From NCBI GenBank assembly GCA_035285865.1, contig JAYKHS010000015.1:14453-78452 (forward strand): a DNA stretch of 64,000 nt, given 5' to 3'. Position 1 is the first letter of the stretch, and each line of letters starts with the position of its first letter. The notes below the pieces were generated by a model that worked only from the letters and a program-made list of their open reading frames with translations, was not told where the DNA came from and ran no database searches. Source of the DNA: Candidatus Sericytochromatia bacterium (GTDB lineage Bacteria; Cyanobacteriota; Sericytochromatia; S15B-MN24; VGJW01). Position numbers and translations under genes: made by a program. This document shows positions 1 through 64,000 of this stretch, piece by piece.

Positions 1-741
1 CCCCGTGACGTGGTCTCGCGGGCGATCCACCAGGTCATGCTCGAAACCGGCTCGCCTCACGTGTGGCTGGACATCGCGCATCGCGGCGAGAACTGGGTGC
101 GCGAACACTTTCCCGATCTTTGTGCCGTCAGTGCGCGTGCCGGCGTCGATCTGGCGCGCGAGCCGGTGCCGGTCGTCCCCGCTGCCCACTACAGTTGCGG
201 TGGCGTGGCGGTCGATCTCGAGGGGGCCTCGTCCCTGCGCGGACTCAGGGCCGTGGGCGAGGTCAGCTGCACCGGGGTGCACGGAGCGAACCGGCTTGCC
301 TCGACCAGCCTGCTCGAGGGCCTCGTCTGGGGGACACGCGCCGGTCGCGCGGCCGCATCCTCGGGCCCGCTGGGTGCCGAGCAGGGTCCGCCCATCGCCC
401 CCTGGCGCCACGAGCATGAGCCGGTGGACCCGGCGCTGGTTGCGCAGGACTGGAACACCATCCAGCACACGATGTGGAACTACGTCGGCCTCGTCCGGAA
501 CGAACGCCGCCTGGTGAGGGCCGGGCGCATCCTTGCCGCGCTCGATGAAGAGGTGTCGGCCTTTTATGCCAGCGGCACGATGAGCGATGCCCTTGTCGGT
601 CTGCGCAACGGAGTCCGGGCCGCTCGACTGGTGGCCCGTGCCGCCCTCAAGGCCCGCTGGAGCCTGGGCTGCCACTATCGGGAAGACGTGCCGGGGCCAC
701 CGGCCCTGGGTCGCCTTCCGACGCTTCGTCCCATCGGCTGA
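1..741 (+). CDS. nadB: L-aspartate oxidase, C-terminal part (5' truncated by window edge)
   Basis: PRDVVSRAI, VPAAHYSCGGV, GEVSCTGVHGANRLASTSLLEGLVWG, MWNYVGLVR and SLGCHYRED motifs of NadB. Confidence 0.9.
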   Translation, partial: PRDVVSRAIHQVMLETGSPHVWLDIAHRGENWVREHFPDLCAVSARAGVDLAREPVPVVPAAHYSCGGVAVDLEGASSLRGLRAVGEVSCTGVHGANRLASTSLLEGLVWGTRAGRAAASSGPLGAEQGPPIAPWRHEHEPVDPALVAQDWNTIQHTMWNYVGLVRNERRLVRAGRILAALDEEVSAFYASGTMSDALVGLRNGVRAARLVARAALKARWSLGCHYREDVPGPPALGRLPTLRPIG

Positions 742-2065
742 CCGGAGCCCCGAGCGCCGCGAGCTCCCCCGGTGGCCCGTGGACCGTGACCAGCAGGCCC
801 CCTTCCGGTCCGTCCTCGACCTTGACCACGCGTACCCGCCGGTAGATCTCGGACAGCCGTGCGCGATCCCCTGCCGCCAGCGCAAGCACCGCTTCGCGCG
901 GCGGGCCGGCCACCTGCGCCTCGACGACGGCGCGCAGATCCTTCAGGCCCTCGCCCGAGGCCGCGGAAACAGGGACACAACCGGGTTCCTCGTCGCGCGC
1001 CTGGTCGAGTCGTGCCTGCGCCTCGGGCCGGTCCACCTTGTTGAAGACCACGATCTCGGGGCGATCACCGGCTCCGATTTCCGTCAGGACCGAGCGCGTC
1101 TCGGCCATGTGCTCGGCCCAGGCAGGGTGGGAGAGGTCTACCACGTGGAGCAGCAGATCGGCTTCGGCAGCCTCGGCCAGCGTGGACCGGAAGCTGGCGA
1201 CCAACTGGTGGGGCAGCTTGCGGATGAATCCCACGGTGTCCGTCAGCAGGGCATCGCGTCCGGTGGCAAGGGACCAGCGTCGGGTAGTGGCGTCCAGCGT
1301 GGCGAACAGCTTGTCCTCGGCGAGGACCCCTGCCCGGGTCAGGGCATTGAGCAACGAAGACTTGCCGGCATTGGTGTAGCCCACCAAGGCAACCCGGAAA
1401 AAGCCGTCGTGTCCCCGCAGCCGTGTCTCGGCCTGGCGCCCGATACGACCCAGCTCCCGCTTGAGCGCGGCAATGCGGGCCTTGACGATGCGACGGTCGA
1501 TTTCCAGCTGACTCTCGCCCTCGCCGCCGCGGGTGCGCGTGCCGCCCTTCTGGCGCGTGAAGTGGGTCCAAAGGCCCGTCAGGCGCGGCAGCATGTACTC
1601 GTGCTGCGCCAGTTCGACCTGGGTGCGGGCCTCACGAGTCCTGGCGCGCATCGCGAAGATGTCGAGGATGAGGCCGGTCCTGTCCATGACCTTGACCTTG
1701 GCCTGCTTCTCGAGGTTGCGCTGCTGGCCTGGCGTGAGCTCGTCGTCGAAGAGCAGCCAGTCGGCTTTCTGCTCTTCGGCCAGTGCCATCACCTCCTCCA
1801 CCTTGCCGCTGCCCAGGAACGTGGCCGGATCGGGCTTGGAACGGGCCTGGATCACCCGGCCCACGACATCCATCCCGTCCGTCGTCGCCAGCTGGGCCAT
1901 CTCCTCGAGGTGTTCCTCGACCTCGGGGCGGTCCTGACCACGACCTTGGACTCCGATCAGGATGGCCTTCGGGCGGATCTCGACCGTCTCGAAGAACTCC
2001 TTGCGCGTGTCGCGTTGCTTGCGGCCCAAGGTCAGCCTCCTGCCGGTCTTGGCGCGGAAGCCCAC
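647..2065 (-). CDS. hflX: GTPase HflX
   Basis: GSGKVEE, LTPGQQRNLE, ILDIFAMRA, GEGESQLEIDRR, GYTNAGKS, DTVGF, NKVD. Confidence 0.95.
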   Translation of the reverse strand: MGFRAKTGRRLTLGRKQRDTRKEFFETVEIRPKAILIGVQGRGQDRPEVEEHLEEMAQLATTDGMDVVGRVIQARSKPDPATFLGSGKVEEVMALAEEQKADWLLFDDELTPGQQRNLEKQAKVKVMDRTGLILDIFAMRARTREARTQVELAQHEYMLPRLTGLWTHFTRQKGGTRTRGGEGESQLEIDRRIVKARIAALKRELGRIGRQAETRLRGHDGFFRVALVGYTNAGKSSLLNALTRAGVLAEDKLFATLDATTRRWSLATGRDALLTDTVGFIRKLPHQLVASFRSTLAEAAEADLLLHVVDLSHPAWAEHMAETRSVLTEIGAGDRPEIVVFNKVDRPEAQARLDQARDEEPGCVPVSAASGEGLKDLRAVVEAQVAGPPREAVLALAAGDRARLSEIYRRVRVVKVEDGPEGGLLVTVHGPPGELAALGAPVSRWDEASEGDPGPVAPARLPDSGSPGSSGP

Positions 2066-2807
2066 GCCAACGCCGAGCCGGCCGGTCCCAGATCGATCTC
2101 CAGCGCCTGGACGACTTCTTCCATCTGGCGCTGCCAGACCACGGCCATCTGACCGATGGGGTCGGGGTGACTGGCGAAGCCTTCGTAGGTCATCGCCGGC
2201 AGGAAGCGGATCTTGAGGGGGCCGGGGTTCACCTCGAGCAGGCGGTCCTGCGGGAAACGGGCAAAGGAACCGGCGATGGCCGCGGGAATCACGGGCAGGC
2301 CCGTCTCCCGGGCAAAGTGGAACACGCCGCGCTTGGCCTCGCCCATCACCCCGGTCCGGGTCCGGGTGCCTTCCGGGAAGAGGGCCAGGTACTGGTCACC
2401 GTCGACCTCGGCAAGGCCCGCACGAATCTGCCGGACGGCCTGGTCCCGGTCCTTGCGGTTGATGGGGATGTTGCCATACCAGAGCTGAAGCCGGCCGAAG
2501 ATGGGCACGGAAAGCAGCTCCTGCTTGAAGACGAAGCGCGGCAGCCGGGTCGGCAAGGCGGACACCAGAGCCGGGATGTCGAGGTTGCCTTGATGATTCG
2601 GGGCGAGTAGGAACGGCCCGTCCGGGACATGTTCCAGGCCCTCGACCTCGAGGCGCACGCCGGCGGCCTGCAGGAGCAGAGGAAAGACCTTCTGGGGCTG
2701 GGTGCGCAGGTAGGCGCGCCGATCACGCCGCAGCAGGGCACCGAACCAGACCCTCGGGAACTGGAAGAGCGCCGATGTCGCCAGCGCAAGGCCGTGCCGC
2801 AGGCCCA

Positions 2808-2808
<1 letters not shown>
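2032..2808 (-). CDS. plsC: 1-acyl-sn-glycerol-3-phosphate acyltransferase
   Basis: NHQGNLD (HxxxxD) and FPEGTRT acyltransferase blocks. Confidence 0.85.
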
Positions 2809-4112
<1,304 letters not shown>

Positions 4113-4114
4113 GA

Positions 4115-5509
4115 TCAGTAACCGCCGCCCGGAATTTCCAGGTTGTCGAACAAGGTGAACTCCTTGTGGAAGTAGAGCATCGTCGAGGCCGTGGGGCCGT
4201 GGCGATTCTTGGCGATGATGATCTCGGCCTGGTTCTTGAGCTCGGACGTTTCCGGGTTGTAGTAGTCATCCCGGTGAATGAACATGACGAGGTCGGCGTC
4301 CTGCTCGATGGAGCCCGACTCTCTCAGGTGGCTGAGCATGGGTTTCTTGTCCTTGGATTGCTCCGAGGCGCGGGAGAGCTGGGAAAGCGCCATCACCGGG
4401 CACTCGAGCTCTCGGGCGAGTTCCTTCAGGGCCCGCGAGATGTAGCTGACCTCGGTCGCGCGGTTGTCGGACGAGCGCATCCCCCCGCCCTTCATCAACT
4501 GCAGGTAGTCGATGACGATGAGTCCGAGCTGGTCGATGTTGTTGCGGGCCATGACCCGGCGGCACTTGCTCTTGACCTCGAGCACCGAAATCGAGGGAGT
4601 ATCGTCGATGTACAGCGGCAGCTCGATGAGGCGGTTCACGGCCTCGACGAGGTGGGCCCATTCGTGGTCGGCCACGATGCCCTTCTTGATGTTCTGGCTG
4701 TTGAGCCGGGCTTCGCCGCAGAGCATGCGCTGGCTCAGCTCGTCGGCCGACATCTCGAGGCTGAAGACGATGACGGGTTTGCCTTCGATGTTCTGGGAGG
4801 CGTCGCCGCCCGCAGCGTGACGGGCCACCGACAGCGCGAAGCTGGTCTTGCCCATGCCGGGGCGAGCTCCGAGGATGATCAGGTTCCCGGGCTGGAAGCC
4901 GGTCGTGACCTGATTCAGGTCATAGAAGCCCGTATGCGTGCCCGTGATGACGCCGCTGTGCTCGAAGCGTCGCTCGATGGCGTCATAGGCCCGCAGCAGC
5001 GAAGGCTCGATGTGCTCGCTGTCGCGTCCCCCACGGTGCTGGGCGACGGAGAAGACCTTCTGTTCGGCCTGTTCGAGCACGGCCGCGATGTCGTCCTCCT
5101 CGTCGAAACCGAGGGCCGAGACCTCGCCTCCCGCACGGATGAGCTGACGCCTGAGGGCCTTTTCGGCCACGATGCCGGCGTAGTATTCGGCATTGGCCGT
5201 CGTGGCCACCGCATTGACGAGGTCCGTCAGGAAGAATCGTCCGCCAACCGTCTCGAGTTGGCCACGGGTCTCGAGCAGGTTGCTGACGGCGAGCACGTCC
5301 GAGGGCTGGTTGCGCTCGACCAGGTGCCGAATCGCATCGAAAACCCGTTGATGGGCGTCCCGGTAGAACAGGTCCTGACCGCTGAGGATCTCGAGCACCG
5401 ACGTCACGGCATTGGGAGACAGCAACATGGCGCCGAGCACCGCCTGCTCGGCCTCGGTGTTGTGAGGCGGGATCCTGGGCTCGCCGTAGCCCTGGCGCGG
5501 CTCAGCCAC
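4115..5509 (-). CDS. dnaB: replicative DNA helicase
   Basis: [61 protein letters not shown]; no intein. Confidence 0.98.
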
Positions 5510-5951
5510 CGGCCACCACGTGCACCCGGACCGAGGCGCTTACCTCGGGGTGCAGGCGCGCAACCAGCTTGAAATGGCCCAGGGCCTTGATGGGCTCGTC
5601 CAGTTCCAGCTTGCGCTTGTCGACCTCGATGCCCGTCTGGGTCTTGAGTGCGGTGGCGATTTCCTTGCTGGTGATGGCCCCGTACAGACGATGCTCGCTG
5701 CCGGCCTTGGCCTCCATGCGGACCTCGATGCCCTCGAGGCGCTTCGCCGTCTCCTCGGCAGCCGCCTTGATGCGGGCGGCACGGACGGCCTCGGTCTTCT
5801 TGAGGTCGGCCTGGTGCCGCAGCGCCCCGTCCGTCGCCTCGACCGCCAGCTTCCTCGGGAACAGGAAGTTCCGTGCGTAGCCGTCGTTGGCCTCGACGGT
5901 CTCGCCGGCCTTGCCGACTCCCTTGACGTCCTTGATCAGGATGACTTTCAC
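5502..5951 (-). CDS. rplI: 50S ribosomal protein L9
   Basis: [29 protein letters not shown] start at 5951 with AAGGAG upstream; adjacent to dnaB. Confidence 0.97.
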
Positions 5952-6024
5952 TGCACGCTCCTTGTCGTGGGGGTACCGCATGCGCCGGAGTGGGCGTCCC
6001 GGACGCCCGGCCGCCAGCCCATGG

Positions 6025-6519
6025 CTAGTCCCGGAAGTTGAGGAACTGGAGGTCCAGGGGGAAGTCCCCCGCGCGCAGGGCCTTGATGACGGCCTGCAGG
6101 TCGTCCTTAGACTTGCCGAGGACTCGGACCTGGTCGTCCTGGATCTGGGTCTGGACCTTGAGTTTGGTGCCCTTGATCAGATCGACCAGTTTGCGGGCGT
6201 GATCGCGGTCGATGCCCTGCCGGATGCCCAGTTGCTGCCGGACCTTGCCGCCGAGCGAGGCCTCGACCTTGCCGGCATCCAGACACTTCAGGGAGATCTG
6301 GCGGCGGGTCATCTTGTCGTGCAGCACGTCGAGGATGTTGCGCAGCTTGGTCTCGTCGGGGGCGTTGAGCGTGATGCCGTCCTTGCCGAGGTCGATGGAA
6401 CTGCCGGTGCCCTTGAGGTCGAAGCGCTGCTCGATCTCCTTGGCGACCATGTTCACGGCGTTCTGCACCTCGTTCATGTCGGCTTTGGACACGATGTCGA
6501 AGCTGGCTTCCTTGGCCAC
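6025..6519 (-). CDS. yajQ: YajQ family nucleotide/c-di-GMP-binding protein
   Basis: [51 protein letters not shown]. Confidence 0.95.
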
Positions 6520-6629
6520 GGGAGGGTCCTTTCTCCAACCGGCGGGGCTGTCGGCAACCCCCGGATGGACCGTTCATTGTACCATCGGGGCACGGGCCCA
6601 AGGCGGCCTGGCATGACGGAGGACATGAC

Positions 6630-7115
6630 CTGCACTGGCTGGTGGCGGCGGTGGGGCGGATGCGCGACGAGGGGTTGGCCCGTGCGGCTGCCGTCCACGT
6701 GGGACGCCTCTCCGGACCCCGTGGCTTGCAGGTGGTGGAGGTTGCCGACGTCCCTGCCCGTGGCGGGAAGATTCTGGATGCGTTGGCGCGTGAGGCGGAA
6801 TCCCTGCGTCGCGTCACGCGGGGCACGCACCGGATTGCCCTGTCCGAGCGCGGGCCCTCCTGGGACACGCGGGCACTGGCCGATCGCCTGGCCCGGCTGC
6901 GGGATGAGGGCCTCCGGGTGTCGTTCCTGATCGGCGGGGCCGAAGGCCTTGATCCCGGCCTCGAGCGCGAGGCCGAGGATCGTCTTGCCCTGTCCCGGAT
7001 GACGCTGCCTCACGAGTTGGCCCGTGTCGTCCTGCTCGAGCAACTCTTTCGAGTCGACAGCCTGTGGCGGGGGTCGCCCTACCATCGGGACGGCGTCCCG
7101 GAGGATCGGCCGTGA
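6630..7115 (+). CDS. rlmH: 23S rRNA (pseudouridine1915-N3)-methyltransferase; start CTG 6630 or GTG 6642
   Basis: AVGR N-terminus, FLIGGAEGL, LSRMTLPHELARVVLLEQLFR..G.PYHR SPOUT signature. Confidence 0.92.
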   Translation: MHWLVAAVGRMRDEGLARAAAVHVGRLSGPRGLQVVEVADVPARGGKILDALAREAESLRRVTRGTHRIALSERGPSWDTRALADRLARLRDEGLRVSFLIGGAEGLDPGLEREAEDRLALSRMTLPHELARVVLLEQLFRVDSLWRGSPYHRDGVPEDRP

Positions 7116-7549
7116 AGCGCGAGGTCCGCATCGTGTTGCTGAGCCGCGTCGAGGAGCCGGACGGCGAGGTGCGCGAGACCGTGCAGGTTCACGAGGGGCT
7201 CTGGTACGGGGACCTGGACCGCGGAACCCTGCGCTGGACGGATGATGGGGTCTCCTCGACCCTGCGATGGGCTCCCGATGAGTGGCGGCTTGTGCGCCAC
7301 GGCGAGCGTCTGGAGGCCACCCAGGTGTTTCGCCCCGGACTGCCCCAGCCTTTCGATTTCCGGTCGGCCGCCGGCATCCTGCCCTTCGAGACGGCGTGTC
7401 ATCGCCTCGAGGCCCGGCCCCGGGACGGGGGGCTCGAGCTTGATCTGGAATACAGCCTCTGGGGTGGGGGGCAGCGTGTCGGCGACTTTTGTCTGCGCAT
7501 GACGGCCACGTTGGTGTCGGCCCCGGGCACCGCTACAATGGATGTCTGA
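7112..7549 (+). CDS. DUF1934/YwiB-like beta-barrel protein
   Basis: ~145 aa beta-rich, pattern LVRHGE..QVF.PG..F...G.L.F.T..LDLEYSL; GTGA overlap with rlmH; directly upstream of argS as for ywiB. Confidence 0.55.
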   Translation: MKREVRIVLLSRVEEPDGEVRETVQVHEGLWYGDLDRGTLRWTDDGVSSTLRWAPDEWRLVRHGERLEATQVFRPGLPQPFDFRSAAGILPFETACHRLEARPRDGGLELDLEYSLWGGGQRVGDFCLRMTATLVSAPGTATMDV

Positions 7550-9210
7550 TGATTCGCGAATTGCTTGCAGACAGACTGGCCGTGGCCCTCGAGGCTGCGG
7601 TCGCGGCGGGGGACCTGCCGCTTGCCGATGCCGGAACCATTCATGTCGAACGCGCCCGTCACGAGGCGCATGGAGACTTCGCGAGCAACGTGGCCATGGT
7701 GCTGGCCAAGTCCGCACGTCGTCGTCCGCTGGACATCGCTCAGGCCATCTCCGACAGGCTCGTGACGGGCGATGATCTTGCCGAGGTTTCGGTCGCCGCA
7801 CCCGGCTTCCTGAACATCCGCGTCTCGGATGCGTTCCTGCGCCGCAGCCTTGCGACCATCCTCGGAGAGGGGGCCGCGCATGGTCGCAGCACGGTCGGCA
7901 ACGCCGAGAAGGTCCTCATCGAGTATGTGTCCGCCAACCCCACGGGTCCCCTGCATGTCGGCCACGGTCGCTGGGCGGTCCTGGGCTCGGCGCTCGCCGC
8001 CACCATGCGCTGGGCGGGCTACGACGTCGCCCAGGAGTTCTACGTCAACGACGCCGGCAACCAGCTGCAGAACCTGGGACGCTCCCTGCTGTACCGCATG
8101 GAGGGCCGCCCCCTGCCCGAGGATGCCTCGGAGTTCTACGGCGGGGCCTATGTGGAGGAGGCGGCCAAGGCCGCGCGGGAGCAACTCGGCGATCTGTCGG
8201 CCCTCGACGAGGAGGCCCGCGTCCGCAGGCTGGCGGACTTCGGTCGCGACTGGTTTCTGGCCGCGCAGGACACGACGCTGGATCGACTCGGGACCCGCTT
8301 CGATCGCTGGGTGTCCGAGCGGACCCTTCATGAGGCCGGTGCCGTCGAGGCCATGTTGCGGGAGATGGAGGCCAGCGGGGCCGTGGTTCGCCGTGACGGC
8401 GCGCTGTGGCTGACGTCTGCGGCGCACGGCGATACCGAGGATCGGGTGGTCGTCCGGGCGGACGGTCGGCCCACCTATCTGGCTGCCGACATGGCCTACC
8501 ACGCCGACAAGTTTGCCCGCGGCCACGATCGCCTGCTGAACATCTGGGGTGCGGACCATCATGGCTACGTCGCGCGAATGCGCGCGGCCGTCGCTTGCAT
8601 GGGGCGTGACCCGGGCAAGCTCGAGGTCGTGCTGGGCCAGTTGGTCAAGCTGTTCCGCGACGGCCAGGAAGTCCGCATGAGCAAGCGGACGGGCGACATG
8701 GTCACGCTCGACGAGGTCCTGGACGAGGTGGGTCGCGATGCCACGCGCTGGTTTCTCGTCGCCCGCAGCGCCGACAGCACCATCGATTTCGACCTCGATC
8801 TGGCCCGCCAGGAATCGTCGGACAATCCGGTCTTCTACGTCCAGTACGCCCACGCCCGCATCTGCTCCATCATGCGCGCGGCTGGCGAGGCCGGCCATTT
8901 GCCGACTGACTGGGGAACCGTCACCCTGCTGCCCTTCGAGGCACCTGAGGAGCGTGCACTGGCCCTCTGGTTGGCCGGCTTCACCGACGAGGTAGCCGGG
9001 GCAGCCCTGGCCCGTGAACCGCATCGCCTGACCCGATACGCGACGGATCTGGCCCAGCGCTACCACGCCTTCTACACCCAGTGTCGCGTCATCGACACCG
9101 CACAGCCCGAGCGGACGGTCACGCGCCTCGCGCTTTGCGCCGCGACGCGTCAGGTGCTTGCCATCCTGCTGGAGTCGCTTCTGGGAATCTCGGCTCCGGA
9201 GGCGATGTGA
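7549..9210 (+). CDS. argS: arginine--tRNA ligase
   Basis: HGDFASNVAM, EYVSANPTGPLHVGHGR, WGADHHGY, MSKRTG, NPVFYVQYAHARI, LGISAPEAM; TGATG coupling. Confidence 0.98.
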   Translation: MIRELLADRLAVALEAAVAAGDLPLADAGTIHVERARHEAHGDFASNVAMVLAKSARRRPLDIAQAISDRLVTGDDLAEVSVAAPGFLNIRVSDAFLRRSLATILGEGAAHGRSTVGNAEKVLIEYVSANPTGPLHVGHGRWAVLGSALAATMRWAGYDVAQEFYVNDAGNQLQNLGRSLLYRMEGRPLPEDASEFYGGAYVEEAAKAAREQLGDLSALDEEARVRRLADFGRDWFLAAQDTTLDRLGTRFDRWVSERTLHEAGAVEAMLREMEASGAVVRRDGALWLTSAAHGDTEDRVVVRADGRPTYLAADMAYHADKFARGHDRLLNIWGADHHGYVARMRAAVACMGRDPGKLEVVLGQLVKLFRDGQEVRMSKRTGDMVTLDEVLDEVGRDATRWFLVARSADSTIDFDLDLARQESSDNPVFYVQYAHARICSIMRAAGEAGHLPTDWGTVTLLPFEAPEERALALWLAGFTDEVAGAALAREPHRLTRYATDLAQRYHAFYTQCRVIDTAQPERTVTRLALCAATRQVLAILLESLLGISAPEAM

Positions 9211-10535
9211 CGGGGGCCCGGCCTCCCGGTCCCGACACGCCCCTCCTCGATGCTGTCCTGAGGGCTGCCCGTGCGCCCGGTACGCGCCTGCAGACCCCGG
9301 CGCACCAGGGTCGTCCGCCGTGGCAAGCCGCCTGGCCGGATTGGGCTGCGGCGGATCTGACGGAGAATGAGGCCACCGACGATCTCGGCTGGCCCGTAGG
9401 CCCCGTTCGTGAGGCACGACTTGCCCTTGCGGCGTGCTTCGGGGCCAAGGCAAGCTGGTTCAGCGTGGGCGGGGCCACGCTCGCGCAGCAGGCCGCTTTC
9501 TGGGCACTGGCCGTGACCTTGGCCTCCCGCGGGCGACAACCCTTGGTCGCGGTCGATCGCAACGCCCACGTGTCCGTCCTGCGTGGCATGGCGCTCGCAG
9601 GCCTCGAGCCCGTCTGGTACGGCGGTGCGTGGGACGCTGCCTGGGGCGTCCGACGACCGCCCGATCCGGAGGACCTGGCCGCCCTGTTGGCTGCTCGTCC
9701 CGAGATCGGTGCCGTGCACCTGACCAGTCCGACCTATTTCGGCGAGGATGCCCAGACGGCTGCCCTGCGCGATTTGGCGGGAGACCGACCGCTGCTGGTG
9801 GACGAGGCGCATGGGGCCCATCGACCGCGCGCGCTTTCGGCCGGGGCCGACCTCGTCGTGCATTCGGCCCACAAGGGCTTGCTGGGCCCCACGCAGGGCG
9901 GCTTCCTGCATCTTGGGGGGCACCTGATCCTCGAGGCCGATGTGGATCGGGCCATGCGGTTGCTGCAAACCACCAGTCCGAGTTGGCCCCTGCTTGCCGC
10001 GCTGGACGCCTGCCGCGCCGCATTCGCGTTGCCTCGTGCCGACGTTCCTGCCGATGCGCTCTGGCTGCGCGGTCTTCGGTGCCGTCCCGGCGCGGATGCG
10101 ATGCGCTGTCTCGTGGCTTTCCCGGACGGCATGGCGGCTTATGAGGTCTTGGTCAGGGCTGGCCACGCACCTGAGGCCGCCTTGCCGCGCGGGGTGTTGC
10201 TGCTCGTCGGGGGGGCGGGCGATGACGAGGCGGCCTTGGATGAACTGGGCTCCTTGCTCAGGGCCGAGGCTCTGCGTCAGGAGTCTTCGGGGCTCGAGCC
10301 CGTCCTCCCGCCACCCGATCCGGACGTGCCGGTCATGGGCCTGAGGGAGGCGATGCTGGCTCCGGCTGTTTGCGTTCCTGTCGCTCAGGCCGTGGGCCGG
10401 ATTGCCGTGGAGCCCCTTTGTCCCTATCCGCCCGGCGTGGCCGTGGTGCTGCCGGGCCATCGTGTCACGGAGTCACAGCTGGCATTTCTTGCCGACCACG
10501 ATGCCCTGCCCGAAGGCATGCAGGTGGTGGCGTGA
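9207..10535 (+). CDS. Orn/Lys/Arg decarboxylase family PLP enzyme (YaaO-like)
   Basis: DRNAHVS, TSPTYFG, LVDEAHGAH, VHSAHKGL, QTTSPSW, PYPPGV. Confidence 0.85.
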   Translation: MTGARPPGPDTPLLDAVLRAARAPGTRLQTPAHQGRPPWQAAWPDWAAADLTENEATDDLGWPVGPVREARLALAACFGAKASWFSVGGATLAQQAAFWALAVTLASRGRQPLVAVDRNAHVSVLRGMALAGLEPVWYGGAWDAAWGVRRPPDPEDLAALLAARPEIGAVHLTSPTYFGEDAQTAALRDLAGDRPLLVDEAHGAHRPRALSAGADLVVHSAHKGLLGPTQGGFLHLGGHLILEADVDRAMRLLQTTSPSWPLLAALDACRAAFALPRADVPADALWLRGLRCRPGADAMRCLVAFPDGMAAYEVLVRAGHAPEAALPRGVLLLVGGAGDDEAALDELGSLLRAEALRQESSGLEPVLPPPDPDVPVMGLREAMLAPAVCVPVAQAVGRIAVEPLCPYPPGVAVVLPGHRVTESQLAFLADHDALPEGMQVVA

Positions 10536-11467
10536 CCGTCCGGGCGTGGGCTGCCATGGCGCTGCAGGTGCTCATTGCCGGGGCAACATTCCACGTCGCC
10601 CGCCATGGGCTTCAGGTCTTCGAGCCGTTGCACTTCATCCACTGGCGCGTCCAGGGGGTCGCGGTCCTCTTCGCCATCCTGCTTGCCCTGCTGGGACGGC
10701 CGTTGCTGCCCCCCGCAGGGACGCGCGCGCCGCTGCTCCTGCTGGGCCTGCTGGGAGGCCCGTGCAACCAGGTGCTCTTTTTCGTGGGGCTGGCCCGGAC
10801 CTCGCCCGTGCACGCTGCCCTCATCTATGCGCTGACTCCGGCCACCATCCTGCTGGGGTCGTGGCTGACGAAGGCCGAGAAGCCGCGCTTGCGCGACGGT
10901 GTGGCTCTGGTCCTTGCCTTTTCAGGGGTCCTGTTGCTGCTGGCGCCCGGGTTGGCCTCGGGGTCAGGCACGGCTTCGCTGCAGGGTGACTTGCTCGTGG
11001 TCGGCGGCATGCTCTGCTGGGCCGCCTACTCCCGAGGGATGCGGCGATGGACCGAGGCCTTGGGGGCCGTCCCGGCTACGGCATGGGCATGGCTTCTGGC
11101 GGCTGCGGCGACCTGCTGCCTCTGGCCATGGCTGGGACCGGGCCTCGTCGTCGGTTCACCCCAGCAGGGCCACTGGGCCAGTTTTGCCTATGTGCTGGTG
11201 CTGACCAGCTTCGTGGCCTACATGCTCTATGGTTACGGCCTCGAACGACTCGGGCCGGCGCGGACCGCCATCTTCCTGAACGGGCAGCCCGTCGTGGCGA
11301 TGGTCATCGGCCTGCTGCTCGGACAGCGGGATGCGGGGCCCACGGCGATTGTCGCGACGGGCCTCGTCGTGGGCGGCGTCGTGCTGATGCAGCGTCAGCG
11401 CGGCCGCAGCTTGCCCACTGCGGCTCTGGCGGCTTCGGCCACACCCGGATCGTCGTCGTTGGCATAG
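10532..11467 (+). CDS. DMT/EamA family transporter
   Basis: ~10 hydrophobic segments in two repeats; GDLLV, NGQPVVA. Confidence 0.85.
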   Translation: MTVRAWAAMALQVLIAGATFHVARHGLQVFEPLHFIHWRVQGVAVLFAILLALLGRPLLPPAGTRAPLLLLGLLGGPCNQVLFFVGLARTSPVHAALIYALTPATILLGSWLTKAEKPRLRDGVALVLAFSGVLLLLAPGLASGSGTASLQGDLLVVGGMLCWAAYSRGMRRWTEALGAVPATAWAWLLAAAATCCLWPWLGPGLVVGSPQQGHWASFAYVLVLTSFVAYMLYGYGLERLGPARTAIFLNGQPVVAMVIGLLLGQRDAGPTAIVATGLVVGGVVLMQRQRGRSLPTAALAASATPGSSSLA

Positions 11468-12987
11468 GGGCTGATGCGTGGCACGCAGCTCGCATCACCC
11501 ACTTCGGCCAAGGACATGAGGGCGGCCCGGCGGACGGGTGGTTTGGCGTCATCGAGCAGTGCAAGCAGGCCGTCGCGGGCGCCCGTGACGCGCAGCACGC
11601 CGATGAGCTCGGCGGCGATGCGTCGCAGCAACCAGTCTTCGTCGCGCAGCAGGCCGAGGAGGGGCGGATGCAGTTCCGACCCCAGCTTGGTCAGAATCAC
11701 GCCTACGGCGTGCGTGGTGGCGCCTTTGCGGTCACGCAAGGCAAGGAACACGCGGCCAGGCAGGTCTTCGACCTCCGCGCCGGCACCCCAGGCCTTGAGT
11801 ACCTGGGGCCGTCGCGCCGGCTTCTCCCAGAAGGCCACCTCGAGGTCCAGCGCCTCCCGGTCCGATTCATCCAACGCCTCGACACGCTTGTCCGCACGTC
11901 TCGCGCCATCATCGACGCCAACCATGCCCAGCAGTCGGCCTGCGATGCCCACCTTGCCTTCAAGGGCATCGAGTGCCTTTGCCGCAGCGCCTCGGACCGC
12001 ATCGTGCTCTGACAGCAACCAAGGCCTGATCCACGGGATCGTGTCGGGGTTGCCCAGCGCCTGCCACGCCGCAAGGACCGCGGTCCGCATCGCCGGATCT
12101 CCTTCCCGCAGGAAGGGCAGCAGGGCCGGCGCAAGGGCCGCGCGCTCCTTGACGGCAATCGGAGCCAGACGCTCTGACGGAGGTGGAGCCGGCTTGCCTG
12201 CCTTGGGGCGGTCTCCGAGGTAGAGCTGCCGCAGGGCCGCCAGATCATCCTGAGCCCCGTTCTCGAGGCTGACGAGTGCTCGCAGTGCACCCACGCGGAC
12301 ACTGCGATACAGGCCATGGACCAGCAGATGTCTCAGGCGGGGAATGTGCCGCGCTGCCTCGTCCAGGGAGACTGTCGTGAGCAGGTCGAGACCGCGTTGG
12401 ATCTCCAGCGGATCGATGCTGGCCAGCAGAGGCGTCGGGTCCGTCGTGACGGGCCCTTCCTGATCGGCGGCGCGGTCCGAGACCAGACCCAGATCGCCTT
12501 CGATATGACCGCGCAGCTCTGCCTCCTCGAACGGTATGGCCAGCGCCTGCTGCAGGAATTTGCGGGCAGTGCCGAACTTCCCAGCTTGATAGGCGTTGCG
12601 TGCCTGCAGGTGCAGGGTCGTGGCCTGAAGGCCGCGCAGGAGGTCATTCTCGCCGAAGTCCTTCTCGAGGACCTTGAGATGGTCCCAGGCGGCCTTCATG
12701 CTGCCCTCCGCCAAGGCTGCAAGCACCTTGGGCAATAGGCCCAGCAGCGCCCGATCCCGTTCGTAGGCCAGTTCCTCGTCGTAGGCGACGCGCCGTTGGG
12801 CGTCCTTGAGGGTCTCGTAGGCCTCGTTGATGATCTTGAGCTTGGACGCCGCCACCTCGGGATCCAGCGTCGTGATGTCCGGATGGTAGTACCGGGCCTG
12901 CTCGCGGTAGGCAGCCCGGATCTGGTCGTCCGTGGCACCGACGGCGATCTGCAGGATGTCGTAGTAGGAATAGGGCAGTTGGCTCAT
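11395..12987 (-). CDS. J-domain (DnaJ) protein with TPR-like and HEAT repeats
   Basis: YYDILQI..IRAAYR..YHPD..INEAYETLKD..R.AYD; C-terminal repeats such as LLRDEDWLLRRIAAELIG, LLDDAKPPVRRAALMSL. Confidence 0.85.
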   Translation of the reverse strand: MSQLPYSYYDILQIAVGATDDQIRAAYREQARYYHPDITTLDPEVAASKLKIINEAYETLKDAQRRVAYDEELAYERDRALLGLLPKVLAALAEGSMKAAWDHLKVLEKDFGENDLLRGLQATTLHLQARNAYQAGKFGTARKFLQQALAIPFEEAELRGHIEGDLGLVSDRAADQEGPVTTDPTPLLASIDPLEIQRGLDLLTTVSLDEAARHIPRLRHLLVHGLYRSVRVGALRALVSLENGAQDDLAALRQLYLGDRPKAGKPAPPPSERLAPIAVKERAALAPALLPFLREGDPAMRTAVLAAWQALGNPDTIPWIRPWLLSEHDAVRGAAAKALDALEGKVGIAGRLLGMVGVDDGARRADKRVEALDESDREALDLEVAFWEKPARRPQVLKAWGAGAEVEDLPGRVFLALRDRKGATTHAVGVILTKLGSELHPPLLGLLRDEDWLLRRIAAELIGVLRVTGARDGLLALLDDAKPPVRRAALMSLAEVGDASCVPRISPYANDDDPGVAEAARAAVGKLRPR

Positions 12988-13787
12988 GCGTCGTCACCGA
13001 TCGGCGCACCTGCCGTCAACTGGGCGAAGAGAGACTGCTTGCCCTCGGTGAGCTGGGCAGCGGCCTCGAGCTCTTCCTGGAAGGCCCGCAGCAGGCCCTC
13101 CTCGACTTCGAGCATGCAGCAACCGATGAGCAGGTCCGTCAGATCCTCGGTCTGATCGAGGTAGAGGTGCTTGCCAAGCGTGGCTTTGGCCATCTTCCCG
13201 AAGGCCTTTCGCGTGTCCTTCTTGCGGCCGCACTGGACGGCGTAGATCCGGATGGACTTGTTGGCGAGGGCCTTGGTCTCCACTTCCCAATCTCGGCGCA
13301 TGGTGCAGGCGCTCTTCGGATCGCTGACGCCATGCGGCGGGGCGTCGCCGATCAGCACGACGGCGCGCGCCGCATTGAAGCGCCAATCGAGCCTGTTGGC
13401 TTCCCAGAGCGCATCCTCGACGGCTTCGGGTTCGTCGCCGCCGTGGGTGCCTTCCACGGTCTGGACCCACTGGGCGATGCGATCCCACTGGTCGGTAAGG
13501 GGATGAACCTTGGTCAGGTAGGTCCGGCCTGCGTCGTGGTGGTCCCCGAAAGCGATGACGCCCAGCCGCACGCCCTCGAGGCGGTCGGCCAGCAACTCGG
13601 TGAGCCGGCTCAACTCGGCCCGGACACGTTCCAGGTTCCGATACATCGAGTCCGTCGTGTCGAAGATGAACACGACGTCAAGTGGTTTGACGTCCATCGG
13701 AATCTCGAGGCCCGCGCCAGCGCAGGCACGGACGAGATAGCGGTTCATGTAGCCGCCGGGCAGCGAGAAAGCGTCGAGAAAGGTCAT
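12984..13787 (-). CDS. von Willebrand factor A domain protein (start uncertain)
   Basis: LDVVFIFDTTDSM (MIDAS-like), GGDEPEAV, LIGDAPPH; ATGA overlap with the J-domain gene. Confidence 0.8.
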   Translation of the reverse strand: MTFLDAFSLPGGYMNRYLVRACAGAGLEIPMDVKPLDVVFIFDTTDSMYRNLERVRAELSRLTELLADRLEGVRLGVIAFGDHHDAGRTYLTKVHPLTDQWDRIAQWVQTVEGTHGGDEPEAVEDALWEANRLDWRFNAARAVVLIGDAPPHGVSDPKSACTMRRDWEVETKALANKSIRIYAVQCGRKKDTRKAFGKMAKATLGKHLYLDQTEDLTDLLIGCCMLEVEEGLLRAFQEELEAAAQLTEGKQSLFAQLTAGAPIGDDA

Positions 13788-13916
13788 CCCCGTATCCTGT
13801 ACCACGCTGTCCGGTTGTTCTAAGGAGGCCATGTCCTGGGGTCCGGAAACGGGCGAAATCCCCCGGAACGGGCTAGAATGGGCCCACGAAGCACACGAAG
13901 GAGTGGATGCTGCACC

Positions 13917-16919
<3,003 letters not shown>

Positions 16920-16930
16920 AGCAGCATCAG

Positions 16931-16978
16931 GGCCCCGTGCCTTTCGGACTCCCTTCCCGGGGACGATGGCACGGGGCC
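16931..16978 (+). terminator. inverted repeat after gdh (putative terminator/stabiliser)
   Basis: GGCCCCGTGCC(16931-41) / GGCACGGGGCC(16968-78), followed by TCTGCTTT. Confidence 0.45.
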
Positions 16979-17032
16979 TCTGCTTTGGGCCTGACCACCG
17001 ACACGCCCCAGACGTTGGCCTGTACTGGGCCG

Positions 17033-17071
17033 AAAAACCGGAAGTCCCGGGCCAGCTTCCTGACCCGGGAC
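17033..17071 (-). terminator. putative intrinsic terminator for the minus-strand gene
   Basis: GTCCCGGG...CCCGGGAC stem with AAAAA at 17033-37 (U-tract on minus strand). Confidence 0.55.
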
Positions 17072-17088
17072 CCCCGGAAACGCGCGGT

Positions 17089-18624
17089 CTACTTCGCGGC
17101 GTAGGCCGTGATGGCCTTGCCCGAGACCAATTCGGCTTGCCAGTCGTAGCTGAGCTTGCCCTTCTCGGTGGTGACCGTGGTGGTGCCGAAGAGCCGCTTG
17201 CCATCAAGCGCCGAGCGCACTTCGGTCGTCACCTTGGTCCCATCCGGGGAAGGTGCCGTCCAGCTCATCCTGTCGCCCTTGCGGTCGCCCGCCACAGGCA
17301 CGACGTTCATCAGGCCGGGAGCGGCCTTGGCCACGCCAATCGTCGGAATGGTCGCCCCTTGCACCTTGCCGCCGTTCGCGCGGAGCTTCAGGAAGCCACC
17401 GACCGGCTTGGGTGCGCTGGGCTCGGACATCCAGACATAGGTGGCGTCCTCGGGAGCGGGGGCGCCGAGGGCCCACCAGTCCCAGGTGCTGACCTTGGCC
17501 TGCTTGCCGTCTGCGCCCTTGCGGATCGCACCGCCCGGCACGCTGTAGTTGCCGGTCCCGTCCTTCACGGCGCGCACGTCAAGTCGCTCGAAGCCGGCGT
17601 CAGCCAGCTTCTGGACCTCGCCGGGCTCCGAGATGCCGTTGCTGTTGGCATCGACCCAGACTCCCAGCTTGGAGAACTCGTCCGGAGTCAGCGCGCCATC
17701 CTTGTTCTTGTCGAGGGTGGCCAAGGGCTGGTAGCCATGCTTCCACGTCTTGCCCCAGGTCACGTTCCCGAAGAGCTGGCGACCCGACGTGATGCGGCCC
17801 TTGCCGGTCTCATCCCAGACCAGCAGGCCCGACTTCGGCCCGACCCATTCCCACTCGTGCGTGCCCTTGCCGTCGATGTCGAAGGGACGGACAGCCGCCG
17901 ACGCCAGCTTGCGGCCGGCGACCTTGCCCCAGTGGCCACCCGCCAGCAGGTCAGGCTTCCCGGTGCCGGACAGGTCCAGGATGATGGGGCTGGACCAGAC
18001 GGATGAACCGGCGAACTGGACGTTCAGGGCCTTGGAACCGCCGCCGGCGTAGTTGACGGTCGTGGCAATCGGCCGGCTCGCAGCACCGCTGTCGACCATG
18101 CCCTCCATGACGGCACGGGCATCATAGCTGCTGCCAACGGCGTAATGGCCGACCAGACGACCGGTGTCGGCATCGATCAGCGCGATGGCGCTGGATTGAC
18201 CGGCGTTGTAGACAACGCCGCTCAGGTAGTTGTAGAGCGACCGGATATCGGTTCCGGCCACGACATTGCGAACTCTGTCCTGATTGAAGTTGGCCCGGGT
18301 GGCGACGTTGTCCTCGCGATCCCGCAGGTTTTCCTCACCGGCTCCCCAGTTGAGGCCGGATCCGCCCTGAAGCTCCTGATTCAGCCAAGGCCCCTGATAG
18401 GCGCGGTAGTAGGCCACCACGTTCAGGAACTGGATCTTGTTGTACAGGTAGCGGTCGTACGAGACATTGAAGCCTTCGACGCCGTTGACCGTCGCCGCGG
18501 AGCCCGAGACTCCTCCGACTTCCACCCGGTCCGCCGCGAGGACGGGGGTGGCGACCGTTGCGAGACCGATTGTGAAGCTGCCAGCCAGTGAGAGCGCGCG
18601 ACCCCTGGACCATGAATGCATGGT
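17089..18624 (-). CDS. secreted protein with FrpC-like Ca2+-dependent self-processing-module/EF-hand region
   Basis: Sec-type signal (..ATPVLA|AD); SPIILDL, GLLVWD.TGKGRITSGRQLFG, KHGYQPLATLDKNKDG, VWVDANSNGISEPGEV; GGAGG upstream. Confidence 0.7.
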   Translation of the reverse strand, partial: TMHSWSRGRALSLAGSFTIGLATVATPVLAADRVEVGGVSGSAATVNGVEGFNVSYDRYLYNKIQFLNVVAYYRAYQGPWLNQELQGGSGLNWGAGEENLRDREDNVATRANFNQDRVRNVVAGTDIRSLYNYLSGVVYNAGQSSAIALIDADTGRLVGHYAVGSSYDARAVMEGMVDSGAASRPIATTVNYAGGGSKALNVQFAGSSVWSSPIILDLSGTGKPDLLAGGHWGKVAGRKLASAAVRPFDIDGKGTHEWEWVGPKSGLLVWDETGKGRITSGRQLFGNVTWGKTWKHGYQPLATLDKNKDGALTPDEFSKLGVWVDANSNGISEPGEVQKLADAGFERLDVRAVKDGTGNYSVPGGAIRKGADGKQAKVSTWDWWALGAPAPEDATYVWMSEPSAPKPVGGFLKLRANGGKVQGATIPTIGVAKAAPGLMNVVPVAGDRKGDRMSWTAPSPDGTKVTTEVRSALDGKRLFGTTTVTTEKGKLSYDWQAELVSGKAITAYAAK

Positions 18625-18765
18625 CATACCTCCTGTCGATGGGAACCCTGACGAGTCGTGTAGCGGGAACATGATGGGCGTACCCACGGGTGGCGTCGGA
18701 TTAAACCAGAGTCTTCCGGCGGCGGTATTCCTGCCGTGCTACGATCTGCGCTTGGAGGACGAATC

Positions 18766-19329
18766 GTGCCCGACATTCTGGCTTGGCCCCTGCTGGCCGC
18801 CGCTGCTGCGGCGACCCCATCCGTCGCGCCCCTGCCTGCGCCGTCCGAGTGGGCCGGAGCGGAGCCGTGGGAGGCGGACATCCCTGAAGAGGATGCCCCG
18901 CACATCAAGCCCGTGACGGGTGCGCGCGTGTTCGCGGGCCTGGCCAATCCGGAGTTTGCCCACCTTGGCCTGGCGTGGCGGTCGGGCAATGTGGAGGGTG
19001 CCGTCTCGCTCGGCAGCATCGGCACGGCGAACCGGGTCGATCTTCGGGCTCGAGGCTATCTCCTGCCGCATGTGGGGGCACTCTTCGCCGAGGCCGGATA
19101 CGGGTTCCTCCAGTTGGCCCGTCTTTCGGACCAGACTCCGACCGAGACCTTCCAGCAGCCTTTCTTCGGAGTGGGCTGGCAGTTCTTCGAGCGCCCGAGC
19201 CCCTGGGTCTTCGATCTGAGCATCGGGCTGGCGCCCGGCGGACCGGACACGCTCGCCGCTGCACCCGGCATCATCAACGGCAGCCGCATGCTGCCGCGCT
19301 TCGCTCTGGAGGTGGGCCATGCGTTCTAG
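18766..19329 (+). CDS. hypothetical secreted protein, possible small outer-membrane beta-barrel
   Basis: GGAGG + GTG start; signal-like N-terminus; alternating beta pattern; terminal ..LEVGHAF. Confidence 0.5.
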   Translation: MPDILAWPLLAAAAAATPSVAPLPAPSEWAGAEPWEADIPEEDAPHIKPVTGARVFAGLANPEFAHLGLAWRSGNVEGAVSLGSIGTANRVDLRARGYLLPHVGALFAEAGYGFLQLARLSDQTPTETFQQPFFGVGWQFFERPSPWVFDLSIGLAPGGPDTLAAAPGIINGSRMLPRFALEVGHAF

Positions 19330-20407
19330 CCATCGTTGGCGGGCTTCCCTGCTGGTGGGTGCCTTGGCCCTGTCGGGTTGCGGCTTCTACTCCGTGGCGT
19401 CGGTCAGCGGCCAGGATCTGGGCGCGGGGCTCGCGACGCCTGCCGAGAACGGGGCGAAGCTGGTCTCGACCGCCTTCGCCAATCGCGTGCCGACCGAGCA
19501 GGAGATAGACACGCCGGTGCTGGTCGCCGTCCACGGCTTCTCCGCCACGACCTTCGAGACCATGTATGGCACGGGCACGGCCCCGCAGGAGGCCAATGCT
19601 CCTTACAACCTCGAACGCCGGGGCCTCCTCGTGTCGCGCGTCCTGATGGGCGGGCACAACGAGACGCCGGCCGCCTTCGGTGCGAGCCGCTGGAGCGACT
19701 GGCAGAAGCCCGTTCTGGATGAGGTCCAGGCCTTGCAGAAGCTGGGCTTCCGCAAGATTGACATCCTGACGGTCTCGACGGGCGGCCCCATCGTCATGCA
19801 GGCCCTGCTCTCGGGCAAGTTCAAGGCCTTGGGTGTCACGCCCCGTCGCGTCACGCTGGTGGCGCCCATCCTCGAGTTCAAGGACAAGGCCATCAACCTG
19901 CTGGGTGTCCTCGAGACGCTCGGCGCCTCGAACAGCCCGTCGCCGACGAGCGGCGTCTCGCGCGGCCACTGGTACGCCGATCGCCCCATCGGCGCCGTGA
20001 AGCAGTTGCTGGATCTGACGGAGGTGGTCAAAGGCCAGCTTCGCCAGGTCTCTGCCGGCACCCTCGATGGCGTGCCCGCCGAGACCCGCGTGCTGATCGT
20101 CCAGTCCGATGGTGACGGGACCGTGGATGCCGTCAGTGCCGATATCTGGGTCCGGGGCCTTCGCGGCAAGATTGCCGACACGACGCAGGCTGCCGGTCTC
20201 GTCAGCGTCCTGAAGGTCGTTTCGTCGCGCCATGTGCCCATCGGTCCGCCGAATCTCGAGGGCAGCAAGGATGGAACCCGCAGCATCGATGGCATCGTCC
20301 ATCCGACGTTTGCCGACGCCAAGGGTGCCGATGCTTGGTCGGATGCCGAGGTGCGCCTGAGGGTCCGCCTGCTCGAGCAGATCGGCGACTTCCATACGGC
20401 CAAGTGA
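19319..20407 (+). CDS. lipoprotein alpha/beta hydrolase (esterase-like)
   Basis: lipobox LSGC; VHGFSAT oxyanion motif; TVSTGG nucleophile elbow; DGTVD; late His. Confidence 0.75.
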   Translation: MRSSHRWRASLLVGALALSGCGFYSVASVSGQDLGAGLATPAENGAKLVSTAFANRVPTEQEIDTPVLVAVHGFSATTFETMYGTGTAPQEANAPYNLERRGLLVSRVLMGGHNETPAAFGASRWSDWQKPVLDEVQALQKLGFRKIDILTVSTGGPIVMQALLSGKFKALGVTPRRVTLVAPILEFKDKAINLLGVLETLGASNSPSPTSGVSRGHWYADRPIGAVKQLLDLTEVVKGQLRQVSAGTLDGVPAETRVLIVQSDGDGTVDAVSADIWVRGLRGKIADTTQAAGLVSVLKVVSSRHVPIGPPNLEGSKDGTRSIDGIVHPTFADAKGADAWSDAEVRLRVRLLEQIGDFHTAK

Positions 20408-21015
20408 TCGCGGACGTCGATGCACCCCACGTCGCGCTGGGTCTGTCCGGACCCACGCGGCCCGGTTGGCTCGGACGTGCGGCGGCTGATCTTCCGGCCT
20501 TGCTGGCGGACCATGCCTCTTGCGAGCGGAAAGCTGCTGCCACCGCGATGGCCTTCGTGGCGCGCCACCCCGAGGATGTCCGGCTCGTCGAGAGCATGGT
20601 CCAGCTTGCGCAGGAAGAGTTGGCGCACTTCGAGCGGATATTTCACCTGATGCGGCGTCGGAACTGGCCGCTCACGCGGGATCGGGCAGACGACTACGTC
20701 CGCGCCCTGCTGGGGCAGGTCCGCCATGCGCCGCAGCACCAGACGGTGGACCGCTTGCTGGTCCTGGGGCTCGTCGAGGCGCGCTCCTGCGAGCGCTTCC
20801 GTCTGCTCGGGCAGGCCCTCGAGGCGGTGGACTCGGAACTTGCCGGCATGTACCGCGACCTGTCCCTGTCGGAGGAGGGCCACGCCCGCTTGTTCCCGGC
20901 CCTGGCCGCACGCTATGCGCCAGAGGCCGAGGTCATGGACCGCCTCGCGGCCTTGCGAGACTTCGAGTGGTCCGTGGTGGTCGGCCTGCCGGACGATCCG
21001 GCCATGCACGGTTAG
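20404..21015 (+). CDS. miaE: tRNA ms2i6A37 hydroxylase (di-iron)
   Basis: DHASCERKAA, EELAHF, DRLLV.GLVEARSCERF, SEEGH. Confidence 0.9.
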   Translation: MIADVDAPHVALGLSGPTRPGWLGRAAADLPALLADHASCERKAAATAMAFVARHPEDVRLVESMVQLAQEELAHFERIFHLMRRRNWPLTRDRADDYVRALLGQVRHAPQHQTVDRLLVLGLVEARSCERFRLLGQALEAVDSELAGMYRDLSLSEEGHARLFPALAARYAPEAEVMDRLAALRDFEWSVVVGLPDDPAMHG

Positions 21016-21027
21016 GAAGAGGTAGCG

Positions 21028-22056
21028 ATGGGACTCGGCTTGCTGGCGGGTTGGGTCCTCGTTTCCTACCACAACCACAGTTTCCACAGCCCGGATTCCC
21101 GGCTCACGGCTGGCGACTTCATGCGCTTTGCACGTGGCAGCGGGCTCGACGCCGTCATCGTCACCGACCATGACAACGTTCGGGCCGCGCGGGATCCGTC
21201 TTTCCTGGCTGTCGCTCGCCCCAGTGGCGGTGCCTTTGCCCCGGTGGCCCGACGTCCGGAGGCGCCCTTCCTCATGTTCGGGGAGGAGTGGGGGACCTTT
21301 CGCGCCGGCCGAGTCCGCTGGGGGCACGTGGGGCTGATCGGCCTCGAGGACGGTGTCTCTCCCTTGCCGGATGCCTCGTTGTCGGAGCTGCTTGCCGGTG
21401 CGGGCAGGCGCGGGGTACTGGCCATCATCAACCATCCGTTCAACTGGGCCTTGTCCTGGCGCGGGACCGAACCGCCGGCCGGTGCCCACGGCATCGAGGT
21501 ATGGAATCAGTCCTGGACGATGCCGGTGATGGAGAATGCCCGGGCCCTCGCCTGGTGGGATGCCGCACTGCGCAAGGGGCGCCGTCTGCTGGCGCTGGGA
21601 GGGGCGGACACCCACGGGCTGGAAGGCAGCAGCTACTTCTACAACGAGACCCGGGTCGACCGACCCGTGAACCTCGTCTGGGCCGAGCGCCCGGATGCCG
21701 CGTCGGTTCTGGCGGCACTTCGTGCCGGGAGGGTCATGGTGGCGCGGGATGCTTCCGCACCCGGCATGGTCCTCGATGTCGATGGACTGGGTCCCGGCGA
21801 AGTCCTTGCGGCCGGTACCCCCGGCCGTGTCCGTGTCCGCCTGGTTCGCGCCCGGGGCTGCGTGCTGCAACTGCATACCGCGCAGGGCCTGATGCACTTG
21901 GTCCCTGTCACGGAGGATCGGGCGGAGATCCGTTGTCGCCTGCCGCTCCTGGCATCGGGGGATTTCGTCCGCGCCGAGCTGCGTCGGCCCGCGTGGGGCG
22001 GTGACGAGATGGAGGTGCTCTCCAATCCGGTCTACGTTTCGCCGGGCCCCCTTTAG
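21028..22056 (+). CDS. PHP-family (CehA/McbA-like) metallohydrolase
   Basis: HNHSFHSPD, TDHDN, GEEW..GH, INHP, IEVWN, GGADTH, VRAE..SNPVY. Confidence 0.85.
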   Translation: MGLGLLAGWVLVSYHNHSFHSPDSRLTAGDFMRFARGSGLDAVIVTDHDNVRAARDPSFLAVARPSGGAFAPVARRPEAPFLMFGEEWGTFRAGRVRWGHVGLIGLEDGVSPLPDASLSELLAGAGRRGVLAIINHPFNWALSWRGTEPPAGAHGIEVWNQSWTMPVMENARALAWWDAALRKGRRLLALGGADTHGLEGSSYFYNETRVDRPVNLVWAERPDAASVLAALRAGRVMVARDASAPGMVLDVDGLGPGEVLAAGTPGRVRVRLVRARGCVLQLHTAQGLMHLVPVTEDRAEIRCRLPLLASGDFVRAELRRPAWGGDEMEVLSNPVYVSPGPL

Positions 22057-22106
22057 GCCCGTGGCCGGCGTCTGCTATCCTTGAGGCTTTCCAGACGAGG
22101 ACGCCG

Positions 22107-23450
22107 ATGTTCCGCAAGGTCCTGATCGCCAACCGTGGCGAAATTGCCGTCCGCATCATGCGGGCTTGCAGCGTGCTGGGCATCCAGCCCGTGACGATTC
22201 ATTCCGAGGCCGACGCGGCGGCGCCCCACGCGACCGGTGCGGAGTCCTATCTGGTGGGGCCTGCCCCTGTCGCTCAGAGCTACCTGAACGTGGACGCCAT
22301 CCTCGAAGCTGCGCGGACCAGCGGGGCAGAGGCCGTCCATCCCGGCTACGGCCTGCTTTCGGAGAATGCGGAATTCGCGCGCCGGGTCATCGAGGCCGGA
22401 CTTGTCTGGATCGGTCCTTCGCCCGAAGCGATTGCCCGAATGGGGGACAAGGTCGAGGCGCGGGCTTTCGCAGAGGCGGCCGGTGTTCCGGTGGTGCCCG
22501 GGACCGGTTCACCCGTGCCCGATGTCGCGGCGGCGCTTGCTGCGGCCGAGACCATCGGTTACCCCGTCATGCTCAAGGCAGCCAAGGGTGGTGGGGGCAT
22601 CGGCATGCAATTGGTCCACGACGCTGCCGAGCTGGAGAAGGCGCACAAGCTCTGCACCGCCCGTGCCAAGGCCTACTTCGGAGATGCGTCGGTCTACGTG
22701 GAGAAGGCCCTCGATCGTCCGCGCCACATCGAGATCCAGGTGCTGGCCGACAGCCATGGGCGTGCCGTCCATCTGGGCGAGCGCGAGTGTTCCGTGCAGC
22801 GTCGGCACCAGAAGGTCGTCGAGGAGGCCGGCTCTCCCGCCGTCGATGATGCGTTGCGGGCCCGCATGGGTGAGGTGTCCCTCCAACTGGTGCGTGCGCT
22901 TGGCTACGTCAATGCCGGCACGCTCGAGTTCCTGCTGGACGCCTCGGGTTCGTTCCATTTCCTCGAGATGAACACGCGTCTTCAGGTCGAGCATCCCGTG
23001 ACCGAAGCCGTGACCGGCGTGGATCTTGCGGTCTGGCAGATTCGCATCGCGGCGGGCGAGCACCTCGAGGCGTCGATCGGGGCTTCGACTTTCCGGGGAC
23101 ATGCCATCGAGTGCCGCCTCTACGCCGAGGACCCGGTCACGGGCTTTCCTTCCCCGGGGACGCTGGACACCGTCGTGTGGCCCGAGGATGTCCGCGTCGA
23201 CACGTTCGTCAGTGCCGGTACGGTCGTCAGTCCCCACTACGATCCGATGCTGGCCAAGATCGTGGTCCACGGCGAGGACCGTGCGCGCGCCATCGCCCGC
23301 ATGGAAGAAGTCCTCGAGAGGACGGTCGTGACGGGCGTGAAGACGAACCTGCCGGTGCTGAAGCAGGTGATGGGTCATCCCGACTTCCGTTCGGGTGCCT
23401 TCGATACCGGCCTGCTGGGCCGGATGGCGGCCGTGGCCGCGACGGTGTAG
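22107..23450 (+). CDS. biotin carboxylase subunit of acyl-CoA carboxylase
   Basis: KVLIANRGEIAVR, HPGYGLLSEN, GGGGIGM, ERECSVQRRHQK, EMNTRLQVEHPVTE. Confidence 0.95.
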   Translation: MFRKVLIANRGEIAVRIMRACSVLGIQPVTIHSEADAAAPHATGAESYLVGPAPVAQSYLNVDAILEAARTSGAEAVHPGYGLLSENAEFARRVIEAGLVWIGPSPEAIARMGDKVEARAFAEAAGVPVVPGTGSPVPDVAAALAAAETIGYPVMLKAAKGGGGIGMQLVHDAAELEKAHKLCTARAKAYFGDASVYVEKALDRPRHIEIQVLADSHGRAVHLGERECSVQRRHQKVVEEAGSPAVDDALRARMGEVSLQLVRALGYVNAGTLEFLLDASGSFHFLEMNTRLQVEHPVTEAVTGVDLAVWQIRIAAGEHLEASIGASTFRGHAIECRLYAEDPVTGFPSPGTLDTVVWPEDVRVDTFVSAGTVVSPHYDPMLAKIVVHGEDRARAIARMEEVLERTVVTGVKTNLPVLKQVMGHPDFRSGAFDTGLLGRMAAVAATV

Positions 23451-23515
23451 TCGGGGCGGGACCGAGGTTCCGCAAGCAGGCCCCCGGGCGGGCCCAGTAT
23501 GGAAAGGTGGGCGAC

Positions 23516-23728
23516 GTGGCAGATGTGAAGGCGCAGATGGCCGGGACCGTGCTCGAAGTGCTCGTGACGGACGGTCAGGCAGTCGAGGAGGGTCAGGACC
23601 TGGTCTGCCTCGAGTCGATGAAGATGCAGATGTTCCTCCAGGCCGAGCAGGCCGGGACCGTTTCGGCAATCAAGGTCGAGGCCGGTGACTTCGTCAACGA
23701 AGGCGACACCCTGATCGTCTTGGCCTGA
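23516..23728 (+). CDS. biotin carboxyl carrier protein
   Basis: 70 aa; AQMAGTV..LESMKM biotinylation motif. Confidence 0.9.
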   Translation: MADVKAQMAGTVLEVLVTDGQAVEEGQDLVCLESMKMQMFLQAEQAGTVSAIKVEAGDFVNEGDTLIVLA

Positions 23729-23738
23729 GCGGGTAGCG

Positions 23739-24680
23739 ATGCCAACCCTGCCCGACAGGATTCGCGTGGTCGAGGTCGGTCCCCGGGACGGCCTGCAGAA
23801 CGAGGCAGCCCACGTGCCCACCGAGCGGAAGATTCGCCTCGTGGAGGCCCTCGGTGAGGCCGGACTTCCCGCGATCGAGATGACGGCTTTCGTCCATCCG
23901 CGGTGGATTCCGCAGATGGCAGACGCCGCCGAGGTCGCCGCCGGGGTCCGTCGGCGGGAGGGTGTGGCTTACAGCGCGCTCGTCCCCAATCTCAAAGGCT
24001 ATGCTGCTGCGGCCGCAGCCGATGTCCCCGTGGTCGCCGTTTTCATGTCGGCCACCGAGACCCATTCGCGCCGGAACCTGAACAAGGGCATCTCCGAAGC
24101 CATCGAGGCCCTGCGCGAGGTGACGGAGGCGGCTCAGGCCGATGGACGGCGCGTGCGGGCCTACCTCTCCGTGGTGTTCGGATGCCCCTACGAGGGTGAT
24201 GTTTCACCCGGGGCGACCCTCGCGATTGCGCGGCAACTGGACGCGATGGGCATCGGCGAACTCTCGCTTGGCGACACGACGGGCATGGCCAATCCTTCCC
24301 AAGTGCGTCGGCTCGTCGCGGCGCTGCGCGAGGCCGTTCCCGGGATGGACCTCGCGGGGCACTTCCACGACACCCGTGGCACGGCACTGGCCAACACCTA
24401 TGCGGCCATGCTCGAGGGGCTGGACATCTTCGATGCTTCGGTCGGGGGACTTGGCGGCTGCCCCTATGCCCCGGGTGCATCCGGCAATCTGTCCACCAAC
24501 GACCTCGTCGCGATGATGGAAGGCATGGGCGTGGCCACGGGCGTGGACCGGGAGCAACTGCTCGACGTGACGCGCTGGATCTGTCTGGACGTGCTGGGGG
24601 TGCCCATTCCCAGCCGCGAGGCGACGGCGGAACTGGCGCGCCGGGCCAAGGCGGCCCGCGTGTCGGCCGAGCGGGCCTGA
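23739..24680 (+). CDS. hydroxymethylglutaryl-CoA lyase
   Basis: EVGPRDGLQNE, LGDTTG, HFHDTRG, GLGGCPYAPGASGN. Confidence 0.95.
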   Translation: MPTLPDRIRVVEVGPRDGLQNEAAHVPTERKIRLVEALGEAGLPAIEMTAFVHPRWIPQMADAAEVAAGVRRREGVAYSALVPNLKGYAAAAAADVPVVAVFMSATETHSRRNLNKGISEAIEALREVTEAAQADGRRVRAYLSVVFGCPYEGDVSPGATLAIARQLDAMGIGELSLGDTTGMANPSQVRRLVAALREAVPGMDLAGHFHDTRGTALANTYAAMLEGLDIFDASVGGLGGCPYAPGASGNLSTNDLVAMMEGMGVATGVDREQLLDVTRWICLDVLGVPIPSREATAELARRAKAARVSAERA

Positions 24681-24713
24681 CGCCGGGGGCGGGTGCAAGG
24701 AAGGATTTCGGAC

Positions 24714-25493
24714 ATGGAACGGATGCATCGTCTCGAGCGCGAGGGCCACGTGGTCACGCTCGTTCTGGATCGGCCGGACGCGGCGAACGCCCTCTGCTTT
24801 CCGATGCTGCTGCAGCTGCGCGCGGAACTCGAGAGCCTGCGCCATGACCGCGACATCCGCGTGCTGGTCGTGACGGGTTCGGGCGCCAAGGCCTTCTGTG
24901 CCGGAGCGGACCTGAAGGAGCGGGCCGGGATGTCCCAGGACCAGGTCCGGCGCTTCATCGTCGAGATCCGGGGCCTGATGGACGACATCGCGGCGATGCC
25001 TTGCCCCGTCGTGGCGGCGTTGAATGGCCTGGCCCTCGGGGGCGGCACCGAACTCGCACTTGCGGCGGACATCCGGATTGCGGCCGACCACGTCCTGATG
25101 GGCCTTACGGAGACCGGGCTCGGCATCATCCCGGGAGCGGGAGGCACGCAGCGGCTCCCGCGCCTGATCGGCCTGCCGCGGGCCAAGGAGCTCATCTTCA
25201 CGGCGCGCCGCGTCGCCATGGACGAGGCCCTGGCGATCGGGCTGGTGCAGCGGGTCGTGCCCGCCACGGACCTCGCGGCGGCCGTTGCCGAACTGACCGG
25301 ACGCATCGCGGCCAATGCGCCGCGCGCGGTCGAGATGGCCAAGTGGGCGATGGATCGGGGTTACGAGACGGACCTGTGCACGGGCCTCGAGATCGAGGAG
25401 CGCGCCTACGGCGCCATCATTCCCACCCGCGATCGGCTCGAGGGGCTGGCAGCGTTTCGCGAGAAGCGCGCTCCCGTCTACACGGGGGAGTGA
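24714..25493 (+). CDS. enoyl-CoA hydratase/methylglutaconyl-CoA hydratase (crotonase)
   Basis: AFCAGADLKER, ALGGGTELALAADIR, PGAGGTQRLPRLIG, AFREKRAPVYTGE. Confidence 0.92.
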   Translation: MERMHRLEREGHVVTLVLDRPDAANALCFPMLLQLRAELESLRHDRDIRVLVVTGSGAKAFCAGADLKERAGMSQDQVRRFIVEIRGLMDDIAAMPCPVVAALNGLALGGGTELALAADIRIAADHVLMGLTETGLGIIPGAGGTQRLPRLIGLPRAKELIFTARRVAMDEALAIGLVQRVVPATDLAAAVAELTGRIAANAPRAVEMAKWAMDRGYETDLCTGLEIEERAYGAIIPTRDRLEGLAAFREKRAPVYTGE

Positions 25494-25546
25494 GGCTCCT
25501 CACGCTCCTTGTTGGGTCTCTTCGGGGATGAGGGTACGGTTTCCTC

Positions 25547-25879
25547 ATGCAGCCGCATCCTTCCCAGGCCTTCGAACACCTCGCCCTTCGCTGCGCTTCC
25601 GCCTTGCAGGTCGGTGTCGTCGTCGACGCGATCTACGACGTCAACGAGCACGTCTACGGTGGCGAACCCGTGCTGTGGGCACAAGTCGATGTTTCCGGGG
25701 ACGGCTCGGGACTCGGTGACGGGACCGTGCTCCTGATCGGGGCCTCCGCACCGGACGCGCTCGTGCATCTCGTGGCGACGATGGCTCGCCTGCATGCCTC
25801 GCTGCCTGCCTCTGCCACGCCGACGCTGCGGGACCGCCTCGGGAGCTGGGTGGCGCGCATCCTGCGCCGCCAACGCTGA
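25547..25879 (+). CDS. hypothetical protein
   Basis: 110-aa ORF fills the gap between co-oriented genes; no recognised motif. Confidence 0.4.
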   Translation: MQPHPSQAFEHLALRCASALQVGVVVDAIYDVNEHVYGGEPVLWAQVDVSGDGSGLGDGTVLLIGASAPDALVHLVATMARLHASLPASATPTLRDRLGSWVARILRRQR

Positions 25880-25952
25880 GGCTCGTCGTCATGTTCGCCT
25901 TGCCCCTCGTGTCCCGCCTGCCTATCATGGGACTTTCGAGGAGAAGTGTGCG

Positions 25953-27503
25953 ATGACGACCACCCCTGCGGCTCCGGCCACCGAAGCCCCGACCCTTCAT
26001 GACCGCCTTGCCCGCATCACTGCGGGCGGCGCCCCCAAGTACCACGAGGCAGCCGCCCGTTCCGGCAAGCTGTTCGTTCGCGAACGCCTGCGGCTGTTGC
26101 TGGACGAGGGAACCTTCCTCGAGGAGGGTGCCTTCGCCAACTGCGATGCACCTGATCTGCCGGCTGATGGCGTCGTGACGGGTGTCGGGCGCATTCACGG
26201 CCGTACCGTCTGCGTCATGGCCAACGACTCGACCGTCAAGGCCGGCTCGTGGGGGTCGCGCACCGTCGAGAAGATCCTGCGCATCCAGGAGACGGCCATC
26301 CGCTTGCGCGTGCCCATGCTGTATCTCGTGGACTCTGCCGGTGCCCGAATCACCGACCAGGTCGAGATGTTCCCCGGACGCCGCGGTGCCGGTCGCATCT
26401 TCCACAATCAGGTGCGGATGAGCGGCTTCGTCCCCCAGGTCTGCCTGCTCTTCGGCCCGTCCGCTGCCGGCGGGGCGTACATTCCGGCCTTCTGCGACGT
26501 CGTCGTCATGGTCGAAGGGAACGCCTCGGCCTACCTTGGCTCGCCCCGCATGGCCGAGATGGTCATCGGCGAGAAGGTTTCTCTGGAGGAGATGGGCGGC
26601 GCCCGGATGCACTGCAGCGTTTCCGGTGTCGGCGACGTGCTGGTCAAGACCGAGCCCGAGGCCATCGACTGGCTGCGCCGGTACCTCGGTTACTTCCCCC
26701 AGAACTTCGCCGGCGTCCCTGACCTGGCTCCTGCGGTGGCTCCCAAGGCCGGCAAGGAAATCGCCGACATCATTCCCCGCAACCAGAACCAGCCTTTCGA
26801 CATGCAGCAGCTCATCGACCGCCTCGTGGACGAAAGCTCGTGGCTGGAGATCAAGAAGCTCTTCGCGGGCGAGCTCCTGACCGGCCTTGCCCGTATCGGC
26901 GGTCAGCCCGTCGGCATTCTCGCCAACCAGTCACGGGTCAAGGGTGGGGTGCTGTTCACGGATTCGTCCGACAAGGGTGCCCGTTTCATCACGTTGTGCG
27001 ACGCTTTCAGCATTCCGTTGCTCTTCCTTGCGGACGTGCCGGGTTTCATGATCGGCTCGGCCGTCGAGCGTTCCGGCATCATCCGGCACGGGGCCAAGTT
27101 CATCTCGGCCATGGCTTCCGCCCAGGTGCCCAAGATCAGCGTCGTCGTCCGCAAGGCCTATGGTGCCGGTCTCTATGCCATGGCTGGCCCGGCCTTCGAG
27201 CCGGACATCTGCCTCGCGTTGCCCACGGCAAAGATTGCGGTCATGGGGCCTGAGGCTGCCGTGAACGCCGTCTACGCCAACAAGATCGCCGAGTTGCCCG
27301 AGGACCAGCGCGAGGCCTATGTCGCCGAGAAACGTGCCGAGTACGAGCGTGACATCGACCTGTATCGTCTGGCCTCCGAAATGGTCATCGATGGAGTCGT
27401 GCCGCCCGAGCAGCTCCGCGATGAGCTTTGTGCCCGACTCGCGGCCTGTCGCAGTCGGGAGACCGCCGACCTGCCCAAGCGTCGTCCCGTCACGCCCGTC
27501 TAG
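25953..27503 (+). CDS. acyl-CoA carboxylase carboxyltransferase (YngE/methylcrotonyl-CoA carboxylase beta-like)
   Basis: GKLFVRERL, DSAGARI, GPSAAGGAY, EEMGGARMH, DVPGFMIG, RKAYGAG. Confidence 0.92.
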   Translation: MTTTPAAPATEAPTLHDRLARITAGGAPKYHEAAARSGKLFVRERLRLLLDEGTFLEEGAFANCDAPDLPADGVVTGVGRIHGRTVCVMANDSTVKAGSWGSRTVEKILRIQETAIRLRVPMLYLVDSAGARITDQVEMFPGRRGAGRIFHNQVRMSGFVPQVCLLFGPSAAGGAYIPAFCDVVVMVEGNASAYLGSPRMAEMVIGEKVSLEEMGGARMHCSVSGVGDVLVKTEPEAIDWLRRYLGYFPQNFAGVPDLAPAVAPKAGKEIADIIPRNQNQPFDMQQLIDRLVDESSWLEIKKLFAGELLTGLARIGGQPVGILANQSRVKGGVLFTDSSDKGARFITLCDAFSIPLLFLADVPGFMIGSAVERSGIIRHGAKFISAMASAQVPKISVVVRKAYGAGLYAMAGPAFEPDICLALPTAKIAVMGPEAAVNAVYANKIAELPEDQREAYVAEKRAEYERDIDLYRLASEMVIDGVVPPEQLRDELCARLAACRSRETADLPKRRPVTPV

Positions 27504-27536
27504 CCTGCGTCGTCCAGTTCCCGAGGAGGCCCGTCC

Positions 27537-28208
27537 ATGGCTGAACCCGAAGCCGAACCCCAGAAGGACGTCGAACTCGTGCCTGAGCCCGGCACGGTTC
27601 GCAAGAACTTCGGACCGCTCGCCTTCGACATCAACGCCGATGAGGCGTTGGCCACCATCCTGTCCGAGCTGTCGACCGAGCGCGAGAATCGCCGCAAGGC
27701 CATTCGCTGGGCTTGCCATCAGGAGATGGAGATCGCCCTGCCCGGTGCTCAGGAATACCATCGGGCCATGATCTTCGACCTGTCGGCCGGAGGCATGCGG
27801 GTCAAGCCTTTGGAGACCCTCTCCAAGAAGAGTCTTCCTGTCGGCATCAGCGTCCACATCCGTCTCGCCACCGAGTTCGGCTCCTTCAGGGGCAGGGCAC
27901 GGGTCGTGCGGCTCTCCGAGAATGGCCAGTTGGGCATCGAGTTGCAGTCGCTCTCCACGGCCATGAAGGAGATCCTGGCCCAGGAGGTGGCGCGCATCCA
28001 GGCGAGGGCAGCGGGCAACCAGCCACTCTCCCGGCGGCGGAAGGTCGTCAAGTCGGAGCTGGTCGAGCAGTTGGTCCAGCGCGCAGAGCCCCTGCCTACC
28101 CAGAACCAGAAGGTCAACGACGATCTGCGGCGCGGCGGATCGCTGATGGATTCTCTGGTCGAGGGCCGCCAGCGCCCGCGGGATGTCCACTCGCGCTGGG
28201 TCCGCTAG
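27537..28208 (+). CDS. PilZ domain protein
   Basis: RRKAIR (RxxxR) followed by DLSAGGM (DxSxxG); ARVVR..LGIEL. Confidence 0.8.
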   Translation: MAEPEAEPQKDVELVPEPGTVRKNFGPLAFDINADEALATILSELSTERENRRKAIRWACHQEMEIALPGAQEYHRAMIFDLSAGGMRVKPLETLSKKSLPVGISVHIRLATEFGSFRGRARVVRLSENGQLGIELQSLSTAMKEILAQEVARIQARAAGNQPLSRRRKVVKSELVEQLVQRAEPLPTQNQKVNDDLRRGGSLMDSLVEGRQRPRDVHSRWVR

Positions 28209-28241
28209 GGGCCGCGGAGCCGCCCCTGGCCCCGTGGTACG

Positions 28242-28787
28242 ATGACGGCCGTGTCCGGCGTGCGTGGAGCCCTCTGCGGCGTGGCGCTCCTACTGGGAGC
28301 GTGCACGTCCACCGGTGCTGAGGTCGCGGACTCCGGGGCCTTGCCCGGCATGACAGGTCTGGTGCTCCGGGACATGCCTGGTGGCCGGATTCAGTGGGAA
28401 TTGCGCGCCGACCGTGTGCGCGAAGGCGCTGCCACCACCCGCCTCGAGGGCGTACGGATGTTGTGGCAGGTGCCCGGTCGGCCGGGAGTGCGCGCGCAGG
28501 CTCCTTCCGGAGTCTGGGATGCGGCCCAGGGCCAGATGGATCTGGTCGGTCCGCTCCGCGTGGATCTGCCGGGTCGGGACGTGGCCGTTCGTGCCCAGGG
28601 GCTCGTCTGGCGCCGCGACACGCGCAGCATCGCGTTGACGGGGGGGCTCGAAGTCCGGCGGGGTCGCAGCCTGCTGATTGCCGAGTCTCTCGAGGCCGAC
28701 GAGGGTCTTCGTCGCCTGCGCATGCGCGGCAAGGTCCGCCTTGCCGTGCCCCTTGCCGTGCTGGACGGCAAGGCAGGTGGTGCGTGA
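28242..28787 (+). CDS. lptC: LptC-like LPS export periplasmic protein
   Basis: WELRAD, APSGVWD, GLVW beta-jellyroll pattern; first gene of lpt cluster. Confidence 0.65.
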   Translation: MTAVSGVRGALCGVALLLGACTSTGAEVADSGALPGMTGLVLRDMPGGRIQWELRADRVREGAATTRLEGVRMLWQVPGRPGVRAQAPSGVWDAAQGQMDLVGPLRVDLPGRDVAVRAQGLVWRRDTRSIALTGGLEVRRGRSLLIAESLEADEGLRRLRMRGKVRLAVPLAVLDGKAGGA

Positions 28788-29230
28788 TGGCGATGCCCCC
28801 GACGGCGCTTGCCCGCGCGATCGGACTCGCGAGTCTGGTCGTGGCTGGTGTGCTTGCGCCCGGGCTGGTCGTGGCGGCTCCCGGAAGGCCTTCTGCGGGT
28901 ACACCGGTGCCGATTGACCTGCTCGAACTCGAGGCCGAGCGCACCGAATATGACGACAAGGCGCGGGTTTACGTGCTGGCTGGAAAGGTGCGCATTCGCA
29001 TGCGCGACATTCAGGTCACGTGTCGCGAGGCCATCCTCGAGATGGATGCCCGGGGAGAGGGTCTGCAGGTGATGCGCCTGAAAGGCGGGGTCCGGGCCGT
29101 GCGTGGCCGTCAGGTCTTCCGTGGCGAGCGCATGACGTGGCTGGCTTCCGCAAGACGTTTCGTGGCCGAAGGTGAGGTCGAAGCACGCGTGCCGTGGCCG
29201 TCCGCGGCGACATCGGAGGCCAGACCTTGA
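28787..29230 (+). CDS. lptA: LptA/OstA-like protein
   Basis: signal peptide; LEAERTEYD..GKVRI..GGVRAVRG..GERMTW; TGATG coupling. Confidence 0.7.
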   Translation: MAMPPTALARAIGLASLVVAGVLAPGLVVAAPGRPSAGTPVPIDLLELEAERTEYDDKARVYVLAGKVRIRMRDIQVTCREAILEMDARGEGLQVMRLKGGVRAVRGRQVFRGERMTWLASARRFVAEGEVEARVPWPSAATSEARP

Positions 29231-29939
29231 TCCAGACCGAACAGTTGGTGAAGGTCTATCGCGGTCGCCGCGTCGTCAATCAGGTCAGCATCAATGTCCG
29301 TCGGAACGAGATCGTGGGCCTGCTGGGCCCCAACGGTGCCGGCAAGACCACGACCTTCTACATGGTCGTCGGCCTCGTGCGTCCGAACGAGGGTGCCGTC
29401 CAGCTGGATGGCGAGCCCATCGCCCACCTGCCGATGCACCTGCGCGCGCGCAAGGGTATCGGCTATCTGGCGCAGGAGCCCTCCGTATTCCGGAAGTTGT
29501 CGGTCGAGGAGAACCTGCTGGCCGTCTGGGAGCTCCTGGGCATGCCCAAGGATGTCCAGCGTCGGCGTCTGGAGGAGCTGCTGGACGAGTTCAGCATCCA
29601 GAAGATCCGCAAGTCCAAGGGGATGCAACTGTCGGGTGGTGAGCGGCGCCGCGTCGAGATTGCCCGGGCACTGGCCACGGATCCCTCCTTCATCCTGCTG
29701 GACGAGCCGTTCTCCGGCATCGATCCTCTGGCCATCGCGGACATCCAGAAGATGCTCAGGCACCTGCGGTCGCGGAACCTTGGCCTGCTCATCACGGATC
29801 ACAACGTCCGCGACACCCTGAAGATCGTCGACCGCGCATACATCATTGATTCGGGGACCATCCTCTTCGAGGGCACCCCCGACGAGATCGTGGCTTCCGA
29901 GGTCGCCCGCAAGCATTACCTGGGCGAAGAGTTCGGCCT

Positions 29940-29943
<4 letters not shown>
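29227..29943 (+). CDS. lptB: LPS export ABC ATPase
   Basis: GLLGPNGAGKTTTFYM, GYLAQEPSVFRKL, LSGGERRRVEIARAL, ITDHNVRDTL, YLGEEF. Confidence 0.96.
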
Positions 29944-32391
<2,448 letters not shown>

Positions 32392-32406
32392 TCAGCCCGA
32401 ATGCAC

Positions 32407-32441
32407 GCGGGGCCTGTCCGGGACAACCGGGCAGGCCCCGC
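32407..32441. terminator. GC-rich hairpin between convergent ahcY and the Rdx gene
   Basis: GCGGGGCCTGTCCGG-GACAA-CCGGGCAGGCCCCGC. Confidence 0.6.
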
Positions 32442-32454
32442 CATCTTGAGGGCT

Positions 32455-32679
32455 TCAGACCAGCGGGCGCAGCCGGTCGAGGACTTCGGGTCCCTCCGGA
32501 AACTCGCCGGTCTCGTGCTTGGAATACAACAGCGCCTGACCGGCGTGCACGTCGAAGATGCCGCGGCTGCCGGGCACCAGGGTCACGGTGACGGGAAACT
32601 CCTGCTTGATGAGGGCCGCCAACCTGGTGGCCTCGGGCAGGTAATCTCACATCGTGCAGTAGGTAATCCGAATATCCAT
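32455..32679 (-). CDS. Rdx family (SelW/SelT/SelH-like) selenoprotein, 74 aa, Sec at codon 11
   Basis: Manual translation MDIRITYCTM[UGA]DYLPEATRLAALIKQEFPVTVTLVPGSRGIFDVHAGQALLYSKHETGEFPEGPEVLDRLRPLV*; AAGGTG RBS; SECIS-like hairpin. Confidence 0.88.
32601..32646 (-). promoter_or_regulatory. bacterial SECIS-like element
   Basis: Directly 3' of UGA: CCUGC..GAGGCC-A-CCA-[GGU]-UGG-C-GGC(C)CUC..GCAGG; apical loop 22 nt from UGA. Confidence 0.7.
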
Positions 32680-32731
32680 GTCCGGCACCTTACGGCAAAC
32701 CGCTTGGCCTCGCAAGGTGATAAAGTGGACC

Positions 32732-34240
32732 ATGCCCAACAGTGCGACAGAGCGTCCCGAGTTCCGTTCCTTTCATCTTCGGCGTGAACTCCTCGAGGGC
32801 CTTGCAGAGATGGGCTATGCCACGGCGACGCCCGTGCAGGCCCTCGCCATTCCCTCCGTTCAGGAGGGGGGTGACTGGTTGGTCCAGGCCAAGACCGGTT
32901 CTGGCAAGACGCTGGCCTTCGGTCTGCCTCTGCTGAATCGTGTCGACCTGCATCGGCCGGACTGCCAGGTCCTGGTCGTGGTGCCGACGCGTGAACTGGC
33001 GCTGCAAGTGGCAACCGAACTCGAACGCGCGGGCGCGTCACTGGGCATCGTCATCGGGGCCGTCTTCGGCGGCATTCCCATCAAGGAACATGTCACGACG
33101 GCGCAGTGGGCAACGGTGCTGGTCGGCACGCCCGGGCGCCTGCGGGACTTGCTCGAGCGCGGCATGCTGCGGCTTGACCATGTGCGGTCGGTGGTTCTCG
33201 ACGAGGCCGACGAGATGCTGGACATGGGCTTCAAGGTCGACCTCGAGTTCATCCTCGATGCCGCGCGTCAACGCCAACAGACCCTCTTCTTCTCGGCCAC
33301 CTTCCCGCCCGAAATCCTGAAGATCGCCAAGCGCACCCTCAAGGATCCCCGTCGTCTGCAGGCCCAGCCCGAGGAGCAGACGCCCACCACCATCGAGCAT
33401 CGTGTGGTCCGGGTCAGCCAGGAGAAGAAGTTCGAGGCGCTCGCCCGTTTGCTCAAGGGTGAACACGTCACCCAGGGCATCATCTTCTGCAACACCAAGA
33501 CCGAGACTCCGTGGCTGACGCGCCGTCTTCGTGCCCAGGGCTTTTCTGCCGACTGCATCCACGGTGACATGGGCCAGCAGGACCGCCTGAAGGTCATGGA
33601 CCGCTACAAGGCTCAGGGCTTCACGATTCTGGTGGCGACCGAAGTTGCGGCGCGGGGCCTCGACATCGCCGGCATCAGCCACGTCGTCAACTATTCGGTG
33701 CCCAATAACCCCGAAGTGTACTTCCATCGCTGCGGTCGCACCGGCAGAGCCGGACGCAGCGGCGTCGCGATCACGATGGTGACGCCGCCCGAGGAGCGGC
33801 AGTTTGCCCGGATCGAGGAGGCGCTGGCTGCCCGCAGGCCCAAGGGTGTCAAATCGGAGAAGCCGGCTGCGCGCGCCGAGGCCCCGACTGCGTCCCCAGA
33901 CCGCGCCGAGTCTGCCCGCGTTGCCGAACCGGCACGTGGTGAGGGGCGGGCACCTTCACGGGAACCTGCTTCCCGCGAGCGTCCGGCATCGCAGGCCGAC
34001 AATCGTGACCGTGCTCCCCGCGAGCCGCAACCTGAGCGCAACGGTGCACGGAGCCGCAATCGCGGAAAGGGGCTCAAGGTCGCCTCGGATGATCTCATCG
34101 CCTATGCCGGGTCGACGGCCGATGCGCACCACGCGCTGGCGCGCCACCTGCTTCACGCCGGTGATCCCGTCACGCTGGTGTCTGCGTTGCTGGCCGTGCA
34201 TCCGCTCGTGCACGAGGCCGCCCGGCAGCAACAGTCCTGA
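32732..34240 (+). CDS. DEAD-box RNA helicase
   Basis: TPVQ, AKTGSGKT, PTRELA, TPGR, DEAD, SAT, AARGLD, HRCGRTGRAG. Confidence 0.95.
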   Translation: MPNSATERPEFRSFHLRRELLEGLAEMGYATATPVQALAIPSVQEGGDWLVQAKTGSGKTLAFGLPLLNRVDLHRPDCQVLVVVPTRELALQVATELERAGASLGIVIGAVFGGIPIKEHVTTAQWATVLVGTPGRLRDLLERGMLRLDHVRSVVLDEADEMLDMGFKVDLEFILDAARQRQQTLFFSATFPPEILKIAKRTLKDPRRLQAQPEEQTPTTIEHRVVRVSQEKKFEALARLLKGEHVTQGIIFCNTKTETPWLTRRLRAQGFSADCIHGDMGQQDRLKVMDRYKAQGFTILVATEVAARGLDIAGISHVVNYSVPNNPEVYFHRCGRTGRAGRSGVAITMVTPPEERQFARIEEALAARRPKGVKSEKPAARAEAPTASPDRAESARVAEPARGEGRAPSREPASRERPASQADNRDRAPREPQPERNGARSRNRGKGLKVASDDLIAYAGSTADAHHALARHLLHAGDPVTLVSALLAVHPLVHEAARQQQS

Positions 34241-34327
34241 GCGATTGTTCGTCATTCATTAAGAATCCGTTGCGCCCGGTCGGCGGGCCGCCTTGCGGGG
34301 TCACAATGCATGCAGGAGGGCCCCCCA

Positions 34328-35818
34328 ATGTCCGACAGGATGGCCATCGGCCGCCAGACAGGGACCCGACCGCTCAACGGTCCGGGCACCCGTCCGATGG
34401 GGCAGACGAATCCCCTGCGGGAGACGGGACGTTTCGTCCGTGACGTCTTCGTCGGGGGTGGCGAGGCCGTGGTGGACATGGCCAAGGGGTTGTGGCAAGT
34501 GGTGTCCCACCCCATCCAGACGGCCAAGGGCATCGGTTCCCTCGCCGCGATGGTCATCCGTAATCCGGGCGAGGGTTTGAGGACCATCGGCGCGGCGCTT
34601 GTCGAGCCCTATACTCAGGCGATGAAGGAGGGACGGCCGGGCAAGGCCCTCGGACGAGGCATCGTCGAGATCGGTTCGTTGTTCCTGGGGCCGACCGAGG
34701 TCGTGCAGGGCGTGAAGTCGGCGGCCAACTTCGGTCGTGGGGCCGTCGGCGCCGTCAAGGCGGGGGCCACCGTCGGCGAGGCAGCCAAGGCAGGCTATCT
34801 CGCGGCCAAGTGGTCGGGTGAGGCCAGCCAACTCGCGGCGAAGGCGCAGCAATTGGCCAAGCTGGGCCACGTGGCCGAAGCCAGCCAGCTGACCCGGATG
34901 GCGGGTGCCTTCGGCCGAGGGGCGCATGCCGCCAAGGTCGGTCAACTCTCCCGTTTCGGCCATTACGCCGCCATTCTCGAGCGACCATTCGCCATTCGCG
35001 TCGCCGGGCAGATGATGTCCAGCGCTGACCTGATGATGCGCAGCCAGAGCCTGCTCTCGTCGGGCAGGATCCTGGGGCAGGCCGGTGCACGCGCCGCTGC
35101 CTTGGGTGGCGAGGCGGCCGAGCAGGCCGCGCGTGTCCAGGCCGTGGCCAAGGCCCTGCAGGCGGGTCAGGTCATCGATTCGGGCGTCGTGCGCGCGCTG
35201 CTCGAGGGCCAGAAGTCCCTGGCGATGCTCGACGGGGCCGGCCGCCTGGCTGCCGGGGGGCTCGTAGCCGGCAATCTGGCTTCGGACGCCGCACAGGTTG
35301 CGGCCAAGGTTCCCGTCTGGGAGCGCTTTGCTCAGACGGCTGCCCGCTTTGCTGTCTCCAACCCCATCATTCTGTTCCCGATTGCTCCGGCGGCCGGCGT
35401 GGCGCTGGACGCTCTCGGGCGTATCGGCCCCGTTCGGGAGTTCCTCGAGGCACCGGGTGATGGCGAGGAACTGGCGCGCAAGCATGGCGTGGCGACTGAC
35501 CCGGACAATGTCCGGCGTTTCATGGATGAAATCGGTGGATACGCGACCCGCGCCATCGGTCCGGACGTGGGCACTCCGGACAAGGTGCGCGATTTGCAGT
35601 TGGTGCTCAGGGGAATCGGGTACGCCACCGAGCCGACCGGCCAGTGGGACGAGAACACGTCGCGTGCGGTCATCGACTTCAAGCGGCGGCAGGGCATGCA
35701 TCAGGACTATCGCTTGCAGGACGGTCATTACGCGGTCAACGAATACGTCACCGAGGACGTCATCGAGCGCATGGTGGACGTCGCCGAGGGGACGCAGCAG
35801 GCTCGCTCAGGCCGCTGA
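34328..35818 (+). CDS. Ala/Gly-rich helical protein with C-terminal peptidoglycan-binding-like domain
   Basis: GGAGG RBS; C-terminal VRDLQLVLRGIGY...TGQWDENTSRAVIDFKRRQGM resembles PG_binding_1. Confidence 0.65.
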   Translation: MSDRMAIGRQTGTRPLNGPGTRPMGQTNPLRETGRFVRDVFVGGGEAVVDMAKGLWQVVSHPIQTAKGIGSLAAMVIRNPGEGLRTIGAALVEPYTQAMKEGRPGKALGRGIVEIGSLFLGPTEVVQGVKSAANFGRGAVGAVKAGATVGEAAKAGYLAAKWSGEASQLAAKAQQLAKLGHVAEASQLTRMAGAFGRGAHAAKVGQLSRFGHYAAILERPFAIRVAGQMMSSADLMMRSQSLLSSGRILGQAGARAAALGGEAAEQAARVQAVAKALQAGQVIDSGVVRALLEGQKSLAMLDGAGRLAAGGLVAGNLASDAAQVAAKVPVWERFAQTAARFAVSNPIILFPIAPAAGVALDALGRIGPVREFLEAPGDGEELARKHGVATDPDNVRRFMDEIGGYATRAIGPDVGTPDKVRDLQLVLRGIGYATEPTGQWDENTSRAVIDFKRRQGMHQDYRLQDGHYAVNEYVTEDVIERMVDVAEGTQQARSGR

Positions 35819-35827
35819 GCGGAACCT

Positions 35828-36274
35828 TCAGCCCGCGAAGGTCATCCGGGCACTGCCGAGGGCCTGGGACTGCGTGCCACCGCTGCTCACCGACTGGACG
35901 GTCCACTGGTCTCCGACCCGGACGACCTGAAGATACGAGCAGGCCGTGCAGCCCGTGTACGAGTTGCGCTCGCCCGCGTCGCAGCGACCGTTGCCGTTGG
36001 CGTCTCGGAACGCGAAGACCGTCAGGTTGCTGACGCCCGTCGGGATGGCGTACCGGAACGTGCCGTCGGCCGCCACGCTGGCGACCTCGGCCTTGGGCAA
36101 ATCCTCGGGGAAGGGGATGTCCCGCAGGACACCAACCTTGATGCCGTCCAGCGCCACGCCACTGATGCTTCCTGTCAGGACCTGGGTCCCGAGACCGGGC
36201 AGGTTGCCCGCCGCATCGCAACCCGTGGCGGCAAGGGCCAACAGAGTCCAGACCATCCGACGATGCGCGAACAT
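35828..36274 (-). CDS. hypothetical lipoprotein
   Basis: lipobox ATGC; FAFRDANGNGRCDAGE Ca-loop-like motif; CTAC. Confidence 0.65.
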   Translation of the reverse strand: MFAHRRMVWTLLALAATGCDAAGNLPGLGTQVLTGSISGVALDGIKVGVLRDIPFPEDLPKAEVASVAADGTFRYAIPTGVSNLTVFAFRDANGNGRCDAGERNSYTGCTACSYLQVVRVGDQWTVQSVSSGGTQSQALGSARMTFAG

Positions 36275-36288
36275 GGGGCCATGCTAGC

Positions 36289-36783
36289 ATGACGCTCATG
36301 CGCTCCCTTACGGAACCGCCGGCACAGGGTCGTGTCCATTTCCGCATCGGCCGCAAGGATCGCCTGTCCCTCTTCCGAGAGAGAGGGGAGACCTGGGACA
36401 GGGTCTGCCTGCGTGCCTTGGCTTGGCTGCTGCATTACCGGGATGCGCGCTCCCCCGTGCTGGATCCCCCGTTGGAGCATCGGCTCAGGGCGGATCTCGC
36501 GGCCTTCGACGCCACGGGTGCACCGACGCTCTGGGTCAAGGTTGCGCCCATCGACGAGGCGGCCATCCTGCACGCCTGTCGTCACCTGCCGAGAACCCGC
36601 ATTCAACTGCTGGTTTCGGAAGAAGACCCCGAGGCCTTCGTGGCGCGGGTGCGCAAGCACGTACACTACCGCTACGCCCACGACCACCTCGAGATCGTGA
36701 ACTTTCTCCCGCCGCTGGAGGCGTGGCTGGACCCGGAGGACCTCCGCATTCCAGATGATGCGATGACCACCTGGCTGCTCTGA
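36289..36783 (+). CDS. YaeQ family protein
   Basis: GETWDRVCLRALAWLL, ADL.AFD.TG.PTLWV pattern. Confidence 0.65.
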   Translation: MTLMRSLTEPPAQGRVHFRIGRKDRLSLFRERGETWDRVCLRALAWLLHYRDARSPVLDPPLEHRLRADLAAFDATGAPTLWVKVAPIDEAAILHACRHLPRTRIQLLVSEEDPEAFVARVRKHVHYRYAHDHLEIVNFLPPLEAWLDPEDLRIPDDAMTTWLL

Positions 36784-36808
36784 GGCCCGCATCCACGACT
36801 CGGCTGGA

Positions 36809-39800
36809 TCAAGTTAGCTGGAAGTGCCAGGTCAGGTTGTGGTTGCTGTCCACCTCGACCACATGGTTGGCACCGGCATGGTGGACCATCGTTCGCCCGG
36901 ACTCCAGTCGCCACGCCAGCACAGGTGTCAGCATCTGCATCTGGAAACGGCCCTTTCGACCGTAACAGGCCGCGGCGCCCCCGTACTGCCAGACCAGCTT
37001 GCCGGACACATCCAGTTCGATGACCCTATGATTCTGCGTGTCGGCAATCAGCGTGTGTCCGTTGGCAAGCCGCGTCGCGTGCTCGGGGTGGAACAGCTGC
37101 CCGTGGGCATTCCCCGCGTTGCCGGGCTGTCCGAAGGCCCAGACGGTCCTGCCCTGGGCGTCGAACTCGTAGACGGCATGTCCGCCCCAATCCGTGACCA
37201 GGACATGACCGTTGGCGAGGCGCGTGGCGTGGCTGGGCGCGGCGAGGTTGTCCTTGCGCCAGATGACATCCTGGCTGACGGTAACCTCGATGACCCGACG
37301 GTTGCCCATGTCTGCGACGAGGAACGTTCCCTGCGGCGTGCGCTCGACGCTTGCCGGCTCGTCCAGCTGCTTGGGGGCTGATCCGCGTTCTCCGATTTTG
37401 CCGAACTGCCAGACGATGGCATTATCCCTGATTTCGATGATGCGGTGGTTCCCGGTGTCTGCAACAAGGGTTCCCCCTTGCGGCGTACGCCACGCATAGC
37501 GGGCCTGAGCAAGGCGCTGGCGCTCGCCGCCGGAAAAGCCGGTGTACTGCCAGCTGATCTGCAGTTTGCGGTCGACCTCGAGCAAGCGATTGCGCGTCCG
37601 GTCGGCGAATAGAAATGCCTCGGGCAGGTTCGGCGGCAGCGGACTGGCGAGGCTTTCGGATGCGGCAGCCTCGCCGGCTGCCATCTCCGCCGGCGTGCCC
37701 TCGGTGGCCTGCACGTCCGCCGAGGCCGGCGGTGCGCCCAGGGACAACTCGCGCAACGGATGGCCTTCCGCGTCGATGCAGACGGCGCCCCCCCTGCCGG
37801 CGATCCACGTGCGGCCCTGGCCGTCCCGCTCGGCGGCGTAGGGGTCGCGGGCGGCGGCTCCCCCACGTGCCGGGGCGATGCGGTGGGCCCAGCGAATCTG
37901 GCGGCCTCCATCCAGCTCGATGACGCGCTGGTTGCCCGTGTCGCAGACCAGCAGGCCGCCATCGGGCAGCAGGCTGATGCCCTGGGGGTCGTTGAGCTGA
38001 CCTGCGCCCGTTCCATGTCCCCCGCCGAGGCGACTCGAGGCGTTGCCGTATTGCCAGAGGACGTCGCCATTGCGCGCGATACCGAGGACGCGATGGTTGC
38101 CCGTGTCCAGGATGACCGTCAGGCCGTCCGGCCTGCGCAAGGCGGCCGTCGGCTTGAAGAGCAGGCCGCGGGCAACGCCGGCCTTGCCGGTCTCGCCGTA
38201 GGTCCACGTGACCTGACCGTCGGGCGTGACTTCGAGGACACGATGCTGGCCCGTATCCACGACCAGCGTGTGCCCGTTCGCCAGGCGCGAAGCGTGTCGG
38301 GGTTGCTTCAGACGCTCGGCGTCGCCACCCCCGAAGCCCCAGACCTCGGTCTGGTTGCGCCTGTCAAACTCGATGGCGCGTCCGAGGTCCAGGTCCACGA
38401 GCAGCACGTTGCCGCCCGGCATCCGGCGAACCATGGCCGGCATGGGCATGCGCTGCGACCAAGTCTCGCTGCCGTCCGGGGCGAGCCCGACGGCCCGGCG
38501 GCGGGGCGGGTCTGCAAGGAGCACCTCGGCGTCGTTGTCTCCGACCCAGACATCGACCGAGCGCTCGTCGGCCGGATCGGGATCGGTTGCGGCGGTCGCG
38601 TCCTCGACCTGAAGCGCCGGCCACGCTGGCTGCGGACTGGCCGGATCGACGACAAGGGCCGGCGGCGCCGATTCCTCGGCGGGTCTGTCCGGGGCTGGTT
38701 GCTCCGGGAGCTGCGGGGACTGGCCGGTACGCAGGGCGGCTGCCTGCTCGAGCAACTGGGAGTAGCGTCCGGTCAGGAACCTGGCAAGCTGGTCCTCGGC
38801 GATGGCGACCGGCGCGGGTTCCGCACCGCCCGCAAGCTGGCTGGCCAGTTGGAGGCCCGTCGGGTCCCTCGGGTCCAGCATGGCAACGATGAGGCGTCCA
38901 TCCTCACGGAATAGGGGCACCATCCCGAGCGAACGCACCATGCGTTCAGGCAACTGGGCGACGACGAGCGGATCCACGCGGCTGTCGTCCAGGGGGCCGG
39001 CATCGGGATCGTTGTCCTTGAGCCGGGCCAGCTCCGCTCTGGTGACGACGCCCATGCCGATGAGGACATCCGTCAGGCTCGGAGTCACAGGCAACCATTC
39101 GCGAACCGGCGGGTGCCCCAGAGTCAGGGGCAGCACGTCGAGGGGGGCGTCCTTCTCAAGCCGTCGCTTCTGCAGGTCGATGGTCAGCAGACGATGGCGG
39201 TCTGCCTGCCCGCCTTCCTGAACCACCACGTTCAGGCGCTGGCCGTCCGGGGATACCCTGAGCGGCTCGATGGGGGCTGCTGCCGAACGACGACCCGGTA
39301 GGTTCAGCAGGTGCCGCACCCGCAGATCAGCCGTCGAGACGGTCAGCAGGCCAAGCTCGTCGCCCGTCCGGTAGAACAGTACGTAGAGCAACTGACCGTC
39401 GGGACTGAGACCGAGCGGACCCAGCGGGCCTGTCGGAAAGTTCTGGAACCGCGGCTTGCCCGTCGTGAGGTCGATGATGCCGAGCCGCGGCGTTTGCCCG
39501 TCCGTGACCCAGCCCTGTCGCCCGAGCACGGCCAGACCCAGGCCCTTGCGTCCCCCGGCCGGGCGAATCTGCAGGGCGGCTGCCTGGGTGCCGGAGGCGG
39601 CCGCAATCACGTGGACGATTCCGGTGCCGCGATTGCCGGCCAGAATGAACTCCCCGCCGGGAGAGGTCGCGAGGTCGATGGGGCCTGCCTGAACCGGAGC
39701 CGGCGACTGGATCGGGCTGGGCAGGCTGAGGATGGACGGGGAGGATGCGCGATTCGGCATGCCGGCCAAGGCAAGGAAACCACCCTGGGACGTGGCGAAA

Positions 39801-40207
39801 AGGCCCGGTCTGACGTTGGCAGGAGCCTGCACGACATCTTCGATGGATGTCCCGTCCAGACTCAGCACCAGCATCCTGCCGTCGGTCCAGCGGGGCCAGT
39901 CGGAGGCGTCCACAGGTTCCCCGGCCTTGACCGATGCCATGACCGTGCCGCGTCTGGGGTCCTTGAAGGGGATGATCTGCGCCGCGTCATCCGGCACCAC
40001 GGCCGGTGGCATCGGGATGGGCCGGGTCACGGTCTCCTGCTGGACGCGCCTCTGGGCCTCCGCCAGTTGGGAAGGCGTGACGAGGCGGGATCGGACGAGC
40101 AAATCGCCAATCAGGGCGTCGTCTGGGGCAGGATTCGTCACGACCGTGGCACCGCGGGACAGGGGACGCCGGGTCCCTTTGACGAAAGGCCCGTGCCTGC
40201 CTATCAT
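36809..40207 (-). CDS. large protein: MshEN/T2SSE_N-like segments, YncE-like propeller and two NHL-repeat regions (start uncertain)
   Basis: IGDLLVRSRLVTPSQL; VAQLPERMVRSLGMVPLFREDGRLIVAMLDP; about 10 repeats of L..P..A.RL.NG.TL(V/I)ADTGNHRV(I/L)E..W.(F/Y)G. Confidence 0.8.
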   Translation of the reverse strand: MIGRHGPFVKGTRRPLSRGATVVTNPAPDDALIGDLLVRSRLVTPSQLAEAQRRVQQETVTRPIPMPPAVVPDDAAQIIPFKDPRRGTVMASVKAGEPVDASDWPRWTDGRMLVLSLDGTSIEDVVQAPANVRPGLFATSQGGFLALAGMPNRASSPSILSLPSPIQSPAPVQAGPIDLATSPGGEFILAGNRGTGIVHVIAAASGTQAAALQIRPAGGRKGLGLAVLGRQGWVTDGQTPRLGIIDLTTGKPRFQNFPTGPLGPLGLSPDGQLLYVLFYRTGDELGLLTVSTADLRVRHLLNLPGRRSAAAPIEPLRVSPDGQRLNVVVQEGGQADRHRLLTIDLQKRRLEKDAPLDVLPLTLGHPPVREWLPVTPSLTDVLIGMGVVTRAELARLKDNDPDAGPLDDSRVDPLVVAQLPERMVRSLGMVPLFREDGRLIVAMLDPRDPTGLQLASQLAGGAEPAPVAIAEDQLARFLTGRYSQLLEQAAALRTGQSPQLPEQPAPDRPAEESAPPALVVDPASPQPAWPALQVEDATAATDPDPADERSVDVWVGDNDAEVLLADPPRRRAVGLAPDGSETWSQRMPMPAMVRRMPGGNVLLVDLDLGRAIEFDRRNQTEVWGFGGGDAERLKQPRHASRLANGHTLVVDTGQHRVLEVTPDGQVTWTYGETGKAGVARGLLFKPTAALRRPDGLTVILDTGNHRVLGIARNGDVLWQYGNASSRLGGGHGTGAGQLNDPQGISLLPDGGLLVCDTGNQRVIELDGGRQIRWAHRIAPARGGAAARDPYAAERDGQGRTWIAGRGGAVCIDAEGHPLRELSLGAPPASADVQATEGTPAEMAAGEAAASESLASPLPPNLPEAFLFADRTRNRLLEVDRKLQISWQYTGFSGGERQRLAQARYAWRTPQGGTLVADTGNHRIIEIRDNAIVWQFGKIGERGSAPKQLDEPASVERTPQGTFLVADMGNRRVIEVTVSQDVIWRKDNLAAPSHATRLANGHVLVTDWGGHAVYEFDAQGRTVWAFGQPGNAGNAHGQLFHPEHATRLANGHTLIADTQNHRVIELDVSGKLVWQYGGAAACYGRKGRFQMQMLTPVLAWRLESGRTMVHHAGANHVVEVDSNHNLTWHFQLT

Positions 40208-40272
40208 ACCTCCCTGTCCCCGCGCCGGACCTGACGGTCGTCACGTCGGAGCACGCATCCCGGAGGAATCCG

Positions 40273-40557
40273 ATGGCCGGTTCACCCCAGCCCCAGCAGC
40301 CCGGTGCTCCCCAGAGTGGCCTGCCGTCGTCCCAGACGGGCCCGCTCCAGCAGCGTCCCCGCAAGCTCTGTCCGGTCATGAGCACCGCGGCCCAGCAGGC
40401 CGGCTGCGTCGAGCACAACTGCGGCCTCTGGTCCCAGACCTACAAGGCCTGCGGCCTCGCCTGCGGTCCCGAGGCGATGGCGGCAGGCTTCGACAAGCTC
40501 GAGTCGACGTTCGACTACATGTCGAAGCTTATCGCCGACATCAAGGCCAAGATCTAG
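40273..40557 (+). CDS. small Cys-rich hypothetical protein
   Basis: GGAGG RBS; CP-x10-C-x4-C-xxW-x6-C-x3-C then amphipathic helix; strong GC3 bias. Confidence 0.7.
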   Translation: MAGSPQPQQPGAPQSGLPSSQTGPLQQRPRKLCPVMSTAAQQAGCVEHNCGLWSQTYKACGLACGPEAMAAGFDKLESTFDYMSKLIADIKAKI

Positions 40558-41426
40558 TCCGGCCTGGCCGGGGCGAAGGGGTTGCGCATCCTTTCGCGGG
40601 CGGCCGTGGTGGCCGGCCCGTGGCCCGGCAGCAGCAGTGTCTCCGGCGGTTGCTCAAGAAGCAGGTGCAACGATCGACGGTGCTCCGGATGATCTGCCGG
40701 ACCGCCGAAGGTCCGGCCCAGAGAGGCGGCGAACATCGTGTCGCCCGGGAACAGCCGGTCGCCGATGCGCCACGTCGTGCCACCGGCCGTGTGACCGGGG
40801 GTGGCGAGGAGCCCGACCTCGGCGTGCCGCAGGTCCCTGGGGTCGTGGAAGGGGCCATCGGCCCCGCTGGACTGGGCCAGTGCGTGATCAGCCGGATGAA
40901 GCCAGACGTCCGTGCCCGTCTCCTGCGCCAGCCAGCGGGCACCGCCGACGTGGTCGCGATGACCGTGGGTCACGAGAATGCCGCGCAGGACCACGCCATG
41001 CCTTCGTAGCCACGCTTCCGGCACCTCGGGCCGGAAACCCGGGTCCACCAGCCACGCCGCTTGTCTGTCCGGATGGATGACGATCCAGGTGTTGGAGGTG
41101 TAGCCGCCGGGTGTCGCGGACAAGGTGAAGCGCAGGGTCTGCCAGCCGTCCTCGGGCTCGTCGACGGGTTCGGGTTGCCACGTCCCTGTGGCAAGTGCCG
41201 TGAACGCGCCCGGCCGGAGGTCCAGCAGTCTGGCCAGGCGCTCGGCATGGTCGGCCGGGATGGGGACCGTCAGGGCCTCCCAGGCGATGATGACGGACTC
41301 CGGCACACCCAAGGCGCTGGCGAGCTCCGGTCGCTCCATGCCAAGTCCGCTGCGCGCCTTGGCGAGGATATCCCCTGCCTCGTCCTCGAGCGGCAGGACG
41401 TCCGCGAGCGTGCCGGGTTCCTGCAT
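40554..41426 (-). CDS. MBL-fold metallohydrolase with N-terminal HTH
   Basis: N-terminal [46 protein letters not shown]. Confidence 0.85.
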
Positions 41427-41472
41427 GTTAACCTTGTCCTATCCCGAGGCCCATTTTCGAGGAGGTTCGTCC

Positions 41473-42543
41473 ATGGCCACCGCCATCGCCCACAAGCTGG
41501 AAGAGTTGCTCGGCGCCGAGGCCGACAGCCTGCTCAACTACACCTGCAAGGGCATCGACAAGTCCATGCTGCACCTGCCCGGCCCCGACTTCGTGGAGCG
41601 TGTCTTCACGCCGTCGGACCGTCCGATTCGCGTGCTCAACAACCTGCAGCGCCTCTTCGGGACCGGCCGCCTTGCCGGCACCGGCTACCTCTCCATCCTG
41701 CCCGTCGACCAGGGCATCGAGCACAGTGCCGGGGCATCCTTCGCCAAGAATCCCATCTACTTCGACTCGGAGAACATCGTGCGGCTCGCGATCGAGGGCG
41801 GCTGCAATGCCGTGGCCTCGACCTACGGCGTCCTGGCGTCCGTTGCCCGTAAGTACGCGCACCGCATCCCCTTCATCGTCAAGATCAACCACAACGAGTT
41901 CCTTTCGTACCCCAACAGCTACGATCAGGTGATGTTCGGCTCCGTCGACGAGGCAGCCGAGATGGGCGCTGCGGCCGTCGGCGCCACCATCTACTTCGGT
42001 TCGGATGAGTCCCGCCGCCAGATCGTCGAGGTGGCCCAGGCCTTCGAGCGCGCCCACGAACTGGGTCTTGCGACCATTCTGTGGTGCTACACCCGCAACA
42101 ACGGCTTCAAGAAGGACGGGACGGACTTCCACACCGCCATGGACCTTACGGGCCAGGCCAACCACCTGGGCGTCACGATCAAGGCCGACATCGTCAAGCA
42201 GAAGCTGCCCGAGGTCTTCAAGTCGGGTTACGAGACCATCAACTTCGGCAAGATCGACAAGCGCGTCTTCACGGAGCTGTCCGCAGACCATCCCATCGAG
42301 ATGACCCGCTATCAGGTCGCCAACGGCTACATGGGCCGTGCGGGCCTGATCAACAGCGGTGGTGCCAGCTCCGGGGCTACCGACCTCGCCGAGGCCGTCA
42401 AGACTGCCGTCATCAACAAGCGCGCCGGTGGCATGGGCCTCATCTCGGGCCGTAAGGCCTTCCAGCGTCCGATGAACGAAGGAGCCGCCCTCCTTCACGC
42501 CATCCAGGACGTCTACCTGGATTCCGCCGTCACCATCGCCTGA
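41473..42543 (+). CDS. fbaB: class I fructose-bisphosphate aldolase
   Basis: [46 protein letters not shown]. Confidence 0.96.
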
Positions 42544-42556
42544 TTCCTCAGGACCC

Positions 42557-42597
42557 GGAGGCTCGGTCTTTCCCGTCACGGGAAGGACCGAGCCTTC
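42557..42597. terminator. long hairpin between convergent genes
   Basis: GGAGGCTCGGTCTTTCCCG-TCA-CGGGAAGGACCGAGCCTTC. Confidence 0.7.
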
Positions 42598-42611
42598 GTC
42601 CTGATATCGCC

Positions 42612-44771
42612 TCAGGCCCGCAGCAGTGCGGTCGTCAGACGCAGGTAGACACCCGGGTTCTGCTGCAGGAATCGACGCAGGTCCGCCGCACGCATGCGGT
42701 AGGCCGTGACGGGGCCCCGAGTCACCAGATGGCGGGATGCGGCCTTCTGGTCCAGGATGCGGTCGAGCTCACCAGCCAGTTCTCCGGCTCCCCACGTGAT
42801 GTCCGGCAGGCCCTCGGCCTCTCCGACGACGACGCCTTCGTCGATCAGGTGGCAGACCCGCGCCCGTTGGCCGGCTTGGGCCAGTTCCGTGCCATCGGGC
42901 AACACCACCGCCTCCAGCATGCTCTGGAACTGCGTGCGCTGGGTCGGCGTCAGCTGTCGGAAGACCGGCGTGTAGGCCAGACGATCCCACGCGGGCAACT
43001 GCCGGATGCGGGCAAGGCGGCGCAGCGTCTCGAGCAGTTCGGTGCCGCGCAGCAGGTACAGCAGATCATGCGCGGCCATCGTCAGGACCTCGAGATCCGA
43101 CCGGGCGACAACGTCCGCCGTTCGCGGCGTCCCCAGCACGATGGCCGTCTCGCCGAAGTAGTCGTGCTGGCCGTAGACCGCGACCTCGCGACCTTCGTGA
43201 TCAAGCACCGCGGCTTTGCCCTCCACGATGATGAAGAACTCGGCCCCTGTCTCTCCGCGGCGGATCAGGACCTCGCCGGCGCGGTAGCTCCGTCGTTGCG
43301 TCAGGGCAAATGCCTCGGCTGCCTTGGCCCATGAAAGGCTGCTGAAAAGACCCACGCGGCTCAGGACATCCAGCGTCGTCTGGGCCTCGCTGTGCCGAGG
43401 ACGTTCCCGGACCATTTCCACGGTCTCGTCGAGCCCGGAGGGTGCGATGCGCATGCCCGTGCCCTCCGGCAGATTGCGCGCACTCAGGTGAATCAGCATC
43501 ACCCGCCTGCGTACGCCTTCGGGCAGCTGCAGCAGCTCTTCGAGGCGGGTGTGCAGCGGTGGGATTCCCGCTTCGTGCAGAACCAGGTCGTGATGCCAGG
43601 GGAAGTCCATGAGCTGGTCGAGCCGCTCCTGACTGATCACCCCCAGCCGATGCAGGGCGCGGAACGTCGCCGGGTCGTACAGTGTGTCCGAACTATAGAC
43701 GAGCGAACGGCCGCCGTAGAAGACCTCGAAACCGACGCAAGGCACCGAATGCAGCGAGTAGCGGAAGTGGAACTCGGCGCCCTCGATCCTGACCGGCTCG
43801 CCGATGCCGACGGGCGTGAAGTCGAACAGCGAGGCGAAGCGGGTCCGCGACAAGCCCGCAAGCGGGGCGTTCTTCGCGATGAAGCTGCGCATGATGGTCG
43901 GGGTGGTGAAGATGCGGATGCGGCCCTCGGCCAGCACTTTCTGCAGGGTGCCGCCATCGTGGTCGGCGTGGCAGTGCGTCAGGACGATGGCGTCGATGAG
44001 CTTGGGGTTGATCTCCTGATTGCGCAGCCAGTCCATGCTGCCCACCGGCGGATCGACGAGGATGCCCCGGTGATTGGCCCAGATGATGAAGCCGCTGGTC
44101 ATTGTCTCGGGGTCGAAGCCGTGACCGGTGCCAATGAATGTCAGACCAAAGGCCGGCGGATGGAAGGGTTCCTTGCGATCGTGGCGCTCGCTCTCCGGTT
44201 CGGGCAGGGGCACGGTCTCGGGCAGCGTGCCGAGCAAGGCGCTGCCCTCCGACACGACATAGCCTGAGCCGGGCTCATGCACAACCGTGACGCCGTCGAC
44301 CTTGGCCACGCCCTTCCGGTCGAAGGTCGCGAAGGTCAGCATGTCGGACAGTTCCATTTCCACGCCCCGGAACGGACAGGTCCGGAAGTAGCGGAATTCG
44401 GCCGCGAGGTCCGGCACGGGCCCGCGCAGCACCTCCCGCGAGACGTCGGGCTTGCCCGGTCCGAAGACCGCCTCGCGCATCATCGCCGTCAGGTCACGCC
44501 TTTGGCGTTCTTCGCAAATCACGGTGGTGCGCTGGCGGCGCACGAAGTAGTTGTAGTAGACCGGAAATTCGAGGTCGGCGAGGCTGATGCCCAGATCGGC
44601 CGAGAACAGGTGGCCAGGCAACAGGTAGATGGACGGGACGCCGTCGGGCAGGCCGATGGTGTCCTTGATGGTCTCGGGCACGGCCCCGAACTGGAGCGGC
44701 CCGGCAGACGTCCGCACGAGGAGACCTCCGCGGGAAAGCGGCACGGGGCCTCGGGCGACCTCGGGGCTCAT
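42612..44771 (-). CDS. MBL-fold cyclic-nucleotide phosphodiesterase with two cNMP-binding domains
   Basis: PETIKD, LEFPVYYNYF, GHGFDP, THCHADHDGG, HEAGIPPLHT, then FGETAIVLGTPRTADV. Confidence 0.85.
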   Translation of the reverse strand: MSPEVARGPVPLSRGGLLVRTSAGPLQFGAVPETIKDTIGLPDGVPSIYLLPGHLFSADLGISLADLEFPVYYNYFVRRQRTTVICEERQRRDLTAMMREAVFGPGKPDVSREVLRGPVPDLAAEFRYFRTCPFRGVEMELSDMLTFATFDRKGVAKVDGVTVVHEPGSGYVVSEGSALLGTLPETVPLPEPESERHDRKEPFHPPAFGLTFIGTGHGFDPETMTSGFIIWANHRGILVDPPVGSMDWLRNQEINPKLIDAIVLTHCHADHDGGTLQKVLAEGRIRIFTTPTIMRSFIAKNAPLAGLSRTRFASLFDFTPVGIGEPVRIEGAEFHFRYSLHSVPCVGFEVFYGGRSLVYSSDTLYDPATFRALHRLGVISQERLDQLMDFPWHHDLVLHEAGIPPLHTRLEELLQLPEGVRRRVMLIHLSARNLPEGTGMRIAPSGLDETVEMVRERPRHSEAQTTLDVLSRVGLFSSLSWAKAAEAFALTQRRSYRAGEVLIRRGETGAEFFIIVEGKAAVLDHEGREVAVYGQHDYFGETAIVLGTPRTADVVARSDLEVLTMAAHDLLYLLRGTELLETLRRLARIRQLPAWDRLAYTPVFRQLTPTQRTQFQSMLEAVVLPDGTELAQAGQRARVCHLIDEGVVVGEAEGLPDITWGAGELAGELDRILDQKAASRHLVTRGPVTAYRMRAADLRRFLQQNPGVYLRLTTALLRA

Positions 44772-44825
44772 GCCGCCACCATGCCCGCTCCCGGTGATTC
44801 CTCACCACGACCGAGGCGCCGGGCC

Positions 44826-45542
44826 TCAGGAGGCCTCGGTCCGCTCTCCTTCCACGGCGACGCAGCGGTAGCCCACGCCGCGGACCGTACGGATCTCGAC
44901 GGGAGAGGGCCCAAGCCTTTCCAGCTTGTCGCGCAGGCGGCAGATGTGGACATCGACCACCCGGTCGTCCCCGAAGAAGTCGTCGCCCCAGACCCGGAAG
45001 AGGATGGTGTCCCGAGTGATGGCCTTGCCGAGGTTCGCCACCAGCAGGACCAGCAGCTTGTACTCCTTGTAAGGCAACTCGAGGGCACGCTCGCCCAGGG
45101 TCACGGTGTGCTCGTCGTCGTCGATGCGGAGATTGCCGACCTCGAGGATGCGGCACGCATCGGTCATGCTCTGCCGGACACGCTCGACTCGGCGCAGGTT
45201 GGCGCGGACGCGGGCTGCGAGCTCGATCATGCTGAACGGCTTGGTCATGTATTCGTCGGCCCCGACGGCAAGGCCGACGACCTTGTCGGTGTCGCTGGCC
45301 TTCGCCGTGAGCATGATGATTGGCAGCGCGTGATCGCGGCGCAGTTGCCGGCAGACCTCGAGCCCGTCCACGTCGGGCATCATCAGGTCTAGGATGAGCA
45401 GGTCCGGACCTTCCCGCCGACAGGTCTCGATGGCTTCGGAGCCGCCCGAGACCGTCAGGATTGCGTGGCCTTCGTGCTCGAGCTGCTTCTGGAGCAGCAG
45501 CCTCATGTTGGGGTCGTCGTCGGCAATCAGGATTCTGGCCAT
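44826..45542 (-). CDS. OmpR/PhoB family response regulator
   Basis: ADDD, LDLMMP, MLTAK, KPF, VDVHICRLRDKL, TVRGVGY. Confidence 0.95.
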   Translation of the reverse strand: MARILIADDDPNMRLLLQKQLEHEGHAILTVSGGSEAIETCRREGPDLLILDLMMPDVDGLEVCRQLRRDHALPIIMLTAKASDTDKVVGLAVGADEYMTKPFSMIELAARVRANLRRVERVRQSMTDACRILEVGNLRIDDDEHTVTLGERALELPYKEYKLLVLLVANLGKAITRDTILFRVWGDDFFGDDRVVDVHICRLRDKLERLGPSPVEIRTVRGVGYRCVAVEGERTEAS

Positions 45543-45700
45543 CTCGTTCCTGCCTCGGGGTGCTTGGGGTGGGGTCCACTCTTGTAGGACCTCCGTGCGG
45601 GGAAGACAACGGAAATCTGCCTGTTTCCGGCCTTGACCCCTTGCATCGTGCGTGCGATTCCTTTATGGTTTCTTAACCAGATCTTATTTAGAGGTGCTTG

Positions 45701-46990
45701 ATGCGTCGTTCTGCGCTCTTTCTTGCTCCCGTCGCGCTCGTGGCCTGCGGATCGCCGCTCGTGGCCGGCCAGCAGCCCGCTGCCGTCCGCGAGGCGATGA
45801 CGGTGGCTCCGGCCTCCGCCCGTCAGGTCACCTTCCGCAGCACCCACGAAGCGCATGACCGTGATCTCGCAGGTGATGCCGCAGGCATCGAGGCTCTGGC
45901 CCAGCGCCTCGCCGGCGAGGGTCGACTCGAGGCCGGCGTGCGCGTGTTCCCCGTGACGGCCTCCCGTCCGGCACGCCCCTATGCCGGGCCCCGCGTGGCG
46001 GCCGGCATTCCGGTCGTGGGGCGCCTGACGGCGGATGATCTGTCCGGCAAGCGTGCCCCGCTGGCGTATGCCACCGTCGAGGCCCTCGGCTCCGGCAACA
46101 AGGTGGTCGCCGCCACCACGACCGATGCCGAAGGGGCCTTCAGTCTCGACATCGACCCGAAGTTCCAGCGCATCGGCCTGACGCTGTCCTATCGGCTGGC
46201 CAACCAGTACTGGGATGTCGAGAAGTACCGCTGGGAGGGCGCCCCCTTCACGGCGGGTTCCGGTGTCGACCTCGGCGAGATCGGTCTGGTCCGTGGTTCG
46301 GCCAATGCCGAGGCTGCCTGGATCCACGAGATCGGAGTTCGCTACCTGAAGACCTTCCAGCGCGAGGGCGTGTCGCTGGCTTTCTGGAAGGCCCGGATCG
46401 GCATCACCTGGCCCGGAAGCGCCGACTACTACAGCTTCGGTCAGGTCAACATGACCAAGGCTCACCAGTGGGATGTCAACGGTCACGAGCTGGGTCACGC
46501 CATCAGCGACCAGGGCCTGAACATGCGCTTCGGTGGCGGTCAGCACTACATCGACCGCTGCTACGACGAGACCATCGCCTTCTCCGAGGGCGTGGCCAGC
46601 TACCTGGGTCTTGCCGTCAGCGTGGCTGCGGATGCTCCCAACGCCAGCTTCGAGTTCATGGTGCCCCGTCGGGCGCCCCTTCGGTACGAGAACGTGCCGG
46701 ACGAGAAGGATCCCGAGCATCCCGATGCTCCGGCGGTCTGTCGGGGGCCCGGCAACGAGTGGCGCGCCGGTGCGGCGCTCTGGGACCTGTATGACACCCA
46801 TGCCGACGGCACCGACCAGGTGGCCATTCCGTTCTCCACCATCTGGGGGGCGATGGCCAAGGGCAACGGCAAGCCGGCCATCCGCAGCGTTCTGGACGCC
46901 TACCGCCTCGTTTCCGAGAAGGTGGATGGTGGCGTCCGCAGCGGCATGACCGGCGCGGCAGCCCAGAATTTCATCATCTTCAAGCCCTGA
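45701..46990 (+). CDS. lipoprotein, putative zinc metallopeptidase
   Basis: lipobox LVAC; Ig-like TTTDAEGAF; HELGH followed by FSEG. Confidence 0.7.
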   Translation: MRRSALFLAPVALVACGSPLVAGQQPAAVREAMTVAPASARQVTFRSTHEAHDRDLAGDAAGIEALAQRLAGEGRLEAGVRVFPVTASRPARPYAGPRVAAGIPVVGRLTADDLSGKRAPLAYATVEALGSGNKVVAATTTDAEGAFSLDIDPKFQRIGLTLSYRLANQYWDVEKYRWEGAPFTAGSGVDLGEIGLVRGSANAEAAWIHEIGVRYLKTFQREGVSLAFWKARIGITWPGSADYYSFGQVNMTKAHQWDVNGHELGHAISDQGLNMRFGGGQHYIDRCYDETIAFSEGVASYLGLAVSVAADAPNASFEFMVPRRAPLRYENVPDEKDPEHPDAPAVCRGPGNEWRAGAALWDLYDTHADGTDQVAIPFSTIWGAMAKGNGKPAIRSVLDAYRLVSEKVDGGVRSGMTGAAAQNFIIFKP

Positions 46991-46998
46991 TTGGTCTC

Positions 46999-48348
46999 GT
47001 GGAGGGCGCATCCGTGACGCGCTGGATCATCGACGACGCGGAACAGCGCCGGGCCATCCTGAGCCTGCTCGGGCTCGAGGACCGGGATCCGGAGCTTGGC
47101 TTGATGGTGACGCTGGGTTCGGAAACCGAAGCTGGCGTGGCCATCAAGGACCCGCTCACGGGCCTGATGACCCATTCCGTTTTTCTTGATGCCCTGCAGC
47201 GTCAGGAAGCGACCAGCCGGCGTTATGCCGAGTCCTACAGCCTGCTGCGCGTCGATATCGACGGATTTGCCGCGGTGAATGCCGCCCAGGGCTATGGTAA
47301 GGGCGATGCGTGGCTGGCCGAGGTGGCCAGCGTGATCCACGAGTGCATCCGCGTCAGCGATCTGGGCGCACGGCTGGCTGGGGACGATCTGGCTGTCCTC
47401 CTTCCCCAGACCGATCAGGACGGTGCGTGGATTCTGGCCGAGCGCATCCGCGAGGCTGTCGCGGTGCGCAAGGAGGCGTCGCTGGCTGACAACCAAGCGA
47501 GTGGTGCCGTAAGCATCGGCCTTGCCGAAGCGCGCCCGGGCGAGGCCCATGGGGCGTTGATCCAGCGGGTCGAGTGGGCTCTGGCATCAGCCAAGGAGGC
47601 TGGGGGCAACAGGGTCGTGCGTGCCGGCGAAGAGACGCCCCCGGACGCCTCTGCGGTCAGCCGAGGCCTCCAGTTCCGTCGTGAAGCCCTGGTGGATGCC
47701 ATTGAGGCCCTTGCCGGTGTCGTCGAGGCCAAGGATGGCTATACGTCGAGCCATAGCGTCGCCGTAGCCGAGTACGCCACGCGGCTTGCCACCCGTGTCG
47801 GGTATGCCGGCGATCGGCTGGAGACCTTCCGCCTGGCCGCCCGACTGCACGACCTGGGCAAGATCGGCGTTCCCGACGCCATCCTGAAGAAGGCCGGTCC
47901 GTTGTCGGATGAGGAGTGGGAGTTGATGCAGCAGCACCCCTCGATGGGCCGTCGCATTCTGGGCAACACCCGCCACTTCAGCAGCGTCCTGCCGGCCATG
48001 GTCTACCATCACGAACGGTGGGACGGCCGGGGCTATCCCGAGGGTCTTGCCGGCGAGGCCATCCCGCTGGATGCACGCATCGTCTGCATTGCCGACGCCT
48101 ACGGAGCCATGGTGGATGACCGGCCCTATCGCAAGGGTCTCGGGCATCAGACGGCCTGCTCGATCCTGCAGAAGGGAGCCGGACTCCAGTTCGACCCGCA
48201 TCTCGTCGAGGTCTTCGTGGCCATGATTGCCGAGGAAGAGCTGGGCAGCCTGCGCATCGAGAACGCCGATGCGCCGGTTTCCACCGGCCCTACCCGTGCC
48301 GACCTTGCCAACGAGGAAGCGCTCAGGACCGGGGCCGCCAAGGACTGA
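46999..48348 (+). CDS. degenerate GGDEF + HD-GYP protein
   Basis: DPLTGL..DIDGF.AVN..AGDDL; HDLGKIG..HHERWDGRGYPEGL. Confidence 0.9.
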   Translation: MEGASVTRWIIDDAEQRRAILSLLGLEDRDPELGLMVTLGSETEAGVAIKDPLTGLMTHSVFLDALQRQEATSRRYAESYSLLRVDIDGFAAVNAAQGYGKGDAWLAEVASVIHECIRVSDLGARLAGDDLAVLLPQTDQDGAWILAERIREAVAVRKEASLADNQASGAVSIGLAEARPGEAHGALIQRVEWALASAKEAGGNRVVRAGEETPPDASAVSRGLQFRREALVDAIEALAGVVEAKDGYTSSHSVAVAEYATRLATRVGYAGDRLETFRLAARLHDLGKIGVPDAILKKAGPLSDEEWELMQQHPSMGRRILGNTRHFSSVLPAMVYHHERWDGRGYPEGLAGEAIPLDARIVCIADAYGAMVDDRPYRKGLGHQTACSILQKGAGLQFDPHLVEVFVAMIAEEELGSLRIENADAPVSTGPTRADLANEEALRTGAAKD

Positions 48349-48391
48349 CGGGTACCGCGGCGTTGCGTCCGGCAGTCGTCCAGTGACTCAG

Positions 48392-49489
48392 CTAATGCTC
48401 GGCCCAGCGCGTGAGCAGGTCGACCGCACGCCTCGCCCCGGCGGCTGCATCAGGACCTTCCACGGGCAGGGTCAGTATGCGCCGCGCTAGCCAGTGGCTG
48501 TCCGGGAAGGACGCAGCCGCGACCTCATTCGGCACCTCCCAGTGCACGGTGGTTTCGATGCCCTCTCGCAACAGCAGCTGCTTCAGAGCTTCGCGAGACT
48601 CGGACCAGATGGGGAATCCGTAGGGCACCACTGTAGGCGGCAGATCCGGCATGACCTGTTGCAGGCCAGGAAGACCCTTGAGGCCGCGCTGATAGACAAG
48701 GTAAGCCTCGCGCCGACTGGCCCGCCATGTGATGGGGTCGAAGTCCTGCAGGCGTGCAAGGGGCTCCCCGGCGAGCGCCACGGGGCGGACCGGAGAGACA
48801 TCCATGCCCATCTCGTCTTCGGCAATGCGGGCCATGGCTGCCTGCCAGGCCGCGCGGTCGCCGGCCACCGCCGCACGCTCCTTGGCCTGACGCAACTGCG
48901 TCAGCCTGTCCCATCGACGGAGGACATCCGCACCCGGCTGGGGCAGCGGCGGGATGTCGACACGATCCAGCAGGAACCCGCCGGCCGGCATCGGCCCGAA
49001 CTTGCGGAAGCTGCCGATGGCCCAGCGGCCCCGCGTCCAGTTCTGCGGATCCAGCAGGCCTTGCACGGCGTCTTCGAGCACCGGCAGGCCAAGTCCGTAG
49101 ATCCAGTCCGGGGCGGGAAACCCGAAATAATGGACGACGTGGATGGAGCCTGCACCACGCTTCAGGGTCATCAGGGCTTCGCGGTCCGGGACGAGGTTCC
49201 GATCGACCGGGTAGAAGCGGACCCCGCGTGAGGCCTGCAAGTAAGGCTGAACCATCGAGCGGCAGCCGTAGGCGGGCACCAGGACCGCACCGGGCGGTGC
49301 CAGGTGTCTTTCCCACCAGGCAGCGGCCTCGCGGCCGGAGCCTGCAAGCACGACCTGATCGCGGTGGAGCCCCAGCAGGCGCAGCATCCGCTCCTGGGCC
49401 GCGGGCGACAAGGGGGGCGCTGTTCCCCCTATGCCGGGGGGGCCTCCGTGGAGGCGCTGACTGGGCGACGAGGCATCGGCGGCGGGCAC
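48392..49489 (-). CDS. DegT/DnrJ-like PLP-dependent protein (start uncertain)
   Basis: SGREA, VLVPAY.C.SM, VVHYFGF, EDAVQ, SFRKF..P.GG, ILTLP. Confidence 0.7.
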   Translation of the reverse strand: MPAADASSPSQRLHGGPPGIGGTAPPLSPAAQERMLRLLGLHRDQVVLAGSGREAAAWWERHLAPPGAVLVPAYGCRSMVQPYLQASRGVRFYPVDRNLVPDREALMTLKRGAGSIHVVHYFGFPAPDWIYGLGLPVLEDAVQGLLDPQNWTRGRWAIGSFRKFGPMPAGGFLLDRVDIPPLPQPGADVLRRWDRLTQLRQAKERAAVAGDRAAWQAAMARIAEDEMGMDVSPVRPVALAGEPLARLQDFDPITWRASRREAYLVYQRGLKGLPGLQQVMPDLPPTVVPYGFPIWSESREALKQLLLREGIETTVHWEVPNEVAAASFPDSHWLARRILTLPVEGPDAAAGARRAVDLLTRWAEH

Positions 49490-49573
49490 GGCCCCATCTT
49501 GCGCAAGGGTTGCTCGATCGTCAATCCGATGCCCGGTCTCCGAGGGTTGAACTTCTCGGGGACGGGTACAGCC

Positions 49574-50740
49574 ATGCCCATGCACGTCGTCGTCCCGATC
49601 GAAGTCCTTGCCGATGAAGCCCGCGTCGCGGCCACCCCGGATACCGTCCGGACCTGGATGGGACAGGGCCACTCCGTTGCCGTGGAGGCCGGTGCCGGCT
49701 TGCGGGCGGGCCTGACGGACGAGGCGTACGCGCAGGCCGGTGCCACGATTGTCGCCGACATCTTGCCGGAATTGGGGCGGGCCGACCTGGTGCTCAAGGT
49801 CCGGCGGCCCATCGCCGCATCCGAAGGTGCCCGCGACGAGATCGGAGCCCTGCGCGAGGGCAGCACGCTCGTCGCCGTGATGGAACCCTGGACCCGAGCC
49901 GAGACGCTTGATGCGCTCGCCCGACGCGGTGTTGTCAGCTACGGACTCGAGTTGGTACCTCGCATCACGCGGGCACAGGCGATGGATGTCCTGTCCAGCC
50001 AGGCCAATCTCGCGGGCTACAAGGCCGTTCTCGATGCCGCGGCGCACTTCGGGCGCGCCTTCCCGATGATGATGACGGCCGCCGGCACGATTGCGCCGGC
50101 GCGGGTCTTCGTGATGGGTGCCGGTGTGGCCGGCCTTCAGGCCATCGCCACGGCGCGGCGCCTCGGAGCGGTGGTATCTGCAACCGACGTCCGTGCCGCA
50201 GCCAAGGAGCAGGTCGAGTCGCTCGGGGCGACCTTCGTGATGGTCGATTCGGATGAGACCGCTCAGGCAGAGACGGCCGGCGGATATGCTCGCGAGATGT
50301 CCGAGGACTATCGTCGGCGGCAAGCCGAGTTGGTGGCCCAGACGCTCCGCAAGACCGACATCGTCATCACGACGGCCCTGATTCCCGGCAAGAAGGCACC
50401 TGTCCTGCTGACGGACGAGATGGTCGATCTGCTGCGGCCCGGCTCGGTCGTGGTCGACCTCGCTGCCGATGCGGGGGGCAACTGCACCGCGACCGTTCCC
50501 GGCGAGGTCGTCTCGCGTGGCGGGGTTGTCCTTGTCGGCCATCGCAACGTGCCTTCCCGACTGCCCATCGATGCCAGTGCCCTCTTTGCCCGTAACATCC
50601 GCCACTTCCTCGATCTGCTGGTCGACAAGGAGTCCGGCGGCCTGCGGAATGATTCGACCGACGAAATCCTGGTCGCCAGCCGCCTGACGGCCGAAGGCCG
50701 TATCGTCCAGGACCGCTTTGCCCCCACCACCGTCGCCTGA
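49574..50740 (+). CDS. pntA: NAD(P) transhydrogenase subunit alpha, domain I
   Basis: EARVAATP, PRITRAQAMDVLSSQ, GAGVAGLQAIATA, ETAGGYA, DLAADAGGNC. Confidence 0.95.
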   Translation: MPMHVVVPIEVLADEARVAATPDTVRTWMGQGHSVAVEAGAGLRAGLTDEAYAQAGATIVADILPELGRADLVLKVRRPIAASEGARDEIGALREGSTLVAVMEPWTRAETLDALARRGVVSYGLELVPRITRAQAMDVLSSQANLAGYKAVLDAAAHFGRAFPMMMTAAGTIAPARVFVMGAGVAGLQAIATARRLGAVVSATDVRAAAKEQVESLGATFVMVDSDETAQAETAGGYAREMSEDYRRRQAELVAQTLRKTDIVITTALIPGKKAPVLLTDEMVDLLRPGSVVVDLAADAGGNCTATVPGEVVSRGGVVLVGHRNVPSRLPIDASALFARNIRHFLDLLVDKESGGLRNDSTDEILVASRLTAEGRIVQDRFAPTTVA

Positions 50741-50755
50741 CCCGCCTGGTACCTC

Positions 50756-51058
50756 ATGACGCTACTGGCAGCTGCTCATCCCTCCGTCGTCCACGAGCTG
50801 ACGGTCTTCATGCTGGCGTGCTTCGTCGGCTACTACGTGGTCTGGCGCGTGACGCCGGCCTTGCATTCACCCCTGATGGCCGTGACCAACGCCATCTCGT
50901 CCGTGATTGTCGTCGGTGCCTTGCTCGCGGCGCTCAAGGGCGATCCCGGCATCGCCCCCTGGCTCGGGGGAGTCGCCATCGGTCTTGCCTCGGTGAACAT
51001 CTTCGGCGGGTTCGCCGTGACCGCCCGCATGCTCGACAAGTTCCGCAAGAAGTCCTGA
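50756..51058 (+). CDS. NAD(P) transhydrogenase subunit alpha, membrane part
   Basis: [30 protein letters not shown]. Confidence 0.95.
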
Positions 51059-51086
51059 TCCCGTTCCCGACCGGTAGACCTACAAG

Positions 51087-52523
51087 ATGCTCTCGACCAT
51101 CCAGGACCTCGCGTTCCTTGCTGCGGCCGTCCTCTTCATCCTGTCCCTGCGCGGTCTTTCCAGCCCGGAGTCCGCGCGCTCGGGCAACGCCCAGGGCATG
51201 GCCGGCATGGCCCTGGCGGTCTTCGCCACGCTGCTGCCTGCGATCGTGGGGGACAAGGACGGCGGGGACCTGATGGCCCGCCTTGCACCGATCCTGGGTG
51301 GGGTCGTGATTGGCGGCGGGGCCGGTCTCGTAATCGCGAAGCGCATCAAGATGACGGATCTCCCCCAGCTCGTCGCGGCGTTCCACTCGCTGGTGGGGCT
51401 GGCAGCCGTGCTCGTCGCCGTGGCCGCACGTCTGTCGCCTGCCGCGCTGGGCTTGCCACAGGATGCCGAAGGCCACATCGCGATGTCCTCGCTCATCGAG
51501 ATGGGCCTCGGTGCCGTCATCGGGGCGATTACCTTCACGGGGTCCATCGTGGCCTTTGCCAAGTTGCAGGGCCTGGTCTCGGGTGCGCCGCTGGTCTTCC
51601 CGGGCCAGCACGCCCTGAACGCTCTGCTGGGCCTCTCGACACTGGGCCTCGTGGCGCACTTCGCGGCAACCGGGGGTACGGAACTCTCCTTCTTCGGGGC
51701 CATCGGCCTGTCGCTGCTGCTGGGCTTCCTGCTCATCCTGCCCATCGGTGGAGCGGACATGCCCGTGGTCGTGTCGATGCTCAACTCCTACTCGGGCTGG
51801 GCGGCGTGCGGCATCGGCTTCACGCTGCACAACAGCCTGCTGATCGTGACCGGGGCGCTCGTGGGGGCGTCCGGTGCCATCCTGAGCTACGTCATGTGCA
51901 AGGGGATGAACCGGTCGATCGTCAGCGTCATCCTGGGCGGATTCGGTGGCGAGGCAGCGGCGGCCGGTGGCGGAGCCGCGCGTGAGCAGCGCCCCGTCAA
52001 GCAGGGCAGCGCGGAGGACGCCGCCTTCATTCTCAAGAACGCCAGCTCCGTGGTCATTGTCCCCGGTTACGGCATGGCCGTGGCGCAGGCCCAGCATGCC
52101 GTTCGCGAGATGGCCGACGTCCTCAAGAAGGAGGGCATCAATGTCCGGTATGCCATCCACCCTGTTGCCGGGCGCATGCCGGGACACATGAACGTCCTGC
52201 TGGCCGAGGCCAACGTCCCGTACGACGAGGTGCTCGAACTCGAGGACATCAACCGCGACTTCTCGCAGACGGACGTGGCCTTCGTCATCGGGGCCAACGA
52301 CGTCACGAACCCGGCGGCCAAAACCGATCCCGCGTCACCGATCTTCGGGATGCCGATCTTGGATGTCGAGAATGCCCGGACGGTCCTGTTCGTGAAGCGC
52401 TCGATGGCGGCGGGCTATGCCGGCGTGGACAACGAGCTTTTCTACCGGGACAACACGATGATGCTCTTCGGCGACGCCAAGAAGGTCGTCGAGGGCATCC
52501 TGAAGTCCGGCTCGGCGCACTAA
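51087..52523 (+). CDS. pntB: NAD(P) transhydrogenase subunit beta
   Basis: PIGGADMPVVVSMLNSYSG, GYGMAVAQAQH, HPVAGRMPGHMNVLLAEA. Confidence 0.97.
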   Translation: MLSTIQDLAFLAAAVLFILSLRGLSSPESARSGNAQGMAGMALAVFATLLPAIVGDKDGGDLMARLAPILGGVVIGGGAGLVIAKRIKMTDLPQLVAAFHSLVGLAAVLVAVAARLSPAALGLPQDAEGHIAMSSLIEMGLGAVIGAITFTGSIVAFAKLQGLVSGAPLVFPGQHALNALLGLSTLGLVAHFAATGGTELSFFGAIGLSLLLGFLLILPIGGADMPVVVSMLNSYSGWAACGIGFTLHNSLLIVTGALVGASGAILSYVMCKGMNRSIVSVILGGFGGEAAAAGGGAAREQRPVKQGSAEDAAFILKNASSVVIVPGYGMAVAQAQHAVREMADVLKKEGINVRYAIHPVAGRMPGHMNVLLAEANVPYDEVLELEDINRDFSQTDVAFVIGANDVTNPAAKTDPASPIFGMPILDVENARTVLFVKRSMAAGYAGVDNELFYRDNTMMLFGDAKKVVEGILKSGSAH

Positions 52524-52527
52524 GGCC

Positions 52528-53724
52528 TTGTACACGGCCGGAACCCCGCGCTCCCCGATCGGGGACTGGTGTCTGGACCCGGCCCTGCTGCACCTCAACC
52601 ACGGTGCTTTCGGGGCACTGCCTCGCCTTGTCCGCGAGGTCCAGGATCAGTTTCGCGATCAGGTCGAGGCAGAGCCGATGGTCTGGTATGACCGCCATCA
52701 CCTGCCGGCCATGGATCGGGCAAGGATGGGGCTGGCCGGTGCGCTGGGCGTTGCGGACGGTGAGATCGTCCTCGTGCCGAACGCGACGACGGGAGTCAAT
52801 GCGGTGCTGGCGTCCTGTCCCGTCGAGGATGGCGAGGAGTGGCTTTGCACGGACCATGCGTACAATGCCACCCGCAATGCCCTGCATCGCTGGGCGGAGG
52901 CCCGAGGTGCCGTCGTTCGCGTGGTTCCCCTGCCCTTCCCGGTATCCGAGGCCGGGACCTGGGAGCAGCGCATCCTCGAGGCGATCACGCCGGCGACTCG
53001 CCTGTGCTTGCTGGACCACGTCTCCAGCGGGACGGGGGCCGTGCTCGACGTGGAGCGGCTTGTGCCCCTTCTGGAGGAGCGTGGGGTTCGCGTGCTGCTG
53101 GACTCGGCCCACGGCGCCGGGATGCTGGAGTGGTCCCTCGGGACGACCGGTGCCAGTTGGACCGTGGGTAACGGCCACAAGTGGCTCTTCGGGGCGAAGG
53201 GTAGTGGATTCGTCCACGTGCGCGGGGACCGGACGGCCACCTTCCAGCCTCTGGCGACAAGCCACGGCTGGAATGCCGCGGATGGCGGCCGAGGCCGCTT
53301 TCGCTGGATGGCAGACTGGCTCGGGACGTTGGACTACACGGCGATGTACGTCCTGCCCGAGGCGCTTGCCTTTGCCGATGGCCTGCATCCGGATGGTGCC
53401 TCGGGCCATCGCGCTGCCTTGCGTGCGATGGCACTGCGTTGGACGCGGATGTTGACCGAGGCGTCAGGTCGACGCCCAGCCCTGCCGGACGCGATGCTCG
53501 GCTCGATGGCTGTCCTGGCGCTGCCCGACGCCGATCAGCCTGCGCCGGAGCTGCCGCGCGATCCGCTGATCCAGGCGCTCAGGGACAGTCATGGCATCGT
53601 TGCGGGTGTCTTCAATTGGCCGGCGTGGCCGAAGCGCATCTTGAGAGTGTCGGCGCAGGCCTATCTGGCCGAGGAGGCCCCGGAGCGCCTGCTGGAGGCA
53701 CTCCGGGACGTCGGGGCCTGCTGA
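52528..53724 (+). CDS. aminotransferase class V PLP enzyme (isopenicillin-N-epimerase/cysteine desulfhydrase-like)
   Basis: LNHGAFGA, PNATTGVN, DHVSS, DSAH, GNGHKWL, LRVSAQAY. Confidence 0.85.
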   Translation: MYTAGTPRSPIGDWCLDPALLHLNHGAFGALPRLVREVQDQFRDQVEAEPMVWYDRHHLPAMDRARMGLAGALGVADGEIVLVPNATTGVNAVLASCPVEDGEEWLCTDHAYNATRNALHRWAEARGAVVRVVPLPFPVSEAGTWEQRILEAITPATRLCLLDHVSSGTGAVLDVERLVPLLEERGVRVLLDSAHGAGMLEWSLGTTGASWTVGNGHKWLFGAKGSGFVHVRGDRTATFQPLATSHGWNAADGGRGRFRWMADWLGTLDYTAMYVLPEALAFADGLHPDGASGHRAALRAMALRWTRMLTEASGRRPALPDAMLGSMAVLALPDADQPAPELPRDPLIQALRDSHGIVAGVFNWPAWPKRILRVSAQAYLAEEAPERLLEALRDVGAC

Positions 53725-53743
53725 AGCCCCGCTCGGCTCTCGC

Positions 53744-54607
53744 TCAGGGACAGCGCAGCAGGTCGGGGTCGTCGTTCTGCCCGTTGTTGTCCAGGTCATA
53801 GCGGCTGTTGATCCGCTCGGCTGCCGTCGCATACACGCTTGCCGAGGCGAGCGGTCCGGAACCCAGCACCTGTTCGGCCTCGCCGAGAACCTGCCGGACG
53901 CTCTTGCCACGGAACGCCACACCTGCACCATCCATCGTGTCGACATTGACGATGAGGTCCCCGAAGCCGGGTGGCAGGCCGCCCAGGTCCGAAACCCGGA
54001 CATTGAGCTTGAGGGCCGTGACCTCGCCGCCCAGCGCGCCGCCGCGGTTCAGGGTCGGATTCACCCACGACTGCGTGAGCGGCGTCGGCGTTCCCTGCGA
54101 AGGCAGGTAGACGGCGATGTCCGAGGGGTTGGTGAAGGTCAGTGTGCGGCCGCTACCCACCCGGAATCCGCCACTGGCAAAGAGCTGTGACGCGTAGCGC
54201 ACGATGAGGGATGGCGCCGGTCGCGAAGGGTTGTTCTGTCCCCATGCCACTTGTCGATAGGTTGCGAAGGGTCCGCAGTCCGGAGTGGCTGTCGGGGTAG
54301 GCGTCGGAGTAGGGGTTGGGGTCGGCGTCGGCGTCGGCGTCGGGGTCGGGGTAGGGGTAGGGGTCGGGGTAGGGGTAGGGGTAGGTGTGGGCGTCGGCGT
54401 CGGTCGGGGTGTCCGTGTAGGGCAAGGGCTCGGCGTGGGCCTCGGGGGGCGCTTCGGACAGGGAGTGGGCGGCTGCTCGGGGCCGGTGCGCATGCGACCG
54501 GATACCTCCTGCCGCAGGTCGTCGAGGCCTTGCCAATACTGGCCGCATCCGCCGGAGACCGTAGCCATCAGCAGGCCAGTCCCCACCCATCGCCTCGTGC
54601 GTCCCAT
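53744..54607 (-). CDS. Pro-Thr-linker lipoprotein
   Basis: GGAGG RBS; lipobox SGGC; long PT linker; C-terminal globular domain. Confidence 0.7.
   Translation of the reverse strand: MGRTRRWVGTGLLMATVSGGCGQYWQGLDDLRQEVSGRMRTGPEQPPTPCPKRPPRPTPSPCPTRTPRPTPTPTPTPTPTPTPTPTPTPTPTPTPTPTPTPTPTPTATPDCGPFATYRQVAWGQNNPSRPAPSLIVRYASQLFASGGFRVGSGRTLTFTNPSDIAVYLPSQGTPTPLTQSWVNPTLNRGGALGGEVTALKLNVRVSDLGGLPPGFGDLIVNVDTMDGAGVAFRGKSVRQVLGEAEQVLGSGPLASASVYATAAERINSRYDLDNNGQNDDPDLLRCP
54284..54410 (-). repeat. coding hexamer repeat (Pro-Thr)n
   Basis: about 18 imperfect CCN-ACN units. Confidence 0.9.
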
Positions 54608-54686
54608 CCCCGGTACCTCCGTCGTGGAGGCACCATGGCACGCGAAAAGCCGGGCGCCCTTGGCTATCCCGGCAGGCGGGTGTTGG

Positions 54687-56381
54687 TCAGGGTGCCGTGC
54701 CTTCGAGGTACCAGGCGCGGCCGCCGATGCGCTCGGGGACCAGCAGGGCGGCGTCCTTGGCCGACCAGGCAAGGGCCACTGGAGCTTCCAGACGGAAGTC
54801 GAGATCGAACGCGTGCTGCACGTCCGTACCCTGATCGACCCATCGGTGAAGGTTCCCGTCCCTGCCGATGACCTTCAGGGTGCGGTTTCCCGAGTCCGCT
54901 ATCCAGAGCCGGCCCAGATGGTCGAAGGCGAGGGCTCCGGGATGGCGCAGACACGGTTGTGCGAGGCTGCCGACAAGGTTTCCCGGTACGTAGTTCTGGC
55001 CGACGGCGAGGGCCGGGGACGGATTGGCCGGATCGATCACGTGGATGGCGTGGGCCCCAGTGACGGTATACCAGAGTCGTCCGTCCGGTCCGAAGGCCAG
55101 TCCGCCGATGGCTGGGCCTGCGGCCTGAAGGAGCGTGTCGACCTGGCCCGAGTTCCGATCGAAGACGCGCAGGTAGACGTCCGCATCCACGAAGGCCACA
55201 AGGTTGTCCCGCACGGCCACGAGGCTCGGGCCGGACAGGCCTGCGGAACCGGCGAGACCATTTGCGATCGTCCCGTTGCCCGTACCGTCCGTCAGCAAGG
55301 AGTCGAGGCGTCCGTCGATGGCATCCCATCGCGCCAGGCGTCGGTTCCCGCGGTCGGCGACGATGACGCCATCCGGGCCGTCGGCAGCAAGGCCCGACGG
55401 CCCATCGAGCCGGGCGGAGGCGGTATCGCCATCGGCTAGGCCTGCACCAAGGGCTCCGACCAGCCTGTCGATGAGGATGGCTCCCTTTGCGGCGGGATCC
55501 GGGCGGATGCTGACCAGCGCATGAGCTGCCGAATCCGTGAGCCAGAAGCCCCCCGGGTGGGCTGCGGCCCCGGCCCACGAACCGTAGGCCAGACCTCCAC
55601 CCGCAGTCGCCATGTCCGACATCGAACGGCTGCCAGTGGCCACGCTGCCTCCACCCGTCAGGAATCCGGAAAGACGGATCAGCCACTCAGGCTGCACCTC
55701 TGCCGGCAGGAGTCCGATGTCCGTTCGCACATCAGCCGCTCCCCAGAGTGCATCGGGAGCCAGCTGCAGCCGCGGCCAACCCTGCGCCTGACCTTCCACC
55801 ACGGAGCCCATGTCCCAGGCCTGACCCAGCACGTGATCCTCCTCGTCGACCAGCAAGGCGAAAATGACGTAGGTCTTGGCCGCGCCGGGCGCGAGGCCTC
55901 CTGGCAGATTCACGAACGAACGCCCGAGTAGGGTTGGCAGGCTGCCGGGGCTGAAGCGGTTCTCCTGCCACATCCAGCGACGCGGCTCACGACGCTGGGC
56001 ACCGGTGAGTGAGGCCACGACAGCGAGGTTCGCCATACGATCCGCGAGGGGCGCCGGGCCGGACTGCCACCACGCCGGAGGATTGTTTCCGGGCAACAGA
56101 CCGTCCTGAGTCGTACCCTGAAGGTCCACGGTGGAGGCATAGCCCAGAGTCGGATTCGGGTCGGGGTCGAAGCAGCCGACGACTAGGCCCACCTGAGTCT
56201 GGGAGCCAAGCGATTCCATGCGCTGTGCGAGGCGCGCGGTGATCCCCATGTCCACTGACTTGCGGAGAGTCTGCGCACGTGTCGGGCTGCCGGCCGGCCC
56301 GGATGCGCCGTAGGTGGCAGGGCCCGTGACGACACAGCCAGTCAGCGCGAGCCAAGCGAGGCAGGCGATCGCGCTTCTCAT
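54687..56381 (-). CDS. lipoprotein with shared N-domain and NHL repeats
   Basis: lipobox LTGC; VADRGNRRL, IADSGNRTL. Confidence 0.75.
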   Translation of the reverse strand: MRSAIACLAWLALTGCVVTGPATYGASGPAGSPTRAQTLRKSVDMGITARLAQRMESLGSQTQVGLVVGCFDPDPNPTLGYASTVDLQGTTQDGLLPGNNPPAWWQSGPAPLADRMANLAVVASLTGAQRREPRRWMWQENRFSPGSLPTLLGRSFVNLPGGLAPGAAKTYVIFALLVDEEDHVLGQAWDMGSVVEGQAQGWPRLQLAPDALWGAADVRTDIGLLPAEVQPEWLIRLSGFLTGGGSVATGSRSMSDMATAGGGLAYGSWAGAAAHPGGFWLTDSAAHALVSIRPDPAAKGAILIDRLVGALGAGLADGDTASARLDGPSGLAADGPDGVIVADRGNRRLARWDAIDGRLDSLLTDGTGNGTIANGLAGSAGLSGPSLVAVRDNLVAFVDADVYLRVFDRNSGQVDTLLQAAGPAIGGLAFGPDGRLWYTVTGAHAIHVIDPANPSPALAVGQNYVPGNLVGSLAQPCLRHPGALAFDHLGRLWIADSGNRTLKVIGRDGNLHRWVDQGTDVQHAFDLDFRLEAPVALAWSAKDAALLVPERIGGRAWYLEGTAP

Positions 56382-58048
56382 CGCAGCCACCTGACGGTTG
56401 TGCCGTCGGCCACGAAAACCCCTCCACCGGGCGCCGCGGCCATCGGACCGGGCTGTCCGAGCACAGCGTCCGGAAAGAATCCGTCCTGCACGGTCGGAGG
56501 TGCCGCACCCGCTGCCCGTGGGCTGCCTGCCCACGGCTGCAACTGGCCCGAGTCCGGGTCTACGCGGAGGACGACACCCTTGGCCGGGTCGCTGATGACC
56601 ACCCAGCCTTCCCGAGTTCTGGCCATCCCGCGGATGTCGATCGGGGCATGGGCTTGGCCTGCAGAGTCGCGGGACCCGAACCCGTGCACTTCACCGATCA
56701 CGGCACCACCGGTCGCCTCTAACTGGATCAGTCTGAGGCGGTCGGCCTCCGCGACCAAGAGATGCCGTGAGGAAAGCGCCACGGCACCCCGCAGATCCCG
56801 GAATCGGGCCGCACCGGCCGTGCCCGGCAGATCATCTTGGTCCCCGGGCGTTCCGGCTAGCCCGACGACATAGGCCCCGTTGGTGGGGTCTTCCACGAAG
56901 ACGTGGTCGGCATGGACGTTCGCGACCACACCATTCGCGGTCGTGATGCGCGCACGCAACCCCCCGCTCCAATTCAGCGTCAGGGCCGCCGCCGGGTAGC
57001 CTTCATAGGGGAGCACCTGGTAGGGCGCCGGAGGTGAGGCAGGATCTCCGTAGCCGAAGCCCACCCCGAAGGCGGCCGAGGGCCAGTCGAAAATGGTCCG
57101 GACCGAGGCATCGTTGTCACCGAGGAGCTGCGCCCCGGTGTAATCGATCTGCGTCGCCGTGCTGCCCAGCACCCAGAGGCGTCCGGGAGCCGCGGTGCCG
57201 ACGGCGACCTGGCCGTCTGCCGTGACGTGCAGTGCCGTGATGTCACCGAAAGCGACGTCCAGTTCAGGGACCGCGCCCTTCGGGGCCGTGGCCGCGTCAC
57301 CGGCCCACGTGCTGATGCGGGGCTGCGCCAGAATGCGGGTCTCGGGCAGCGGCGCAGGCTCGATCTCGAGATTGGAGGGACCCGCAAGCCCTTCATCCAG
57401 CCGGATGGTCATCGCTGGCAGCGAGGCGTCTCCGCCAGCCTGCAACGTGGCGTCCGCGACGGCCTGCTCCGCATAGCCCAGCAGGCGCCCTTGACCCCAT
57501 GCTGTCGCGACGAGGACATAGGCGTGGTCTCCCGATCCATCGGGGACGGGAAGATTCCGGAAGGACACCGTGCGGCCGGTCCCGAAGGTGGCAGCAGACA
57601 TCGTGCGGACCAGCCAGCGCGACCGTCGCCCGGTATCGGCCGGACGCGAGACCGAGCCTGCGTTCGCAGCCTGCCGGGTACCTGCGAGCGCAGCGAGGCC
57701 CCGGGGACCATCCAGCACGCGCTGTGCCCAAGCCTCGTCGAGGGGGCCCTCCGAGGTGCCGCCGCCGGCTGTATCGCTGATCGCCCGGCCCAGCACCCGA
57801 CCTTGGCTGTTGCCGAAGTCCGCGAGGGCGACAACGACTCCCTGAACGTCCGCCGGGGTATTCGGTGCGCCATCCGCGTATTGCGTGGACCGAGTCGCCC
57901 GGGTGCCCATGGCTACGGACACCGCCAGGTTCACGCTGGGCTGCTCCTGTGTCTGCAGGGCGAGGTCCGGGACCCGGCACGCAGGCAGGAACGCCAACGC
58001 CAGCGCCAGCAGGGCTGACGCCGGCATCCGGCCCAGATGCATCCTCAT
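56378..58048 (-). CDS. lipoprotein with shared N-domain and NHL-like repeats
   Basis: lipobox LPAC; AARFRDLRG, LGQPGPMAA..VFVAD; ATGA coupling. Confidence 0.72.
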   Translation of the reverse strand: MRMHLGRMPASALLALALAFLPACRVPDLALQTQEQPSVNLAVSVAMGTRATRSTQYADGAPNTPADVQGVVVALADFGNSQGRVLGRAISDTAGGGTSEGPLDEAWAQRVLDGPRGLAALAGTRQAANAGSVSRPADTGRRSRWLVRTMSAATFGTGRTVSFRNLPVPDGSGDHAYVLVATAWGQGRLLGYAEQAVADATLQAGGDASLPAMTIRLDEGLAGPSNLEIEPAPLPETRILAQPRISTWAGDAATAPKGAVPELDVAFGDITALHVTADGQVAVGTAAPGRLWVLGSTATQIDYTGAQLLGDNDASVRTIFDWPSAAFGVGFGYGDPASPPAPYQVLPYEGYPAAALTLNWSGGLRARITTANGVVANVHADHVFVEDPTNGAYVVGLAGTPGDQDDLPGTAGAARFRDLRGAVALSSRHLLVAEADRLRLIQLEATGGAVIGEVHGFGSRDSAGQAHAPIDIRGMARTREGWVVISDPAKGVVLRVDPDSGQLQPWAGSPRAAGAAPPTVQDGFFPDAVLGQPGPMAAAPGGGVFVADGTTVRWLR

Positions 58049-59619
58049 TCGAACCTCAGCAGCCGCTGGCTGCCGCCGGTCTCGAGCACCAGGACGCGGT
58101 TCCAGGGATCCACGGCGACGTCGAAGGGATTGCGCAGTGGCGTGCCCATGCTGGTCCACGTCTGCACGCCGTCGACCAGCGTTCCGACTTCACCGAGGTC
58201 GGGGTCCAGCATCCGGACGGCGTGGTTGGCCGTGTCGGCAACCAGGAAGTAACCGTAGGGGTGATAGGCCACGCCTTCCGGTTGGCCGAAGCGCGCCGTG
58301 GCCTGATCCCCGTCCACGTAGCCGGGGCCACCGGGCCTCAGCAGGAACCCGAAGTTGCCGTCCAGAACATCAACCCCGTTCTGCAGGAAGGTGCCGAGCG
58401 CAAGGCGTTGCGCACCGCTCGTCTCCACGGCGAGACCCCGACAACCGTAGGGATTCCAGAGTCGGGATACCGGAGCCTCCGTCAGGGCCGTGTCACATTC
58501 GAACAGCTCGAAGATGTCGTTGAAGAACAGGCGTCCGTTGCGCAGGGCCATGGCGCGGGGCCACGGCAGCGGGTCTCCATTCGCCAAGGTGTCTCGTTGT
58601 CCGAGGATGCTGCCATCCGCCGCCACCCGGACCAGCACGCCCTTGCTGTCGGCGAGCCGCTTGAGGCCGAGGATGACACTGCCATCCTGGAGGCCGACCA
58701 CGTCCATGAGGTCATGGGTGACGAGGTCGAGGTTCGCGAGCAAGGCACTGCGGTTCACGAGGCCCTGTGTCGGATCGAGCCGATGGATGTACTTGGTGCT
58801 GATGAGGTGCACGTCTCCCGAGCCGTCCGTCCCCAATGCGTGAGGGACCATCGTGAGACTGCCGCCCAAGGAGGCCCAGATGTTGCTGCTCCCGACCACC
58901 GTCACGGCCGTCTGGGCCGTGAAGAAGGCAGAGGGAGGCGCGACGTGGACCTTGGCCGGCTGGGAGAGAAATGTTTCGGGAGCCACGGGCACCTCGAGCG
59001 TCAGTTGCCGAGTTGCGCTGTTGCCCAAGTCCGCCGAGGACAGCCACGCATGGCTGCGACCCAGGAGGCTGCCCTGGGCGTCCGTGACGAACGCCATCAG
59101 GACCATCGCACCTTCCCCGAAGGAGAGGTCCGGTTTCAGGTCCGTGATGTCCAGGCGGACGGCAGGGCCCTGATTGCTGGTCGGCAGGGAGCCCCGCCAC
59201 ACCCACCAACGGCTGGCCTCCGTCCCGTCGGCCAGCGGCGCAGGGGGAGCAGGCAGCGTGCCCAGCAGTCGCACGAGACCCGGCGCGGGATAGCCCAGAG
59301 CCGTGCTTTGGGCGTCCTGGATGATTTCGGCCTGACGCGGGCCGAGGGCTGCATCCTCCGCGGACCAGCGGCCCAGTTGCGGAGTGGCGCCATTGTCGAA
59401 AAGGGCGACTGTCAGCCGCGCATTGGCGGGCAGGCTGACCTGGGGCGCTACCTGGGGGGAGACACGGGCCGCAATCTGCAACGAGAAGGAAGTGGGAGCG
59501 GGAAGCGTGGTCAACGTGGGGAGCGATCGGAACGCGGGCGAGTATTGGCAGCCCACGCAGAGTCCGCAGAGCAGCATCGCGAGGAAGCGACGCCCGATGG
59601 AACGCAGACGGACCGTCAT
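58045..59619 (-). CDS. lipoprotein with shared N-domain and NHL repeats
   Basis: lipobox CVGC; GYVDG..ATARFGQPEGVA..LVADTANHAVR. Confidence 0.75.
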   Translation of the reverse strand: MTVRLRSIGRRFLAMLLCGLCVGCQYSPAFRSLPTLTTLPAPTSFSLQIAARVSPQVAPQVSLPANARLTVALFDNGATPQLGRWSAEDAALGPRQAEIIQDAQSTALGYPAPGLVRLLGTLPAPPAPLADGTEASRWWVWRGSLPTSNQGPAVRLDITDLKPDLSFGEGAMVLMAFVTDAQGSLLGRSHAWLSSADLGNSATRQLTLEVPVAPETFLSQPAKVHVAPPSAFFTAQTAVTVVGSSNIWASLGGSLTMVPHALGTDGSGDVHLISTKYIHRLDPTQGLVNRSALLANLDLVTHDLMDVVGLQDGSVILGLKRLADSKGVLVRVAADGSILGQRDTLANGDPLPWPRAMALRNGRLFFNDIFELFECDTALTEAPVSRLWNPYGCRGLAVETSGAQRLALGTFLQNGVDVLDGNFGFLLRPGGPGYVDGDQATARFGQPEGVAYHPYGYFLVADTANHAVRMLDPDLGEVGTLVDGVQTWTSMGTPLRNPFDVAVDPWNRVLVLETGGSQRLLRFE

Positions 59620-61604
59620 CAGAAGGACACCACTGGTCGGAATCCGGTCGTTCCGTCCGCAGGCACGACGGACAAGAGGCTTGCGGACAGCAGGGTGCGG
59701 ATGCCGCTGCCGTAGGTACCCCCACGGACCGGTCGCGTCCCGGAGCCGAAGTAGATGGCGTTGAAATATGGCGAGTCGGAAGTCAGTCCGCCGCCACTGG
59801 CCGGGACGCCGAACCGGCGCAGATCCGGCGTCGTCGCCAGGGTTGTCACCCAGAGGTTCGCCGCGGGACCGGCGTCTGCACCATCGACCAACGCCCTGCC
59901 GCCGACGACCGAGAGTCCAAGTGTCAGCTCCTGAACGTTGCCCAGCAGGTCCACGATGCCCGCAGTGGTTCCGTCATGAGCGGTCAGGTCGGTGCCGGAC
60001 GCCCACGACCCGGACGTGCCCGTTCCGGTCAGGGCGCGACCTGCCGGACCGACGGGATCCTGCACGAAGGTCACGCTGCCGTCATCGGTGTCGCGCAAGT
60101 CTGCGTTGTTGCCCCGCAGGGTGGCGACTGCTCGGGTTGCCCGCCAGATGTCGAGCGCCACCCACTCGTCCTCACGCATCAGGTGAGCATCCGGGTGGAA
60201 GGCCCGGCACGCCGCATCGGCATCCTGCCATGACAGCCCTGTCCAAGGGACGCAAAACCGCGCGATCTTGAGGGAGCCAGACGTGCCTTCCGTGGCCCCG
60301 GAACCCGTCACGGGGGCACCCGGCAGGCCGTCGAGACGGCTTGCTTCGTACTTGGCCACATAGAACCCCCCGAAGCTCTCCTTGGCCCAGTCCACGTGAG
60401 GTGTGCCGGCGGAGGGCTCGGAACCCACCCAAGCGCCTGCCGGCAGGCTGCCGAGCGAGCCTCCGCTGCGGCTGGGGTCGATGAGTTGCCAAGCGTCGAA
60501 TTTCGGCACCCAGACAAACGGATGGGACAATCCACCCGAAACAAAGGTGAACTCGTGCGTGACTGTCGGGTCACCGGCGTCGCCCGGCGCAAGGTTGGCC
60601 TGCTCTCCGTCCAGCAGGACCTCGGTTGCGTTGGCGGCAGGCGTCGCCAAGGCCACCTTCCTGATGCCGCCCGCGCGCTGCCAGACGGCAAAGACCTTGT
60701 AGGCGCCTTCCGGGTGTCCACTCAGTCTCGCAAGCCGCGTGCGGCTGCGTCCCACCCCGGGGAAGTGCCTGGCCTGCCATCGCGAGAGATCGCGCACCAG
60801 GGCGGGAGATGCCCCATCCCTTGTCAGGGCCTGCTGGACCTCGCGCACGAAGGGCACCGACGCGTCGGACATGTCAACCTGGCTGCCACCCGACTCCAGC
60901 GTGCCGCCCGGACGCGGATGGGGCGCGAGGTCGACCAGGCCCACGTACAGGTCGGTCTGCGGCCAGGGTGGAGACGCGGCCTTGAGCAAAACGCTCGGGT
61001 CGGAAGGCCACACCGCCTGTTTCAGGTAAACGGGCGAGGCCGGGCTGTTTGCAGGGTCGCTCCAAGCGGTGCTGCCGATCGCTTCCAGCCGATTCTGGTC
61101 GTCGAAGAGGAAGGCGATGACCGTCCAGGACCGGGATGACTCTGCCGGGACATTCCTGAACCGGACCGTGAACGCTTCGCGATCCGGGATACCGGCGTCG
61201 AGGATGGCATATCTGGCCCAGTCCGAGGCGGCCGATGCATCGAGAATGCCCCGGCCGGAAACCTGCTGCTGGACGACCTGCCAGATTGCGTCTGGAAGGC
61301 TGTGCGCGGCGGAGGTCTGGCCCGAGATGTCCGTGTATTGCCCCAAGGACGGCAGGCCGAGGGTCGGGTCGGTGGTCTCGTCCACCAGGCAGACGAGCAG
61401 GCGGCCCGTGTCGGCCTTGAAGTCCTGCAGGCCACGCACGGCCACCGAACCCGCGACCGGCTGCATCAGTGCGCTGTCCAGGCGGGCACTGAGCGTGTCG
61501 GCGGGAGCCTGCAAGGCTCCGGATACGCCGCGGGGTGCCGAGCAACCGCAAACCCATGCGGCCACGCCCAGAAAGGCCGCGGCTCGAGCGGTCAGGTGCC
61601 TCAC
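59619..61604 (-). CDS. lipoprotein with two shared N-domains and C-terminal FGE-sulfatase/C-type-lectin-fold domain
   Basis: lipobox VCGC; FYVAKYEAS, WQDADAAC, HLMREDEW, GIVDLLGNVQE, RGG, GFRPV. Confidence 0.75.
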   Translation of the reverse strand: MRHLTARAAAFLGVAAWVCGCSAPRGVSGALQAPADTLSARLDSALMQPVAGSVAVRGLQDFKADTGRLLVCLVDETTDPTLGLPSLGQYTDISGQTSAAHSLPDAIWQVVQQQVSGRGILDASAASDWARYAILDAGIPDREAFTVRFRNVPAESSRSWTVIAFLFDDQNRLEAIGSTAWSDPANSPASPVYLKQAVWPSDPSVLLKAASPPWPQTDLYVGLVDLAPHPRPGGTLESGGSQVDMSDASVPFVREVQQALTRDGASPALVRDLSRWQARHFPGVGRSRTRLARLSGHPEGAYKVFAVWQRAGGIRKVALATPAANATEVLLDGEQANLAPGDAGDPTVTHEFTFVSGGLSHPFVWVPKFDAWQLIDPSRSGGSLGSLPAGAWVGSEPSAGTPHVDWAKESFGGFYVAKYEASRLDGLPGAPVTGSGATEGTSGSLKIARFCVPWTGLSWQDADAACRAFHPDAHLMREDEWVALDIWRATRAVATLRGNNADLRDTDDGSVTFVQDPVGPAGRALTGTGTSGSWASGTDLTAHDGTTAGIVDLLGNVQELTLGLSVVGGRALVDGADAGPAANLWVTTLATTPDLRRFGVPASGGGLTSDSPYFNAIYFGSGTRPVRGGTYGSGIRTLLSASLLSVVPADGTTGFRPVVSF

Positions 61605-61749
61605 ATGGCATGACTACCCGCTCCGGGCCCTCCCTAAGCCGACATCGATGGCCCGAGCTCTTTGTTTGGGGATTGTTAAGAGTTGCGCAAGGGCCTGTTC
61701 GGCAGGCGACACAAGGGATGGGAAAGCATCTATCGGATGGGGGGACAAC

Positions 61750-62526
61750 ATGCCGAAGGCCGGACACATCAAGCGCTCCGTCGGGGAACGGGGCCTGCAC
61801 GCGCATCGTCACGATGGGGGACGTCGCGATGCGGATGCGTCACCGAGGCTTGGCCGGGATACGTTCCAGCGCCCGTCCGGCTCGGTGCGCAAGGCTGAGG
61901 TCGCCTCGCGGCCGGAGGCTGCCGGGGTGCGGGCAGCCGTCGACAGGGACGGTCCGATGCGCAATCCTCGCCTGAAGGTGCGCAGGGCGTCTGGTGCCAT
62001 CCTGAACCCTCGGGAGACGGGCCGGACCATCAAGGCGAGGTGGCGTGATCTCGAGGCGCGGACGACGTCCATGGCTGCGGGCATCTCCGAAAAAGGCAAG
62101 GCCCAGATGCGGCGCCTGCTGGACGTTGCACGTCGTTCTGCCGCCGGCAAGCGGCCCGGCGGCTGGTGCTACAGGGCCGTCAAGAAGTACCTGCGTTCCG
62201 TGGGTTACGGCGGCCTCAACGCCCAGACGGTGTCTCATTTGCCGCAGCGGGCTGCGCGGCAGTTCGGCGACTTCATGAATCGGGGTGACAACGCCCGTCG
62301 TTACGGCCTCCAGAAGCTGCCGATCACCAATCCCTATCTGGCCCCCCCCGGGTCGCTGGTGGTCGTTCGTCCAGGCACCCCGGGCACGCGCCATCCCTGG
62401 GCCGGTGACATCACCGTTGCGGGTGGAAACGGTCGGTTCTACAACGACGGCAACATGGGCTACGGGGGGTCGCGAAACTTCCCACGTGGCAACAGGCACG
62501 TCATCGGCATCTACGCCCCCGTCTGA
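61750..62526 (+). CDS. hypothetical protein with C-terminal CHAP/NlpC-like amidase-type domain
   Basis: GWCYRAVKKYL, PPGSLVVV, HPWAGDITV, FYNDG, VIGIYAP. Confidence 0.55.
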   Translation: MPKAGHIKRSVGERGLHAHRHDGGRRDADASPRLGRDTFQRPSGSVRKAEVASRPEAAGVRAAVDRDGPMRNPRLKVRRASGAILNPRETGRTIKARWRDLEARTTSMAAGISEKGKAQMRRLLDVARRSAAGKRPGGWCYRAVKKYLRSVGYGGLNAQTVSHLPQRAARQFGDFMNRGDNARRYGLQKLPITNPYLAPPGSLVVVRPGTPGTRHPWAGDITVAGGNGRFYNDGNMGYGGSRNFPRGNRHVIGIYAPV

Positions 62527-62532
62527 CAGGGG

Positions 62533-63450
62533 TCAGTGGAACAGCCGGGTCAGGATTTCCTGGCGAGCCCGTTCCAGAGCACCGAGGACCTTGTCCTTGA
62601 TGCCCGGGGTACGGCTGATGTCGATGACACCCTGGACACCCTGCTTGCGCAGGTCTGCGGCCACGGCCTTCGGATCGCCCACGGCAGGCCCGTTCGATGC
62701 GTTCCAGACCGAGACCGGGGCGACGCGTTGCAGTTCGGAGAGGGCTTGGGGGGTGAGGCGGTCGTGGCGGATGACGAAGGTGAGGGGGGCACCGACGGTG
62801 CTCGCCTGTTTCAGGAGGTCCCGGACATGCGCTTCGGTCAGCGGCCCTGAGGCAGGTGCCGGTGGATTCAGGGCGAGCGTGGCCGCAGGAAAGGCCTCGC
62901 GAAGCTCCGGGCCCCAGCGCTGCATGGCCTTGAAGTCGAGATTGAGCATGACGCGCTGGGGATCGATCCCGGACGCGCGTACCGCCCGAATCACGTCAGG
63001 CATCCGTCCGGGCTCCTTGACGTCGAGTTTCATCATTCGTCCGGACAGGGCACCGATGGCAAGCCACTCGTCCAACGTGAGGTTGTCGCCCTTCTCCGAG
63101 GTGGGATCATGGCGCATCTCGAGGGCGTGGGGGGGATCCAATTCGGCGCGGATGTCGCCTTCGAACAGGTTCGCACCTTTCTTCAGGGCCGCCTCGAACT
63201 GCTCGCGGGTATTGGTCGCGTGTGCAGGATGTGCGGCCGACAGGGACTTGCCCGGAAACCAGCCCGTACGTCCGTCAAGCGTGGTGCGCGCCAAGTCCAG
63301 CAACCGCTGGTAACGGTCCGCGAGACGCCGCATGAGCGCGTCGCGCTCCGGGCCGCGATCGGCAACCGATGAGGCCTTCCCGGACCCTGATGCAGGCGCT
63401 TCGACCCTAGGCGCACCCGGGGCTGTCGGCTCTGCCCGTTGAATCTTCAC
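62533..63450 (-). CDS. FAM151/menorin (DUF2181)-like phosphodiesterase-fold protein
   Basis: AHATN..AAL..NLFEGDI..MRHDP..NLTLDEWL..MKLDVK. Confidence 0.65.
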   Translation of the reverse strand: MKIQRAEPTAPGAPRVEAPASGSGKASSVADRGPERDALMRRLADRYQRLLDLARTTLDGRTGWFPGKSLSAAHPAHATNTREQFEAALKKGANLFEGDIRAELDPPHALEMRHDPTSEKGDNLTLDEWLAIGALSGRMMKLDVKEPGRMPDVIRAVRASGIDPQRVMLNLDFKAMQRWGPELREAFPAATLALNPPAPASGPLTEAHVRDLLKQASTVGAPLTFVIRHDRLTPQALSELQRVAPVSVWNASNGPAVGDPKAVAADLRKQGVQGVIDISRTPGIKDKVLGALERARQEILTRLFH

Positions 63451-63519
63451 CAGTAGGGTGTACCCCGGATCGAGAGGATTCGCTTGTGATTCATTGATTG
63501 CTTGTTTAGTATTGGGTCA

Positions 63520-64000
63520 ATGCAAAAGAACTTTTCGCCGTTTGCATGTGTGGTCCTTATGGGGGCCGTCGCCTGCGGAGCGTCTCCGGAGCGTGGTGCC
63601 TTCGGGGACACGGGCCTCGTCGACCTGCTCAACCGACGCCGACCGACGCCCCCGCCAGCCCGACGCCTGGTCACGCCGACCCCCGCCCGTCCAAGGGTGA
63701 CCCCGTTGCCGGCACCAACACCAACACCAACCCCGACACCTACGCCCACCCCGACACCCACTCCGCTCCCTTCCCCTGCCGGGATGGTGACGATTCCGGC
63801 AGGGTCTTTTCTTATGGGGTCTCCTGTCTCTGAGGCCTTGCGGGATTCGTCGGAGACCCTTCATCCCGTGACCCTGACCCGGTCATTCTGGCTTCAGGAG
63901 GCTCCCGTGACCCAGGGAGAGTGGCTCTCGGTGTTCGGCGGAAATCCGTCCCGGCATGGCCAAGGGCTGCAACATCCGGTCGAAGGCATGACGTGGTGGG
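63520..64000 (+). CDS. FGE-sulfatase (SUMF1-like) domain lipoprotein with PT linker (3' truncated)
   Basis: Manual translation MQKNFSPFACVVLMGAVAC..(PT)n..MVTIPAGSFLMGSP..E..HPVTLTRSFWLQEAPVTQGEW..NPS..HPVEGMTW. Confidence 0.85.
   Translation, partial: MQKNFSPFACVVLMGAVACGASPERGAFGDTGLVDLLNRRRPTPPPARRLVTPTPARPRVTPLPAPTPTPTPTPTPTPTPTPLPSPAGMVTIPAGSFLMGSPVSEALRDSSETLHPVTLTRSFWLQEAPVTQGEWLSVFGGNPSRHGQGLQHPVEGMTWW
63712..63765 (+). repeat. coding hexamer repeat (Pro-Thr)n
   Basis: about 8 CCN-ACN units. Confidence 0.8.

Follow-up and report, generated by a model that had tools for sequence, protein, structure and literature searches.

Does the UGA at the eleventh codon of a short minus-strand frame end a peptide, or is it read as selenocysteine (Sec)? 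The question is raised by a locus in the 64,000-nucleotide stretch of DNA analyzed here (the window), which belongs to a Candidatus Sericytochromatia genome of 2.82 Mb in 32 contigs, 82.7% complete (G000). A preliminary description, made from the letters alone, had proposed a hidden selenoprotein gene of the Rdx/SelW type, in which a hairpin just downstream of the UGA serves as a bacterial SECIS element. Bacterial SELENOW-like proteins of family PF10262 with a CxxU motif are listed as a selenoprotein family "predicted with high confidence" (PMC13188914, Table 1). SelW-like proteins were already known in a 2006 survey, in which the Sec trait was not detected in Cyanobacteria (PMC1794560). In this study, we followed the proposal through the reading frame, the conservation of the UGA, the Sec machinery, the RNA structure and the start signal, and then across the phylum. 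The features of the locus are collected in Table 1.

Table 1. Features of the Rdx/SelW locus and its surroundings, in window positions
Feature	Position	Strand	Remarks
Rdx/SelW-like gene	32455..32679	-	74 aa, Cys8-x-x-Sec11; PF10262, TIGR02174, predicted fold
In-frame UGA, codon 11, probable Sec codon	32647..32649	-	conserved; aligned with Cys of solved homologs
Bacterial SECIS, conserved upper stem-loop	32614..32632	-	GGCC-A-CC / loop AGGUU / GG-C-GGCC
SECIS loop AGGUU	32625-32621	-	G at 32624 = +23
Covarying pair	32629:32617 (= +18:+30)	-	mutual information, tree
Full hairpin including lower stem	32601..32641	-	lower stem not conserved outside the genus; missing from the consensus structure
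Likely -10 box, TAAGGT	32687..32692	-	7 nt before ATG; overlaps AAGGTG
Likely -35 box, TTGCGA	32710..32715	-	17 nt before -10 box; TTGCnn in 4/4 genus genomes
Likely extended -10 of divergent helicase, TG-n-TAAAGT	32718..32726	+	5 nt before helicase ATG
Divergent DEAD-box helicase gene	32732..34240	+	PF00270, PF00271; likely start 32732 from genus conservation
Convergent S-adenosylhomocysteinase gene	31120..32391	+	PF05221, PF00670; start approximate
GC-rich inverted repeat between convergent genes	32407..32441		no U tract; not called as terminator
Overlapping shadow ORF	32401-32787	+	
Overlapping shadow ORF	32327-32650	-	

Reading frame, family and fold

Re-reading of the minus strand returned the frame as first described: ATG at 32679-77, TGA at 32649-47 (codon 11) and a final TGA at 32457-55. 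From 32679 to 32455 it reads MDIRITYCTM-TGA-DYLPEATRLAALIKQEFPVTVTLVPGSRGIFDVHAGQALLYSKHETGEFPEGPEVLDRLRPLV-TGA, and the read-through product would have 74 residues (MDIRITYCTM-U-DYLPEA...GIFDV...LYSKHETGEFP...RPLV). The gene had been said to be absent from the ORF track; indeed, a plain ORF list gives at this locus only a 55-residue fragment from a TTG (32622-32455) without the CxxU motif.

The assignment to the Rdx/SelW family by the motifs CxxU, GxF(D/E)V and SK...GxFP is borne out by profile searches, in which the read-through protein scored 67.7 bits with PF10262 (cut-off 22.6) and 48.8 bits with TIGR02174 (cut-off 34.2). With the equivalog NF041051 (SelTWH_Campy) it reached 77.7 bits, under the cut-off of 88, so the gene is not filed under that subfamily. 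The motifs YCTMU and GIFDV are present, and Y7, C8, U11, G40 and F42 are invariant in 19 sequences of the class Sericytochromatia. The predicted fold is thioredoxin-like (beta-alpha-beta-beta-beta-alpha; pLDDT 95.6 in a 19-sequence model with U entered as C) and resembles 2fa8 with a TM score of 0.92 and bacterial SelW-related structures with about 0.9. In this model Cys8 and Sec11 sit where helix 1 begins, and codon 11 aligns with Cys in the solved homologs. From motif and fold, the product is predicted to be a thiol-disulfide oxidoreductase. It is likely cytoplasmic, since its N-terminus opens with a beta strand.

The protein type is ordinary, another member of the catalogued SelW/Rdx redox family. 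It shares with bacterial SELENOW-like proteins the Pfam family, CxxU at codons 8-11, GxF(D/E)V, SK...GxFP, a single Sec and an in-frame SECIS. We found no difference in the protein itself; what differs is the host (Cyanobacteriota, Sericytochromatia) and a likely leaderless mRNA. The Cys-type SelW structures 2fa8, 2ojl, 2obk, 2oka, 2p0g and 3dex superimpose with TM scores of 0.89-0.92 and an rmsd of about 1.1 A, with YCxxC aligned, but they have CxxC, about 104 residues as deposited and an insertion before the second strand. Mammalian SELENOW (2npb) and MIEN1 (2ljk) share the Rdx fold, CxxU/C and GxFE(I/V) (PMC10650576). The eukaryotic SECIS lies in the 3' UTR, whereas the element described here lies inside the coding frame.

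Conservation of the in-frame UGA

Such a frame might reflect an assembly error, or a pseudogene in which TGA arose from a Cys or Trp codon, and nonsense-like changes do occur: TGA replaces a Trp codon in a second Rdx copy of the relative G458, and a nucleotidyltransferase gene on contig C18 of G000 also has a TGA resembling a nonsense change. Conservation speaks against this explanation. The Rdx protein was matched in 19 of 41 related genomes, and TGA was found at YCxx-TGA in all 19 genes, down to 31% identity. When the class was searched with PF10262, 20 of 47 genomes had the gene, each with one TGA, and none of the 20 had a Cys-only homolog; such homologs are likewise described as rare among Sec users (PMC1794560). 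Among the matches listed for named genomes, a biased sample drawn with a single-protein query, there were at least 46 Rdx loci, 45 with TGA and one with TGC. The closest titled locus among them, L033 (Ca. Sericytochromatia), is 75% identical over the part that follows the UGA. The preliminary description had singled out TGC or TGT at 32647-49 as one observation that would tell against it, and neither appeared in the contigs covering the codon. TGA was unchanged in bridging contigs of runs X1, X2 and X5 and, near a contig end, in X3; X1 may be the source sample, while X2 and X5, from two studies, are independent. Finally, the frame downstream of the TGA is intact and its silent sites covary. 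Conservation has thus already refuted a pseudogene or assembly error, to which we leave practically no probability.

Sec machinery

All four genes sought for Sec insertion were present in G000. Lack of selA, selB and selC was the other observation that the preliminary description had named as contrary to it, and this refutation failed too. The match to selA (444 bits) lies on contig C7, adjoined by selB (323 bits), which retains the SelB winged-helix domain. The tRNA-Sec (anticodon UCA, 70.5 bits) is on C12, and selD, on C11, has an in-frame TGA of its own (GG-UGA-AAK). In the complete set of four genes, in the adjacency of selA and selB and in a SECIS that fits the consensus model, G000 resembles the known bacterial system. 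It differs in the selenoproteins found, which comprise a VWD-like protein, SelD and thiol oxidoreductases of small size; no formate dehydrogenase alpha-like selenoprotein was found in the 83% complete genome (PF00384 gave two weak matches without an internal stop).

Two side observations concern the tRNAs. In the Rfam alignment, non-standard pairs occur at the acceptor-stem base of tRNA-Sec (L002:1501-1593; G000:C12:38192-38284), a gene located just before tRNA-Asp. ARAGORN also called, at G000:C17:101305-101395, a tRNA of undetermined type with a four-base anticodon (gccg), which may be false.

UGA reassignment exists in other bacteria, and the residue placed at codon 11 is predicted here from the sequence; genome-wide reading of UGA as Trp, Gly or Cys, or near-cognate read-through, had to be weighed for this reason. 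However, TGA terminates 1,900 of 2,613 gene-like frames in a heuristic scan of G000 and is the commonest stop there. RF2 and tRNA-Trp(CCA) are both present, the only UCA tRNA has the structure of tRNA-Sec, and the Rdx gene tracks selA. G000 is not a UGA-recoded genome, and insertion of a residue other than Sec is very improbable.

A SECIS element inside the coding frame

The preliminary description had pointed to a hairpin formed by the first 46 nt downstream of the UGA and carrying a GGU loop at a distance of 22 nt from that codon. We reproduced it (-18.1 kcal/mol). As a single sequence it exceeds chance by no more than a modest margin (z -2.0, with equally good folding in 10 of 200 shuffles), and what makes the SECIS convincing is its covariation across relatives. 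In the RNAalifold consensus of 19 genes there is a 6-pair upper stem (+15 to +33) closed by a 5-nt loop, nGnnU, with 96% of cells paired compared with 22-67% in slid controls. A first, hand-drawn structure was out of register and did no better than the slid controls; the RNAalifold structure was taken instead.

The strongest signal comes from the pair +18:+30, which joins the third positions of the invariant Ala17 and Ala21 codons. A Watson-Crick pair stands here in all 19 genes, and all four pair types occur, while Ala codon use gives a chance of about 0.30 per gene. Of 9,045 column pairs it has the highest mutual information (1.81; next 1.15). With the hairpin columns left out of the tree, five changes were counted on each side of the pair and five in the pair itself, all of them coupled. 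UGA genes keep on average 5.68 of the 6 stem pairs in this class (19 distinct sequences), 5.35 in other phyla (34 distinct sequences) and 5.33 in family f60, described below (6 distinct sequences). Unlike them, the 12 Cys-codon homologs examined lack the SECIS stem, keeping 2.0-3.2 of 6 pairs and showing no Watson-Crick pair at +18:+30 (0/12). The loop G at +23 is weak evidence alone because it doubles as the middle base of codon 19 and is present in 8 of the 12 Cys-codon genes.

The bSECIS model allows a loop of 3-9 nt with G among its first two positions, a stem of 4-16 bp, a spacing of 16-37 nt and a minimum free energy of at most -7.5 (PMC13188914, section 5). Checked by hand, the element falls within these limits, with a loop AGGUU (or GGU), 6 bp plus one mismatch, a distance of 21-22 nt and -18.1 kcal/mol. 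The comparison of genes leaves the SECIS well supported.

It might still be argued that the UGA is the true stop of a 10-codon leader peptide, followed by a separate 55-residue protein from the TTG at 32622, the start that the ORF list offers. This TTG is not conserved (it is GTG or CTG in other genes), it falls within the loop and stem of the hairpin, and its product would lack both the first strand of the fold and its active site. Two separate products are accordingly a very remote prospect. Family, motif, Sec machinery and SECIS tests are all positive, and the locus is almost certainly a genuine selenoprotein gene, in which UGA is very likely read as Sec in a Cys-x-x-Sec active site.

Start signal and probable promoters

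The letters AAGGTG, which had been taken for a ribosome-binding site, are present at 32691-32686. That reading is doubtful, and they more likely belong to a -10 box, since TAnnnT recurs at the same place in 7 of 7 genes. In family f1, to which the locus belongs, TAnnnT stands at a 7-nt gap before the ATG in all seven Rdx genes, compared with 0 of 12 genes from other families and a background of 0.2%. The boxes (TAAGGT, TATGGT twice, TATAGT, TAAAAT, TAAGAT and TAACAT) hold only T, A and the last T constant. The 12 genes from other families mostly have GGAG or GAGG upstream of the start. Across G000, TAnnnT peaks at gaps of 6 and 7 nt (62 and 23 of 2,050 predicted starts; 3.0% and 1.1%), and it occurs before 0.2% of internal ATGs (n=12,646). 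This peak, at 4% of the 2,050 starts, suggests that a minority of G000 genes are leaderless.

Leaderless genes are recognized by a -10 box 5-8 nt before the start codon together with the lack of a conserved Shine-Dalgarno site. This arrangement was found in all seven family-f1 genes, and because TAnnnT sits 7 nt upstream of the ATG in each of them, the Rdx mRNA of this family is probably leaderless. This step is less sure than the Sec step because a consensus promoter scanner called no site upstream of the Rdx gene. The missing call would also suit an mRNA with an ordinary leader, in which AAGGTG, 6 nt upstream of the ATG, acts as a Shine-Dalgarno site; three of the four genus genomes retain GGTG, and the SD-like 4-mers of G000 peak 6-10 nt upstream of starts. 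Yet GGTG is absent from four of the seven family-f1 genes, in which TAnnnT is always 7 nt from the ATG; other families use GGAG or GAGG, and TAnnnT peaks genome-wide at gaps 6-7. We therefore regard the Shine-Dalgarno reading as unlikely, though with a chance of being right that is far from trivial; it bears on the start alone and leaves the decoding of UGA aside. With four RNA runs, word sharing was only 0.05-0.08.

The neighboring helicase may start in the same manner as the probably leaderless Rdx gene. In all four genomes of the genus, TGn-TA(A/C)AGT lies 5 nt upstream of the helicase ATG. The Rdx and DEAD-box helicase genes, both probably leaderless, are likely to have their promoters back to back within the 52-bp gap 32680-32731. 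Wherever the flank was readable, family-f1 loci retain the divergent helicase. In a comparison of families that left out loci L015 and L017, the neighbors varied (helicase, PP2C, M20 peptidase, PIN, RtcB and CheB). As they differ between families, they point to neither a function nor a substrate. Farther along the window, 36809-40207 (-) encodes a 1,132-residue protein with many short repeats resembling beta-propeller blades.

Other genes with an in-frame UGA

A heuristic scan of G000 for other UGA genes, among the matches listed, gave several candidates. SelD (C11:101139 (-)) has an in-frame UGA. A peroxiredoxin with TPG-U (TxxU; C7:118218 (-)) has TGA in 4 of 4 genus genomes, with a hairpin not above chance. 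A DsbA-like protein with DFV-U-PWC (UxxC; C17:48926 (-)) has both TGA and hairpin in 7 selA-positive genomes; among its homologs, 18 distant loci have Cys and one lacks the motif. A membrane-anchored AhpC/TSA protein has U-GH-C (UxxC; C30:148801 (+)). A further TGA, in a Polbeta/MNT-like nucleotidyltransferase gene (G000:C18, TGA 13516 (-); L082:1173-1580), is probably a nonsense change. At this position an aromatic residue is usual in such enzymes.

The remaining candidate is a VWD-like protein (G000:C11, TGA 28861 (-); L079:2484-3641), in which GDP-U-LEMC replaces GDPH, with an 11-residue insert and a second conserved Cys. Five genomes, down to 39% identity, retain its TGA, and its strong hairpin has the loop G at +22, with z values of -4.2, -3.2 and -1.9 in the three tested. 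Its close database homologs all start after the UGA, and distant relatives are VWD domains with GDPH. The protein had no NCBIfam match of note, no VWD family stands in Table 1 of PMC13188914 (a catalogue of 119 families), and we found no publication on VWD and bacterial selenoproteins in a search whose coverage excluded most subscription journals. Several distant VWD-like paralogs occur in Sericytochromatia genomes (L114, at G000:C17:51361-54591; L100-L119), with up to 8 matches in G004.

Distribution across Cyanobacteriota

In Sericytochromatia, selA exceeded the cut-off in 23 of 47 genomes: 19 had Rdx and selA, one had Rdx only, 4 had selA only and 23 had neither. This co-occurrence is not an independent test because the genomes are kin. 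The single exception, G023, is 81% complete and has a UGA-Rdx gene with neither selA nor selB found over the cut-off; since selA and selB are adjacent in G000, one assembly gap may have removed both.

Outside this class, selA exceeded the cut-off in 0 of 354 genomes of a phylum-wide sample that left out family f60. The view that only Sericytochromatia has Sec is nevertheless ruled out by a second class, centred on G164, in which 87 of 351 genomes had selA over the cut-off; selA matches occurred in 83 of the 104 genomes of f60 and in 0 of 140 of f9. On the basis of GTDB we take this class to be Vampirovibrionia (Melainabacteria). Rdx was found in 64 of 81 f60 genomes, 62 of them with at least one TGA copy, the position being checked in 6 loci. 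Several f60 genomes have 2-3 Rdx copies (L161-L172). Those with Cys branch from within the UGA clade, a placement that suggests a Sec-to-Cys change after duplication.

The photosystem gene psbA was not found in G000 or G003, nor in the three second-class genomes tested. In the class of G131 it was present in all three complete genomes tested and not found in G131 itself; the class is called oxygenic by inference from those three. Here selA was found in 0 of 401 genomes, while 10 of 201 had Rdx, in most cases with no internal stop. The two TGA cases were the broken G458 copy, with TGA at a Trp position, and a CxxU gene with a SECIS-like stem in G461 (L179; G461:C341:1148-1366). The latter lies on a 1.56-kb contig, one of 1,230 in an assembly with no selA or selB over the cut-off, and it may be a contaminant or an exception.

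The SelA tree separates the two classes; 16 of 19 loci gave a row, and with no outgroup ancestry and transfer look alike. In the Rdx tree (71 columns) the class needs two changes, and one origin is also compatible. The trees group this gene with the rest of its family, as vertical descent would predict at such a depth, but leave the trait unrooted.

Discussion

The bacterial Sec pathway (PMC1794560) provides the background for a mechanism that we propose for this gene. Transcription would begin at or next to the ATG, giving a leaderless mRNA. Through its C-terminal winged helix, SelB with Sec-tRNA would bind to the G-bearing loop that lies 21-22 nt past the UGA and deliver Sec at codon 11. RF2 would compete with this step, and a 10-residue peptide would be left when selenium is short. 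In the full-length protein, Cys8 and Sec11 might then cycle between selenol/thiol and selenenyl-sulfide, reducing or swapping disulfides on protein or glutathione partners. A reversible selenenyl-sulfide has been proposed for the Rdx family, whose exact functions are called unknown in the same review, and 14-3-3, a partner of SELENOW, is described there as eukaryote-only (PMC10650576); the partners of bacterial Rdx proteins must therefore differ. Our best guess is that Rdx serves in general thiol maintenance beside the other Sec-type thiol oxidoreductases of G000.

One Sec residue has been noted in a Ca. Melainabacteria protein (PMC9529120). Among the genomes screened for BSepDB the name "Sericytochromatia" occurs eight times, and the database may already have entries for this lineage (PMC13326102). 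Neither "Cyanobacteri" nor "Sericyto" occurs in the accessible text of PMC13188914. We found no publication on Sericytochromatia and selenocysteine, most subscription journals being outside the coverage of the search, and, judged by titles, no bacterial leaderless selenoprotein mRNA with a SECIS. New here are the proof of the SECIS from silent sites, a start that is likely leaderless, and the counts at class level.

As a tentative scenario, with a somewhat less than even chance of holding as a whole, the ancestor of Cyanobacteriota might already have had Sec decoding, with a SelW-type gene among its most constant clients; the two non-photosynthetic classes would have retained it, and the branch toward the oxygenic class would have lost it. 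To this, family f1 would have added a leaderless mRNA with the UGA and SECIS inside its first 65 nt.

Gene callers miss or truncate genes of this kind across the class. Natural variation at the silent-site pair of Ala17 and Ala21 proves a bacterial SECIS stem with unusual clarity, and a UGA at codon 11 of a likely leaderless mRNA would be a compact system for learning how initiation and SelB loading fit together. The gene is a marker of Sec use in non-photosynthetic Cyanobacteriota, and whether Sec was lost with oxygenic photosynthesis thereby becomes a question that can be tested phylogenetically.
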